Assembly (NCBI RefSeq): GCF_009914755.1
Contig: NC_060925.1
From: the human T2T-CHM13v2.0 reference genome, Homo sapiens
Reading direction: 5' to 3' (one strand)
Length of the DNA stretch: 64,000 bases
Below the pieces are notes generated by a model. It was not told the DNA's origin and searched no databases. It saw nothing but the letters and a program-made list of their open reading frames with translations. A program made the position numbers and the translations under genes. How positions within the stretch are numbered: the first letter of the stretch is position 1; every line of letters starts with the position of its first letter. Positions 1-64,000 of this stretch are shown here, piece after piece.

Positions 1-659
1 TGTCTGTGTCTTAGTTTTTAACAAAAAAAGTTTTAAAAGTAACAAATAAAAATTAAAAAGTTCTAAATATGGAAAAAAAATGTATAGAGTGAGAATATAA
101 AGAAAATATTTTTGTACCACTGACAATGGGTTTGTGTTTTAAACTAAGTGTTATTAAAACAGAGTCAAAAAGTTAAAAAATTTTAAATGTTTATAAAATA
201 AAGTTATAGTAAGCTAAGTTTAATTTATTATTGAAGAAAGATTTTTTTTAATAAATTGAGTGTAGGCTAAGTATACCTTTTCATAAAGTCTACAGTAGTA
301 TACAGTAATGTCCTAGGCCTTCACATTCACTCGCTACTCACTCACTTACCCAGAGCAACTTCCTGCAAGCTCCATTCACAGTCAGTGCCCTATACAGGTG
401 TGCCACTTTTAATCTTTTACACTGTATTTTATTATACCTTTTATATGTTTAGATATGTTTAGGTACACAAATACTTATCATTGTGTTACAGTTGCCTGCA
501 GTAACTGTATGGTAACAGACCGTCTAGACTAGGTGTGTAGTGGGCTATATATACCCTTTGGGCTTGTGAAAATGCACTCTATGATGTTCACACAATGATG
601 AAATGGCCTAACAATGCATTTCCCAGAACATATCCTTGTCGTTAAGTGGCACATGACTA
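1..659 (+). mobile_element. Tigger3/Golem (Tigger3b-like) TcMar DNA transposon, 3' part (continues off window start)
   Basis: Ends ...catttcccagaacatatccttgtcgttaagtggcacatgacta, matching the Tigger3 terminal sequence/TIR, followed by TA at 660-661. Confidence 0.85.
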
Positions 660-1009
660 TAATTCTTATCTCCAGTTTATATGAAAAAATTAACATTCAG
701 GTAGGTTAAATTAATTGCTCTCAAATATATAAAATAGCAGAAAAACAGGAAGATTGTTCTGTTCCAAAGGCCCCTGATTTCATATCAAGAGTTGATAGTT
801 TGAGAACCTACTCTTAAAAGAAAAAAATTTTGGCCGAAATATTAGAATGTAATGCAATCCTACTAATTAATAAGTTTTATTTATTTTGGCAAATACACAA
901 TTTAATTACTTTACTAGATGTTAGCTGCAAACTGCTTAGCTCCTTTGGAGTTTTTCAAATGTGCAGAAAACCTCAGGTGGAAGAGCCCAAAGCAAAACAC
1001 ACCGCTTTT

Positions 1010-1065
1010 TCCTGATAATGGCATTTTCCAGACGTCATTTTCCCAGCTGTCAGAGTGTGATAAAA
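1010..1065. promoter_or_regulatory. Candidate enhancer motif cluster: E-box-N8-GATA composite, second GATA, CRE-like site
   Basis: CAGCTG 1044-1049, 8-nt spacer, TGATAA 1058-1063. TGATAA 1013-1018 and GACGTCA 1031-1037. Non-repeat context; motif evidence only. Confidence 0.25.
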
Positions 1066-1699
1066 GGCTTGGGTTTAAAAACTTGACCTAAGACTTACCT
1101 GGGTGTTGCCCAGCAGAAATATGGGTTTCATTAAATTAGCAACAGATCTGAAAGCCAGAATGAAAAAGCAAGCTAATTCCCAAAGTCAGTGTTTTGTCCC
1201 CATAACAACCTGCAGGTGTCTGAGGACCATAGAAATCAGCTTAATGTAATTTTTCCATTTTTCTCTGCTCAGGTTCTGAGATGGCAACTGCTGGTTTCAT
1301 TTGTCTGGAGATTTCATCTTTCAGAGCTGTCAAGGATTTTAGTGGCTATAAGGAGAGAACTCTGATGATAAAGTTTATTGATTCATGACTGCATTCATAT
1401 AAAACACTAAATGGAATTTTGAATGGCAAGAAACATGTTTTGTACATTCAATAAATGAGAATCTGTGTATCATGAAAATGGTAACACTTAGTATGATAAT
1501 TTTCAGTTTATAAAGTGTTTTATTTAATTCTGACAATAATCCTGTAAGGTAGCTGAGTTGTTGAGTTATAGTAGCACTCAGTGTATACCCTTCAACCCCT
1601 GCCACAAACACACAAATGCATGTTCAGTTTTCTTTCATATACAAAATATCCCATCTCCCCAAACCGTTACCCCATCTCATACTTTGTTCACTTCTAAAA

Positions 1700-2900
1700 T
1701 TCCTGGAAAGGTGAAATGTTCCCATAACTGTCTTCAACTCATCACTACCACTCCATGAGATCTGGTCTAATCTTTGCCATTATAGAAAATCTCACTTAGT
1801 TACTAATAACTTCCTTGTTGCTAAATGTAGTGAAGTTTCCTCTATATGTATCATTCAAAGTTCTTGGTAGTTTTGCATTCTATTGATCAGCTCCTTCATT
1901 TTCCTATTTTTCTTTTAAGCGTTCCTTACTATGGCTTCCGTGACAATGCAGCTTTCTTCCCAGTACCGTGGCCATTCTCTCTCCAATATCTTTGTTAGCT
2001 CCTCCTTCCTTTCTTCTGGAAAATATATACAGGGCCTTGGGGGTGGGGTGAGGGGCTGGAGCAATAATTTTAGCTCTTTCTCTTCATCTTCCTCTCCCAC
2101 GTTCTACAACAGCTATTCATTTTCTACCCTGTCCTCTTACCACTCAGTTGATGACTTTTTTCAGGTCTACAGGATCTGAATCTCATGGCTTTCTATCCAC
2201 AAGAAATTGCACTCCAAATACATACCCTCTTATCTCCTCTCTTCCAGTTTATGAGGAAGAGGTGTGTCTTTTCCTGTTCAAGACCAAACCTTGTTCATGA
2301 TCCTATCCCCTTCTGCCCTTTCTGGGAATAGAACCTTGTTCCATTGGGTATTTCCTCTCTATAAGATATTTTTAACCTAACCTTATTAGTTTGTTGTTTG
2401 TTTGGAGCCTCTGTACATACTCAGGTCTCTCCAATTCTTAAAAGTGATTGCCTTTACTCAGTGTTCTCTGTAAACACTATCCTATCTTTTTCTCTTTCAG
2501 CAAGGCCAAGCTTCGGCAAGGAAGAGTCTACAGATGCTCTATTTCCCCTCCTTTAACTCTTTCTTCGATTCAGGCTTTAACGCCAGCCTAGGGGCATCTA
2601 ATTGCCTCACATCAACAAGGTTGCTTAATTTCTCAGCAGGAATTGATGCTGCCCTCTACACCCTTTTTTGTTTTAGAGACTTTGCACCTGTGGTTTCCAT
2701 TAGCCACTGTCTCCTGGTTTCTGATTCTTTTTGCTTTGTTTCCATTTGGGCTCTCCTCCTTTCTCATTCACCAAATTGTTGTTCTTTTCCTGCTTCTTCA
2801 CCCCCTCGTCTTCTGTCTTCCCCTCCTCCACCATTTTTCTCTTTCCCCATTGATTCTTTCCATTCAGCTGCAAGTTTGAACCTCATTTGTATACCATGAT
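1700..2900 (+). mobile_element. L2 LINE fragments (degenerate)
   Basis: L2-like blocks such as ttccttgttgctaaat, atggcttccgtgacaatgcagctttc and ggtttccattagccactgtctcctggttt; pyrimidine-rich strand. Confidence 0.55.
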
Positions 2901-2945
2901 ATAAATGACAGATATTGTTCACATGCCAGACACTTCTGTAGGAGT

Positions 2946-2975
2946 ATCGTTGGCCTTAACATCGTTGGCCTTAAC
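2946..2975. repeat. Perfect 15-bp tandem duplication (ATCGTTGGCCTTAAC x2)
   Basis: Directly visible. Confidence 0.95.
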
Positions 2976-3582
2976 TTCTTCTTTCTTGCTCATTCAGTAA
3001 CATGTATTAGAAGGCAAGTGAGTGAGAATGGTTATTACAGGGGTCACCTTGAATCAGTTTTCATTTCTGAAAATAGTAAATAACTTGGAAACTTCAGTAC
3101 TTTCGCCTTTATTAGAGACAGATTACTGGAGACACACCACACAATTGATTGGTGTACCTTAGTGTTTTATGACAACATGGTTGGAAAAGGCTGATATCTT
3201 AGGTCCAACGAAATTATTAAGTTGATTTGGATTTAATGGTGATTTTATAGTTATTTGTCCTGGAGAATTTTCAACCAAAAAATTTAATTCTTTTGATCCC
3301 CCTAGACTCATTCATTTATCTGTTTACTTTTTATCTTACCAATAGGTAAAATTCTTATTCTATAAATATTCTGGTTTGGAGGTTGCTGTTCTCAAATTTC
3401 TAGAATTAAGCAATGAGAAAAATCATTTGTCTGGGTCTTTATGGTTATATACAAGAGTCTTATATTACAAAAAATAGCTTTTTCATAATATAAGAATTAT
3501 AATGAGAACAAAGATATTGTCACTCATGTATTAAAGAGACCCATCCAAGGATAAAGTCCCTGGGAAAGTAAGTTTCTGGAAG

Positions 3583-3613
3583 CTGGAGAGAATGAACTGG
3601 AGAGAATGAACTG
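3583..3613. repeat. Perfect 14-bp tandem duplication (CTGGAGAGAATGAA x2)
   Basis: Directly visible. Confidence 0.95.
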
Positions 3614-4314
3614 AAAAGAATGCCACACATACCTTGAGATACTCTGTTAAGCTATGATATCTTGAAACATGGACAGGAAAAGATTAGAGATTTATGTGAA
3701 TCAGGACAGCTTAAGTCTTGAAATATTTCCTATCTAGAAGACATCTTCTCACAGTGGTTTTTAGAGTAACTTTGAATTTCATGACCTCAGTGAGTATAAA
3801 ATTTGAATGGAGAGAAAATACTGTTCTCTAGAGGTTGAAAACACACATATTCTTTCTTATTATTTTTATAATCATTTGAAACAAATACTTCAGTCATGAT
3901 GAACTATTAAATCTGATTTTCATTTATTTTTAAGGCTCAGAAGGCCAAAGTTTAAACTAGAAGTTGATATTGAGCTGGCTCATATTTACAATTACTATCT
4001 ATTTTCCCCTCTAGTGGTCCCTGTCTACTTCTATTTTTAGTTTACTTCAGCAAAACTGCTGCAACTCTGATAGCAAACATACCGCTTTATCCCAGCAACA
4101 TGGATTAGAAGCTTTTTTAAAAGCAGGAACCATGGTGTATACTTCTATCCTTCAAGTGCTTTGCATACGATTGATGTGTAACAAATAATTTTGAGTTTTT
4201 GTCTCATCAATAAGTAAAACATTTATAGAAAATAAAGATGTTATTTTTTGTAAAGAAAAATAATTTATTTTCTTATTAACTAGAGACAATTTCTATCAAC
4301 AGCCTAGTATAAAC

Positions 4315-4547
4315 CAGAGATTGGCAAGCGTTTTCTTTCAACGGACAAAAATAATAAATATTTGAGGCTGTGTGGACACTGAGGTCTCTGTCGCAACCAC
4401 TCAAGTCAGCTGTTGGGGCATGGAAGCAGCCACAGAAGACAGGAGATGATTAGAAACTGTGTGTGTGGCTGTGTGTCACCAATAAAGCTGTGTTTTCAAA
4501 ATGGGCAGGTTAGAGTCTGCCTGTAAGCTGTAGTTTGCTGATTCCTG
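4315..4547 (+). mobile_element. MER58A hAT-Charlie MITE
   Basis: Termini cagagattggcaagc ... gtttgctgattcctg; internal gtctctgtcgcaaccactcaa and ccaataaagc typical of MER58A. Confidence 0.8.
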
Positions 4548-4707
4548 CAATACACTTTAACACCCACCCCCGACACACATATATGTGGTGGTTTTAAAGA
4601 ATGATATCATTGTATTATATTGTAAAGGTAATTTAAAGCTTTGAAACAGGCTACAGAGATTACTAGATATTGCTTCCAATAGACTCTGGGGATTGTCTGT
4701 CCTAAAC

Positions 4708-4936
4708 AACATGGATTTTCAATTGCCCCAAAGGGGACAAAAATTCGATCTGAGGGGCAGAAAAGAATCATAGTAATTACAATGGTTTGTAGCCCTCCAA
4801 AGTTCAACTCTATCCAACAAAATCCTTATATCTTAGTGTTTAATTTTGAGGGCACTAAGTAGGGGAGATTAGGTTAAGATATCCGAAAAAAATCTTCTTA
4901 GGAAGGCAATAATGAAAGAAACATTGAGAATCACTG
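4708..4936 (-). mobile_element. hAT-Charlie non-autonomous element (MER112-like)
   Basis: Ends ...aataatgaaagaaacattgagaatcactg (reverse complement of a CAGTG.TTCTCAA Charlie-type TIR); subfamily uncertain. Confidence 0.5.
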
Positions 4937-6719
4937 CTATAGGGATGTGGACTTTGTCTTTCCTTGGGTTATTTTCCCATTCTGTAATTTATGAATTACT
5001 GACAAATTATTGAAAATGCAAGTACTTCTTGTCTCTAGACTTTCAAATGACTTCTGTCTGTTGGAAAGACAATCTCCCTCTTCATCCCCAGGAAAAAGCC
5101 AGTTTTGTGTTCATTTTAAATTTATTTCAACATTCATTTGCTCCATGTAAATTTCCAGTTCATTTATTTCTCCTTTGAATTGGTTGTAACATCTGCTTGT
5201 TTCCCTCATTTAATAACTAATAATGAGTTACATAGAAATTTTGACATATGTTTATTTTCTATCTGTATGAGCCTCATGGTTTTACCCACTTTTAAAATAT
5301 AACAATTTCCACTGGTTTATAACAGTTCTTTTTTACTTGAAAATACATCAAAAATCTTCCCATGTCCTTATGGATTTTAAAGATTATAAATATTCCATTA
5401 AATGAATATACCACATTTTTAAAAATTTATCTTTTGTTGTTGGAAAACAATGAATCATTTTTTAATGAGCAAGAGTAAATCGCTCTCTTAACACACAAAA
5501 TACGGGAAGTCATAAAATGTGCCAAAAGCCTCTTACTTAATTTTTTTTGGCATAGTGCTTGTTTGCTTTCAGTTCCACGTTGACTTTTTCGAGAACATGG
5601 GCCAGTGGACATAAAGGCCAATGCTATTTTCATGGCTTTGTTTGTTGACAGAAGGTTACAGGTGTTGCTTCTGTGAATCTACAGATCATTTTGGGAAAGC
5701 ACTAAGCCCTGGCCTCACCAGAGGTACACAGGAGGTTTAGGACATTGAGTACGCTTTGTTACTTTACTTGGCTCCAGGTTCCTGGTTGAGATTCTGGTTG
5801 GCTTGCAATTAATTGCAGGAACATGGAATGTCTACCGTTTGTCTAAGCCTTCCATTTTCCTTGACAGCTCCCCCTTTCTCTTTACCTGCTCAAGTGCACT
5901 GCTGATTACTTCCAGCCCTTAATATCAATGTTTCATATTCTTTAAGCCAAAATTTTAGAAATGAATATTCTCACCTTTCATATGTCCTGATAATTCTGTG
6001 TAACTCTGTTGGTAAGCCTGCCTCTCTCTAATCCTTTCTCTCAGCATTTCCTGTTCTTTACGATTGCCAAGTGAGTGACTTTGGGTGGCAAGTGCCCATT
6101 CTTAGAATAATTTTTTAAAGTTTTTTTTTTTTTTTAGGAAACCATATAAGTAAACATTTTATGCATGGAGAGGAAGGCAAAAGATACAATAAAATAAATG
6201 CTTCAAAGTGAATATTACTTATAAGACCAGAGTAATGAGATGTAAATGGCTTCACCCAATCTCCTGTAAGACAAGCCCGTTGTTACAAATCTGCAATGGT
6301 GGTGCTTCCAGTATATTATTCTTTCTCCTTCTGTTACCAAAAATAACAAATATAACACTTTCAAGATCAACCAGTACTTTATTAAATGATCCTAAATTAA
6401 ATGCAGAAGCAAGAAAGCTGATTCAGATCTTCTGGTTTTCGAAAGAGCATTACAAATTTTAACTTTTGGTAAAATCTATTTAACATTTAGGGAAGTAATC
6501 CTTTGGTAAGTGTCTGCAATTCCTTTAGTACTCTCTCTGCCTACAACAGCATTTAAATTATATATATAAATTGTATAGAGAATGAAAAAAATTCATACCT
6601 AATTCAATTATACATAAGAATCAAAGAAAGCTAAATTAAAGTAAAAAATGAGTTAATTGATAAAAAATAATTTTAAAATGCCAATGTTTAATTTTGATGA
6701 GTCCAGTAAAATCAAACTT

Positions 6720-7240
6720 TTTTGTGTAAATTGGTAAAAATTCATTCTGAAAGATATTTAGGAACATAGATCAGGAACCATTAAAGTGTTTATACCCTTT
6801 CTTGTTAATCCACTTCTGGACACTTAGCCTAAAACAATATTCTAAATGTTGAAAAATTGTGTAAAGGTATTACTAGCAGCAGTGTTACTTGAAAACAGGA
6901 AAGAATTAGAAACAACCTAAATATCCAATTTATTATCCAGGTAATACATTGGTAACAACTAGGTAAAACAGTTTGGTCAGTCTGTGGAATCTGTGGAATA
7001 TTATGCAACCATTCAAATAATGATTATAAAGATGATGTAACATCATCATATGCTTATTGAATAATAAATTTACATTTGAGTATATAATAAAATGAAATAC
7101 TTATGATTTATATTATAAGATAAATATAGCATAAAGATGAAGAAAACACATAAAATCCAGATGTATTTTGGTGGTGGAATAGTTTTAAAAATTGCTTCTT
7201 TTTTTTCAAAGTTTTCTATTAGTCTCCGTGTATTAATTGT
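6720..7240 (+). mobile_element. Old L1M/L1ME 3' fragment
   Basis: aatccacttctgg, aattagaaacaacctaaatatccaa and tggaatattatgcaaccatt are L1 ORF2-end/3'UTR motifs. Confidence 0.6.
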
Positions 7241-8575
7241 ATAATGAGGGGAAAAAATCTCCAAGCTTTCCTAGTAGTTTTTGCTGCTACAAGACCTGTC
7301 ACTTTCTTTTTCTTCCCCCTTCCTTTCTCCCTTCCTTTCCTCTTTTCTTTTTCTTTTTTAAGCTTATACTTTTACTTTCAGTAGAACTAAGTTTTCAGAA
7401 ACTAGTTTTGTTTCTGGTATTTTAATCAACTCTATCACTTCAATCCTCAATAGTTCAGTGAGAGAAATATAACACATTTATTTGACATTTAAGTATAACG
7501 CCATAGCCTCTCCATTCATTGTGAACCTGTACAGTTAAAAATTTGAAGACATTATGGCTTTTAAGGTTAGTGATTAAGATTGCGGGTGCATGGCCAGCCT
7601 TGATTTCCAAGGGAAACACTTCCTTTCTCTGGGTGTGAACAATATGGGATGGAGAACAGAGATATAGAGAGCTTGCCACAGAGATGGGAATTATCTTTGA
7701 CTCTGGCAAGGCTATTGGGACTCTCTTATGTATTTGGTAAGAATTTTGGAAGAGGAATGGTTCCTTGGCTCTGCTGGGGCCTCACCTTGAGACTCGGCAG
7801 CCCTCTGGCTTTCACATAGCTGGGTGAGGAGCTGAGCCAGCTCCAGTTGAACAGGAGCTAGGAGCTCACATCAGATGTGGGCAGGCATGAGCCCAAGTCC
7901 TGGGGAAGGGATAAGGGAGATATGAGGTTGATGGAAGGTGGGCATACTGGAGAGGGTGGCATGCTAGGAGGGTATAGAGCAGAGCTGAGAACAAAGGCAA
8001 GGCCAGGGTAGAACCAAGATCCAGGGATGGAGCTTGCTCATGGAACTGAAGGTTGGACACAGACTTGAGCATAAAGCCTCATTAAAGAAAGCAAAGGCAA
8101 GAAACAGGAGCCAGGGAATGAAGTTGGGCTGAAGTTAATGGGAAGTCCGGTTTTGTAAACAGGAAAAAGGGAAGGGCAGTGCCCAGGTGGAATTGTGGGG
8201 GATGTTCTTTTCAACTCTAGCCACCTGTTATTACTGCTCACACTCTCCAGGTGCAGAGGAGTCCATATCCAGAGTACCCTAAAGGAATTCAGTAGCTTCT
8301 GACCAAATGTCAGATGGATTCCTGGATAAACATCCTTGTCAAGACAGCACTACTGCTCTAGTATTTGTAGCCTGGACCAAGGAGTCTCCTGACTGCCATG
8401 AGGCCCTTCTCCCAAGAATTCTGGCTTACTGAGATCACAAGTTCTCTGATGTAGCTGCCCAGATAAGCGGTACAAAGTTCAAGTGCTTCTAATGCTACCA
8501 TTTATCATGTCTAACATGGATAGATTATCTAATCTTGACAGGTGGTTTTTAATTTGGGGGGGATATATGTACATA

Positions 8576-9645
8576 TGTTGTGGGAAGTCAGGGACCCCAA
8601 AAGGAGGAACTGGCTGAAGCCACGACAGAAGAACGTGGATTGTGAAGATTTTATGGACACTTATTAGTTCCCCAAATTAATACTTTTGTAATTTCTTATG
8701 CCTGTCTTTACTGCAATCTCTAAACATAAATTGTAAAGATTTCATGGACACTTATCACTTCCCCAATCAATATCCTTGTGATTTCCTATGCCTGTCTTTG
8801 CTTTAATCTCTTAATCCTGTCAGTTGAGGAGGATGTATATCGTTCCAGGACCCTGTAATAATTGCGTTAACTACAAAATTTTACAGCATGTGTAGTTGAG
8901 CAATATGAAATGTGGGCACCCTGAAAAAAGAACAGGATAACAGCAATTGTTCAGGGAATAAGAGAGATAACCTTAAATTCTGACCGCCAGTGAGCCGGGC
9001 GGAACAGAGCCATATTTCTCTTCTTTCAAAAGGAAATGGGAGAAATATCGCTGAATTCCTTTTCTCAGCATGGGAAGTCCCTGAGAAAGAGAATGCGCAC
9101 CTAGGGGTAGGTCTCTGAACTGGCCCCCCTGGGGCGTACCTATCTCTTATGGTCGAGATTGCAGAGGTGAAATAAACTCCAGTCTCCCATAGCGCTCCCA
9201 GGCTTATTAGGAAGAGGAAATTCCCGCCTAATAAACTTTGGTCAGACCGGTTGATCTCAAAACGCTGTCTCCTGATAAGATGTTTTCAATGACAATGGTG
9301 CCCAAAACTTCATTAGCAATTTTAATTTCGCCTCCATCCTGTGGTCCTGTGATCTCCGCCCTGCCTCCACTTGCCCTGTGATATTCTATTACCCTGTTAA
9401 GTACTTGATGTCTGTCACCCACACCTATTTGTATACTCCCTCCCCTTTTGAAACTCCCTAATAAAAACTTGCTGGTTTTTGTGGCTTGTGGGGCATCACG
9501 GATCCTACCAATGTGTGATGTCTCCCCCGGACGCCCAGCTTTAAAATTTCTCTCTTTTGTACTCTGTCCCTTTATTTCTCAAGCCAGCCGATGCTTAGGA
9601 AAATAGAAAAGAACCTACGTGATTATTGGGGCAGGTCCCCCAATA
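8576..9645 (+). mobile_element. MER11 (MER11C-like) solo LTR of HERV-K(HML-8)/HERVK11
   Basis: Starts tgttgtgggaagtcagggacc and ends ggtcccccaata; 1070 bp; perfect 6-bp TSD TACATA (8570-8575 / 9646-9651); AATAAA near 9460. Confidence 0.92.
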
Positions 9646-10150
9646 TACATATATGTATACACATGTATATTCCTCATTTGTAAATTTTTATAGTGTATAA
9701 TTTATATCTATATAAATACTATCTATCCACATACACACATGTACATATATATATTACCTATCATTTTCTTTTAAAATTTTTCCTTTAAAATGTTACAGCC
9801 TCTGAGTTAAAATCATTTTGATAATATTTGTATTTTATACATGTTTTTTCAGCTTGTGACTAAATTTACCACATACTACAACATGCCTTGTCTCATGGAA
9901 AGTTTTCAAGGATTCTGCCATTCTGTGGGTCTTCCGAATACTGGGCTGACTTGTCAGTGAGAGAACAAGTAAGGGCTCTAACAATGTGGGAAGCCAAACA
10001 GCTGTGTTTCTCCTGTAGCCGTGGGCCTTGGTGAGTGTGTCCCCTACACATAACTCACTTCCTTGGGCTTTTGCTGTACACCCTCTCTGCCACCAAACAG
10101 CTACTGAGTTTCTGAGTCATAGGCTAAAACTTTCTGCCATAGTTGCCTTT

Positions 10151-10529
10151 TGATGTGGTTTGGCTCTGTGTCCCCACCCAAATCTCATGTTGAATTGTAA
10201 TCCCCAATGTTGGGGAAGGGCCTGATGGCAGGTGATTCTATCATGGGGGTAGATTTCCCCCTTGCTGTTCTTGTGATAGTGAGTTCTCATGGGATCTGAT
10301 GGTTTGAAAGTGCGTGGCATTCCCCCCTTCACTCTCTGTCTCTCCTGCTTCACCATGTAAGACGTGCTTGCTATCCTTTTGCCTTCCACCATGACTGTAC
10401 GTTTCCTGAGACCTCGCAGCCATGCTTCCTGTACAGCTTGTGGAACTGTGAGTCAATTAAACCTATTTTCTTCATAAATTACCCAGTCTCAGCTAGTTCT
10501 TTATAGTAGTGTGAGAACGGACTAATACA
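10151..10529 (+). mobile_element. THE1 (THE1D-like) MaLR solo LTR
   Basis: tgatgtggtttggctctgtgtccccacccaaatctc ... gaacggactaataca; 5-bp TSD ccttt/cgttt (1 mismatch). Confidence 0.9.
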
Positions 10530-10606
10530 CGTTTTAAGCCATTGGCTTATATTTCATTTATGGAGAATTCTGTAAATTAAGATGATGTAGGCATGAGTTA
10601 TAGAAT

Positions 10607-11158
10607 TGTTACCAAAAAATGGTCCTGATCCAGGCCCCAAGAGAGGGTTCTTGGATCTCATGCAAGCAAGAATTCAGGGTGAGTCTATAGAGTAAAGTGA
10701 AAGCAAGTTTATGAAGAAAGTGAAGGAATAAAAGAATGGCTACTCCATAGACAGGGTAGCCCTGAGGGCTGCTGGGCCCATTTTTATGGTTATTTCTTGA
10801 TGATATGCTAAACAAGGAGTGGATTATTCATGCCTCCCCTTTTTAGGCCATATACTGTAACTTCCAGACTTTGCCATGGCATTTGTAAACTGTCATGGCG
10901 CTGGTGGGAGTGTAGCTGTGAGGAGGACCAGAGGTCACTCTCATCACCATCTTGATTTTGGTAGGTTTTAGCCAGCTTCTTTACTGCAACTGTTGTATTA
11001 GCAAGGTCTTCTGACCTGTATCTTGTGCCGACCTCCTATCTCATCCTGTGACTTAGAATGCCGAGCCATCTGGGAATGCGGCTGCCCAGTAAGTCTTAGT
11101 CTTAATTTACCGAGCTCCTATTCAAGATGGAGTTGCTCTGGTTCAAATGCCTCTGACA
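10607..11158 (-). mobile_element. MER41A ERV1 solo LTR
   Basis: Reverse complement starts TGTCAGAGGCATTTGAACCAGAGCAACTCCATCTTGAATAGG; 552 bp; lacks the tandem GAS block found in MER41B. Confidence 0.88.
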
Positions 11159-11167
11159 TTTCCATAT

Positions 11168-11375
11168 AGATTTGTTTTGAATCCTGGCTCCATGGTCTGC
11201 TAGCTGAGTGACATTTTGCCGATGACATTACCCCATTGTACCTCAGTTTCCTTGTTTGAAAAATAGGAATAACCATGCTGATCTATTAAAATTAAGATTA
11301 TTTGAGGAATAAATAAAGTAACACTTGAAAAAATGCTTAGGACATAATAGTAACATAATAAATGATATTATCATT
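11168..11375 (+). mobile_element. MIR SINE
   Basis: ttgaatcctggctcc and the cctcagtttccttgtttgaaaaatagg core. Confidence 0.75.
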
Positions 11376-12084
11376 TTGATGGGGTTGGTTGCCCAATAAG
11401 AAGAAATGTGGGAACACTCATAGAAAGAATAACTGCTATTTAAAAGTGTGTTTCTGGTGCTGGATATATCAGATCAGCTTGACTCAGATACTTTTCTGGG
11501 GAGAATATTTGGCTCTTTTCAGAAATGTGAATGTATATTAACAGGCATGCCTATTTATGTAGCAATATAAAAATACTTTTGTAAACAAATGCTTAACAAA
11601 CAAAAAGAATATGTGACTGAATATGAAAGAATCAAATGCGATCCATGCTATAGGAAAATATGGCATAAAGGTGAAGAAAGTACACGAAATAAAGATGAAT
11701 TATGGCAGCAGAATAAGATTTTATTTGGCCGGACAATGGCAGCCCCTCTATGCCCTTGGTATATGAGGTTGCTGGTTGGTGCGTGTAGGGTGGGGAGAGT
11801 GAAAGCATATTTCCACACGGTGCTAAGAAGCTTATGGGAATAAAAGTGATTGAGATCCTAATTTCTTCCCTTTTGAGGTTGAATGTTGTTAGAACATCTC
11901 TGATGGACTGAGGCAGTCCTAGCTGAAGTCATTAGTTAGGAAAGAAGATCAGATCTCTCCCATCCAGGAAGAAACTCACTGTGGGAAATGGGACAACTAG
12001 GCTGTGCCACATGTCACAAACAAGGGTCTATGTGGTTATAGCAGAAGGCTGGTTCAGGGTTGCTCATTCACCCTTTCAAAAATT

Positions 12085-12210
12085 CTACAATGTGGGACTT
12101 AGTATTGACCTCATTTTTCCAGCTATAAAACTTAGGCTTAGAGGGGTTAAGAAACTTGCCCAAAGTAAGGGTTAGGAGGCAGCTAAGAGCTAGAACTCCA
12201 GCCCCGTCTC
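12085..12210 (-). mobile_element. MIR SINE fragment
   Basis: aaacttaggcttagaggggttaagaaacttgcccaaagt core, reverse orientation. Confidence 0.65.
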
Positions 12211-12314
12211 TCCCCAGAATCCTTGTATGTCACTTCTATACTACACATGTTATCTGAGATCGTTCTCTGGTCTTTCTCTCCTCAACATTCAGTTGACAAA
12301 AATAAAGAAATGCA

Positions 12315-12468
12315 TGGGGTGGGGAGAGGGGCAGGGATAGCATTAGGGGATATACCTAATGTAAATGACGAGTTAATGGGTGCAGCACACCAACATGGCA
12401 GATGCATTCATATGTAACAAACCTGCACGTTGTACACATGTACCCTAAAACTTAAAGTATAATAAAAA
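12315..12468 (+). mobile_element. Severely 5'-truncated L1PA4/5 (~150 bp 3' end)
   Basis: gggatagcattag...aatgtaaatgacgagttaatgggtgcagc...accctaaaacttaaagtataataaaa; TSD AAAGAAATGCA at 12304-12314 and 12469-12479. Confidence 0.9.
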
Positions 12469-13531
12469 AAAGAAATGCAAATTGGGGCTAAGGATTAGGA
12501 CACATACTTCAGTGGGAAGGGGTCTGGCAATTAGGGGAAGAGAATTTCAAGAGCTTTGAGGTTTCCCAGCCTCCTCCAGGAGGGTGATGGTTATATGATG
12601 TAATCCACATTCTTGCCTGACTTCTGGAAATACAAAACAGGCATTTTCAAGATGATTGCCTAAGATTTAAAAATCATTCTGTGGCCATGTATACATTCTT
12701 TTTTTTTTTTTTCCTTCAATGCAAACTTGATCTTTCCAGGCCTTAATAGTCTCCTCTGTAAAATAAGAGCGTTGTGCTAAATCATTGTTAGAATTCTTTT
12801 CATGCTCTAAGGTTTGTGAGTTCAGGAATTTATAAGCTTTTTCTGGTATTTAACCTTTGGCCTTAGTTTCTTTAGTACTATGATCAAAACTAATCTCCCC
12901 AACTTAAATTTTCTGTGACGGGTAAGGAAGCCAGGACAAAGGACTTAATGAAGGTTTTGAAGCAGGAAGTATAGCAGCAAAAGGTTTTACAGCTATGTAT
13001 GAAATGGAGTTGAAAGGAAAGAACTCAGGATCTCAGAATCCAGTGGGTATAGCCAAAAAGGTTGAAGCTCAGAAATGACTTTCAGAGGGATTACATAGAA
13101 AAATAGATAAGATTTGGTCGTGCCCTTCATGTAAGCAGGCTGTAATTAGATTGGCTGGTGTGAGTTAGTGGGAAGGATTAGCCATCACAGAGGGACATTT
13201 AATGGGATGGCTGTCTGGTTCCCCCATCTCGCTGTCCCAGCCCACCCTTGGGAACTGATGTAGCTGCCGTCACCATCCAATAACTCTACTTCCAATACTT
13301 CCAACTATGTAAAGCTTTCTTGGTCTTAGTTTTGTTGAACCAAAGAACTGTTACCAATTAAATGAGAAAAAAGTTTTTAAAAATTCACAAAAACATAGAT
13401 GTGAGCAACGTTTATAGAGTAGAAGTTTCTGGTTCCCATTTGAGAGAGTAACCAATTCCTTACCTCTTCTTGCTTCTCATCTGCCCACTTCTTTCTTCTG
13501 CCTTTCTCTCCAGCTTCTCTTCCTTACCTTT

Positions 13532-13680
13532 TCATTCTTTCTTCCCACTCATCTGACACTTTACTGAGCACAGTGTGTAAAGGTCTGTGTTAGGTACTGT
13601 GGCCAACAGAAGATAAAGAAGGCACAGTCCCAGCATCTTATGTTGCTCTCGAGCTAGCAGCAGAGACAGACACAGACAAG
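13532..13680 (-). mobile_element. L2 3' end
   Basis: tttactgagcac...gtgttaggtactgtgg...aggcacagtccc, the L2 terminal region. Confidence 0.65.
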
Positions 13681-13999
13681 TCAGTGTGGTAGCCCAGTTC
13701 ACAAGACAGTCCACGCTCAGGTTTCTTTTCTTTACCTTCTCTGTGCAGCCCCATCCCCAAACCTGCTGATATTCTCTCCTCCTCCTACCTCTAATGCCCT
13801 CTCTAAGGATTAGATGCCTAAATGGCTAATTATTTTCCCCTAAACTATGGGGGCAAGTCTCTTAACGTTCACTGTGTCATATCAAACAAGTTCCATATAT
13901 ATGATCACTGACCAGCTGGGACTTCCTTCTCTTTGTATTAAGACAGATTCACAGAGGGTTTAGAAAATATGAGTTTTAGCGTTTGCCTTTTAAATCGAA

Positions 14000-14190
14000 T
14001 AATGATGGTGCTTCCAGGACTTTGTCAAGTGTGAACTATGTGCTAGGTACATACATATTGTCTCTACTCCTTGTATTATCACTCTGCTCACCATCAATTC
14101 ATAGATAATTCAGAGAGGCTAAGTAACTAGTCCAAAATAAAACACTTAGAGGTGGAATTTGAACACAAATCTAATCCTTTTTACTACATC
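14000..14190 (-). mobile_element. MIR fragment
   Basis: cagagaggctaagtaactagtccaa and ggaatttgaacac motifs. Confidence 0.55.
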
Positions 14191-14325
14191 TGTGCTTTAA
14201 TGACAAAGGGCAGGTTCCATGTCGTCTTTCCACTCCTCGCCAAAGAAATTCTACTTCCATGTGTGTCTGTGTTTGTGTGTGTAATCTACTCATAAGATAA
14301 AGTATATAGCACATGATAAAACTTT

Positions 14326-14625
14326 TAAATTTTTATTTATTTTTTTGAAACAGAGGTTCACTCTGTTGTTCAGGCTGGAGTGCAGTGACACAATCTCGGC
14401 TCACTGCAACCTCCGCCTCCTGGGTTCCAGCTCTCCTGTTTCAGCCTCCCGAGTAGCTGGGATTATAGGCACCTGCCACCATGCCTGGCTAATTTTTGTA
14501 TATTTAGTAGAGGTGGGGTTTCGCCATCTTGGCCAGGCTGGTCTTGAATTCCTGACCTTAGGTGATCTGCCTGCCCAGCCCTCCCAAAGTGCTGGGATTA
14601 CAGGTGTGAGCCACCGCGCTCGGCC
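14326..14625 (-). mobile_element. AluS (Sx-like), full length
   Basis: Complete dimer; TSD core atgataaaacttt (14313-14325 / 14631-14643). Confidence 0.95.
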
Positions 14626-15728
14626 AACATATGATAAAACTTTCAGATACAGTTGGGTCTCTTCTAGATTAAACAATGAGTATCTGATCTGTTTTGCTAT
14701 CAATTACAGAAACTTTACTATGATATTCAATTAAAAGTTTAACAACTAGAAAAATTTCCTAAGTGGCATAATTTTTAAAAGTTAAAACTTTTTCCTCTTA
14801 AAAGTCAACAAATAATTGTAAAAACACATGTAGTCTCTGTGCATTAATGTTCATTGTGCAAAACATATGTGGATATACAGGCATTAACAAGAGCCAAAGG
14901 AGGCAGTTGTAAGAGCTCTTGCTGGTTGGTATTATATATAAATTCAATGTGTATTCACTAGAATTATAGAAGCTCCTAGAAAAAAAATCTCACTTTAAAA
15001 TTGTAAAGCTTGTGAATTTTATAGCCAATTTAGTTCAAAATATGTTAAAAAATACTAATGGAATATTAATTTGTTGTATCTTGGTATTTACTATATAATC
15101 CTTGGTGCATTAATATTTGTCATGAGAATAGTATGTCAATATTGTTTCTATTGTTACAACATAATAATCAATAGGGGAAAATTCAGTAGCAAACTGAGAT
15201 GAATTTTAATAGGGTATAAGATTAATTTGTGCTTGTTCTTTCATTAAATAATTTGCATTGAATTGTTGAACCAATGCAGGCAATGTCCATATTATAACAG
15301 TACTCCCCCGGCATGAATACATGGTACACAGATATTGGTGGTGGTATTTAAACAGTGTTTTCTTTAACCTTCCTGGATGTCAACTCTTTCATCTGTCAGT
15401 ACAGATTTTTTGGGGGGTCACAATAATGCCTGGCACATAGTTAACATTTACTGTGGGTTTACTATTACCATTTATTAACCCTATTTTAAGAACACATATG
15501 GTTACTAATGTTGTCTGTTGCAATTGTGAATGAAGCTAAACCCACTACTGGTGAGAAGTATTAAACCTGTTTAAGTGTGTAGCTTCAGCTTCTTACCTAA
15601 TAAAGCTTCCACCCATGAGGGAAGTTTGGGGGTGACTTTGATAACATCTGAGGAATGGAATCTTCTGATAGGAAAGAGCTGAGAGCAACATTCAGATGTC
15701 AGTTTTCAGTTAAGCTCTTAATTTTCAA

Positions 15729-16050
15729 CAGTTTTGCCAAACTGTGATTTCAGGGAATGTTCCTGGAGAAGAAGCATCAGTCATTCAACCAAATAAGATT
15801 TAAAAAAACGCTGCAGAACACAATCTCCTTTTAGAGATTCACAATACTTATTTACATAGCAAAGGCTTAGGTGACCCAGCAGCAGGTACACTGCTGTTAG
15901 TACAGCAGGTACACTGCTGAAAAAAGGCTTAGAGATGTTGTGTAAAAAATAAGCCTATTTTAATTTAATTTCACCTAGCTTTTAACAAACTTATTTGACA
16001 ATGGAACCTTTAAAATATATATATATACCACCCCTAAATAGCTTGTATAT
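15729..16050. mobile_element. Probable degenerate hAT-Charlie MER element
   Basis: cagttttgccaaactgtg TIR-like start and aaacttatttgacaatggaacc motif; subfamily not determined. Confidence 0.4.
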
Positions 16051-16556
16051 TTAGAGAAATGCCAATTTAGAGAAAAATTCAAAACTCAGCTACTTTTCTC
16101 CTTTTTCAATTCAAGGGTTTAAAACAAATGGTGCTGATGAATGGCTTTCCAAATTTACTTTCCCATACATATTTAAGTATGACAAATGCTCATCCACCAT
16201 GTGGTAGGTAGTGAATTCATAAAACCTAAGAAAGGAGATCAGAAGCTATGTAAATGCCAGATATATTTCTACTTAATGCTTTTTAAAAACATTTTAATAC
16301 TCTATAGCTGTGTTTATATTCCCATGCACAATTATTATGAATTATGAAGACAACAAAGATGAATCTGGGAAAACTTATCACAGAGAAAATTCACATGTCA
16401 AGATAAATTTGCATCCCATAATCTATGCTTTGGTGTTACTAGGTCTTGGTCAAATATTGTTTAGTGCTTTGTGTTAACAGTGCTGAACATGCTCTAGAAA
16501 CACTTGACTGTAGTGCACTTTACAATTTATGTTTTATAGCTAATTCTTTTCCCACA

Positions 16557-17117
16557 GTATATTACTTATAGGTTTCTGTGTAATAAATTACCCCCAAATG
16601 TAGCAGCTTAAACAACAAACATTTACTATCTCACTTTTTTGTGGGTCAGAAACTGGGTGCGGCCTAGCTGGGTCCTGTGGCTCAGGGTTCCCCATAAGCC
16701 TACACCCAAGGTGCTGACCAGGGCAGTGGTTCCCTCAAAGCCCAATCAGGGGAAGATCCTCTTCTAAGCTCACTCATGTGGTTGTTGGCAGGATTTAGTT
16801 CCTTGTGACTGTTGGGCTGAGGGCCTCAGTAGCTCAGTGGCTGTTGGCTGCAGGTCTCCCTTGGTTCATTGGCACATGGGCCTTTTCACAGGGCAGCTCA
16901 CAACACGGCATCTGGCTGTCATCAGTATTAACACGGTAGAAGCCCGAGTCTTTTTGTAATCTCATCTCAGAAGTGGCATCCCATCACATTCACCACAGTC
17001 TGTTTGTTAGAAGAAAGTTCCTAGGCCCAGCCCACATTTAAAGGGAGGAAATTGTACAGGGACATGAATACCAGGAACTGGGAATCAGGGGAGCTGTCCT
17101 AGAAGCTGCTCATCACA
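16557..17117 (-). mobile_element. MLT1 (MLT1F-like) MaLR LTR
   Basis: aaattacccccaaatgtagcagcttaaacaacaaacatttactatctcac ... agaagctgctcatcaca. Confidence 0.75.
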
Positions 17118-17565
17118 CATGTTAACAATTGGTGGCACAGGGTGTTGTTCCATTAAATGGGTCTGGTACTTTGGGATATGTTGATAGTAGTTTGATTCAG
17201 AGGTTATAAATCTATGCATTGCAATCCAATAAGATATTGAACAATGAGATGGAGACAGTTGTACTTACCTCAGTTCCTATGAAGGAGAACATTGTATTTA
17301 TTTGCAAATAATCTCTGGTTAGGTGGAAACAGAAGTCTAGAAGACAGGGAAGTACTTTGTATTCAGGATGATGCCACAGGATAGAGTTCACAATTCATAG
17401 CTGTGGAGCTGGTTAAGCTCTGAGTAGAGACAATTATGTCAAGATGTCCTAAAGACAGGAGCTGCTGCTGACACCTGGACCACACTGATTTGCAATATGG
17501 AAGGTTTAAAATAACTTTGGAAGATTAGGTTTCTATTTAGACCATGGTGATCAAACTACACACTT

Positions 17566-17920
17566 ATATTAGTTACCCATTGCTGAGAAACAAATTACTC
17601 CAAATTTAGCAGCTTAAGACAACAGACATTTTTAGCTCATGTTTTCTAGGGGTCTGAATCTGGGAGTGGCTTAGCTAGGGGATTCTGGCTCAGGGTGTCT
17701 CATGAGGTTTGACTGAAGATGTTAGCCCAGGCTGCTGTCATCTGAAGGCTTGACTGGGACTGGAGGACCTGCCTCCAAGGTGGCTCATATTGGCAGGTGG
17801 CCTCAGTTCCTCACCATGTGGGGCTCTCCATAGGACTGCTAGAGCATCCTCATGACATGTCATCTGGCTTCCTCCAGAGTGACTGATCCAAGACAAAGAA
17901 GCAAGGAGGAAGCCACAAAG
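17566..17920 (-). mobile_element. MLT1 (F/G/H-like) MaLR LTR fragment
   Basis: caaattactccaaatttagcagcttaagacaac...tctgggagtggcttagctagg...gacctgcctccaaggtggctca. Confidence 0.7.
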
Positions 17921-18744
17921 TTTTCAAATCAGCATTTATAAAGTACTTCACTCTTTCCAGTCATTAATACATAAATGAGCAGATAAGTTCAGGATATTTC
18001 AGATCCAACAGGGGCATGAATTGTGTGTATACCTGATTTAAAAAAAAACAACAAAAACAATGGGGACAGTTTTGAAAGTGCCATCCTTCCTAAGATAATT
18101 GTTGTAGAAGAAAAAAGAAAGTGCCATCCACTAGCCAAAGTGAAGCATGTGCTAGTTTTTCTATGTTAGATTTAGTGGTAAATGTAAAAAAAAAATCTAT
18201 TTACTTCAGTCAAATGCCTAATCAAGAATAGTTCACCATTTAATATGCTTTGTAACACTGAAGGAACCTCAAAATCACCCAGTGTCTTTGGTCCAGAAGG
18301 TCACTGAGCTTGCCAAATTCTTTTTATTCACTGAATAAGAGTGTTTTTGAAAGCAAGCATTACACTGTGTGTGAAGAGGCAGAAGTCATACATGATTGAA
18401 TAATTTGGCAGAAGAGATTTCTTGTATTTTTCACCTCTATGATCTTTGAAACAATTGCTGCGCTTGTATTTGGAGAGTGGTTGTGGCCTACAAATTTTGT
18501 TAAGTACATGCTGTCCATCAGAAACTATGGTTATTGCTTGACCATTGGAATTAAGCCATTTTCTGCTTTCAAAACACCCATAACAATTAGCTTTTAAACT
18601 TTTATCTTTTACCATTAAGTAGCCTCATATAATTATCACAGCTTTTTTTTTTTTTTCCAAGGGAACAATTTCACAGATCTCTACCATTGTGTTATAAGGA
18701 ATATAGTAAGAAGGAAAGATATTTAGTTTCCCCAACACCAAATC

Positions 18745-19410
18745 TGTATTAGTTAGGATTCTCTAAACAGACAGAACTAATAGCGTATGTATATAGATAT
18801 ACTAGAGGATATTTATTAGGAGAATTGGTTCATGCAATTATGAAAGGTGAAGAATGCCATGACAGGCCATCTGCAAGCTGGAGACCCTTGGATGCTGGTA
18901 GCATGGCTCAGTCTAAGTCCAAGGGCCTCAGAATCAGGGAAGCCGATGGTGTGACTCTCAGTCTGAAGCTAACAGACTCAGAACCCGGGCGCCACTGGTG
19001 TTAGTCCTGGAATTCAAAGGCCAGGGAGCCTGGAGTTCTGATGTCCAAGGTAGCAGAAGAGAAGTCTGTGCCAGCTCTCAGAGAGACACTAATTCCCCTT
19101 CTGTTTTCTCTCCAGGCCCTCAGCCTATTGGATGATACCCACCAACACTGAGGGCCAATCTTCCCTACTTTATTCACTAGACTCACACTCTAGTCTGTGC
19201 TGGAAACACCCTCCTAGACATACCCAAAATAATGCTTTACCAGGTTTCTAAGTATTCTTGAATCCAGTCAAATTGACAAGCTAAAATTAAATCCACAAAC
19301 CCACCCCTTGTCAACTTGGCGCCCATACACATCTCCTTAAACCATACTTAATTTCTAAAAGAGATAATAACGAGATAATAGTTCCACCTAACATGACGCA
19401 ATATGATGTG
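18745..19410 (-). mobile_element. MLT2B-type ERVL LTR (18745-19297) with adjoining ERVL internal 3' stub
   Basis: tgtattagttaggattctc ... aatccagtcaaattgacaagctaaaattaaatccaca, then aacccaccccttgtcaacttgg (PPT region) and internal sequence. Confidence 0.8.
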
Positions 19411-19432
19411 ATTGTGATTTTTAGGATTTTAG

Positions 19433-19762
<330 letters not shown>

Positions 19763-20918
19763 CAGCTTGAGAGATTTTGATCATCAAGGATTTTGATCTC
19801 AAATGCCAATAGTGTTTCCAACTGGGAAACATTTCTCCCCTTTCTCTGCAGTCCTGCCTCTAGTCTAGGTTGTAAACTCTGGGAGAAAAGGGACATGTAG
19901 ATTTTCTTTGCTGCCCTAATCTTAGTGCCTAGAAGAGCACCTTACAACCTTACATGTAGTGAGTGCTCAGTAAATATTCGTTGAATTAACCAAGTGCCAT
20001 TTATGGAGACAGACTGATGGATAATTAGATAAAGATAACAAAAAGCTGCTGACCACAGTTTGATTTCCTTAGGCCTTTAATTACCTTGTGTTGGGATCCT
20101 GGATATATTGCTGTTGTGTCCTAGAGTCTGTTTTCAGTTGGTAAAGTGGGATATTCAAGGTTAAAAGGGGGAAAAAAACAAGTTGTGATTCTTCTTTTGG
20201 AAAGTCAGACTTTCCCAAATGCAAATTGGCTATCAGTATGTTAATATGTTCTCTAAACGTACCTATGATTTTATCAGTGATGGAAAATATTGTTAAAATA
20301 TATTTGTGTTTTACAGAAACTACATTAAAAGACTTTTCCCTCAATATTTCAAGGAAAACTTTTCATCTTTATTTTGTCCTTTCTCTTCTTCTCAATGTTA
20401 GTTTTTGTATTATATGGAAATTGCTTTCTTGATTAACATTTAAAACGTCTGTCCTCTGGGGATGTCTTTATTTTGTGTTCTAGTTATTTATACCACCAAG
20501 GAACAACTTTATTAAAAAAAAGCATTTAGCTTTATCAAAAAGCAAATATTTACAAATTATTTTTCTGATGGCGTCTAGTGTTCATTTCACTTTCTTGCCT
20601 CCTTCTGTATTACAGTATACTCACACATTGAGTATTTAAAATTCCTTTATGAATTTGCAACAGAATCTCCCTGCAGCCCCCTCACTCCAGACATCTAATT
20701 AGTGTTTCCTGTCACAACAGCATATTTTTTGTTGCATAAAATTGCACACTTTTTTTTTTCTTTTTGGTACTGGAAATGGTGTTTTAACAGGGGGAAGTGC
20801 TGGATTCCAAGGACCTGTCTTCAAGGCTGGGTTCAGAGCAGCTATTCCCATAATGGCCCCTGATCAATCTACCTTCTCATTTCTTTTTTAAATACCAAGT
20901 CTCTTGGTAAATAATGGT

Positions 20919-20921
<3 letters not shown>

Positions 20922-20949
<28 letters not shown>

Positions 20950-20960
20950 CGAAAAAGAAA
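20922..20960. repeat. Poly(A) tract (A28 plus A-rich extension)
   Basis: Directly visible; no recognisable element upstream. Confidence 0.9.
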
Positions 20961-21469
20961 ACCTCTTCTTCTACAGGAACACCACTTTCCTGGGAGTAAC
21001 TGCCATGATTTATAGACTGGTGTTTGTCTGGTTAAGTTGTTTTTGCCAGTGCACACAGCAGCAAATCTTATCAGAATCTGCTTTCCTAGGCATTTCTTCC
21101 ACCTCTTGATATGCAGTCATTTTCTTTCAGTAAATATTTGGACGTTCCCAAGTGAGCTCCGTCAATGATGCTTTATTTCTCAGATGGGATAACTGAGAAG
21201 CGTTGTGTTCATGTGTGTGGATAGGTTGTTCTTCCCTTTTCTTTCCTCTGAAACACTTTTTAAGACATAAATCTTAAATACAGATAGGACTTGGAGGTGG
21301 TGGAGGAGGGGTGGGGGCTTCAGTCTGTCATTACAGTTTTAACCAGAGAAAAATAGTTAAGGCAGAACCTGTAGTGGAAAACCAGAGGCTGATCCAAGAA
21401 ATGGCCACAGGAGAGCCTTGAGTTGGAACAATCTCTTGCTGAGATGGCTAGTGGTATATCCGTGCAACT

Positions 21470-21540
21470 CTTTTTATCAGCTTTATTGAGGTACAATTGT
21501 ATGCCTAAAAAATTGCACATATTTAATGTATATAATTTGT
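21470..21540 (-). mobile_element. L1M 3' terminal fragment
   Basis: cagctttattgaggtacaattg...aaaaattgcacatatttaatgtatataattt. Confidence 0.7.
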
Positions 21541-22204
21541 CTTGAATAAAGATTTTTATAATTTTATAGGAAAGAAGCAGCAATGACCAAAATTAAATAG
21601 ACTCCTGTCCCTTTATGTCACAGAGATCTGAGAAATGAGAAAAACAGGATTGTTCTGATTTTTTTTCTCAGCTAAAGTTATCTCAGAAACACAGATTAGA
21701 GTGGAACCTTTTCTACCATGCTCTGAGGGGCTGTGGATGATCCCTGGTATGGAAGGAGTCACCGGTGTGTCTGCTGAATTGCTTCCTCGTGACCCTCTGC
21801 CTCCAGCTGTTTCCCCTTGCTCTGGTTCTCATTGCATCAGGGCCAGCATGTGCCCTCAGAGGTGGGTGGGGCATGCTCATGGCAGGAGAAGCAAGAGCCC
21901 TTGGCTCCCAGTGGTTGATCTAAAGGACAAAACTTCTTCATTAGAAAGAACAAAATAAATGCTTCTTGGCTGAAATCTACCAGCCTAGGAGTGAAGGAAG
22001 CAAGTCAAGGGGCTAGGAGGAAGTTGGTAAAACCTAAAAGCATTAAGACATGAAAGGTCTGTAATCTGACCTCAACTTACCTGTTCAGTTGGATTTCTTG
22101 ATACTCCAACAGGACTGAGATGTGAAGTTTCTGCAACAGTCCTATGGTCTTTCACCTTCGTGCCTTTGCTTATGCTAACCCAGGGCATGCCCTCCAGGGA
22201 GCCT

Positions 22205-22535
22205 GCTGTGATCTGGATGTTTGCATATCCCCCAAATTCACACACCTCTAAGATTATTGTATTAGGAGATTGGGACTTTGGGAGGTGAGGGAGGGTGGAG
22301 CCCTCATGAATGAGATTAGCGCCCTTACAAATGAGGTCCAAGAGAGACCACTTGCCCTCTACCTTGTGAGGACAGCCAGAAGGTACCATCTATGAACCAG
22401 AAAGCCTTTACCAATTGCTGAATCTGCTGATGCCTTGTTCTTGGACTTCCTAGCCCACAGAGTATGAGAAATAAATTTCTGTTGTTTATAAGGTATCCAG
22501 TTTATGGCATTTTGTGATAGCAGCCCAAATGGACG
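22205..22535 (+). mobile_element. MLT1A-type MaLR LTR
   Basis: ggtggagccctcatgaatgagattagcgccctt and aataaatttctgttgtttataag...gatagcagcccaaatggac. Confidence 0.8.
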
Positions 22536-22599
22536 GAACCTGCTCTGAATCTCCTTTGTTAGATGTGTCCAGATTTTCTTCTTTCTTCTTCCATTAATA

Positions 22600-22765
22600 T
22601 CCAGAGCATAACTCTATACTGTGCTGTTACATTGTCATATCATCTTTCAATGCCTGCCTCTTACTCGCACAGCTCCTTGAGGGCAGGGGCTATTTGTTAT
22701 TTGTGTATTCCCAGGGCTTAGACAGCGCTATATAGGCACTTAATGTTTGTTAAGTAATGAATAAG
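22600..22765 (+). mobile_element. L2 3' end
   Basis: agctccttgagggcagggg...gtattcccagggctta...ggcacttaatgtttgttaagtaatgaat. Confidence 0.65.
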
Positions 22766-23103
22766 ACAGATCAAGAGTATGTAAACAGAAATGACCCACA
22801 AGGTAGTTGCATCTTTTGACTTTAGAGTTAGGACAAGGGCTATTATCAAGGGTGTTCTAGTGTAACCCATCCTGGGCCTAAGAATTTAAAAGAAAGTTGT
22901 CTCAGGTCTTACCATTGCCTATATCTTGTGGACTTCCAATCAGATTGAACTGAGCAAATTGTCGTACTAAGCTAATTAAGTACCAAGTTAATTGTTGTCA
23001 TTTTATTTTTTCATAGCTTTTGAGTGCAATTATTTAATGTTCAGAGTGCAAATGCCAAGACCTTTGCTTTAGCAGATAAGACACTATTTACCTACTTACA
23101 TAA

Positions 23104-23521
<418 letters not shown>

Positions 23522-23858
23522 TAGTTCTCTTCTTACTACCTTTGTATTCTGTTTTAGAGAGTTCAAACTATGTCTGTGGATACTAATGTTAAACTCATTT
23601 TTTCCTTTATTTTTCATAGTTCCTATGATTTTAAGATTTGATTTTGATGTAACTTTCTCTCTCTACTCTTCAATAAATCAAGTCTTCTTATCAGGCAAGA
23701 ACAATGCCCCTCTTGCAGTTTCAAGTACAATATCAATATTGTATTTGAATTACATGTAATAGTAATATTGATAATTAAGTTTTATTGAGCATTTCCTGTA
23801 CACTGTCCAACTATGTAAATAATTTACAGGTTTTAGCTCATCTAAACCCTCCTCATTA

Positions 23859-23994
23859 GGCTAGATGTGGTGGCTCACACCTATAATCCTAACACTTTGG
23901 GAGGCCAAGGTGGCAGGATCACTTAAGGCTAGGAGTTTGTGACCAGCCTGGGCAACCTAGTGAGACCCCCATCTCAAATAAATAAATAAATAAA
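23859..23994 (+). mobile_element. FLAM/AluJ left monomer with (AAAT)n tail
   Basis: ggctagatgtggtggctcacacctataatcc...gagaccccatctc followed by aaataaataaat. Confidence 0.85.
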
Positions 23995-24119
23995 GCCTCT
24001 TCACTATGAGAGACACCAGTAAGTCTGAAACTTAGGTCTACTTTTCTATAGTTTTAGCAGCCTCAGTGTGGACATCTCTCAGTGCTTCCACCCCCACACC
24101 CCGAGGTGCACAGGCTCTG

Positions 24120-24270
24120 GGGCAGGATGGCTGAAGCACAAATCTCAGCTCTGTCAACAGCTAGCTGTGTGATCTTGGGGAAAGTTTCTCAAATTTTTGG
24201 TGTCTCGTTGCCTTCATCTATAAGATGAGATAATAACAGGACCTTGACAATTGTAATGTGTGAAAAAGTT
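24120..24270 (+). mobile_element. MIR
   Basis: aaatctcagctctgtc...ctagctgtgtgatcttggg...ttcatctataagatgagataataac. Confidence 0.7.
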
Positions 24271-24285
24271 CATATGTATGGATCA

Positions 24286-24970
24286 GTATATTTGTGTTCT
24301 GTGGTTGCCATAATACATTAACACAAACTGAGTGGCCTAAAACAAGAGAAATTCATTCTCTCACAGTTCTGGAGGCCAGAAGTTCTAAGCCAAGGTGTTG
24401 GCAGGGCTGCACTCTCTTCAAAGGCTCTAGAGGAAGATTCTTCCTAGCCTTATCCAGAGGTGGTTCCAGATGTTCCTTGGCTTGTAGCAGCACAGGCACA
24501 ATCTCTGTCTCTGTCTTCCTGTGGCCTTCTCTTCCTTCCCCACTTCTCTCTGGGTCAAATCTTCTGCCTTTCGTTTAAAAGGACATTCGCATTAGATTTA
24601 GAGCCCACGTGGATCCACCAGAATGATCTCATCTTAAATTTCTTAATTTTTTTTTTTTTGAGAAAGGGTCTCACTCTGTTGTCCAGGATACAGTACAGTG
24701 GTGAGATCTCAGCTTACTGCAGTGGCTGAAGTGATTCTCCAACCTCAGCCTCCCAAGTAGCTGAGACTATAGGTGTGTACCACCACATCTGTGGGGTTTC
24801 ACTATGTTGCCCAAGCTAGTCTCAAACTCCTGGACTCAAGCAATCTGCCTGCCTTGGCCTCTCGAAGTGCTGGGATTACAGGTGTGAGCCACCATGCTTG
24901 GCAAAATCCTTAATGTAACAACATCTGCAAAGCCTTTTTTTTGTTTTCAAATAAGGTCACATTCACAGGG
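24286..24970 (-). mobile_element. MLT1C-like MaLR LTR interrupted by an Alu
   Basis: ctctcacagttctggaggccagaag...; resumes after the Alu with acatctgcaaag...aaataaggtcacattcacagg. Confidence 0.8.
24647..24902 (-). mobile_element. AluJ with internal deletions (central A-rich linker missing)
   Basis: caccacatct joins directly to gtggggtttcactatg; TSD-like aaatttcttaat / aaatccttaat. Confidence 0.88.
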
Positions 24971-25359
24971 CCTGCTCTTCTGTAACTGCCTCATCTATAA
25001 TATCTCTATGCTCATAAGCTTGGAAGTCTCAGTTAATCCTTGACTGTGTTCCTCACTGCTCTCAAGTACTTGTCTGGCAAATCTGTTGATTCTACTTTCA
25101 GACAGCTCTCTTTTCTGTGCCTACTCCTGTTAGTTCTTAGTTCAAATTCTCATTAGGATAAGAGTTATTCTTTCCTACAGTTGTTTGCATTTCCAATTTA
25201 TGCTCTGCATTGCCTCTAGATATGTTTTTCTAATGTACACCCCCTGCCTAAAAATTCCAAAGGTTTTTTGTTGCACACAGTTATAGTAATAATAGCCAAA
25301 ACTAGCATGGGTATCTCTCCCATTTCACTAATAGGGAAACTAAAGTTCAGAAAAGATCA

Positions 25360-25660
<301 letters not shown>

Positions 25661-26774
25661 AGATTAAATTATATGTCCTCAAGATCATGTAGCTTTGTAA
25701 TTAGCAGAGACTGAAATTGAGCCTAAGTCTTCTAAATTTATGCTTTGATGTCCAGGGCTTAGTTTATTACTTGAAGTATTCACACAATACTTCAAAGTCA
25801 ACCTTTTCCCTTTATATTCCTGACATTCCTTGACATTGATCTGTCATTCCACCCATAACTTCCATTGTTCTACGATGATTTTATGCCTTTACATTTTGAT
25901 TGTTTCTACCAGGAGGGCTGGCTCACCTCTTCATTTTTTCCTGACCCATTTTTCTATATTTTTTTTCTTGACTATGCAAGGAAAGTTCACTTACTCTGCG
26001 AAGCCTTGCCCAGGTTAGATGCTTACTCCCTCAAAGCTCTGGTGGCAACTTACACATATTCCCATTATAGCACTTCCATATCATCTTTTCATTGTTCACA
26101 TGTCTTTCTGCACAAACATCTCACTGATTTATATAGCCCCAGTGCTCAGCTCATCAGAGATGATCAATAAATATTTGCTGAAATATTTCAGCTAAAATTG
26201 CAGAACTAAAAGAAATTGTTCTTTTAGCTCACTAAAAATCAACTTATCAGCCATTTGAAAAAATAAGAAATGTAATTACTAAGTTAAGAGGCAGAGCTCT
26301 GAGTGGGAATATGGGAATATTGAAATCTCTGTAATAGCTCTTTTATTATAGTCAAATTAGCTTCTCACCCCTTGAACAGGTGGTGACTATTTCTAACTCT
26401 GTGCCTTTACTGGAGCCATTCTCCTCCCACAAATGTCCTCCCCACTACTCTGCAGTTTTCTAAATTCTACCCATCATCAAGGCCAAGTCCTATCTACTCC
26501 ATAAAGGAGCCCTCTCTAACCTACCCATCCCATCTCTAACTCTACTGTGCTAAGCCTCACAGTGGCAGTTTCCTGACTTTATTGATATTGCCTGTACACT
26601 CTGTCTGTGAAGGAATAAAAGCATAGTTAAATGTTTACCTAGTAATAAAGCAAAAGTCTATATACATTATTCCATTTTTAATCTTCAAAAAGTCAAGTGC
26701 TTTGATAAGTGAACTGTGTTTTGGAGAAGTAGTACACTGATTTTTACAAAATGAAACTTTTGATAAGAGGTATA

Positions 26775-26933
26775 TGCTATAGTTTGAATAGATATGTTCT
26801 TCCAAAATTCATGTGTTAGGACCTAATATCCAATGTGATAGTATTAAGAGGTAGGGCCCGTGGGGAAGCGATTAAGTCATGAGTGCTCCCAGTCTGTGGT
26901 GTTTTGTCATAATAGCAAGAATGGACTAAGACA
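26775..26933 (+). mobile_element. MST/MLT1A-type MaLR LTR with a large internal deletion
   Basis: Both termini (tgctatagtttgaat ... aatggactaagaca) are present within only ~160 bp. Confidence 0.75.
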
Positions 26934-26959
26934 GCCTGTATTAGAATCTAACAGTTGTT

Positions 26960-27510
26960 CTGCAACATTGAGTCCTTCCTACTTCCACAGTCATGGAACT
27001 TTTAGGTGAGCATGCCACTACCTGAAATAATGACTCCATTTTCCATGCTCCATTGCAACTAGGCATGGCCATGTGACTAAGCTCTGGACCTTGAGATGCA
27101 TATAGAATTGTAGTGTGGTAGCTCTGGGGGAGCCGTGATTAAAAGCTAGTGCTTATGTATACTTTGTTTTTCTCTTCATTTTTTCCTCTTGGAATATAAA
27201 TGCTACCATCTTGGAAAGTGAATGAATAAATTAAAAGAAGAAGCCTGGCTGGTCTATAGTTGCCAGATTTAGCAAATAAAAACACAAGATGACCAATAAA
27301 TACTTCATGGGACATACTGATGTTGAAATGTTACTCAATGTTTATGTGGAATTCAGATCTTACTGAGTATTCTGTGTTTTATCTGGCAGCCCTAAATGGA
27401 ACCCCACTATGGAATGCTATACCCACCCTAAGAAGTCTCCCAGGACTTTATACATGAGAGAACTAAACCACCATCATATTTTTCTGTCGCTTACAACCAA
27501 ATAGAATTCA
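26960..27510 (+). mobile_element. Old ERVL-type LTR (LTR16/LTR33-like) interrupted by MER53
   Basis: ttgcaactaggcatggccatgtgactaagctctgg motif; terminal ctgtcgcttacaaccaaa. Confidence 0.5.
27257..27394. mobile_element. MER53 MITE, internally deleted
   Basis: TIRs tagttgccagatttagcaaataaaaa ... ttttatctggcagcccta; internal atgggacatact. Confidence 0.8.
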
Positions 27511-28073
27511 ACAACTTCAAAGCAGAAAAAGAGGCCACCCTATGTCTTCTCATACTAAATCTCATGATTGTAACATGTTATCACAATGCCTCTTTGGTGA
27601 AATGACTATAGATCTGCCAAATTCTTCAGGGTCACCAGTAATTGCAATATGTTGTATTTCATATACTCTTTCATTTTTTAAAGAACTTTCATATGTTTGA
27701 GTTTCTTTACTATTTTCAATGATCTCACTTCTTAATTTTGCAGATGAAGTTTAGAGATTTGCCTAAGTTTATTTAACTAGTAAGCAGTTGGTGTGGGGCT
27801 TGAATTTGGAACTTCTAACTCTGAGTTTGCTGGTCTTCCTGCTAGTCCACAGCTTCCCCTCTTAAATTGGTAAATTCACTAGGAATAAAATGGCAGAGAA
27901 GGTGCCTCCTGTTGTAGGGATTTATTGGAAGAAAAGAAAGGCCATGCTCTGTCTCATACCTTCAGGTACCACAGGTGCAGCATCTGAGTCCCCTAAGGCT
28001 CATGGAGAATGAGTGTGCCAGGGAAATAATGGCTTTAGCTGGGAGGGACCAGCACCTTAATTCTCTCACACTA

Positions 28074-28475
<402 letters not shown>

Positions 28476-28537
28476 TTACCCTCCAGCAAGGAAGTCATGC
28501 ATCTATATAGAAGTTTGGATCAAAACTCTGGTTTTTC

Positions 28538-28879
<342 letters not shown>

Positions 28880-28959
28880 TTAGGGGTTCAGCAAACATTT
28901 GATTCAAATGTTGTTTTCATATTTATCTTAACCATGATATCTACGATATTAATTAGCAG

Positions 28960-29350
28960 GGGTAAATAATGCTAGCTGTTGTAACAAAGACCCCAAAATT
29001 AGTTGTTTAATACAAGACCAGTTTATTTCTTGCTATTCCAAACCTATTAAAGATGTTCCCGCCCTGCAGGTGGCCTGCTACATGGTCCTTCAGAAACCAA
29101 ACTCCTTCCATATTACAGCCCTGTCCTCCTCTAGATCCTCAGTCCTTTCCAGCGTGGTCCAGTTGTTGAGGAAAGGGTTGGAGGGTTGCCATGGGGGGTT
29201 TGCCGGTGCCAGGTCTGGAAGTGGTGCATGTCCGTTCTACTCATACTTCACTAGCTGGAGCTCAGACAAATGACCACAGGAAGGCTGGTAAATATGGTTG
29301 AGCTGTGAACCCAGAGAGAAAAGGAGCTGATTTTTGTTAAGGACACAGCT
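28960..29350 (-). mobile_element. Old MLT1 (J/K/L-like) LTR
   Basis: gctagctgttgtaacaaagaccccaaaa and ggaaggctggtaaatatggttgagctgtgaacccag motifs. Confidence 0.6.
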
Positions 29351-32300
29351 ATCTGTCTCTACTACAATTTTTAAAAATATCTTTTAACTTTTGGGGCACT
29401 ACAGCTTACTACTATGTTGCCAATGTTAATAACTTGTTTTGGTGCAGATTTTGGAATTAAGCTTCTTGTTTTATTTAGTTAAAGAATATCCTAAGGTTGA
29501 AAGAAAGGCTATTACAAAAACATCTGTTACCATTTACAGTGATTTATCTGTGGCAATCACTGTCATCCTTGACAAAAGTCATTGCAAAGACAACACCAAA
29601 ATAAATTATATTCTAAAACTGATGTATGTTTATAAGTCATCCATAAACTCAGATCTCATTCATCTAAAAACACTTCCTTGTTCTCAGTGACTGACTTTAT
29701 AATATTTAACAGAAATGTGAACTTATAAAATAAACTTATATTAATAGAATATTTTTATCTGTTCTGGATATATTGAGGTTGCCTATAAGGTTTATCTTGA
29801 AAAGGGTTCCACTGCTTAACAAATTTAAAACAGTGATACTAAAGTCTCTTCTAGCTCTAACATTTATAATGCTTTCTATTTTTATATGCCATTGAAAGAA
29901 AGACTAACTCCTGATTGCATATAAATGGTGCAATGCAAGTTAAGTTATTTTCCTTAGTAGAAAAGTTAAGTTGCACTGGGAAAACTGTTGCATAATGTGC
30001 TTCCCCAACCTGTAACTTAAATCACTTAAATACATTATTTTAGAAATTCTCAGAGACTTGAAATCTTCTGAGGTGTCTACCAACTGATAATCCATGCAAA
30101 TAATTTCCACAGCTTGTTTGATATTTGCAAGTGAAACACACTTTTGCTTGTTCGTAACTAAGCTCATCTCTCCTGCATTAACTATAATGTCAAGTTTGGG
30201 GGGGGGGGCGGCTCTTTAATTAAAGAGCCCCAGACCTTTCAAGGATCAGCATTGATTGTCTTCTGCTTCAGATCCCTTCTTGATTAGGTTTAAATGTCCT
30301 TTTTGGTAACTATGGGCTCCTTTGTTGCTCCTTTAAAGGAGTAGCCCCCTGCCTACCTCACTCAGAGGCTGGTTTGGGCCTGAAATATATAACCAGACAA
30401 TCCTGCTATGTATCTGATATTGCGGAGGCTAGAGGTGCTGTGGGTTTTGTTTTCAAGGTTGCAGATGGAGTTGAAGGTCATAATGCCTTTTCCCATGACT
30501 GCTGGCAGCAGCTGCAGGGTTACTAAGGGAATAGCCACAGACCACAGTGTGATGAGAGGAATAAACTCAGGTGACTCTGCCTGTCTGGCTTGTATAAAGT
30601 CTTACAGTCCTGCCTTCATTGGGGAGTCCTTGCATAGGGCCAGCCAGGCTCCTGGAACCATCACTGCCCTCTACTGGATCAGCATAGGAGTCCTTGAAGC
30701 CCAGTGGGTCCTTCTGATGAAATGGGTGTTAGCCTTTGAGCTCTGAGGAAGTGGTGACCACAGAATTTATCCTCAGTTCACCTCATGCACTTAGCCAGTG
30801 ACAATGGTTTGCTTGGTTTGACATCTGCTTGTACTGAAACTAGTCATATCTGTGAGATCTGTCAGATGCGGGTTCTATTCAATTTGGTACACTTGTACAG
30901 AAAATACCATTTTGGGTTTGAAAGCAGATACATTTAGATCAGAGACATGAAAAGACAAAATGGCTTTAGAATGCTGAAAAAGGCCTTGGCAACTCTGAAA
31001 TGGTGTTTTCATTTAAGGCTAATTTGTATGTCAAAGCAGATTCAGGAAAGTCCATTTGAGAAAATCCCCTTAGAAGTGACTATTATTTCTATTATGGTTA
31101 GTCTTTAATGTGCAGAACACTGTGGAGCTGGGACAGTGAGACTTGGCGGCCCATTTACTTTAGCCACCAAATGTGACTTTTTTTGTGCCCAGAATCACTT
31201 CTGTTACTTTTCCCAGAATTTCTCATCCCCTTCTACTTATTTTCAGTCTTTTTTTTGACCCACGCCTCTATTTTATTTTTCATCCAACCCTCTGCAATGA
31301 ATGACAAAAATGGAATACTGAAGGAGAAAATAACTTAAAGCTATGAAATACATGTTTGATCTACATGTTCCTTGGAGAAAGTGTGGAACATTCAGACAAG
31401 AATAAAGAGGAAGGTTAGATCACCCCGATTGCTCTCTGCACCCATCCTTCTCCACCTTGCTGAGTGCCTGGGGAAGCTGAGCTCCATCCAAAGGCCCCCT
31501 TGCCTTCGGACTTCTGCTGGAGTTTTGCCTGTGTGAGTGAAGTTGGGCCTGACTTCCTTCCTGTGGGGTTGCAGCTGGCTGTCTGTGTGCCTTGACTGAA
31601 GGGCACAGCTCTGTCCAGCAGCCCTCTCTCTAAAGGTTCAGGAAACCACTCCTTCCTCCAACCCCTTCTGGCCTAGGCTGCTAATGGGGCTGACCCTAGG
31701 AACTCGTACCATTCTTCACTCATACCTCACATATAGTCCCTTAAGACACTCTCCTCAAATTACCCAGTATACGAGTTTTATCAGTTTTCTGCTGAAACCC
31801 AGGATGGTCCAATCATAATCCCTACTTAGAGATAAATATGGGTAATCATGTTGGAGTATCTCCTTAGCTACCTTTATTTATTATCCTGTGGGATCAGATT
31901 AAATCATGAGTTAGAGATGTAGCCTAATTCTGTGTGTACATCTTTATATCTTACCTTATATCTTACCCCTCCCACATGTAATTACTTATGAGAGTGACCC
32001 CCTATTGTTAAAATCTTCCCTATCTCAAATAATGAACTTTATTGACTACTTTTTGTTTCACTATATGGATAGAACTGAATTTATTTTGGGACTCAAGAGC
32101 ACCTCTGTGATCTACCTTCTGAATCCCCTCAAACTTAGTGGCTTATGTATTTATCTGCTGGTTCAACTTTGTAAGACAGAGGGTTTGACTGGCTCAGTGT
32201 GTCACACACCCCCTCTGGGGTACCCCTACTGGACAAAAGCTCAAGCTGGGTTACCTCGTGGACAATTGAGCCTCTTTATGTTCAGCCTTCACTAACCTCA

Positions 32301-32504
32301 GTGGTTAAGTGACTTCTCCTAGTTCCCATCCTAGTAAATTGCAGAGCTGGAACTTGAACTCATGACTGCTGTCTCTAAACCCAGGGCTTATCTACTCCAA
32401 AATGTATTTGCCAACAATGTAAAACTCAATCTCTACATCTAACCACAGAAACCACAGTTGTAAGTCACAGAAGAATCTCAATTTTTTAAAAACGTGTGTG
32501 GTTC

Positions 32505-33005
32505 CAAAGAAATGGGCTATCAAGCCACAAAAAGACCTGGAGAAAACGTCAGTGCATATCACCAAAAAGAACTCCACTTGCGAAGTCTACACACTGTAGG
32601 TTTCCAACTATATGACATTCCAGAAATGGCAAAACTCTGGAGACAGTAAAATGATCAGTGGTTGCCAGGGGGAGGAAGAAGAGATGAATAGGTGGAGCAC
32701 AGAGGATTTTTAGGATGGTGAAACTACTCTGTATGATACTGTAATGGTGCATACATGTCATTATACATTAGCAAAAATTCACAGAATGTGCACCTCTAAG
32801 AGTGAACCCTAATATAAACTATAGTCTTTCGGTGATAATGATGTGTCAATGTAGGTTCATAATTGTCACAACTGTACCACTCTGGTGGGGGATATTGACA
32901 ATGGGGAGGCTGTGCATATGTGGGGAAGGGGGTACCTCTGTACCTTCTGGGAATCTCTGTACCTTCTGCTCAATTTTGCTGTCAACCTAAAACTGCTCTG
33001 AAAAC
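32505..33005 (+). mobile_element. L1MC1/2-like 3' UTR fragment
   Basis: ggcaaaactctggagacagtaaaatgatcagtggttgccaggg and aagagtgaaccctaatataaactat...gatgtgtcaatgtaggttcat. Confidence 0.8.
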
Positions 33006-34284
33006 TAAGATTTCTTCCTTTTAAAAAAATGTGTAGTTCCTTTTAAATTGGTATCCTATTAATTTCCATTGCCAACAGATTTACTGTGTTTAACTCTAGT
33101 TTTCATTTAAGAAAAATGACTGACTTTTTTATCACAAATGTCTGCAATAAATTGACATTCCCATCACAGGGGCTTTCTCACTGGAAACCTATTTTCCTAT
33201 TGTTATTTTAAAGCAGTGTCAGCATCCATCTCCTACATTCAGATAATGTGGACACATAATCAATTACCAAACATATTTAATTCAGAGGCCTACTGAAGCG
33301 TTTCACACTTGAATCTTGTAGTGAAGATATTTACGAGATTGTTTTTATTTAAAGCCCTAGAGATTTAGAGGAATAAACTAGAAGCTTAACTTGAGACTTT
33401 CAAAATCCTGAGATCTATCCAGGCATCCATCATACATGACAGAATGATTATACCACCCCCAGAACTAGGTGCTCGATGACGCACTGAGTTAATCTCTTTC
33501 TATTCCAATGTATACTACATATATCTTTTATTCAATATATTGAGTACAGAAACTTAAAGCTCAGAACTTTGACATTCTCATGCATTAATTTCTTTTTGTT
33601 TAAACAACATAAAGAGATAGTCTTCATTAGAGAGGATCATAATGGACATATGTGGATAGGTTTTCCTGTTGGTTGCTCAAAAAGTAAATAGCAAAAATAT
33701 GTGTCTCTATGTAAACATATTTTCTGAAATTGGGTCAAAAGGATCAATAACTAGTTTGTGGTGTGTGAGTCCTGTGGACGATGTGTGTACTGACCATTCA
33801 TGCTTCCAGAGCTTCCTTTCTGTTGATCAGGGATTACGGGAATGATGTTTTAGAAATTTGGTCACCTGGTTTGTAAAGTAAGGTCTTCCTGGGCAGAGTT
33901 TTGCTTTTCCCTTTGTCTTCTGAGGTAGATTTATAGGCAGCTCTTGTTATTTACACTAAAGGAAGGAGGAGAGAGAGAGATTTTATAAAATTGGATAATC
34001 CTAAAATCATTTGGGGGGTGTTAGAATTCATAGTTTATTTTTTAGATAACAGATATGTTTCCTTAATTCATTTTCTTTGGACTAATTTTAGACATTTATT
34101 CCTATTACTTGAACACACAGTGGTAAAAGGCAGCAGAGGCATTTCTGAAGCATGAAGGATCATGGGGGAAAAGAATGAGATTAAAATTTTGCTATGGATA
34201 TTGCCATGTTGTTCTTACACAGTTAAATAACTTAATTCTGTGAAATTTGCTTACAGTGTTGTCTTTTAAGAAGTTATGTACTGT

Positions 34285-34530
34285 AAAATATATATGCATA
34301 TGTAAATTTCGTTTATGTATATTTCTGTAAACATATTTTTATTCCTTTATATATAATATACTTATCTATTATATTCCTGTATATTTTATTATATGCATAT
34401 CAAAATATATAATTAATAATATGTTATATATAATTAATAATATATGTTATATAACATATAATTGTTATAGTCCTTCATATGTTATTATTATATGAGCTTT
34501 ATAATAATATATAAAGGAATAAAATAAATA
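34285..34530. repeat. AT-rich low-complexity (TA)n-derived tract
   Basis: Degenerate atataattaataatat repeats. Confidence 0.8.
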
Positions 34531-34580
34531 AGGTTCTGGTTCTGCCATTGATTTACTGCATGATCAGTGTGGGCTGGGAG

Positions 34581-34660
34581 TAGGGTGACCAACCATCCCT
34601 CCTTTGCCTAGGACTGAGAAGTTTCCAGGGATGTGGGACTTCCAGTTTTAAAGCCAGGGT
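34581..34660. mobile_element. MER94-like hAT fragment
   Basis: tagggtgaccaaccatccc...gggacttccagttttaaagccaggg. Confidence 0.6.
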
Positions 34661-37600
34661 GAGCTGTTCAGCTGAGCTCAAGGGAGTAGCCATGGACCAG
34701 GCAGGGGTGAGTTTTTTTGGTGGCCCAAGCCAAGTGTATATTGCAAAAATATAGTGAGCAAAATAGTGGGTCAAGAAAAGGGTCAGAGGAGAGTTAAGGA
34801 GCAAAGCTGAAGTTCACAGCCACCCAAAGTTTTAGACAATGAAGAGTGTTTCTGCAAGGAGCCAAATGAAATTAGAACAAGCTGGGCCCATTCTAGGTGA
34901 ATAATGAGGTATGGTTCTCCCAAGAGTTCTAGAATAGTCAGTTGGCTACTGTAAGGGTCTTCTCATTCCGTTCCCTCTGCTGCAGGGACCACCTGCTCCA
35001 GGACTTACAGAGCCAATAGAGAAAGTCAGCACTTTCCTTCAGGGAAGTAGATTATTTTCATCGTATGCAAGGGATAAAGTAAACATTGGGGTTTAACAAT
35101 GAACTTTTGTTTCTTATTTTCATTTTTGAAAAGTACTGAGTATTTAATCTTATGAGTATATAGGAAAATTGGGTGGTATTACATGACACTCCAAAATGCT
35201 TTCCCTAAAAGTTACCCTCCCATGGATGAGAGTGGTCTGATGGATAGTGGTGGTCTGTGATTTTACCCTACTCTTTCTCTATGAGAAGAGAGGCTCAAGT
35301 TTCCTTCTGGATCTAAATGGGTAGAATATGTGTCCAGCCCCTACGGGGTATATTGCCTCTCTCCATCCTCTGGCAGGAGAGGTGCTACTCTGCACCGTGG
35401 TATATTTACTTAGTGTACTATATACGTTAACAAATTTAAAAATGTATAAAGTGGAGATTTATGAATACAGAGAAAATAGGGGTAGGGAAAGAATGGTAAA
35501 TCTAGAAGTGAATCCACAAAATGCATGCTGAGAGGTTCTGTATGGTGGATGGGCAAGGGCCCCCAGTTGGCTTTGTGCCTAGAGAAAAACATGGTCCAAT
35601 AAGTGAATCAGTGTCCATAAGATACAACAAGCCAGTGCCAGAAGACAAGCTCAATGCTTCTTTGTATGAAGGCAAGAGGGAAGTTTTTCCAGTGGGTTTT
35701 CCTAAGGAGGATACTTCGAAATGTAATGAGCCACATTCTCAATAGTATCTTGACAGGCATTTCATAGAAGTGCTTCCTATAATGTTCCTCAGATAAAGGC
35801 TGATGGCATAAATTCACAGCTCAATTCAATAAAAATTCCTATCTTAAATTCTTTACAGAACAAAGTAAGGTATGAATATACACATTTTTAAAAGTCATCA
35901 AAAGATGGCAAGAACTAAATGAGACAGTCTAGGTATGAAAATCTCTGCTGGCCTGGAACCACCCAAAGACAGATTTTAGAGTATGCAGTGGAATGTCTGG
36001 ATTTTCAATCCTTCAGGCAATTCTCCGTAATGGTGTTTCTAAAACAAGCTTTTGAAGTATTGAAAGCAATGAGTTTGATGGGATCCTGCCTGACACATAC
36101 CTCCTGGAATTCACTCTGCCGTGTGGCTGATTATGTCCGGAACCCATTGATAATTCCTCATGTCAACGTTGGGAATGCAAGCACAGACAACACCTAAACA
36201 GAGGCCAGCCTGCCTTTTCTTGGAGGTGGGCCAAGGAATGGTTATGGGAGCGTGAAAGCTCTTCTCACAATTCTAGTTCTTCCCCAGTGCATGGAGTAAT
36301 GGAAGGGCCCCAGCATTCTATACCTGTAGAACATTATGGTAAGAATTGAAGTATGCGACAAAAGTTAAACTCTTTTTGAGTTCTCTTGGTCCATGGGGAG
36401 CTGAGGTTCTTTTTTGACCGGGCCTCAGATACATCTCTTTGGCTTCATTTTAACACTGTTCTCAAAATCACCTCAGAATGGTACCTGGCACCTCCGTTTA
36501 ACTCACTCCTTGGTTCTACTTTGGTTGCTCTATGACTGTCCCACCTCCCTCACCCCCCTCCCCCACCCCCCATGCTCTGAGCAGCTTGGCCTATGTTTTC
36601 CCTTTATCTCTCTCTTTGTTTTCTTTCTTTTGGCCCACCCTCCCTCCTCCCCTCTCTTCTTTCCTTCCTTCCTTCTTATGCCTGCCTTTCCCCTGCCATA
36701 ATTCATACCTAACCTCACAGGCTCTTTCAGAGCTGTTAAGTAAAATTCTATAAGTAAAAACGCTCTGTATAATTTTTTTTCACCTGCTGCTCAACCTACC
36801 TGGTGACCCAGAGCTCCAATTTCTCATAAGAATTGCCACTACCTCTCTTGATTAAATTTTCAGGTTCATATTTTTGCACAATTGTTTTTTATAAACATGC
36901 ATGAACACAAATAGGATTATTTATGTGATTTATTTCAGTCAAATTACTCTGATTCCAACCAATCTGAAGACATCTCCAACTTAACCATGGTTTTGGACAT
37001 GATGCGGTGGGGGGGACAGTAAACCATGTTTTTTATTATATCCTGTCTTTGACAGATATTAGGAGACTAGACCAGTATGGAGTGAGATGACATTGTTAGT
37101 GATTTTTTCTTGGGATGCTTATCACATTGTACAGAATCTCATGTTGATCTTTCTAATTTTTTTTGTAATCCATGCAAGCTGTATATTTCCTTGTAAAAAA
37201 TTGATATTTGGGAAAATATTTTTACCCTGAGAAGTTCCCAGAAATAGAGATTTTCTGAATCTTATGAGCTATGAGACATTTAACCAAAGAAAATTTTCAA
37301 AAACTATTTTAAATGGATGCTCCATATATATTGTGCTTAATTTTGTCAAGAGACATAGTCTTAGGAGCACTTTTGACAAAATATCTGCTGTTCTGTTGAT
37401 AACCTTGAAGCTGACCTCTTTCCCATTAAAGAATTAACATTTGGAATTTTTATATGAATGAATAAAACTGCAATGTCACCTTCCATTTAAGCAATATTTT
37501 TCACTTCTTTGGCATTTCTAGCCAGTCTTTTTTTTTAATTTGTGTCCTTGAGGTAGTCATTCATTTTGGATCTTAAATATCAAGCTTTCAGCATTTGTCC

Positions 37601-38492
37601 TTTTAGAGACTGTGTCATGAGGCTGAACTCTAATACTTGAAAATGATTAGAGTTTGCCACTTTACAACCGTTCTGATAGTTCATCACCTGCTTGGATTTC
37701 AGCTTACTCTGTAAATTCAGGTACTTAATACCTGACTCTGAATAAAAATATTTTGAAGTGTTTTAGCAACCAAACAAACCATGCAATGAGAAAGAGGTGC
37801 AGACGACTCGCTTGTGGTTATGGTTGTCAAGGAAACCATTTCCGTATATAGTGTTTGATAACAGCCATGTTTTTTTAAAGGCCATAAAAACAAAGCTTGT
37901 CCAGAAGTATGAAGAAGAAAGCATACAATGAAAGAAGCCACAGCCAACTAGAAGTTATGAGAATGCATTAGATGCAAAATGCTAGATATCAATTGATGAG
38001 ATGTTTTACAACATAGAAATTAAACTCAAGAGGGATAACATGTTGAAAAGTGTGGCAGAATGGGGGTGGCAGCAAAATGCCCTTGTTGAGGCAAGGTCAA
38101 AGTCTCACTATGTTCTCAAAATATACTGTGTGCATTTTTAGAGAAATTGTTTAATTAAACAAACAGCTTCATCTTTGCCATACACAAACTCGTGGAATGG
38201 AATTTAAACAGCTTTGATAACATAATCAGTGAGAGGCTTGAATATATTGCCCAGCAATAGACTAGATTGCTAGAGCTACACAAGCTGCAGGAAATGGAGA
38301 GCTTATTTGGGGGTTTTGTCTAGTTTATGCTACGTTTTGCTTTAAAAGAGAAATGAACTGTAGTGCATAGTGATGCTGAAGATCTTTATGGAGGAAAAAA
38401 GATACTAAGATGTTGATTATGGATAAAGTCTATTTTGAAAGCTCTTTCTCAAGGTCTATACATATAGAGCAAAACCCCAAGGAGGAAAAGAT

Positions 38493-38838
38493 GGCTGGGT
38501 ATGGTGACTTATGCCTGTAATCCCATCACTTGGGGAGGCTGAGGCAGCAGATCACTTGAGGTCAGGATCTCAAGACCAGCCTGGACAACATGTGAAACCC
38601 TGTCTCTATTAAAAAAAAAAATAGCTGGGCATGATGGTGCATGCCTATAATCCTAGCTACTCAGGAGGCTGAGGCAGGAGAATCACTTGAACCTAGGAGG
38701 CGGAGTTTTCAGTGAGCCGAGACCGTGCCATTGCACTCCAGCACTCCAGCCTGGGCAACAGAGTGAGACTCTGCCTCAAAAAAAAAAAAAAAAAAAAAAA
38801 AAGAAAGAAAGAAAAGAAAAGAAAAAAGAAGAAAAAAT
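38493..38838 (+). mobile_element. Alu (J/S) with long A/GA-rich tail
   Basis: Complete dimer with a small internal duplication (gcactccagcactccagc); ~60-nt tail. Confidence 0.93.
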
Positions 38839-39754
38839 GATGTTGGTTTGACATTACAGATTTTTATTCTAAAATATGGTTTCCCATTCATAAAATGTGA
38901 AACATAAAGTATGAAAGACGTGGCAAAAGTGGAACTGTAAGGTGCATGATTCTATAGAGAAAAGGGGTAAATTGAGCCTAGTCTGAAACTATCCAACCTA
39001 CAAAAAAAGAACATGTGGTTTAAAAGATACATGATTTGACATGTTGGAAGCCAGATGAAAGTCCAATGAAAAGACATAATTTCTGAATAGATTCTAATGT
39101 CTAAAAGAAATGATTTCATTCTTGCTCGAGCAATTTTTTCTTATTTCATAAACTATTAGGGTAATTATTTATGTAAGCAGAAAAATTGATTTTGTACTTC
39201 TCCCTTCCTTTTTCTTTAATATGTACACATAACTGCAGCATATGACATAGTAAAATTTTCACATTTGTTTCTTTACAATTTACCACAAAGGAAATGTCGT
39301 TTGGGCAACTTATGATGTGCAAAGATAGAGCCAACTCACTACTGCCTGTTGCCTCACACTTAAGTATCATTTATTTCTAAAGATCATGAAATGCTTATTT
39401 CATCCTAATGCCTCTTTCACATTATTCCATCAGTATTTTAATATAGAATAACAAAAGCAAAACAGAATTAATATATTTTAAGGGCAAGACGACTGACCTC
39501 AGGATGACTGATTCTCTTTTATGAGAATGCTGTAAGAAAGTAAGTGGGAAATGAATCAGAGGAGGAGAACAAGACATCACAGAATGTCCTCAGATCCCTG
39601 TGGCATTTTAGTCTGTACAAAAAAGACCTAACCCAGTGCTTCACATCTAGGTGTTTAATTTTTCCCCTTCCATTACCTCCCAGACCTTGCAATCATAATT
39701 TTCAGATTTTTTACTTTCTGTCTCTTAAAGCTTCCATTTTCTAATTAGTCAGTC

Positions 39755-39960
39755 TAAAAGCATGAGAATGACCAAAATGGTGAAAAGTCTGGAAATCATA
39801 TTATATGAAAAGGGGAGCATGCATTTGAAGAACTGCCACATAGAAAAGGAATTTCACTTTTTCCGTGTGACTTTCATAGAACCAACTATGACCAGTGGGC
39901 AGTAGGTATATCATAGTAGATATTCAAGTCCTCAGAGTTGCTAAAAATAGACTCAGCTGC
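39755..39960 (+). mobile_element. L3/CR1 LINE fragment
   Basis: gaatgaccaaaatggtgaaaagtctggaaatcatattatatga and tttgaagaactgccacatagaaaagg match the L3 3' ORF region. Confidence 0.6.
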
Positions 39961-40019
39961 TTTAAGACATAGAAAACTAGCCATTTTTTGAGGGGGCCTT
40001 TTAGGATTTTCACTGCATC

Positions 40020-40720
40020 AACTATCTCCAATGGCACGTTCCCTTAGGCTGGACATTCTCATGTCTCTTCCTTTAATCCAAGCTCTTCTCCTAATCTCCT
40101 TACTACCTAAGTGTGAAATAGGCACCAAGTCCTATGGATTTGATCCCCTTACTGTCTCTTGAGCCTGTCCTCTTCCTTCCATCCTACTGCCACTCCATCA
40201 TAGTTCCTGTCTCCTTGAAATGTGAGCTTCCTGAGGGCATGAGTTGTCTTATTTTTTATACCTAGTTAGCTAGCACGATAGCTGGTTACTCAGTAAATAC
40301 ATACTGAATATGTGACTTTCAACAATTTACTTTGAAATCATTTGGTTTGAGTGGCAGCCTGGTCTATTCATTCAATAAACATTTTTTGAGCATCTACTAC
40401 GTGCAGTGGAGGATATCTGGACGAATAAGACAAAGTGATTTCCCCCTCAAGCTCATAGTCTAGTTGGAAGAAAAATATGTAAACGAAAATGGATTTGGCT
40501 CAGGCAATGTTATGAAAATAAATAAATACCTGATCGACTTAATTGAAGTTACAGCCTATCAGATTTCTACCATTTGGCAGGAGTTCTGCAGCCAGATCCA
40601 CCAGGTGTTCTTTGAGAGGCCAAGGAGAGGGCTGGGTATCATAGGGCTAAAGGGATTGCCTTCTGGAGATGTGAGAGGACGTCCATACGTGAATGAGTGA
40701 GCCAGGCAAGATCACGAGGA
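40020..40720. mobile_element. Two L2 3' fragments in tail-to-tail orientation (+ ~40020-40310; - ~40365-40720)
   Basis: aatgtgagcttcctgagggca...ctcagtaaata on +; ttcattcaataaacatttttgagcatctactacgtgc on -. Confidence 0.65.
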
Positions 40721-43700
40721 AAAGCCACAGTTCTGGTTCTTACTACCAGCCTTTCCTTGCTAGGGACCATCTTTCCTTAGTTTAGAGTTTCTCATGGTTT
40801 TATTTTTCTCCTCGGGCCTCATCTCTTTCCACATCAAACTCTGTTTCATATTGGTTTGCTGTCAAACTGGTTTCTTCTTAAATTTGCAGTGCATATGTAG
40901 TTTCAGAGCTTTTGATTTTTCAGTCTCCAGTTGTTTAAAGTTCAGACTTTCTGCTTGGCTTCACAAATATAGTTAGCTATTATATGATTACTTAGTTACT
41001 TATTTTCCTATTTCCAATTTTATGAATCCAGGCAAATGCATGAAATGTTAGAGATGAGAGGCTCCTCCAATGTTATATTTTCTGTTAACCAGTTCATTGA
41101 ATGCCTATTCCCTCCCTGCACCAAATGTTCCAGTCAAAGTGTTCTCTGCAGCTTCAGTGAGGGTGGTTTTATGGACCACCTTGGATTTAAGAAGGGGGAA
41201 AATACATTCTTGGCTGAGTATGGCATGTAAGACTTTTCTCTCATTACCGTAATGCTCTTCTCCCTCTAGTTATTTCTGGTTTCCAACTAATAAATGTCCC
41301 TGAGCTATAGTCCTCCTGCAACAAAATGTGATTTTATTATTCTATCTTTTTCAGCCTCCTCCTACATAAGCAGGCTTTGTATGACTATTTTAATAGAGGA
41401 AGAACATTGGGGAATTGATCTAGTGTATATGTGCATGAGCACAGAAGAATCATGGGAGAGAGATCAAGATGAAGGAATAAGAGATGTACATGAAATAAAA
41501 CTTGGTCTTCTATATTTGTGACCACAAGTTTTATTTTCCTTTATTTTTGGCCTCAAATTTCCTTCCATTTAATCTCTAATTGTTCTGACATTCAGAACAC
41601 CAGACATTGAAGTGAGCTTTGTCTCATGAACCTTGACTCCCGGCTCTGAGGTCTGAGTGTCTGACTCCACGTACACAGCAGGCAACCTGTGACACGCCTA
41701 AGCCACGTGATGCTATCACATCGCATCACAGTCAAGTGAAAAACAGGTAAAGCCTAAAGTCTGTCAGTGGAATAAAAAAATAGCCTCAGGTCACTTTCCA
41801 AAAGCATTTGACTTAAGAGGGGAAAAAAAGGCTGTATTCTGATTTTATAATCTAGCCAGTTATTCATTCACCAGAAATGTGTTCTTTTCCAGTGATGCAA
41901 GGCTTGCTTACTTTATCAAGTTATTCCATTACTGCCTTGGAATGACTGGAGGTGGGATGGAGTACTATGGAAAACAAAGCAAAAAAACTTGTTTTCAAAC
42001 TCTCTTCAACTCATTTAAACGTTCCATTTAGTCGAACAGGCATTTGTTTGGATATTCCTTTCCAAGTCTTGAGATCATTTAAGTGCCTATACTCTTTGGA
42101 AATTCTCCTCCATCTTTTCATTTTCATTTAGAATTAAGTTAAATTCTACTGTCATTTATTGTTCACCCTCTGCATACCAAACTTGGCATCTCTGCTGATT
42201 TTCTGTTTCCGTAGGAATGAAACTGCCCTTGAGAAAATATCACCTTCAAACCTTATGTTCATGGAAGGCTTAGATCCCATACTTACTTAGACCTCTTGGG
42301 CTCAAGATCACATAGATTTTTTTTTTCCTCAGTAAGTAGTTCATTCTAGAGGTGGATAATATAGAATTGCATGTTTTAAATGATGAAATATGACCAACTC
42401 CAGACTTACTAAGAAAAAATTTTGACATGGATAATCTCAAACTCAAACTGTATAATGAAAATTATGCAGAACATTGAAGTCAGACATGAACTAATCATCT
42501 TTCTAAACTTATCCAACGCTTTCTGCTAACTCCTGATTATGTGGGAGTTGCTGATCTGTTTTTCAGATTCTCCGGGAGTCTCCTAAGGTCATGTTCTGTC
42601 CTCATGTTCATATTTCTGGGCTTAAACAGAAGCTCAGGTTCCAGGCTTCTAGAACTTCCAAAGGGAGTAGGAAAAAATCCTCTGAGACCCTTGAATCACA
42701 AGACCGTGGTGAAAGCCAGCTCTACCCTGGGTCAGATTAAGTGGCAGCTAAACTGCCTGACTTTGTAAATCTTCCTGAAATCACTAGTTTAACTTGGTCT
42801 GAAAATCCCTTCTAGCGTACTCTACATGCACACGATTGTCTCTAGAATACCATTGTTAAAACATTGAGGCAGGGCCGGGACGGCTCATCTTTATGTGGTC
42901 TACACAGAGCACCTGGCTCAGGCCTTGTATGTGTTTGTCAAATGGATGGATATTTCTTGTAGAAGAGAGGTCCTGACTTAGTTTGCCTAATTAGCTAATT
43001 AATATGAAAAGACATCACAACCAGAGAGAGTGAGGCTTGAGGAAAACATTCATGATAGGCAGATGGTAATGAAATGGAAGGAATTGTGCTGTACATTTGA
43101 ATACGAGTGCTAAGAACCCCACTAGAAATACCAAATCAGGATCTTTGGAGAGTTGGGCCCAAGAATATGCATTTTCTTCAAACTCCACAGGAAATTTTGA
43201 AACACAGCTATGGCTGGAAATTATTCCAATAAAAGAAAGTTTTCTTGAGTTTAGTGCTTTCTGGATAAGTGGGAAGACAGTAGGTACTTATGAAATGCCT
43301 TCTTGATTGGATGAATAAATAAATCAGGGTCCAGGTAGAAGCTGAGTCCTTAATTACAGTTATGTCCCTGCTGCCCTCATTCTATCCAGGCCCAAACCTC
43401 TTTAGCAGCACTACCTATTCCTCAGCTATAATCTGGAGGATAAAGGGGAACCTGGGAAGAGCAATGAGAAGACAAATAAAAGCTGATGATTAAAAATAGA
43501 ATCTCAGGATGCTTTGGGTTACATCTGGTCTCCCCATGCTCCCCCAAAAAAGAGGCAGATTGGCATCCCATCTCCTCCAGCCAGCTTACAGCATATGCAT
43601 GATCAAAAGTAATTTATGGCTCCTTTTCAGGCTCAGCTCTGAAGCAGAGAAGCTGACATTAAAATGGTGCATGTAACAGAAATGTGGCCTTGGAGAACCC

Positions 43701-44289
43701 CCAGAGGAGTTCCAGATCAGATCAGCTGTCTTTCATTAATCAGAAATGGGCTGTAGTTCACTCCTCTATTTGGAACATGTCTAGCCTTCCATCAAAATGG
43801 CAGAATGGTGAGTTCATGGATAAGGGTTTAGCATGAAACTTGGTACACACTTGTTATTGCAATCTCAGACTGTAAAATGAAATGTCTTAAAGGCCCGATC
43901 AACCTCATCATTTGCAGTACCACATTTAGCATAGCTTTGTGAATTTTCTTTTATTCTTGATTGCTCCCCTCCTTCTCCCAATGCAAATGAGTGCCTGGTG
44001 CTCAGTGAGTTGTGTCCTTATGCATTTAGCTGAAATCTCCAATTATAGTCAGGAGTGGGACAGTCTTCAAGAAAAAAAGAAAACACTGGCAGAGGGGAAA
44101 ACTTGACAATCATGCCATTGAGCTAAGCACCGTGGTAAGTACTCTGCAGCATAGAAATCCATTGAGATAGCCACTATTATCTCCATTTTGTAGATGAAGA
44201 AAGTGAGGTTCCAAGATGCCAAGAGATTTTCCTAAATGTATGTGTGCAATAATATAGAGTCATAGAAGGTAAAGAGGTGGAGGGGAAGG

Positions 44290-44830
44290 AAGGCAAAGTG
44301 GGAGGAAGTCAGCCAAAGAAGCTAGTGGAGTAGTGTTCTGGGCAGAAGAAATACTTTAGAGGGAGAGAGCATGTGGGGAACTGAAATGTTGAAATTCAGG
44401 GAGAAGAGTAACAGGAGATGGGCTTCCAGACGGAAGGAGGCATTGAGAGGAAGGTGCCTCCCAAGGATCCTTGAGAGATATGTTAATGAGACTGGACTGC
44501 ATTCTAGGGAAGTTATATGGTTTGGAGTGGGGAAATGACATAGCAAGATTTGTGTTTCACAAGGATTACATCGAATGCAGCACAGAGAATAGAGGCAACA
44601 TGGAGGAAAGGTGACCACTGGTTGTGGTAGCCTTGACAAATGGCAAAGCCTGGTATGGTACAGTAGTAGTGCAGAACAGAGATACACATAGGAAGTAGAA
44701 TAACACAGGGTTTAGTGACAGACTCTGTGTGGGAGATAAGAGGACATGATAAGTCGTAACTGATGATGAGCATGGATCCTCAAGGAAAGACATAGTGGGA
44801 GAATGAAATGTTGGGGTTTTCTGGAGCTTG
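44290..44830 (-). mobile_element. L2 fragment
   Basis: Purine-rich L2 antisense motifs (ggaaatgacatagcaagatttgtgtttcacaaggattac). Confidence 0.6.
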
Positions 44831-45009
44831 GAACCAGTTCTTACTCTGGTTCTGTATTCTAACTTTTCTAGACTAAAAACTCCAGAAGGGTAGAAATCTT
44901 GCAGTCTAATTTCTCCCTACTCATTTTGTATGTGAAAGAACCCACAGAACAGTTGAGTTTGAAGGTCAGCTCTGTAATTTATTAACTTTGATACAGTATG
45001 AGGAAGATA

Positions 45010-45511
45010 CTTAATGTCTATTCAGGGCCCACTACATTTTGGGCTCTAGGAAGACAACAGTGATCGAGAATGAAAAATCTTTACCTTTACGAAACTCTAG
45101 TTCGGAAGAGAGACAATAAGGAAATACAGAAACACCGGATAATTACAAACTGTGATAAATGCCATGAAAGAAATAAAAAAAAGGATGATGAGATAGAGCT
45201 AAAGAATGGTAATTAGTCAGCCAGTAAGAAGCTGGGGGAAGAACATTCCAGGCAAGTGCAAAGCCTGCAAGTGTGAAAGGGTGTGGTGGGCCAAGTAACA
45301 GGAACCCCAGGCTGTGAAGAGATTAAGTTTTATTCTAAGAGCAAGAGAAGCCATTCATGCATTTTAAGCAAAGGAAGCAACAGATCCAGATTTACATTTT
45401 CATAATATCATTCTAGCTGTTGAATGGAGATCATGAATTAGAGAGAAAGTGACAAGAGAGAGACTAGCTAGGAGACTATTGCAGTTGTCCAAGAAAAATA
45501 AAAGTGTCTTA
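45010..45511 (-). mobile_element. L2, left piece of a copy that appears to resume at 56877
   Basis: gaagaacattccaggcaa, ttttattctaagagcaagagaagccatt, gagactagctaggagactattgcagttgtcca. Confidence 0.7.
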
Positions 45512-45526
45512 AATAATAATAGTTAA

Positions 45527-45833
<307 letters not shown>

Positions 45834-45949
45834 TTATAGAAACTCTTTATAGACTTGTAAGCAAATTTTCATGGATTGTTTATTTGAGGCAAGTTTTGGA
45901 CAAAAAACACTACAAATGTATTACTCAATTTACAGTTTTCCATCATGAT

Positions 45950-47240
45950 ATTTTTAAATTTTTCATAATATAGAAATATTGAAATAATCATAGTATTAGA
46001 CCATGTACCTATCACCAAGATTCTGCAATCAACCTTTTACTATTCTTGCTTTGCCACAAATGTATCCCTCTACTTATCTCTCTATCAATCCACCTTATTT
46101 TTTAATGAATTTCAAAGTAAATGCAGGCATCAATACAGTTCACTTCTAAACACTTCAACATGAGTACAATTTACTAGGGATCCATGTTTTTTATGATTTC
46201 TCTTTTTTTCTTCTGTCATCAAACATACATATTGTGTTTTTTTTTCTTTTTTAATTATTATTATACTTTAAGTTTTAGGGTACATGTGCATAATGTGCAG
46301 GTTAGTTACATATGTATACATGTGCCATGCTGGTGTGCCGCACCCATTAACTCGTCATTTAGCATTAGGTATATCTCCTAATGCTATCCCTCCCCCCTCC
46401 CCCCACCCCACAACAGTCCCCAGAGTGTGATGTTCCCCTTCCTGTGTCCATGTGTTCTCATTGTTCAATTCCCATCTATGAGTGAGAACATGCGGTGTTT
46501 GGTTTTTTGTCCTTGCGATAGTTTACTGAGAATGATGATTGTAAATGCACAGATTTACATATACCATTCAGTGAGTTTGACAAATACACACACTCAAGTA
46601 TGATCCAGGCTGTTTTACTCCTCTCCTTTGGGAACTCCAGTGACACTTTGTGAGAATTTTTCATATTGTCCCACAGGTTCCCTAAGGCTCTGTCATTTTG
46701 TTGAATCTTTTTTCTCTCTGTTCTTCAGTTTGGATAATCTATTAATCTACCTTCAAATTTACATTCTTCTATCATCTCCAATCTGCTGTTAATCTCACCA
46801 AGGGATATATATATTTTTTTAATTTCAGTTTTGTGTTTTAGCTCTAGAATTTATTTTTGTTCTTTGTTATAGTTTATGTTACTCTGTCAAATTTTCCTGG
46901 TCTTTTATTTATAATAAAGATATTTTCCTTTGCTATATTGTGCATAGTTATAATAGTGACTTTAAAATCCTTGTCTGCTAATTTTAACATCTGGATCTGT
47001 AGTCTCTGTTGATTGCCTTTTCTTTCAAATATGGTTCACATTTTTCTGTTTCTTTGTACCCATGTGTATCCATCGTTTAGCTTCCACTTATAAGTAAGAA
47101 CATGTGGTATCTGATTTTCTGTTTGAGTTATTTCACTTAGGATAATGGCCTCCAGCTCCAACTGTGTTGCTGCAAAAAACCATTTTATTCTTTTCTATGG
47201 CTGAGTAGTATTCCATGACATATATGTATCACATTTTCTT
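45950..47240 (-). mobile_element. Cluster of old L1 fragments (L1MC/ME 3' ends, L1M ORF1-like piece ~46655-47055, L1PB/MA 3' UTR ~47058-47240)
   Basis: catgtacctatcaccaagattc; gtaaatgcacagattt...gagtttgacaaat; ttagcttccacttataagtaagaacatgtggtat. Confidence 0.65.
46236..46540 (-). mobile_element. 5'-truncated L1PA3-like element (~300 bp)
   Basis: Reverse complement carries aatgctaaatgacgagttaatgg and gtaactaacc (L1PA2/3 type, GAG rather than ACA); short TSD attgt (46231-46235 / 46538-46542). Confidence 0.88.
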
Positions 47241-50200
47241 TTTTTTTTCTTCAACTTTTAAGTTCTGGGGTACATGTGCAGGATGTGCAGGTTTGTTACA
47301 CAGGTAAACATGTGCCATGTGGTTTGCTGCACAAATAAACCCATTACCTAGGTATTAAGCCCAGCATCCATTAGCTATTCTTGCTGATGTTCTCCCTCCC
47401 CCTGCACCCCCACCAACAGGCCCCAGTGTGTGTTGTTCACCACCATGTGTCCATGTGTTCTCATCATTCAGCTCCCACTTATAAGTAAGAACATTCAGTG
47501 TTTCATTTTCTGTTCCTGTGTTAGTTTGCTAAGGATAGCAGCTTCCAGCTCCATCCATGTCCCTGCAAAGAACATGATTTTATTCCTTCTGATGGCTGCA
47601 TCGTATCCCATGGTGTATGTACTACATTTTCTTTATCCAATCTATCATTGATGGGCATTTGGGTTGACTCCATGTCTTTGCTATTGTGAATAGTGCTGCA
47701 ATGAACATATGCATGCATGTGTCTTTATAGTAGAATGATTTATATTCCTTTGGGTATATACCCAGTAATGAGATTGCTGGGTCAAACAGTATTGTTGCCT
47801 CTAGGTCTTTGAGGAATTGCCACACTGTCTTCCACAATGATTAACCTAATTTACACTCCCACCAACAGTGTAAAAGCATTCCTTTTTCTCCACAACCTCA
47901 CCAGCATCTGTTGTTTCTTGACTTTTTAATAATCGCCATTCTGACTGGTGTGAGATGGTATCTCATTGCATTTTTGATTTGCATTTATCTAATAATCAGT
48001 GATGTTGAGCTTTTTTCATGCATTTCTTGGCCACATGAATTTATTCTTTTGAGAATTGTCTGTTCATGTCCTTTGCCCACTTTTTAATGGGGTTGTTCAT
48101 TTGTTTCTTGTAAATTTGTTTAAGTTCCTTGTAGACTCTGGATATCAGACCTTTGTCAGATAGATAGATTGCAAAAATTTTCTCCCATTCTGTAGGTGGT
48201 CTGTTCACTCTGATGATAGTTTCTTTTGCTGTGCAGAAGCTCTTTTGTTTAATTAGATCTCGTTTGTCAATTTTTGCTTTTGTTGCAATTGCTTTGGGCA
48301 TTTTTGTCATGCAGTCTTTGCCCATGCCTATGTCCTGAATGGAATTGCCTAGATTTTCTTCTGGGATTTTATACTTTTGGGTTTTAGATATAAGTCTTTA
48401 ATCTGTCTTTAGTTATGTTGCAGGAAGTCAGGGACCCTGAACGGAGGGACCGGCTGGAGCCGCGGCAGAGGAAAATAAATTGTGAAGATTTCATTTTAAA
48501 ATGGACATATATCAGTTCCCAAATAATACTTTTATAATTTCTTACACCTGTCTTTATTTCAATCTCTGAACATAAATTGTGAAGATTTCATGGACATTTA
48601 CCAGTTCCCAAATAATACTTTCATAATTTCTTATGCCTGTCTTTACTTCAATCTCTGAACATAAATTGTGAAGATTTCATTTTAATATGGACATTTATCA
48701 ATTCCAAAATTAATACTTTTATAAGTTCTTATGCCTGTCTTTACTTTAATCTCTTATTCCTGTTATCTTCATAAACTGAGAATGTACATCACCTCAGGAC
48801 CACTCTTGTGTTAAATGTACAAATTGATTGTAAAACATGTGTATTTGAACAATATGAAATCAGTGCACCTTGAAAAAGAACAGAATAACAGTGCTTTTCA
48901 GGGAACAAGGGAAGACAACCATAAGGTCTGACTGCCTGTGGGGTGAGGCAGAATAGAGCCATGTTTTTCTTCTTGCAGAAAGCGTATAAATGATGTGCAA
49001 GTAGGGAAGATATTGCTACATTCTTTTCCTAGCAAGGAATATTAATAATTAAGACCCTGGGAAAGGAATGCATTCCTCAGGGGAGGTCTATAAATAGCTG
49101 CTCTGGGAGTGTCTGTCTTATGCGGTTGAGATAAGGACTGAAATACGCCCTAGTCTTCTGCAGTACCCTCAGGCTTATTAGGGTGGGGAAAATACCCCAC
49201 CCTAGTAAATTTGAGGTCAGACCAGCTCTCTACTCTCAAACCCTGTTTTCTGTTGTTTAAGTTGTTTATCAAGATGATATGTGCACAGCTGAACATAGAC
49301 CCTTATCAGCAGTTCTGGATTTGCCCTTGTCCTGTTTCCTCAGAAGCATGTGATCTTTGTTCTCCTTTTTGCCCTTTGAAGCATGTGATCTTGTGACCTA
49401 CTCCTTGTTCTTGCACCCCCTCCCCTTTTGAAATCCTTAATAAAACTTGCTGGCTTTAAGGTCAGGTGGGCATCATGGTCCTACTGATATGTGATGTTAC
49501 CCCTGGAGGCCCAGCTGTAAAATTCCTCTCTTTGTATTCTTTCTCTTTATTTCTCAGCTGGCCAACACTTAAGGAAAATAGAACCTATGATGAAATATTG
49601 GGGGTGGGTTCCCCCGATAGAGTTAATCTTTGTATAAAATGTAAGGAAGGGGTCTAGTTTTAATTTTCTGTATGTGGCTAGCCAGCTCTCCTAGCACCAT
49701 TTATTAAATAGGGAATCCTTTCCTCATCGCTTGTTTTTGTCAGATTTGTCAAAGATCATATGGTTGTAGGTGTGCAGTCTTATTTCTGAGTTCTCTATTC
49801 TGTTCCATTGGTCTATGTGTCTGTTTTTGTACCAGCACCTTCTGTTTTGGTTACTGAAGCCTTATAGTACAGTTTGAAGTCAGGTGGATGATGCCTTCAG
49901 CTTTGTTCTTTTTGCTTAGGATTTTCTTGGCTATTCAGGCTTTTTTTGGTTTCAGATGAATTTTAAAATAGTTTTCTCTAATTCTGTGAAGGACATCAAT
50001 GGCAGTTTAATGGGAATATTATTGAATCTATTAATTACTTTGGGCAGTGTGGCCATTTTCATGATATTGATTCTTCCTATCCATGAGCATGGAATGTTTT
50101 TCCATTTGTTTGTGTCCTCTCTGATTTCCTTGAACAGTGGTTTGTAGTTCTCCTTGAAGAGGTTCTTCACTTCCCTTGTTAGTTGTATTCCTAGGCATTT

Positions 50201-51681
50201 TATTGTCTTTGTAGCAATTGTGAATGGGAATTCATTCATGATTTGGCTCTCTGCTTGCCTGTTGTTGGTGGATAGGAACACTAGCAATTTTTGCACATTG
50301 ATTTTGTATCCTGAGACTTTGCTGAAGTTGCTTATCAGCTTAAGAGGCTTTTGGGCTGAGATTATGGGGTTTTCTAGATATAGGATCATGTCATCTGCAA
50401 ACAAAGGTAATTTGACTTCCTATCTTCCTATTTGAATACCCTTTATTTCTTTCTCTTGTATTATTGTCCTGGCCAGAACTTCCAATACTATGTTGAATAG
50501 GAGTAGTTGAAAGAGGGCATCCTTGTCTTGTGCCAGGCTTCAAGAGGACTGATTCCAGATTTTGCCTATTCAGTATGATATTGGCTGTGGGTTTGTCATA
50601 CATGGCTTTTATTATTTTCAGGTATGTTCCTTCAATACCTAGTTTATTGAGAATTTTTAACAAGAAAGGAAGTTGAAGTTTATCGAAGGCTTTTCTGTGT
50701 CTGTTGAGATAATCATGTGGTTTTTGTCTTTAGTTATATTTATGTGATGAATCACATTTATTAATTTGTGTATGTTGAACCGACCTTACATCCTGGGGAT
50801 GAAGCCAACTTGATTGTAGTGGATAAGCTTTTCAATGTGCTGCTGGATTTGGTTTGCCAGTATTTTATTGAGGATTTTTGCATTGATGTTCATCAGGGAT
50901 ATTGGTCTGAAGTGTTTTTGTCATTGTTGTATCTCTGCCAGGTTTTGGTATCAGGATGATGCTTTTCTCATAGAATGAGGTAGGGAGGAGTCCCTCCTTT
51001 TCAATTGTTTGGAATAGTTTCTGTACAAATGGTAGCAACTCTTCTTTGCACCTCTGGTAGAATTCAACTGTAAATCCATCTGGTCCTGAGCTTTTCTTGG
51101 TTGGTAAGCTATTTATTACTGCTTCAATTTTAGAACTTGTTATCGGTCCATTCAGGAATTCAGTTTCTCCCTGGTTAAGGCTTGGGAGGGTGTATGCATC
51201 CAGGAATTTATACATTTCTTCTAAATTTTCTAGTTTATGTGCATAGAAGTGTTTATAGTATTCTCTAATTGTTGTTTTTATTTTTGTGGGGTCAGTGGTG
51301 ATATCCCCCTTATCATTTCTGATTGTGTCATTTGATTCTTCTCTTTTCTTCTTTATTAGTCTAGCTAGCAATTTATCTATTTTATTAATTTTTTTTCAAA
51401 AAAACAGTTCCTGGATTCATTGATTTTTGAAGGACTTTTGGTCTCTGTCTCCTACACTTCTGCTCTGACCTTGGTTATTCCTTGTCTTCTGCTAGCTTTG
51501 GAGTTTGTGCTTGGTTCTCTAGTTCTTTTGGTTGTAATGTTAGTTTGTTGATTTGAGATCTTTCTAGCTTTTCGATGTGGGCATTTGGTGCTATAAATTT
51601 CCCTCTTAACACTGCTTTAGCTGTATCCTACAGATTCTGGTACATTGTCTCTTTGTTCTTATTAGTTTCAAATAACCTCTT
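47240..51681 (-). mobile_element. 5'-truncated L1PA11-13 (ORF2 remnant plus 3' UTR), interrupted by MER11
   Basis: ORF2 fragments in the track (50865-51371; 49952-50404 with FADD RT motif; 48041-48325; 47622-47837); 3' UTR cagcatccattagctattctt; poly-T at ~47240. Confidence 0.92.
48416..49619 (+). mobile_element. MER11 (A/B-like) solo LTR of HERV-K(HML-8) inserted in L1 ORF2
   Basis: tgttgcaggaagtcagggacc ... ggttcccccgata; 1204 bp; 6-bp TSD tagtta/gagtta; L1 sequence is contiguous across the insertion. Confidence 0.92.
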
Positions 51682-51703
51682 TTTTTTTCATCATGTTATT
51701 CAT

Positions 51704-52159
51704 CATGATGGATGAATAACATACTCAGACACTGATATTCAGTGAAAGAGCAGCTAGGGAGCCTGGCTGTGCACAGAAAGATTTGTGGCAGCCATGTGCC
51801 CTGACTAGCTGGCCCTGTGGGCATTTATTCAGCACAGATTTAATGACAAAGGCTTTGAGTCAACACACTTGTGGGTAATTAATCTGGTCGCCCTCCCCCA
51901 GAGAGAGCAGTCATGCACCTGTGGAAGATCAAAGGTCAGTCTTAGGACCACATAAGTAAACAAGCTATTTAGATAAACTCCCCACATTCCCTTGTTATTT
52001 GCTCTTCTGCTATCAGCTCAAGGTAAAGAGGATTAGGCTGCCTTCAGCCATATCTTTTACTGAAGCTATGCAAACCTCCCGGCCTTCTAAGAAGGTTTGT
52101 GTCTATTTCCTATAACTTCATAATTTTTCCCACCACCTTGACTTGACTGATCCCCTACA
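51704..52159 (-). repeat. 3' LTR (LTR22-type), missing ~30 bp of its U5 end
   Basis: Direct repeat of 56395-56876; begins TGTAGGGGATCAG at 52159, preceded by PPT AGAAAAGAGGGAGA (52173-52160). Confidence 0.9.
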
Positions 52160-52750
52160 TCTCCCTCTTTTCTGTATTTTTTTTTTTTTTTTTTGCATCA
52201 GGCTTGGTTGTTTGAAGAGTACAGTTGTGTGCAGCAACAGGTCTGTTAGGCGAGGTGGTCATTGCTCTTATTCGGGCTTTGCATTCTAGAATTAGCAAAT
52301 AACATAAGACAAACATGAGTGTAATTAGCAACATTCTTTTCCAACCAAGGAGTGACCCCCAGGAGTCGGGGTCTATCCAGGAGAGATGTTTTTGCATATC
52401 TTTTCACATGGTTGTTACTGAGGAACCCCACTGGGGGTATATTAATTCCTCTTAGCCAAGCAGTCATGTTGTTAGAAGCTGGGAAGGGGGTGTTCGCCTA
52501 AGTAACTGGGCTGAGAAAAGATGGATTTAGAAGATGGGCTTAATAGAGTGTTGTAGGTACAGGTAGCAGGCAAAGTGAGAGAATAAAAATGTTAATAAAG
52601 TATAGAAAGGAACAAATTATCTGCAGTGAATGGTGTTTGTGTCTGGAGCAGGATTCGCTCAGTCTGAGTTGTCTTCTTCAGGATTCTGTCTGGGGCTTGT
52701 GCCACCCAAGGAAGCTGCATCATCTGGAGCTCTAGGTCCTGCAGGGACAT
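52160..52750 (-). pseudogene. env: env remnant: leader/signal region joined to TM C-terminus; most of SU/TM deleted
   Basis: Hydrophobic anchor WKRMLLITLMFVLCYLLIL (ORF 52155-52397); only ~600 bp between IN end and PPT. Confidence 0.7.
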
Positions 52751-55320
52751 TTTCTTTATTTTTGGTACTGGGTTGGGTCCTAGCCACACTATGGTAAAGT
52801 TTGATGTGTCATGCTGGAATCCAAAGAGGATGTGAGGGGGTGTGAACACAAGCATATCCTCTTTCCCACATTAGCAATTCTTTTGGATCACACCATGCAT
52901 GACTGTTTACATCTTTCCATAAAACTGAGGGTTTTATGTCTTGAGAGGTTTTAGCAAAGTGCTTTTCTATAGATGATTGAAAGTTATCATCTAAATTTAA
53001 AAAGTTAAGGGTAAATAAGGCTTGTGCTAATAGTGTTGCAGGGTCCTTACTCATACTCCCCATTTTTTGTTTTTTGAGCATATTTTTAAGGGTGGAGTGG
53101 GTACATTCTACTATGGCCTGCCTTTGGGGGTTATACGGGATGCCTGTGGAATGTTGGACATTCCACATGTGGCAAAATTGTTGAAATTGTGAGCTGGCAT
53201 AAGCTGGACTATTATTAGCTTTAATTTTTGTGGGCCACCCCATAAATGCAAAAGTGAAAAGAATATGTTTAATGACATATGGGTGGACTCTCCAGGAAGG
53301 GCATATACACTAATTAAGTGAGAATTGGTATCAACGGATACATGTACGTATCTAAGTTTTCCAAATTCAGGGATGTGTGTAACATCTGTTTGCCATAACT
53401 GATTAGGTTCTAGTCCTCTAGGGCTAACATCTGTAGAAGGAGGGGATGTGCCTGTGAGCTGGCAATTTGGGCATTGCAGGATAATTTATTTAGCTAGTCT
53501 CTGGTAAGTGGAAATTGTTCAGATAAGTTTCTCCAATTTTGGTGGAAGAATTGATGTGATTGGGTGGCTTGGTCAAGCAGTGATGTCATAACCTGAAGAT
53601 CTGCTTGATCATTGCCATAAGCTAATGGGCCAGACAGTGAGCTGAGGGGTTGAATATGTGTGATAAAAATAGGATGTGAACATTGATCTAGCAATTGCTG
53701 AAGCTGGAGAAAAAGAGCACACAGGGTGGGCTCCAGAGTGGACTTAATTAGTGCTGTTTCAAGGTTTTGGAATAAATAAACAGAGTAAGCAGAGTCACTC
53801 ACAATATTGATGCACTGAGTGGAAAAAGTCTCCAAAGCTAATATTAATTAAGGGTCCACCTTAGCTCTTTGAGTGCTAGTAAACCCAGATCTAGTGAGGG
53901 AATTATGTGGTCTCCACCAGACAGCTGCTTTTCCATGTTTACCTGAACCATTAGTAAACAGCATTAAAGCATTAGGTATGGGGTAGTGAACTATTTTTGT
54001 AGGTAAAATCACAGGAGTACGAGACAAGAACTGAAGGAGTTTATCAGCAGGAAGGGTATTCTCTATTTGGCCTGTGTAATCAGAGATGTCTATTTGCAAG
54101 TCCATCAATAAGGGCAATACTGCTTTGAATTGCTTCTTACTTAAAGGAATCCTGATGATATCAGGATCATAACCTAGCAACTGATTGCATTGTCTGTGGC
54201 CTGAATAGATTACTTTACTGATTAACTGGATGTAGGGAGAAAGTGTTTTAGTTCCAGTATGTGAGCCAAAAAACCCATTTTAGAAAGCGCAGTCCTGGAG
54301 TCATCTGTCCTATTAACCCTGTAGGAGAGTGTTTAGTGGGAAAAATTAATAATTGAATTGAATACCATGGATCAATGCAATCTAGTTGCCTTTGAGAGAT
54401 AGCTTGTTCTGTTTTTTCAATTTCCCTTTTTGCTGCAGGGGTTAAATACCTGGGAGAATCCAGGGCTGTATTGCCCTTTAAGATAGAAAACAGGTTTTGC
54501 AACTTATCTGTAGACATGTCCAAGGTGGGGTGAAGCCAGTTAATATCGCCTAGCAATTTCTGATAATCATTTAAGGTGTATAAGTTGCTAGTATTTAATT
54601 TAAACTTTTGAGGTCTTACTGACCAGGAAGTTAGTATGTATCCAAGAAATTGCCAAGGAGAAGACATCTGTACTTTTTCAGGTGCTATGATTAAACATCT
54701 TAACTGTGTATTTTTTACGACAGAGGTATATAGACTTAAAAACATTTGCTCTGTTGGGGCTGGTAGTAAAATATCATCTATAAAATGAATAACCTTGCAA
54801 TCAGGAAATTCTTTTCTACTGGGGAGCAAAGCTTGATTTACTTGATACCTGCACATGGTAGGACTATTCAGCGTTCCTTGAGGAAGCACTTGCTAATGAA
54901 ATTGGCAAGCTGGCGTTTCATTATTGATAGCTGGTATTGTAAACGCAAATTTTTCTCTGTCCTGCTTTGCAAGTGAAATAGTATAAAAGCAGTCTTTTAA
55001 ATTAATAACAATTATAGGCCAATCTTGAGAAATTGCTGTGGAGGAGGGAAGGCCCTGTTGAAGGGGCCCCATAGGTTGTAAATTAGCATTAATAGCATGT
55101 AAGTCATGCAAAAGTCTCCATATACCAGACTTTTTGGGAATGATGAAAATGGGCAAATTCCAAGGGCTGTTTGATGATTCTATATGACCTGTTTTTAATT
55201 GCTCCTCAACTAATTATTGGCCTCCTTGTAATTTCTCCCCCTTTAAAGGTTACTGTTCTACTTAAATTGGATTTTGAGAGAGCCACGTTAGGGGTAGGAG
55301 ATACATAACAGTGGCCATTA
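52750..55320 (-). pseudogene. pol: pol (RT-RNase H-integrase), disrupted by stops and frameshifts
   Basis: [34 protein letters not shown] (YMDD equivalent), QKLLGDINW, NIVSDSAY, GIPYNPQRQAIVE, LLMWERGYACV. Confidence 0.95.
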
Positions 55321-55329
55321 TTAGAAAGA

Positions 55330-55656
55330 GGTCTTTTAAATTCTTAAGTTTTACTTATATTTTAGCAGAGAATTATAATCTGGGATGTTGCTTGTATACA
55401 AGGAACACATGAATTTTGCTGTGGGATGCCCACAGAGCCAAAGAGCAGTGGCATGGATCCCGGGGCAGTGGCCACATTGCATTTTCCTAGGCACCGCTTT
55501 TTGTCTGTGCCACTTTTTGTCTGTGCTGCTCCCTTCCCCCACCGCTGTGTGGCTGCTGCCGGCCGGGAGGACCCTGTCGGCCCGGGGCACCACAAGCTTC
55601 CCGGCTGCTGAGCCTTTACTTCCACCCATTGCCCACTTAGCCATGCAGCTCCAGCC
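55330..55656 (-). other. Non-retroviral-looking GC-rich insert replacing most of gag and pro; candidate transduced cellular 5' UTR (NCK2-like, from memory)
   Basis: Abrupt switch from A-rich gag to GC/CpG-island-like sequence, then an AT-richer block, then the pol start; no CA/NC/dUTPase/PR motifs. Source gene recalled, not searched. Confidence 0.6.
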
Positions 55657-56240
55657 TCTAATGCCTTTTCTTATCTTTTTATAAACGTTAAAAGAAATGT
55701 GTTTTTATACCTGATTGCCTTGTTGATCTTGCATTACTGGACAGGCTAAGAGCTCCCCTTCTAATGTTGCTTGCCTAAGATGGGGTCCCATAGCTGTAGC
55801 ATATCCCTTGTCTTTTTTCCTATCAATTAGAGGAGGAGGCTCAGCCAAGACCTCCATTTCCTCTTTGTTATTTTGGCCCCAGTGATAGTGGGGCTGAGGG
55901 ACAAAGAGGTGGTAAGGTAAGTGACAGTTCCTCCTCCTTCCCCATTTTAGGCTCTTCTGTGTATAATGAGACCACAGCCACCCTGACTAAAGCCCGTAGC
56001 ATTAAAGCTGTTACTGGGACCTGTTACCCTTGCACATGGTGTTGTTTAAGATTTCTCCCCACTTGTTCCCAGAGCTCTACATCTAGTGTACCTTTTTCCA
56101 GGAACCATGGGTTATGGAATACAACAGTTCGCATTACGTCCCTTAATTGAGCCTGAGAAACCGAGACTCCACTAGCTTTTAAGAAGCTCTTTCAATACTT
56201 TTATATACTGTTTCTGTTGAGCTGATAACTGTTGTCCCAT
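55657..56240 (-). pseudogene. gag: gag 5' remnant (matrix to start of capsid)
   Basis: ATG GGA CAA CAG (MGQQLSAQQ, myristoylation Gly) at 56240; PWFLEKGTLDVELWEQVG betaretroviral MA motif; PVMQDQQG capsid start. Confidence 0.85.
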
Positions 56241-56374
56241 GGTGAAACCCTAGCCTGAACAATGCCCCCACAACTTGGAAATCCCAAGCGGGCACCAATG
56301 ACTTACTGACTCACTGACTGTGCCGTCCTTTTCACCCCTATTTTTGAGGGTTCCATTATGATCCTTTGTAGTTT

Positions 56375-56392
56375 TCCTCACATGGGGCACCA
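56375..56392 (-). promoter_or_regulatory. Primer binding site complementary to elongator tRNA-Met
   Basis: TGGTGCCCCATGTGAGGA, 2 nt after the LTR; 17/18 match to the complement of the tRNA-Met 3' end (TGGTGCCCCGTGTGAGGA), the mismatch being a CpG decay. Confidence 0.9.
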
Positions 56393-56394
56393 CC

Positions 56395-56876
56395 TGCCAG
56401 GGTCTGACCTGCAGACGTAGGCTGCACGATGGAAGAATAACATACTCAGACACTGATATTCAGTGAAAGAGCGGCTGGGGGCTGGGCTGTACACAGAAAA
56501 AAGTTGTAGCAGCCGTGTGCCCCAACTAGCTGGCCCTGTGGGCATTTGTTCAGCACAGATTTGATGACAAAGACTTTGAGTCAACACACCTGTGGATAAT
56601 TAATCTGGTCGCCCTCCCCCGGAGAGAGCAGTCATGCACCCGTGGAAGATCAAAGGTCAGTCTTAGAACCATATAAGTAAACAAGCTATTTAGGTAAGCT
56701 CCCCCACATTCCTTTGTTATTTGCTCTTCTGCTATCAACTCAAGATAAAGAGGATTAGGCTGCCTTCAGCCAAATCTTTTACTGAAGCTATGCAAACCTC
56801 CTGGCCTTCCAAGAAGGTTTGTGTCTATTTCTTATAACTTTATAATTTTTCCCACCACCTTGACTGATCCCCTACA
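56395..56876 (-). repeat. 5' LTR (LTR22-type), complete
   Basis: TG...CA termini on the minus strand (TGTAGGGG ... CCCTGGCA); 482 bp; followed by the PBS. Confidence 0.92.
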
Positions 56877-57037
56877 CAGAAACAGGAGGACAGATGTGAA
56901 AACTGGAAGAAATTACAATTTCTCCAAGACATGGAGAGATTAGGTATGAGGGAGTGATGGAAAGGGGAGAATATAAGTGCTTTCTAGGTTTGGGGTTTGA
57001 GCAGTGGAATAAATGGTGATAAAATGTGTTGATGAAA
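56877..57037 (-). mobile_element. L2 middle piece (target of the provirus and the L1PA6)
   Basis: ttctaggtttggggtttgagcagtggaataaatggtg L2 motif; continues after the L1 at 63134. Confidence 0.6.
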
Positions 57038-58070
57038 GAGAATCTGTTCCAAGATGGCTGAATAGAAACAGCTCCAGTCTGCAGCTCCCAGCGTGATCGA
57101 TGCAGAGGATGGGTGATTTCTGCATTTCCAACTGAGGTACCTGGTTCATCTCATTGGGACTGGTTGGACAGTGAGTGGAGCCCACAGAGGGTGAGCCAAA
57201 GCAGAGTGGGGCATCGCCTCACCTGGGAAGCACAAGGGGTCAGGGGATTTTCCTTTCCTGGCGAAGGGAAGCCGTGACAGACTGTACCTGGAAAATCGGT
57301 ATACTCTGGCTCAAATACTGTGCTTTTCCCACAGTCTTAGCAACGAGCAGACTAGGAGATTCTCTCCCATGCCAGACTTGGCAAGTCCCACACCCACAGA
57401 GTCTTGCTCACTGCTAGCACAGCAGTCTGAGATCAATCTACGAGGGTGCAGCCCTGCGAGGGGCGTCCACCATTGCTGAGGCTTGAGTAGGTAAACAAAG
57501 TGGCTGGGAAGCTTGAACTGGGTGGAACCCACCGCAGCTCAGCAAGGCCTACTGCCTCTATAGACTCCACCTCTGTGGGCAGGGCATAGCTGAATGAAAG
57601 GCAGCAGACAACTTCTGCAGACTTAAATGTCCCTGTCTGACAGCTCTGAAGAGAGCAGTGGTTCTCCCAGCATGGTTTGACCTCTGATAATGGACAGACT
57701 GCCTCCTCAAGTGGGTCCCTGACTCCCATGTAGCCTAACTGGGAGACACCTCTCAGTAGGAGCCAAAAGACACCTCATACAGGCAGGTGCCCCTCTGGGA
57801 TGAAGCTTCCAGAGGAAGGATCAGGCAGCAATATTTGCTGTTCTGTAATATTGCTGTTCTGCAGCCTCTGCTGGTGATACCCAGGACAACAGGGTCTGGA
57901 GTGGACCTCCAGCAAACTCCAACAGACCTGCAGCTGAGGTTCCTGACTGTTAGAAGGAAAACTAACAAACAGAAAGGAATAGCATCAACACCAACAAAAA
58001 GGACATCCACACGAAAACCCCATCTGTAGGTCACCAACATCAAAGACCAAAGGTAGATAAAACCACAAAG

Positions 58071-59090
58071 ATGGGTAGAAACCAGAGCAGAAAAGGTGAA
58101 AATTCTAAAAACCAGAGTACCTCTTCTCCTACAAAGGATTGCAGCTCCTCGCCAGCAAAGGAACAAAGCTGGATGGAGAATGACTTTGACGAGTTGACAG
58201 AAGTAGGCCTCCGAAGGTTGGTAATAACAAACTTCTCTGAGCTAAAGGAGCACGTTCTAACCCATTGAAGCTAAAAACCTTGAAAAATGGTTAGATGAAT
58301 GGCTAACCAGAATAAATGTGTATAGAAGACCTTAAATGACCTGACGGAGTTGAAAACCATGGCACGAGAACTTCATGAGGCACACGCAAGCTTCAATAGC
58401 CAATTTGATCAAGTGAAAGAAAGGATATCAGTAATTGAAGATCAAATTAATGAAATAAAGCAAGAAGACAAGATTAGAGAAAAAAGAGTAAAAAAGAATG
58501 AACAAAGCCTCCAAGAAATATGGGACTATGAGAAAAGACCAAATCTACGTTTGATTGGTGTACCTGAAAGTGACGGGGAGAATGGAACCAAGTTGAAAAA
58601 CACTCTTTAGGATATTATCCAGGAGAACTTCCCCAACCTAGCAAGGCAGGCCAACATTGAAATTCAGGAAATAGAGAGAGCACCACAAAGGGACTCCTCG
58701 AGAAGAGCAACCCCAAGACACATAATTGTCAGATTCACCAAGGTTGAAATGAAGGAAAAAATGTTAAGGGCAGTCAGAAAGAAAGGTTGGGTTACCCACA
58801 CAGGGAAGCCCATCAGACTAATGGCGGATCTCTCAGCAGAAACCCTACATGGCAGAAGAGATTGGGAACCTATATTCAACATTCTTAAAGAAAAGAATTT
58901 TCAACCCAGAATTTCATATCCAGCCAAACTAAGCTTCATAAGTGAAGGAGAAATAAAATCCTTTACAGACAAGCAAATGTTGAGAGATTTTGTCACCACC
59001 AGGCCTGCCTTACAAGAGATCCTGAAGGAAGCACTAAACATGGAAAGGAACAACTGGTACCAACCACTGCAAAAACATACCAAATTGTAA
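58071..59090 (+). pseudogene. L1 ORF1p, disrupted
   Basis: MGRNQSRK start; ...EIWDYEKRPNLRLIG; YPAKLSF...; broken near 58265 and by a stop at 58608. Confidence 0.93.
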
Positions 59091-59152
59091 AGACCATTGA
59101 TGCTAGGAAGAAACTGCATCAATTATGGGCAAAATAACCAGCTAACATCATA

Positions 59153-62937
<3,785 letters not shown>

Positions 62938-63133
62938 ACAATAGAACCCTTGGACACAGGGTGGGAAACATCAGTAGGGGACTGGGGGAAGGATAGTATT
63001 AGGAGAAGTACCTGATGTAAATGACGAGTTGATGGGTGCAGCAAACCAACATGGCACATGTACACATATGTAACAAACCTGCACATTGTACACATGTACC
63101 CTAGAACTTAAAGTATAATAAAAAAAATTTTTT

Positions 63134-63760
63134 AAATGTGTTGATGAAAACTAGAGAAACACAGATTTTATTGTTGGAGAGGATATTTTAGATCTGGTAA
63201 ATTTGAGATTCTATTAGATATTCAAATGGAGTTGTTCAGTCAGCTGTCAGAAATATGAGTCTGGAGCTTGGGTTGTAGATTGGTTAAAGCTAGATACACA
63301 ACGTTGGTAGTCACCAGCATATGGGTGTCCTTTAAAGCCATTGGATTGGAGGAGATAACTAGACAAAAGTACAGATAGAGAAAAGCAGAAAAAATTCCGG
63401 AGGCACTCAAACACTGAGAGATTGGGTAGAATTTAGAAAAAGAAAGTAAGAAAAAGCAGCTGGTAATTCTGAAGATAAACCAGGAGAAAGTAGTGTCATG
63501 GACACCAAGAGAAGAAAGAGAAAGATTTCAGAAGAAGGTGATAATGCACCCTGCTGAAAGGTTTAGAAAGATAAGGACAGAAAAGTCTAATTTGCTATTG
63601 GATTTAGCTAAGTGGAAGTCAGTCAAGTAATAAGGTTGGAATCCAGATTGGGGTAGGTTGGAGGATGAATATTTGAATAAGGAAGTAGAAATAGCATGTT
63701 TTGAATAATTACTTAATAAGGTTTGTTGTGAGTGGGGAGCAGAGGAATGAGGAATTTTTA
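63134..63760 (-). mobile_element. L2, right piece
   Basis: aaatttgagattctattagatattcaaatggag, atatgagtctggagct, aaaccaggagaaagtagtgtcatgg. Confidence 0.75.
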
Positions 63761-64000
63761 TAAGTAGAAATTATATAATAGACAGGAAGACACTTATCAA
63801 TGTTATTTATTAATAAAAACAGATTTAGCTAATTCACTGGATTGTTTTGAAAAATCAAATGATTTCTCCAAAACTGCTCTATAAACCATAAACCTCTTTA
63901 AGAGTATTTTTAGGTATCTGATTTTTCTAGGCTTTATAATTTTTGTGGGTCTTTCTGTGTTTATCTTATACAGTAAATACATGCTGATTAAGGTCTACAT

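What the first reader, a model, noticed from the sequence alone, without database searches (positions are those of the whole stretch)
55330..55656. HML-5 provirus appears to carry a transduced, spliced cellular mRNA 5' UTR (candidate NCK2) in place of gag-pro
Seen: on the proviral strand, gag stops early in capsid (...AAAGGCATTAGAG, ~55657). It is followed by ~240 bp of GC-rich sequence that looks like a decayed CpG island (GCCCCGGGCCGACAGGGTCCTCCCGGCCGGCAGC...). A sharp switch at ~55415 leads to ATTCATGTGTTCCTTGTATACAAGCAACATCCCAGATTATAATTCTCTGCT..., and then to the pol start. CA, NC, dUTPase and protease are absent. Inference: a GC-rich block fused to an AT-richer block is the pattern of a first exon spliced to a second exon, captured in sense orientation by RT template switching. 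From memory (not searched), the second block closely resembles the NCK2 5' UTR exon (atttcatgtgttctttgtatacaagcgacgtcccagattataattctctgctgagatttgag...), differing mainly by G-to-A changes. Established: many HML-5 proviruses lack gag/pro/env regions, and host mRNA capture by retroviruses is the oncogene-transduction mechanism but is rarely documented in HERVs. I do not know whether this insert has been described.
Basis: partly seen in the sequence, partly recalled or inferred. Interest (0 to 1): 0.85.

Follow-up and report, generated by a model that had tools for sequence, protein, structure and literature searches.

The report
Provirus carrying a captured NCK2 leader
An ancient retrovirus fossil on human chromosome 1 has had most of its capsid and protease genes replaced by a spliced piece of the untranslated leader of the human NCK2 gene, and about 40 copies of this hybrid are scattered through the genome, so a virus once picked up a host message and spread it.

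Summary
The observation and the interpretation both hold. On the minus strand, window 55657-55415 matches a CpG-island exon on chromosome 2 up to its last base before a GT donor. Window 55414-55335 matches the first ~81 nt of an exon 71,383 nt downstream, starting at the first base after its AG acceptor. The intron is absent, so the insert came from a spliced RNA. NCK2 coding exons lie 65-76 kb further downstream on the same strand.

The insert replaces capsid, nucleocapsid, dUTPase and protease. These are missing in the window and present between the same breakpoints in full-length relatives.

The same chimera occurs at 39 or more other places. The exon-exon junction is precise in 26 of the 29 copies examined, and host flanks are unrelated. 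This indicates one capture followed by spread as a helper-dependent lineage. Of 20 differences from NCK2 shared by the copies, 18 are G-to-A, an APOBEC3-like footprint.

This is a new member of a known kind (retroviral transduction, or LTR-mediated retroposition). I found no description in print, but the key HML-5 paper and the repeat libraries could not be read.

The parts
56425..56876 (-). 5' LTR (the part that aligns with the 3' LTR). It runs about 30 nt further, to just before the primer-binding-site-like TGGTGCCC at 56392-56385.
   Evidence: direct repeats 4721-4722 nt apart. (418 of 450 aligned bases identical; starts TGTAGGGG).
55658..56384 (-). gag remnant: leader, matrix (Gag_p10, about 56197-55979), and the first ~28 codons of capsid (55740-55657).
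   Evidence: PF02337, E 4.6e-15. (translation). (homology to other copies ends at query 745 = window 55656).
55415..55657 (-). Segment derived from NCK2 5' UTR exon 1 (chromosome-2 CpG island, locus L032 844-1070). The first two bases (AG) are shared with gag. It carries a 16-nt tandem duplication (55526-55495) that human NCK2 lacks.
   Evidence: window 55657-55418 matches L032 844-1067, E 1.5e-21..
55414..55415 (-). Exon 1-exon 2 splice junction with no intron. Chromosome 2 reads ...ccacggcgag|gtaagc and tttag|atttcatgtg; the window reads ...cccacagcaaaa ttcatgtg.
   Evidence: junction gap of 0-1 nt in 26 of 29 copies.
55335..55414 (-). Segment derived from the first ~81 nt of NCK2 5' UTR exon 2 (chromosome 2, locus L031 4755-4835). 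It is heavily G-to-A changed in its 3' third.
   Evidence: 89% identity, E 1.2e-12..
52800..55334 (-). pol remnant. It starts at the last codons of protease and the start of RT (agacctctttctaataatggcc), then runs through RT, thumb, RNase H, integrase core and the integrase C-terminal domain, with many stops and frameshifts.
   Evidence: RVT_1, RVT_thumb, RNase_H, rve, IN_DBD_C. (homology to other copies resumes at query 1067 = window 55334).
52160..52799 (-). Short remnant between integrase and the 3' LTR. env is essentially missing. It ends in an A-run and the polypurine tract aaaagagggaga.
   Evidence: sequence before the 3' LTR. (no env family found).
51704..52159 (-). 3' LTR, truncated by about 30 nt at its 3' end relative to the 5' LTR.

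Best explanation
While viral RNA was being copied into DNA, reverse transcriptase left the viral template at the protease/RT boundary. It continued on a co-packaged NCK2 mRNA from about base 81 of 5' UTR exon 2, across the exon 2/exon 1 splice junction, to near the 5' end of exon 1. It then returned to the viral RNA about 28 codons into capsid.

The result is a provirus with LTRs, primer-binding site, leader, matrix and pol, in which most of CA and all of NC, dUTPase and PR are replaced by about 310-430 nt of NCK2 leader. It cannot make capsid or protease, so it must have been packaged and copied with proteins from full-length relatives. In this way it reached at least 40 places in the genome.

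Before that spread, the insert acquired strand-specific G-to-A changes of the kind APOBEC3 editing leaves. These close all three reading frames in the exon-2 part.

Shown: the chimeric anatomy, the missing intron, sense orientation, the shared junctions, dispersal to unrelated sites, and the G-to-A bias. Inferred: template switching as the mechanism, co-packaging, trans-complementation, and APOBEC3 as the editor. The insert most likely has no function today and is a molecular fossil.
For: Anatomy:
- The exon-1 match ends at the donor and the exon-2 match starts at the acceptor, 71,383 nt apart on the same strand.
- The host exons have no other proviral homology around them. Upstream of exon 2 is an Alu followed by unique sequence.

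Gene identity:
- SH2 matches lie at C2:106343265 and C2:106354281 on the + strand.
- The open frame there matches NCK2 SH3/SH2 structures best: 1wx6 at E 7.9e-51, also 1u5s, 2fry, 4e6r and 2frw, ahead of NCK1.

Replacement of viral genes:
- Full-length loci L037 and L038 carry Gag_p24, Gag_p24_C, zf-CCHC, dUTPase and RVP between the same breakpoints. The window carries none of them.

Single capture, then spread:
- 36 further places appear, 2 more and 1 more.
- Among the 29 copies examined, exon 2 starts at +1 in 29 of 29. Exon 1 ends at L032 1069/1070 in 26 of 29. The 5' junction is at L032 844 in 18 of 29.
- Host flanks upstream of the 5' LTR show 0 cross-matches among the 6 loci where 100 nt or more was available.

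Junction microsimilarity:
- At the 5' junction, AG is shared. A block CGGAGCC(G/A)C is common to viral capsid RNA and NCK2 exon 1 a few bases inside the junction.
- At the 3' junction, NCK2 TGGAGA sits against viral TGCAGA.

Editing:
- 309 positions were scored in 27 copies. Of 20 differences shared by at least 70% of copies, 18 are G-to-A and 0 are C-to-T. The contexts are GA 10, GG 6, GC 1, GT 1.
- By my hand calculation, 18 of 18 falling on G rather than C has p of about 5e-5, given 131 G and 95 C positions.

Precedent for the mechanism: passages of Tan et al. 2016, PMC5131818.
Against: - Most copies carry an extra ~100 nt inside the exon-1 part that is absent from human NCK2 and from the window. 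I found no source for it. The founder was therefore either a three-template chimera, or NCK2 exon 1 has since lost sequence.
- The 3' crossover cannot be placed to the base. Copies are 1 nt longer than a clean switch within the 6-nt similarity would give.
- The G-to-A excess is concentrated in the insert. The flanking RT shows 4 G-to-A among 8 group-diagnostic columns, and the gag flank shows none. A single editing episode of the whole genome is therefore not demonstrated.
- Co-packaging versus read-through capture was not discriminated.
Confidence: 0.9

Rival explanations
1. Classical read-through transduction. A provirus integrated in or upstream of NCK2, a chimeric read-through transcript was spliced and packaged, and only the 3' junction arose by template switching.
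For: This is the textbook route for oncogene capture (Swain and Coffin 1992, as cited in the passages of PMC5131818 read). It gives the same spliced insert, sense orientation and helper dependence.
Against: The 5' junction joins mid-capsid to a point inside exon 1. No LTR, promoter-upstream or intronic NCK2 sequence is present. It is not a splice junction. Both junctions show short similarity, as expected for two template switches. No proviral remnant lies within the 0.8 kb upstream of exon 1 that I read.
Confidence: 0.07
2. Reverse direction. The NCK2 5' UTR exons were themselves derived from HML-5 sequence (exonised provirus fragments), so the block is native viral sequence.
For: HERV fragments are often exonised in 5' UTRs (general knowledge). 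The block is present in many HML-5 copies.
Against: The two halves lie 71 kb apart in NCK2, each bounded exactly by a canonical splice site. No other HML-5 homology flanks them. Full-length HML-5 copies have CA-NC-dUTPase-PR at that position and no similarity to the block. The exon-1 half is the CpG-rich original and the proviral copies are its decayed and edited versions.
Confidence: 0.01
3. Post-integration event. An L1-made NCK2 processed pseudogene fragment landed in one provirus and was then copied by segmental duplication or gene conversion among HML-5 loci.
For: L1 makes most human retrocopies (PMC5131818 passages). Three contig-24 places have identical scores and look like duplicated amplicons.
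Against: The insert has no poly(A) tail or target-site duplication and is 5' UTR only. L1 retrocopies are 3'-biased. It replaces about 1.6 kb rather than interrupting it. The 40 places lie on many chromosomes, at 63-77% (exon-1 part) and 71-93% (exon-2 part) identity to NCK2 and 68-89% to the window. Flanks are unrelated.
Confidence: 0.02

Closest known systems
FAM8A1 transduction by a HERV-K provirus (Jamain et al. 2001, known to me only through the passages of PMC5131818 read)
   Same: A human endogenous betaretrovirus-like element carries an intronless host gene segment between its LTRs, with microsimilarity at the fusion points.
   Different: Here only non-coding 5' UTR (exon 1 plus part of exon 2) was taken, from NCK2, by a different HERV-K-like group. 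The chimera reached at least 40 genomic places.
LTR-mediated retroposition by double template switch (Tan et al. 2016, PMC5131818; abstract and passages read)
   Same: An internal part of the retroelement ORFs is replaced, not interrupted. The mRNA copy is partial, there is short similarity at both switch points, and the chimera can go through further cycles as a non-autonomous element.
   Different: That survey reports three human cases. Its supplementary tables do not contain the word NCK2, but they do not contain FAM8A1 either, so the look-up is uninformative. This case is old, multi-copy and 5' UTR only, which retrocopy pipelines built on coding sequence would tend to miss (inference).
Acute transforming retroviruses (v-onc capture)
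   Same: Spliced host sequence in sense orientation replaces viral genes, and the genome is replication-defective and helper-dependent.
   Different: No NCK2 coding sequence is present, so there is no oncogene. The element is fixed in the germ line and is an inert fossil.
SVA-F1 lineage carrying MAST2 exon 1 (Damert 2009 and Hancks 2009, seen only as reference-list entries of PMC5753468; content recalled)
   Same: A CpG-island first exon of a host gene, acquired through RNA, became part of a retroelement subfamily that then amplified.
   Different: SVA is a non-LTR element mobilised by L1. There the acquisition was by splicing at the element's 5' end, not by internal replacement of viral genes.
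Non-autonomous ERV lineages such as ETn, mobilised by MusD (mentioned in PMC5131818 methods passage; details recalled)
   Same: LTR element whose coding interior is replaced by non-viral sequence and which spreads using a related autonomous element's proteins.
   Different: The source of the ETn interior is not a defined spliced host mRNA. Here the source gene and splice junction are identifiable to the base.

Membership tests
Retroviral transduction / LTR-mediated retroposition of a host mRNA | Host-derived segment lies between the two LTRs and replaces viral genes rather than interrupting them | tested here: met
   LTRs at 56876-56425 and 52159-51704. The insert takes the place of about 1.6 kb that encodes p24, zf-CCHC, dUTPase and RVP in full-length copies.
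Retroviral transduction / LTR-mediated retroposition of a host mRNA | Parental gene exists elsewhere with an intron that the insert lacks, with a precise exon-exon junction | tested here: met
   Exon 1 ends at C2:106206370 followed by GT. Exon 2 starts at C2:106277754 preceded by AG. The two abut in 26 of 29 copies with a gap of 0-1 nt.
Retroviral transduction / LTR-mediated retroposition of a host mRNA | Sense orientation relative to the viral transcript | tested here: met
   The proviral plus strand (window minus) matches the chromosome-2 + strand, which is the NCK2 coding strand.
Retroviral transduction / LTR-mediated retroposition of a host mRNA | Short sequence similarity between virus and mRNA at the switch points | tested here: inconclusive
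   At the 5' junction, 2 nt (AG) at the crossover plus an 8-9-nt common block a few bases inside. At the 3' junction, 5 of 6 bases are alike (TGGAGA vs TGCAGA), but copies are 1 nt longer than a clean switch. No simulation of chance expectation was run.
Retroviral transduction / LTR-mediated retroposition of a host mRNA | No L1 hallmarks (poly(A) tail, target-site duplication) bounding the insert | tested here: met
   The insert ends inside exon 2 and runs directly into RT sequence. No A-run is present at either junction.
NCK2 5' UTR (exons 1 and 2) | The two exons lie upstream of, and on the same strand as, NCK2 coding exons and are spliced to each other | tested here: met
   Coding exons are at C2:106342.5-106343.4 kb and 106354.3 kb on the + strand. 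Their best PDB matches are named NCK2. Canonical splice sites are present. The provirus itself records the exon 1-exon 2 splice.
NCK2 5' UTR (exons 1 and 2) | Annotated as NCK2 exons in RefSeq/Ensembl transcripts | not testable with these tools
No human annotation outside the window was available.
HERV-K(HML-5) / HERVK22 | Betaretrovirus-type gene set with dUTPase in pro and Gag_p10 matrix | tested here: met
   Gag_p10 in the window. dUTPase plus RVP in full-length relatives that are 83-87% identical to the window's gag and RT.
HERV-K(HML-5) / HERVK22 | Match to the Repbase/Dfam HERVK22 and LTR22 consensus; methionine-tRNA primer-binding site | not testable with these tools
   No repeat library is held. 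The primer-binding-site-like TGGTGCCC follows the 5' LTR, but its identity with tRNA-Met is recalled. [quoted passage not shown] That fits an assembly offset, which I only estimate.
APOBEC3-type hypermutation footprint | Plus-strand G-to-A excess without matching C-to-T, in GA/GG context, shared by descendants | tested here: met
   18 G-to-A against 0 C-to-T among 20 shared differences; 16 of the 18 are in GA or GG context. The enzyme itself is inferred.

The most novel reading that the evidence does not exclude
The NCK2 leader was not a neutral passenger. With the present-day NCK2 sequence, the captured span (225 + 81 = 306 nt) is a multiple of three. It is open in the phase that would continue the gag frame, and it would deliver ribosomes in the pro frame to the retained ...ACC CCT TTC TAA site just before pol. 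Two other independent gag-pro deletion variants of the family are also in-frame fusions ending at the same few codons. The original chimera may therefore have been selected as a minimal genome that still expressed Pol from a Gag'-X fusion. Alternatively, its CpG-island fragment may have helped transcription, which would explain why it makes up a large share of all copies of this family. A second, more modest reading: the copies preserve ~100 nt of an ancestral NCK2 5' UTR that the human gene has since lost.
Probability: 0.12. Interest if true: 0.8.

Novelty: new member of a known kind. Interest (0 to 1): 0.65.

Why it matters
Documented captures of host mRNA by human endogenous retroviruses are very few. 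Tan et al. 2016 call FAM8A1 the single described case and add two more. This case is resolved to the base, with source gene, splice junction and both switch points identified, and the chimera multiplied to about 40 places.

- It shows that helper-dependent transducing genomes could thrive in the primate germ line.
- It gives a dated fossil of NCK2 5' UTR splicing.
- It records strand-specific editing that occurred before the spread.
- There is a practical consequence. If repeat-library consensus sequences for this family were built from these copies, part of the NCK2 leader may be masked as retroviral, and reads from about 40 proviruses may cross-map to the NCK2 5' UTR. This is untested.

Tried and rejected
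- **200 kb fetch around the chromosome-2 hit.** I located exon 1 by search instead, located the coding exons with a Pfam SH2 scan, and fetched only small stretches.
- **Pfam on raw translations.** Rejected because of stop codons. Repeated with stops read as X.
- **Source of the ~100-nt extra segment in the longer copies.** There was no significant match in 11.7 kb of chromosome 2 around the two exons, in full-length gag-pro, or in the window provirus (best E 0.023, 26 nt). A genome search found only other copies of the chimera, 14 of 14 matches.
- **Which form is ancestral, long or short.** In a tree of the insert rooted on NCK2, the two forms are interspersed and deep support is weak. It suggests the window's short form is a secondary deletion but does not settle the question.
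- **Reading-frame conservation across the insert.** Lengths modulo 3 are 7, 6 and 7 among 20 usable copies, so there is no signal.
- **Whole-genome hypermutation.** The gag flank showed 0 group-diagnostic columns and the RT flank 8, of which 4 were G-to-A. Support outside the insert is weak.
- **Lavie et al. 2004 (the HML-5 family paper).** Not held by PMC id or DOI. I know its abstract only from recall.
- **Supplementary tables of PMC5131818.** They contain neither NCK2 nor FAM8A1, so the look-up is uninformative. The PDF supplements are unreadable here.
- **Literature searches for a prior description.** Searches gave nothing relevant.

Full report
**What is in the window.** The provirus lies on the minus strand between two LTRs at 56876-56425 and 52159-51704. 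The LTRs share 418 of 450 aligned bases. A primer-binding-site-like TGGTGCCC follows the 5' LTR, and a polypurine tract precedes the 3' LTR. With stop codons read as X, Pfam finds the following in proviral order: Gag_p10, RVT_1, RVT_thumb, RNase_H, rve and IN_DBD_C. It finds no Gag_p24, zinc knuckle, dUTPase, RVP or env family. gag runs into the first ~28 codons of capsid and stops being viral at 55657/55656. A GC-rich block follows. There is a sharp switch at 55415|55414, then an AT-richer block, and RT sequence resumes at 55334.

**Where the insert comes from.**
- A search of the window's own genome with 55330-55700 gave 48 matches. One was a 61-nt, 89% match on contig 2 at 106277756-106277816 (E 1.2e-12).
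- That chromosome-2 place is a textbook internal exon. A pyrimidine tract and AG come immediately before the first matching base, and a GTAAGT donor follows 184 nt later. An Alu and unique sequence lie upstream.
- The GC-rich block of a better-preserved sister copy (L004) hit contig 2 at 106206274-106206367, same strand, at 79% identity (E 3.7e-12).
- That stretch is a dense CpG island ending ...ccacggcgag|gtaagc.
- Direct alignment shows window 55657-55415 colinear with this exon from C2:106206144 to its last base, 106206370. Window 55414-55335 is colinear with the first ~81 nt of the downstream exon.
- The two exons are 71,383 nt apart and the provirus joins them base to base. Only a spliced RNA can give this arrangement.
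- Nothing else in the 5.2-kb provirus matches the 11.7 kb of chromosome 2 that I read.

**Which gene.** A Pfam SH2 scan of the genome found two partial SH2 matches on the + strand of contig 2, at 106343265 and 106354281. The 291-codon open frame at the first place matches solved structures named 'Cytoplasmic protein NCK2' best: 1wx6 at E 7.9e-51, also 1u5s, 2fry, 4e6r and 2frw, with NCK1 weaker. The two captured exons are therefore non-coding exons 136 and 65 kb upstream of NCK2 coding sequence, on its strand. I could not read a human annotation for chromosome 2, so the exon numbering is not tool-verified.

**What was replaced.** I searched with 1.7 kb spanning the insert; 380 first-look candidates were found, 40 were scored, and there were 56 matches at 37 places. 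In every relative lacking the insert, homology breaks at query 745 (window 55656) and resumes at query 1067 (window 55334). By hand, the 37 places sort as follows:

| Type | Places |
|---|---|
| Chimera with the NCK2 insert (includes the window) | 8 |
| 49-80 nt between the two breakpoints | 9 |
| About 185 nt between the breakpoints | 2 |
| 1577-1903 nt between the breakpoints | 3 |
| gag match only | 11 |
| RT match only | 4 |

I fetched all three long-gap places, four of the nine short-gap places and both 185-nt places. Two of the three long-gap places were scanned and encode Gag_p24, Gag_p24_C, zf-CCHC, dUTPase and RVP in that interval. The third carries an Alu. The window's insert has no similarity to any of these nine sequences; the best match is 13 nt at E 3.9. 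The insert therefore replaces most of CA and all of NC, dUTPase and PR.

**One capture, many copies.**
- Clustering the hits by hand gives 36 further places with the insert. This excludes the window, the NCK2 exon itself and one 44-nt gag-only hit. One search adds two more and adds one, so there are at least 40 places including the window.
- Seven are on contig 24. Three of those have identical scores and look like duplicated amplicons.
- I examined 29 copies: the window plus 28 fetched loci, dropping L028 because it overlaps L003.
- The exon-2 alignment starts at exon base +1 in 29 of 29.
- The exon-1 alignment ends at the last or next-to-last exon base in 26 of 29. The three exceptions end 4-8 nt short.
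- The two alignments abut with a gap of 0-1 nt in 26 of 29.
- The 5' junction is at the same NCK2 base in 18 of 29. Seven show a short upstream extension in GC-rich sequence, and four are truncated.
- For the six loci where at least 100 nt of host DNA upstream of the 5' LTR was in hand, no flank matches another. These are separate integrations.
- Copies are 63-77% identical to NCK2 in the exon-1 part and 71-93% in the exon-2 part. The amplification is therefore old.

**Junctions.**
- At the 5' side, viral ...cattagag meets NCK2 (tc)ag|gccggagcc; AG is common to both.
- Two to four bases further in, viral capsid RNA in relatives reads (c/t)ggagcc(g/a)c, and NCK2 reads cggagccgc.
- At the 3' side, NCK2 ...tttggaga lies against viral ...ctgcagacc, so five of six bases are alike. 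The copies are 1 nt longer than a clean switch would give, so the crossover is ambiguous by about 2 nt.
- This is the pattern described for microsimilarity-guided double template switching (passages of PMC5131818). I did not simulate the chance expectation.

**Editing footprint.** I projected 27 copies (the contig-24 triplet counted once) onto NCK2 and scored 309 positions.
- At 205 positions, at least 70% of copies keep the NCK2 base.
- At 20 positions, at least 70% share one other base. Of these, 18 are G-to-A, 1 is T-to-C, 1 is T-to-A and none is C-to-T.
- The G-to-A contexts are GA 10, GG 6, GC 1 and GT 1.
- CpG decay or biased gene conversion in the NCK2 lineage would be strand-symmetric. 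This pattern is not, and by my hand binomial p is about 5e-5.
- The changes predate the spread because the copies share them. They put stops in all three frames of the exon-2 part.
- The flanking viral sequence gives weaker signals: 4 G-to-A among 8 group-diagnostic columns in 140 nt of RT, and none in 143 nt of gag.

**Open points.**
- Most copies carry about 100 extra nucleotides (92-131 in 10 aligned copies) between two short repeat units inside the exon-1 part. The window, L002 and L005 lack it, and so does human NCK2.
- No source for this segment was found.
- A tree rooted on NCK2 intersperses long and short forms. The window's short form is probably a secondary deletion, and the founder probably carried the extra segment. 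It is either ancestral NCK2 leader since lost from the human gene, or a third template.
- Nearly all copies also share a 16-nt tandem duplication that human NCK2 lacks.

**How it most likely worked.**
- Shown: the chimeric structure, the spliced origin, sense orientation, the shared junctions, dispersal and the G-to-A bias.
- Inferred: an NCK2 mRNA was co-packaged with viral RNA. During minus-strand synthesis, reverse transcriptase switched to it at the end of pro and switched back in early capsid. The resulting genome kept its LTRs, primer-binding site, leader, matrix region and polypurine tract, so it could be packaged, copied and integrated using Gag and protease from full-length relatives.
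- Inferred: APOBEC3-type editing hit the insert before the successful master copy arose.
- I see no evidence that the insert does anything now. Insert length modulo 3 is uniform among copies: 7, 6 and 7 of 20.

**Comparison and novelty.** The mechanism is known from oncogene transduction, from the HERV-K/FAM8A1 case and from LTR-mediated retroposition. What appears new is the instance and its scale. The captured sequence is a non-coding NCK2 leader, and the lineage may account for roughly a third or more of this family's proviral copies. Vargiu et al. list 27 + 69 HML5 chains (PMC4724089 table passage), so the fraction is a rough estimate.

Searches of the held library found no description:
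- HML-5/HERVK22 terms;
- NCK2 with endogenous retrovirus or HERV;
- general capture terms.

The family's main paper (Lavie 2004) and the repeat libraries could not be read, so a prior note cannot be excluded.

**Verdict.** Interest 0.65.

Noticed in passing
Loci L033-L036 (C6:56909900, C12:43938480, C14:38607500, C4:161645820) and L040-L041 (C8:47028330, C9:112539400): Two other multi-copy gag-pro deletion variants of the same family exist. Their 3' breakpoints lie within about 14 nt of the NCK2-type breakpoint, just upstream of ...ACC CCT TTC TAA TAA. That site looks like the pro stop preceded by a CCCTTTC slippery heptamer (my inference). Of the six fetched copies, two gave no anchor in the script. 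Both readable short-gap copies (L034, L036) and one of the two 185-nt copies (L040) fuse the gag frame in phase to the last pro codons; L041 is off by 1 nt. Three independent events ending at the same few codons suggests selection or a switching hotspot.
   Followed up: partly
Most sister copies, e.g. L014 1780-1885, L004 1732-1833; absent from the window at about 55575: An extra segment of ~100 nt (GC 0.62-0.65) sits inside the exon-1-derived part, flanked by two short repeat units. It has no detectable source elsewhere in the genome.
   Followed up: partly
window 55495-55526 (minus strand): A 16-nt tandem duplication (gcacagacaaaaag(t/c)g twice) is present in the window and most copies but single in human NCK2 exon 1. 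Conversely, human NCK2 has a 20-nt tandem duplication (L032 about 914-953) that the copies show only once.
   Followed up: no
window 55353-55706 (minus strand): In the window copy the gag reading frame stays open for 118 codons, through the whole exon-1 part and into exon 2. The insert length (321 nt) keeps it in phase with the last pro codons (KTSF**). The present-day NCK2 span is also open in that phase. Across copies there is no frame conservation.
   Followed up: yes
window 52160-52800 and 51704-52159: env is essentially absent: only about 640 nt lie between the integrase C-terminal domain and the 3' LTR, including an 18-nt A-run just before the polypurine tract. The 3' LTR lacks about 30 nt at its end relative to the 5' LTR, so no target-site duplication could be read.
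   Followed up: partly
window 56129-57328: The RefSeq 'enhancer' feature listed by the hub covers the 5' LTR, leader and matrix region of this provirus, but not the NCK2-derived insert. The provirus lies in sense orientation inside an intron of LINC01350.
   Followed up: no
contig 24 (probably Y): 8724793, 20776633, 22056404, 22619042, 23780702, 24283559, 25903534: Seven places on contig 24 carry the chimera. Three have identical scores and alignments and are probably copies within duplicated amplicons rather than separate integrations.
   Followed up: no
window 48501-48678 and 46244-47536: An 89-nt tandem duplication (93% identical) lies at 48501-48678. Repeated segments about 1 kb apart lie at 46.2-47.5 kb and look like fragments of another repeat family. 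Both are unrelated to the finding.
   Followed up: no
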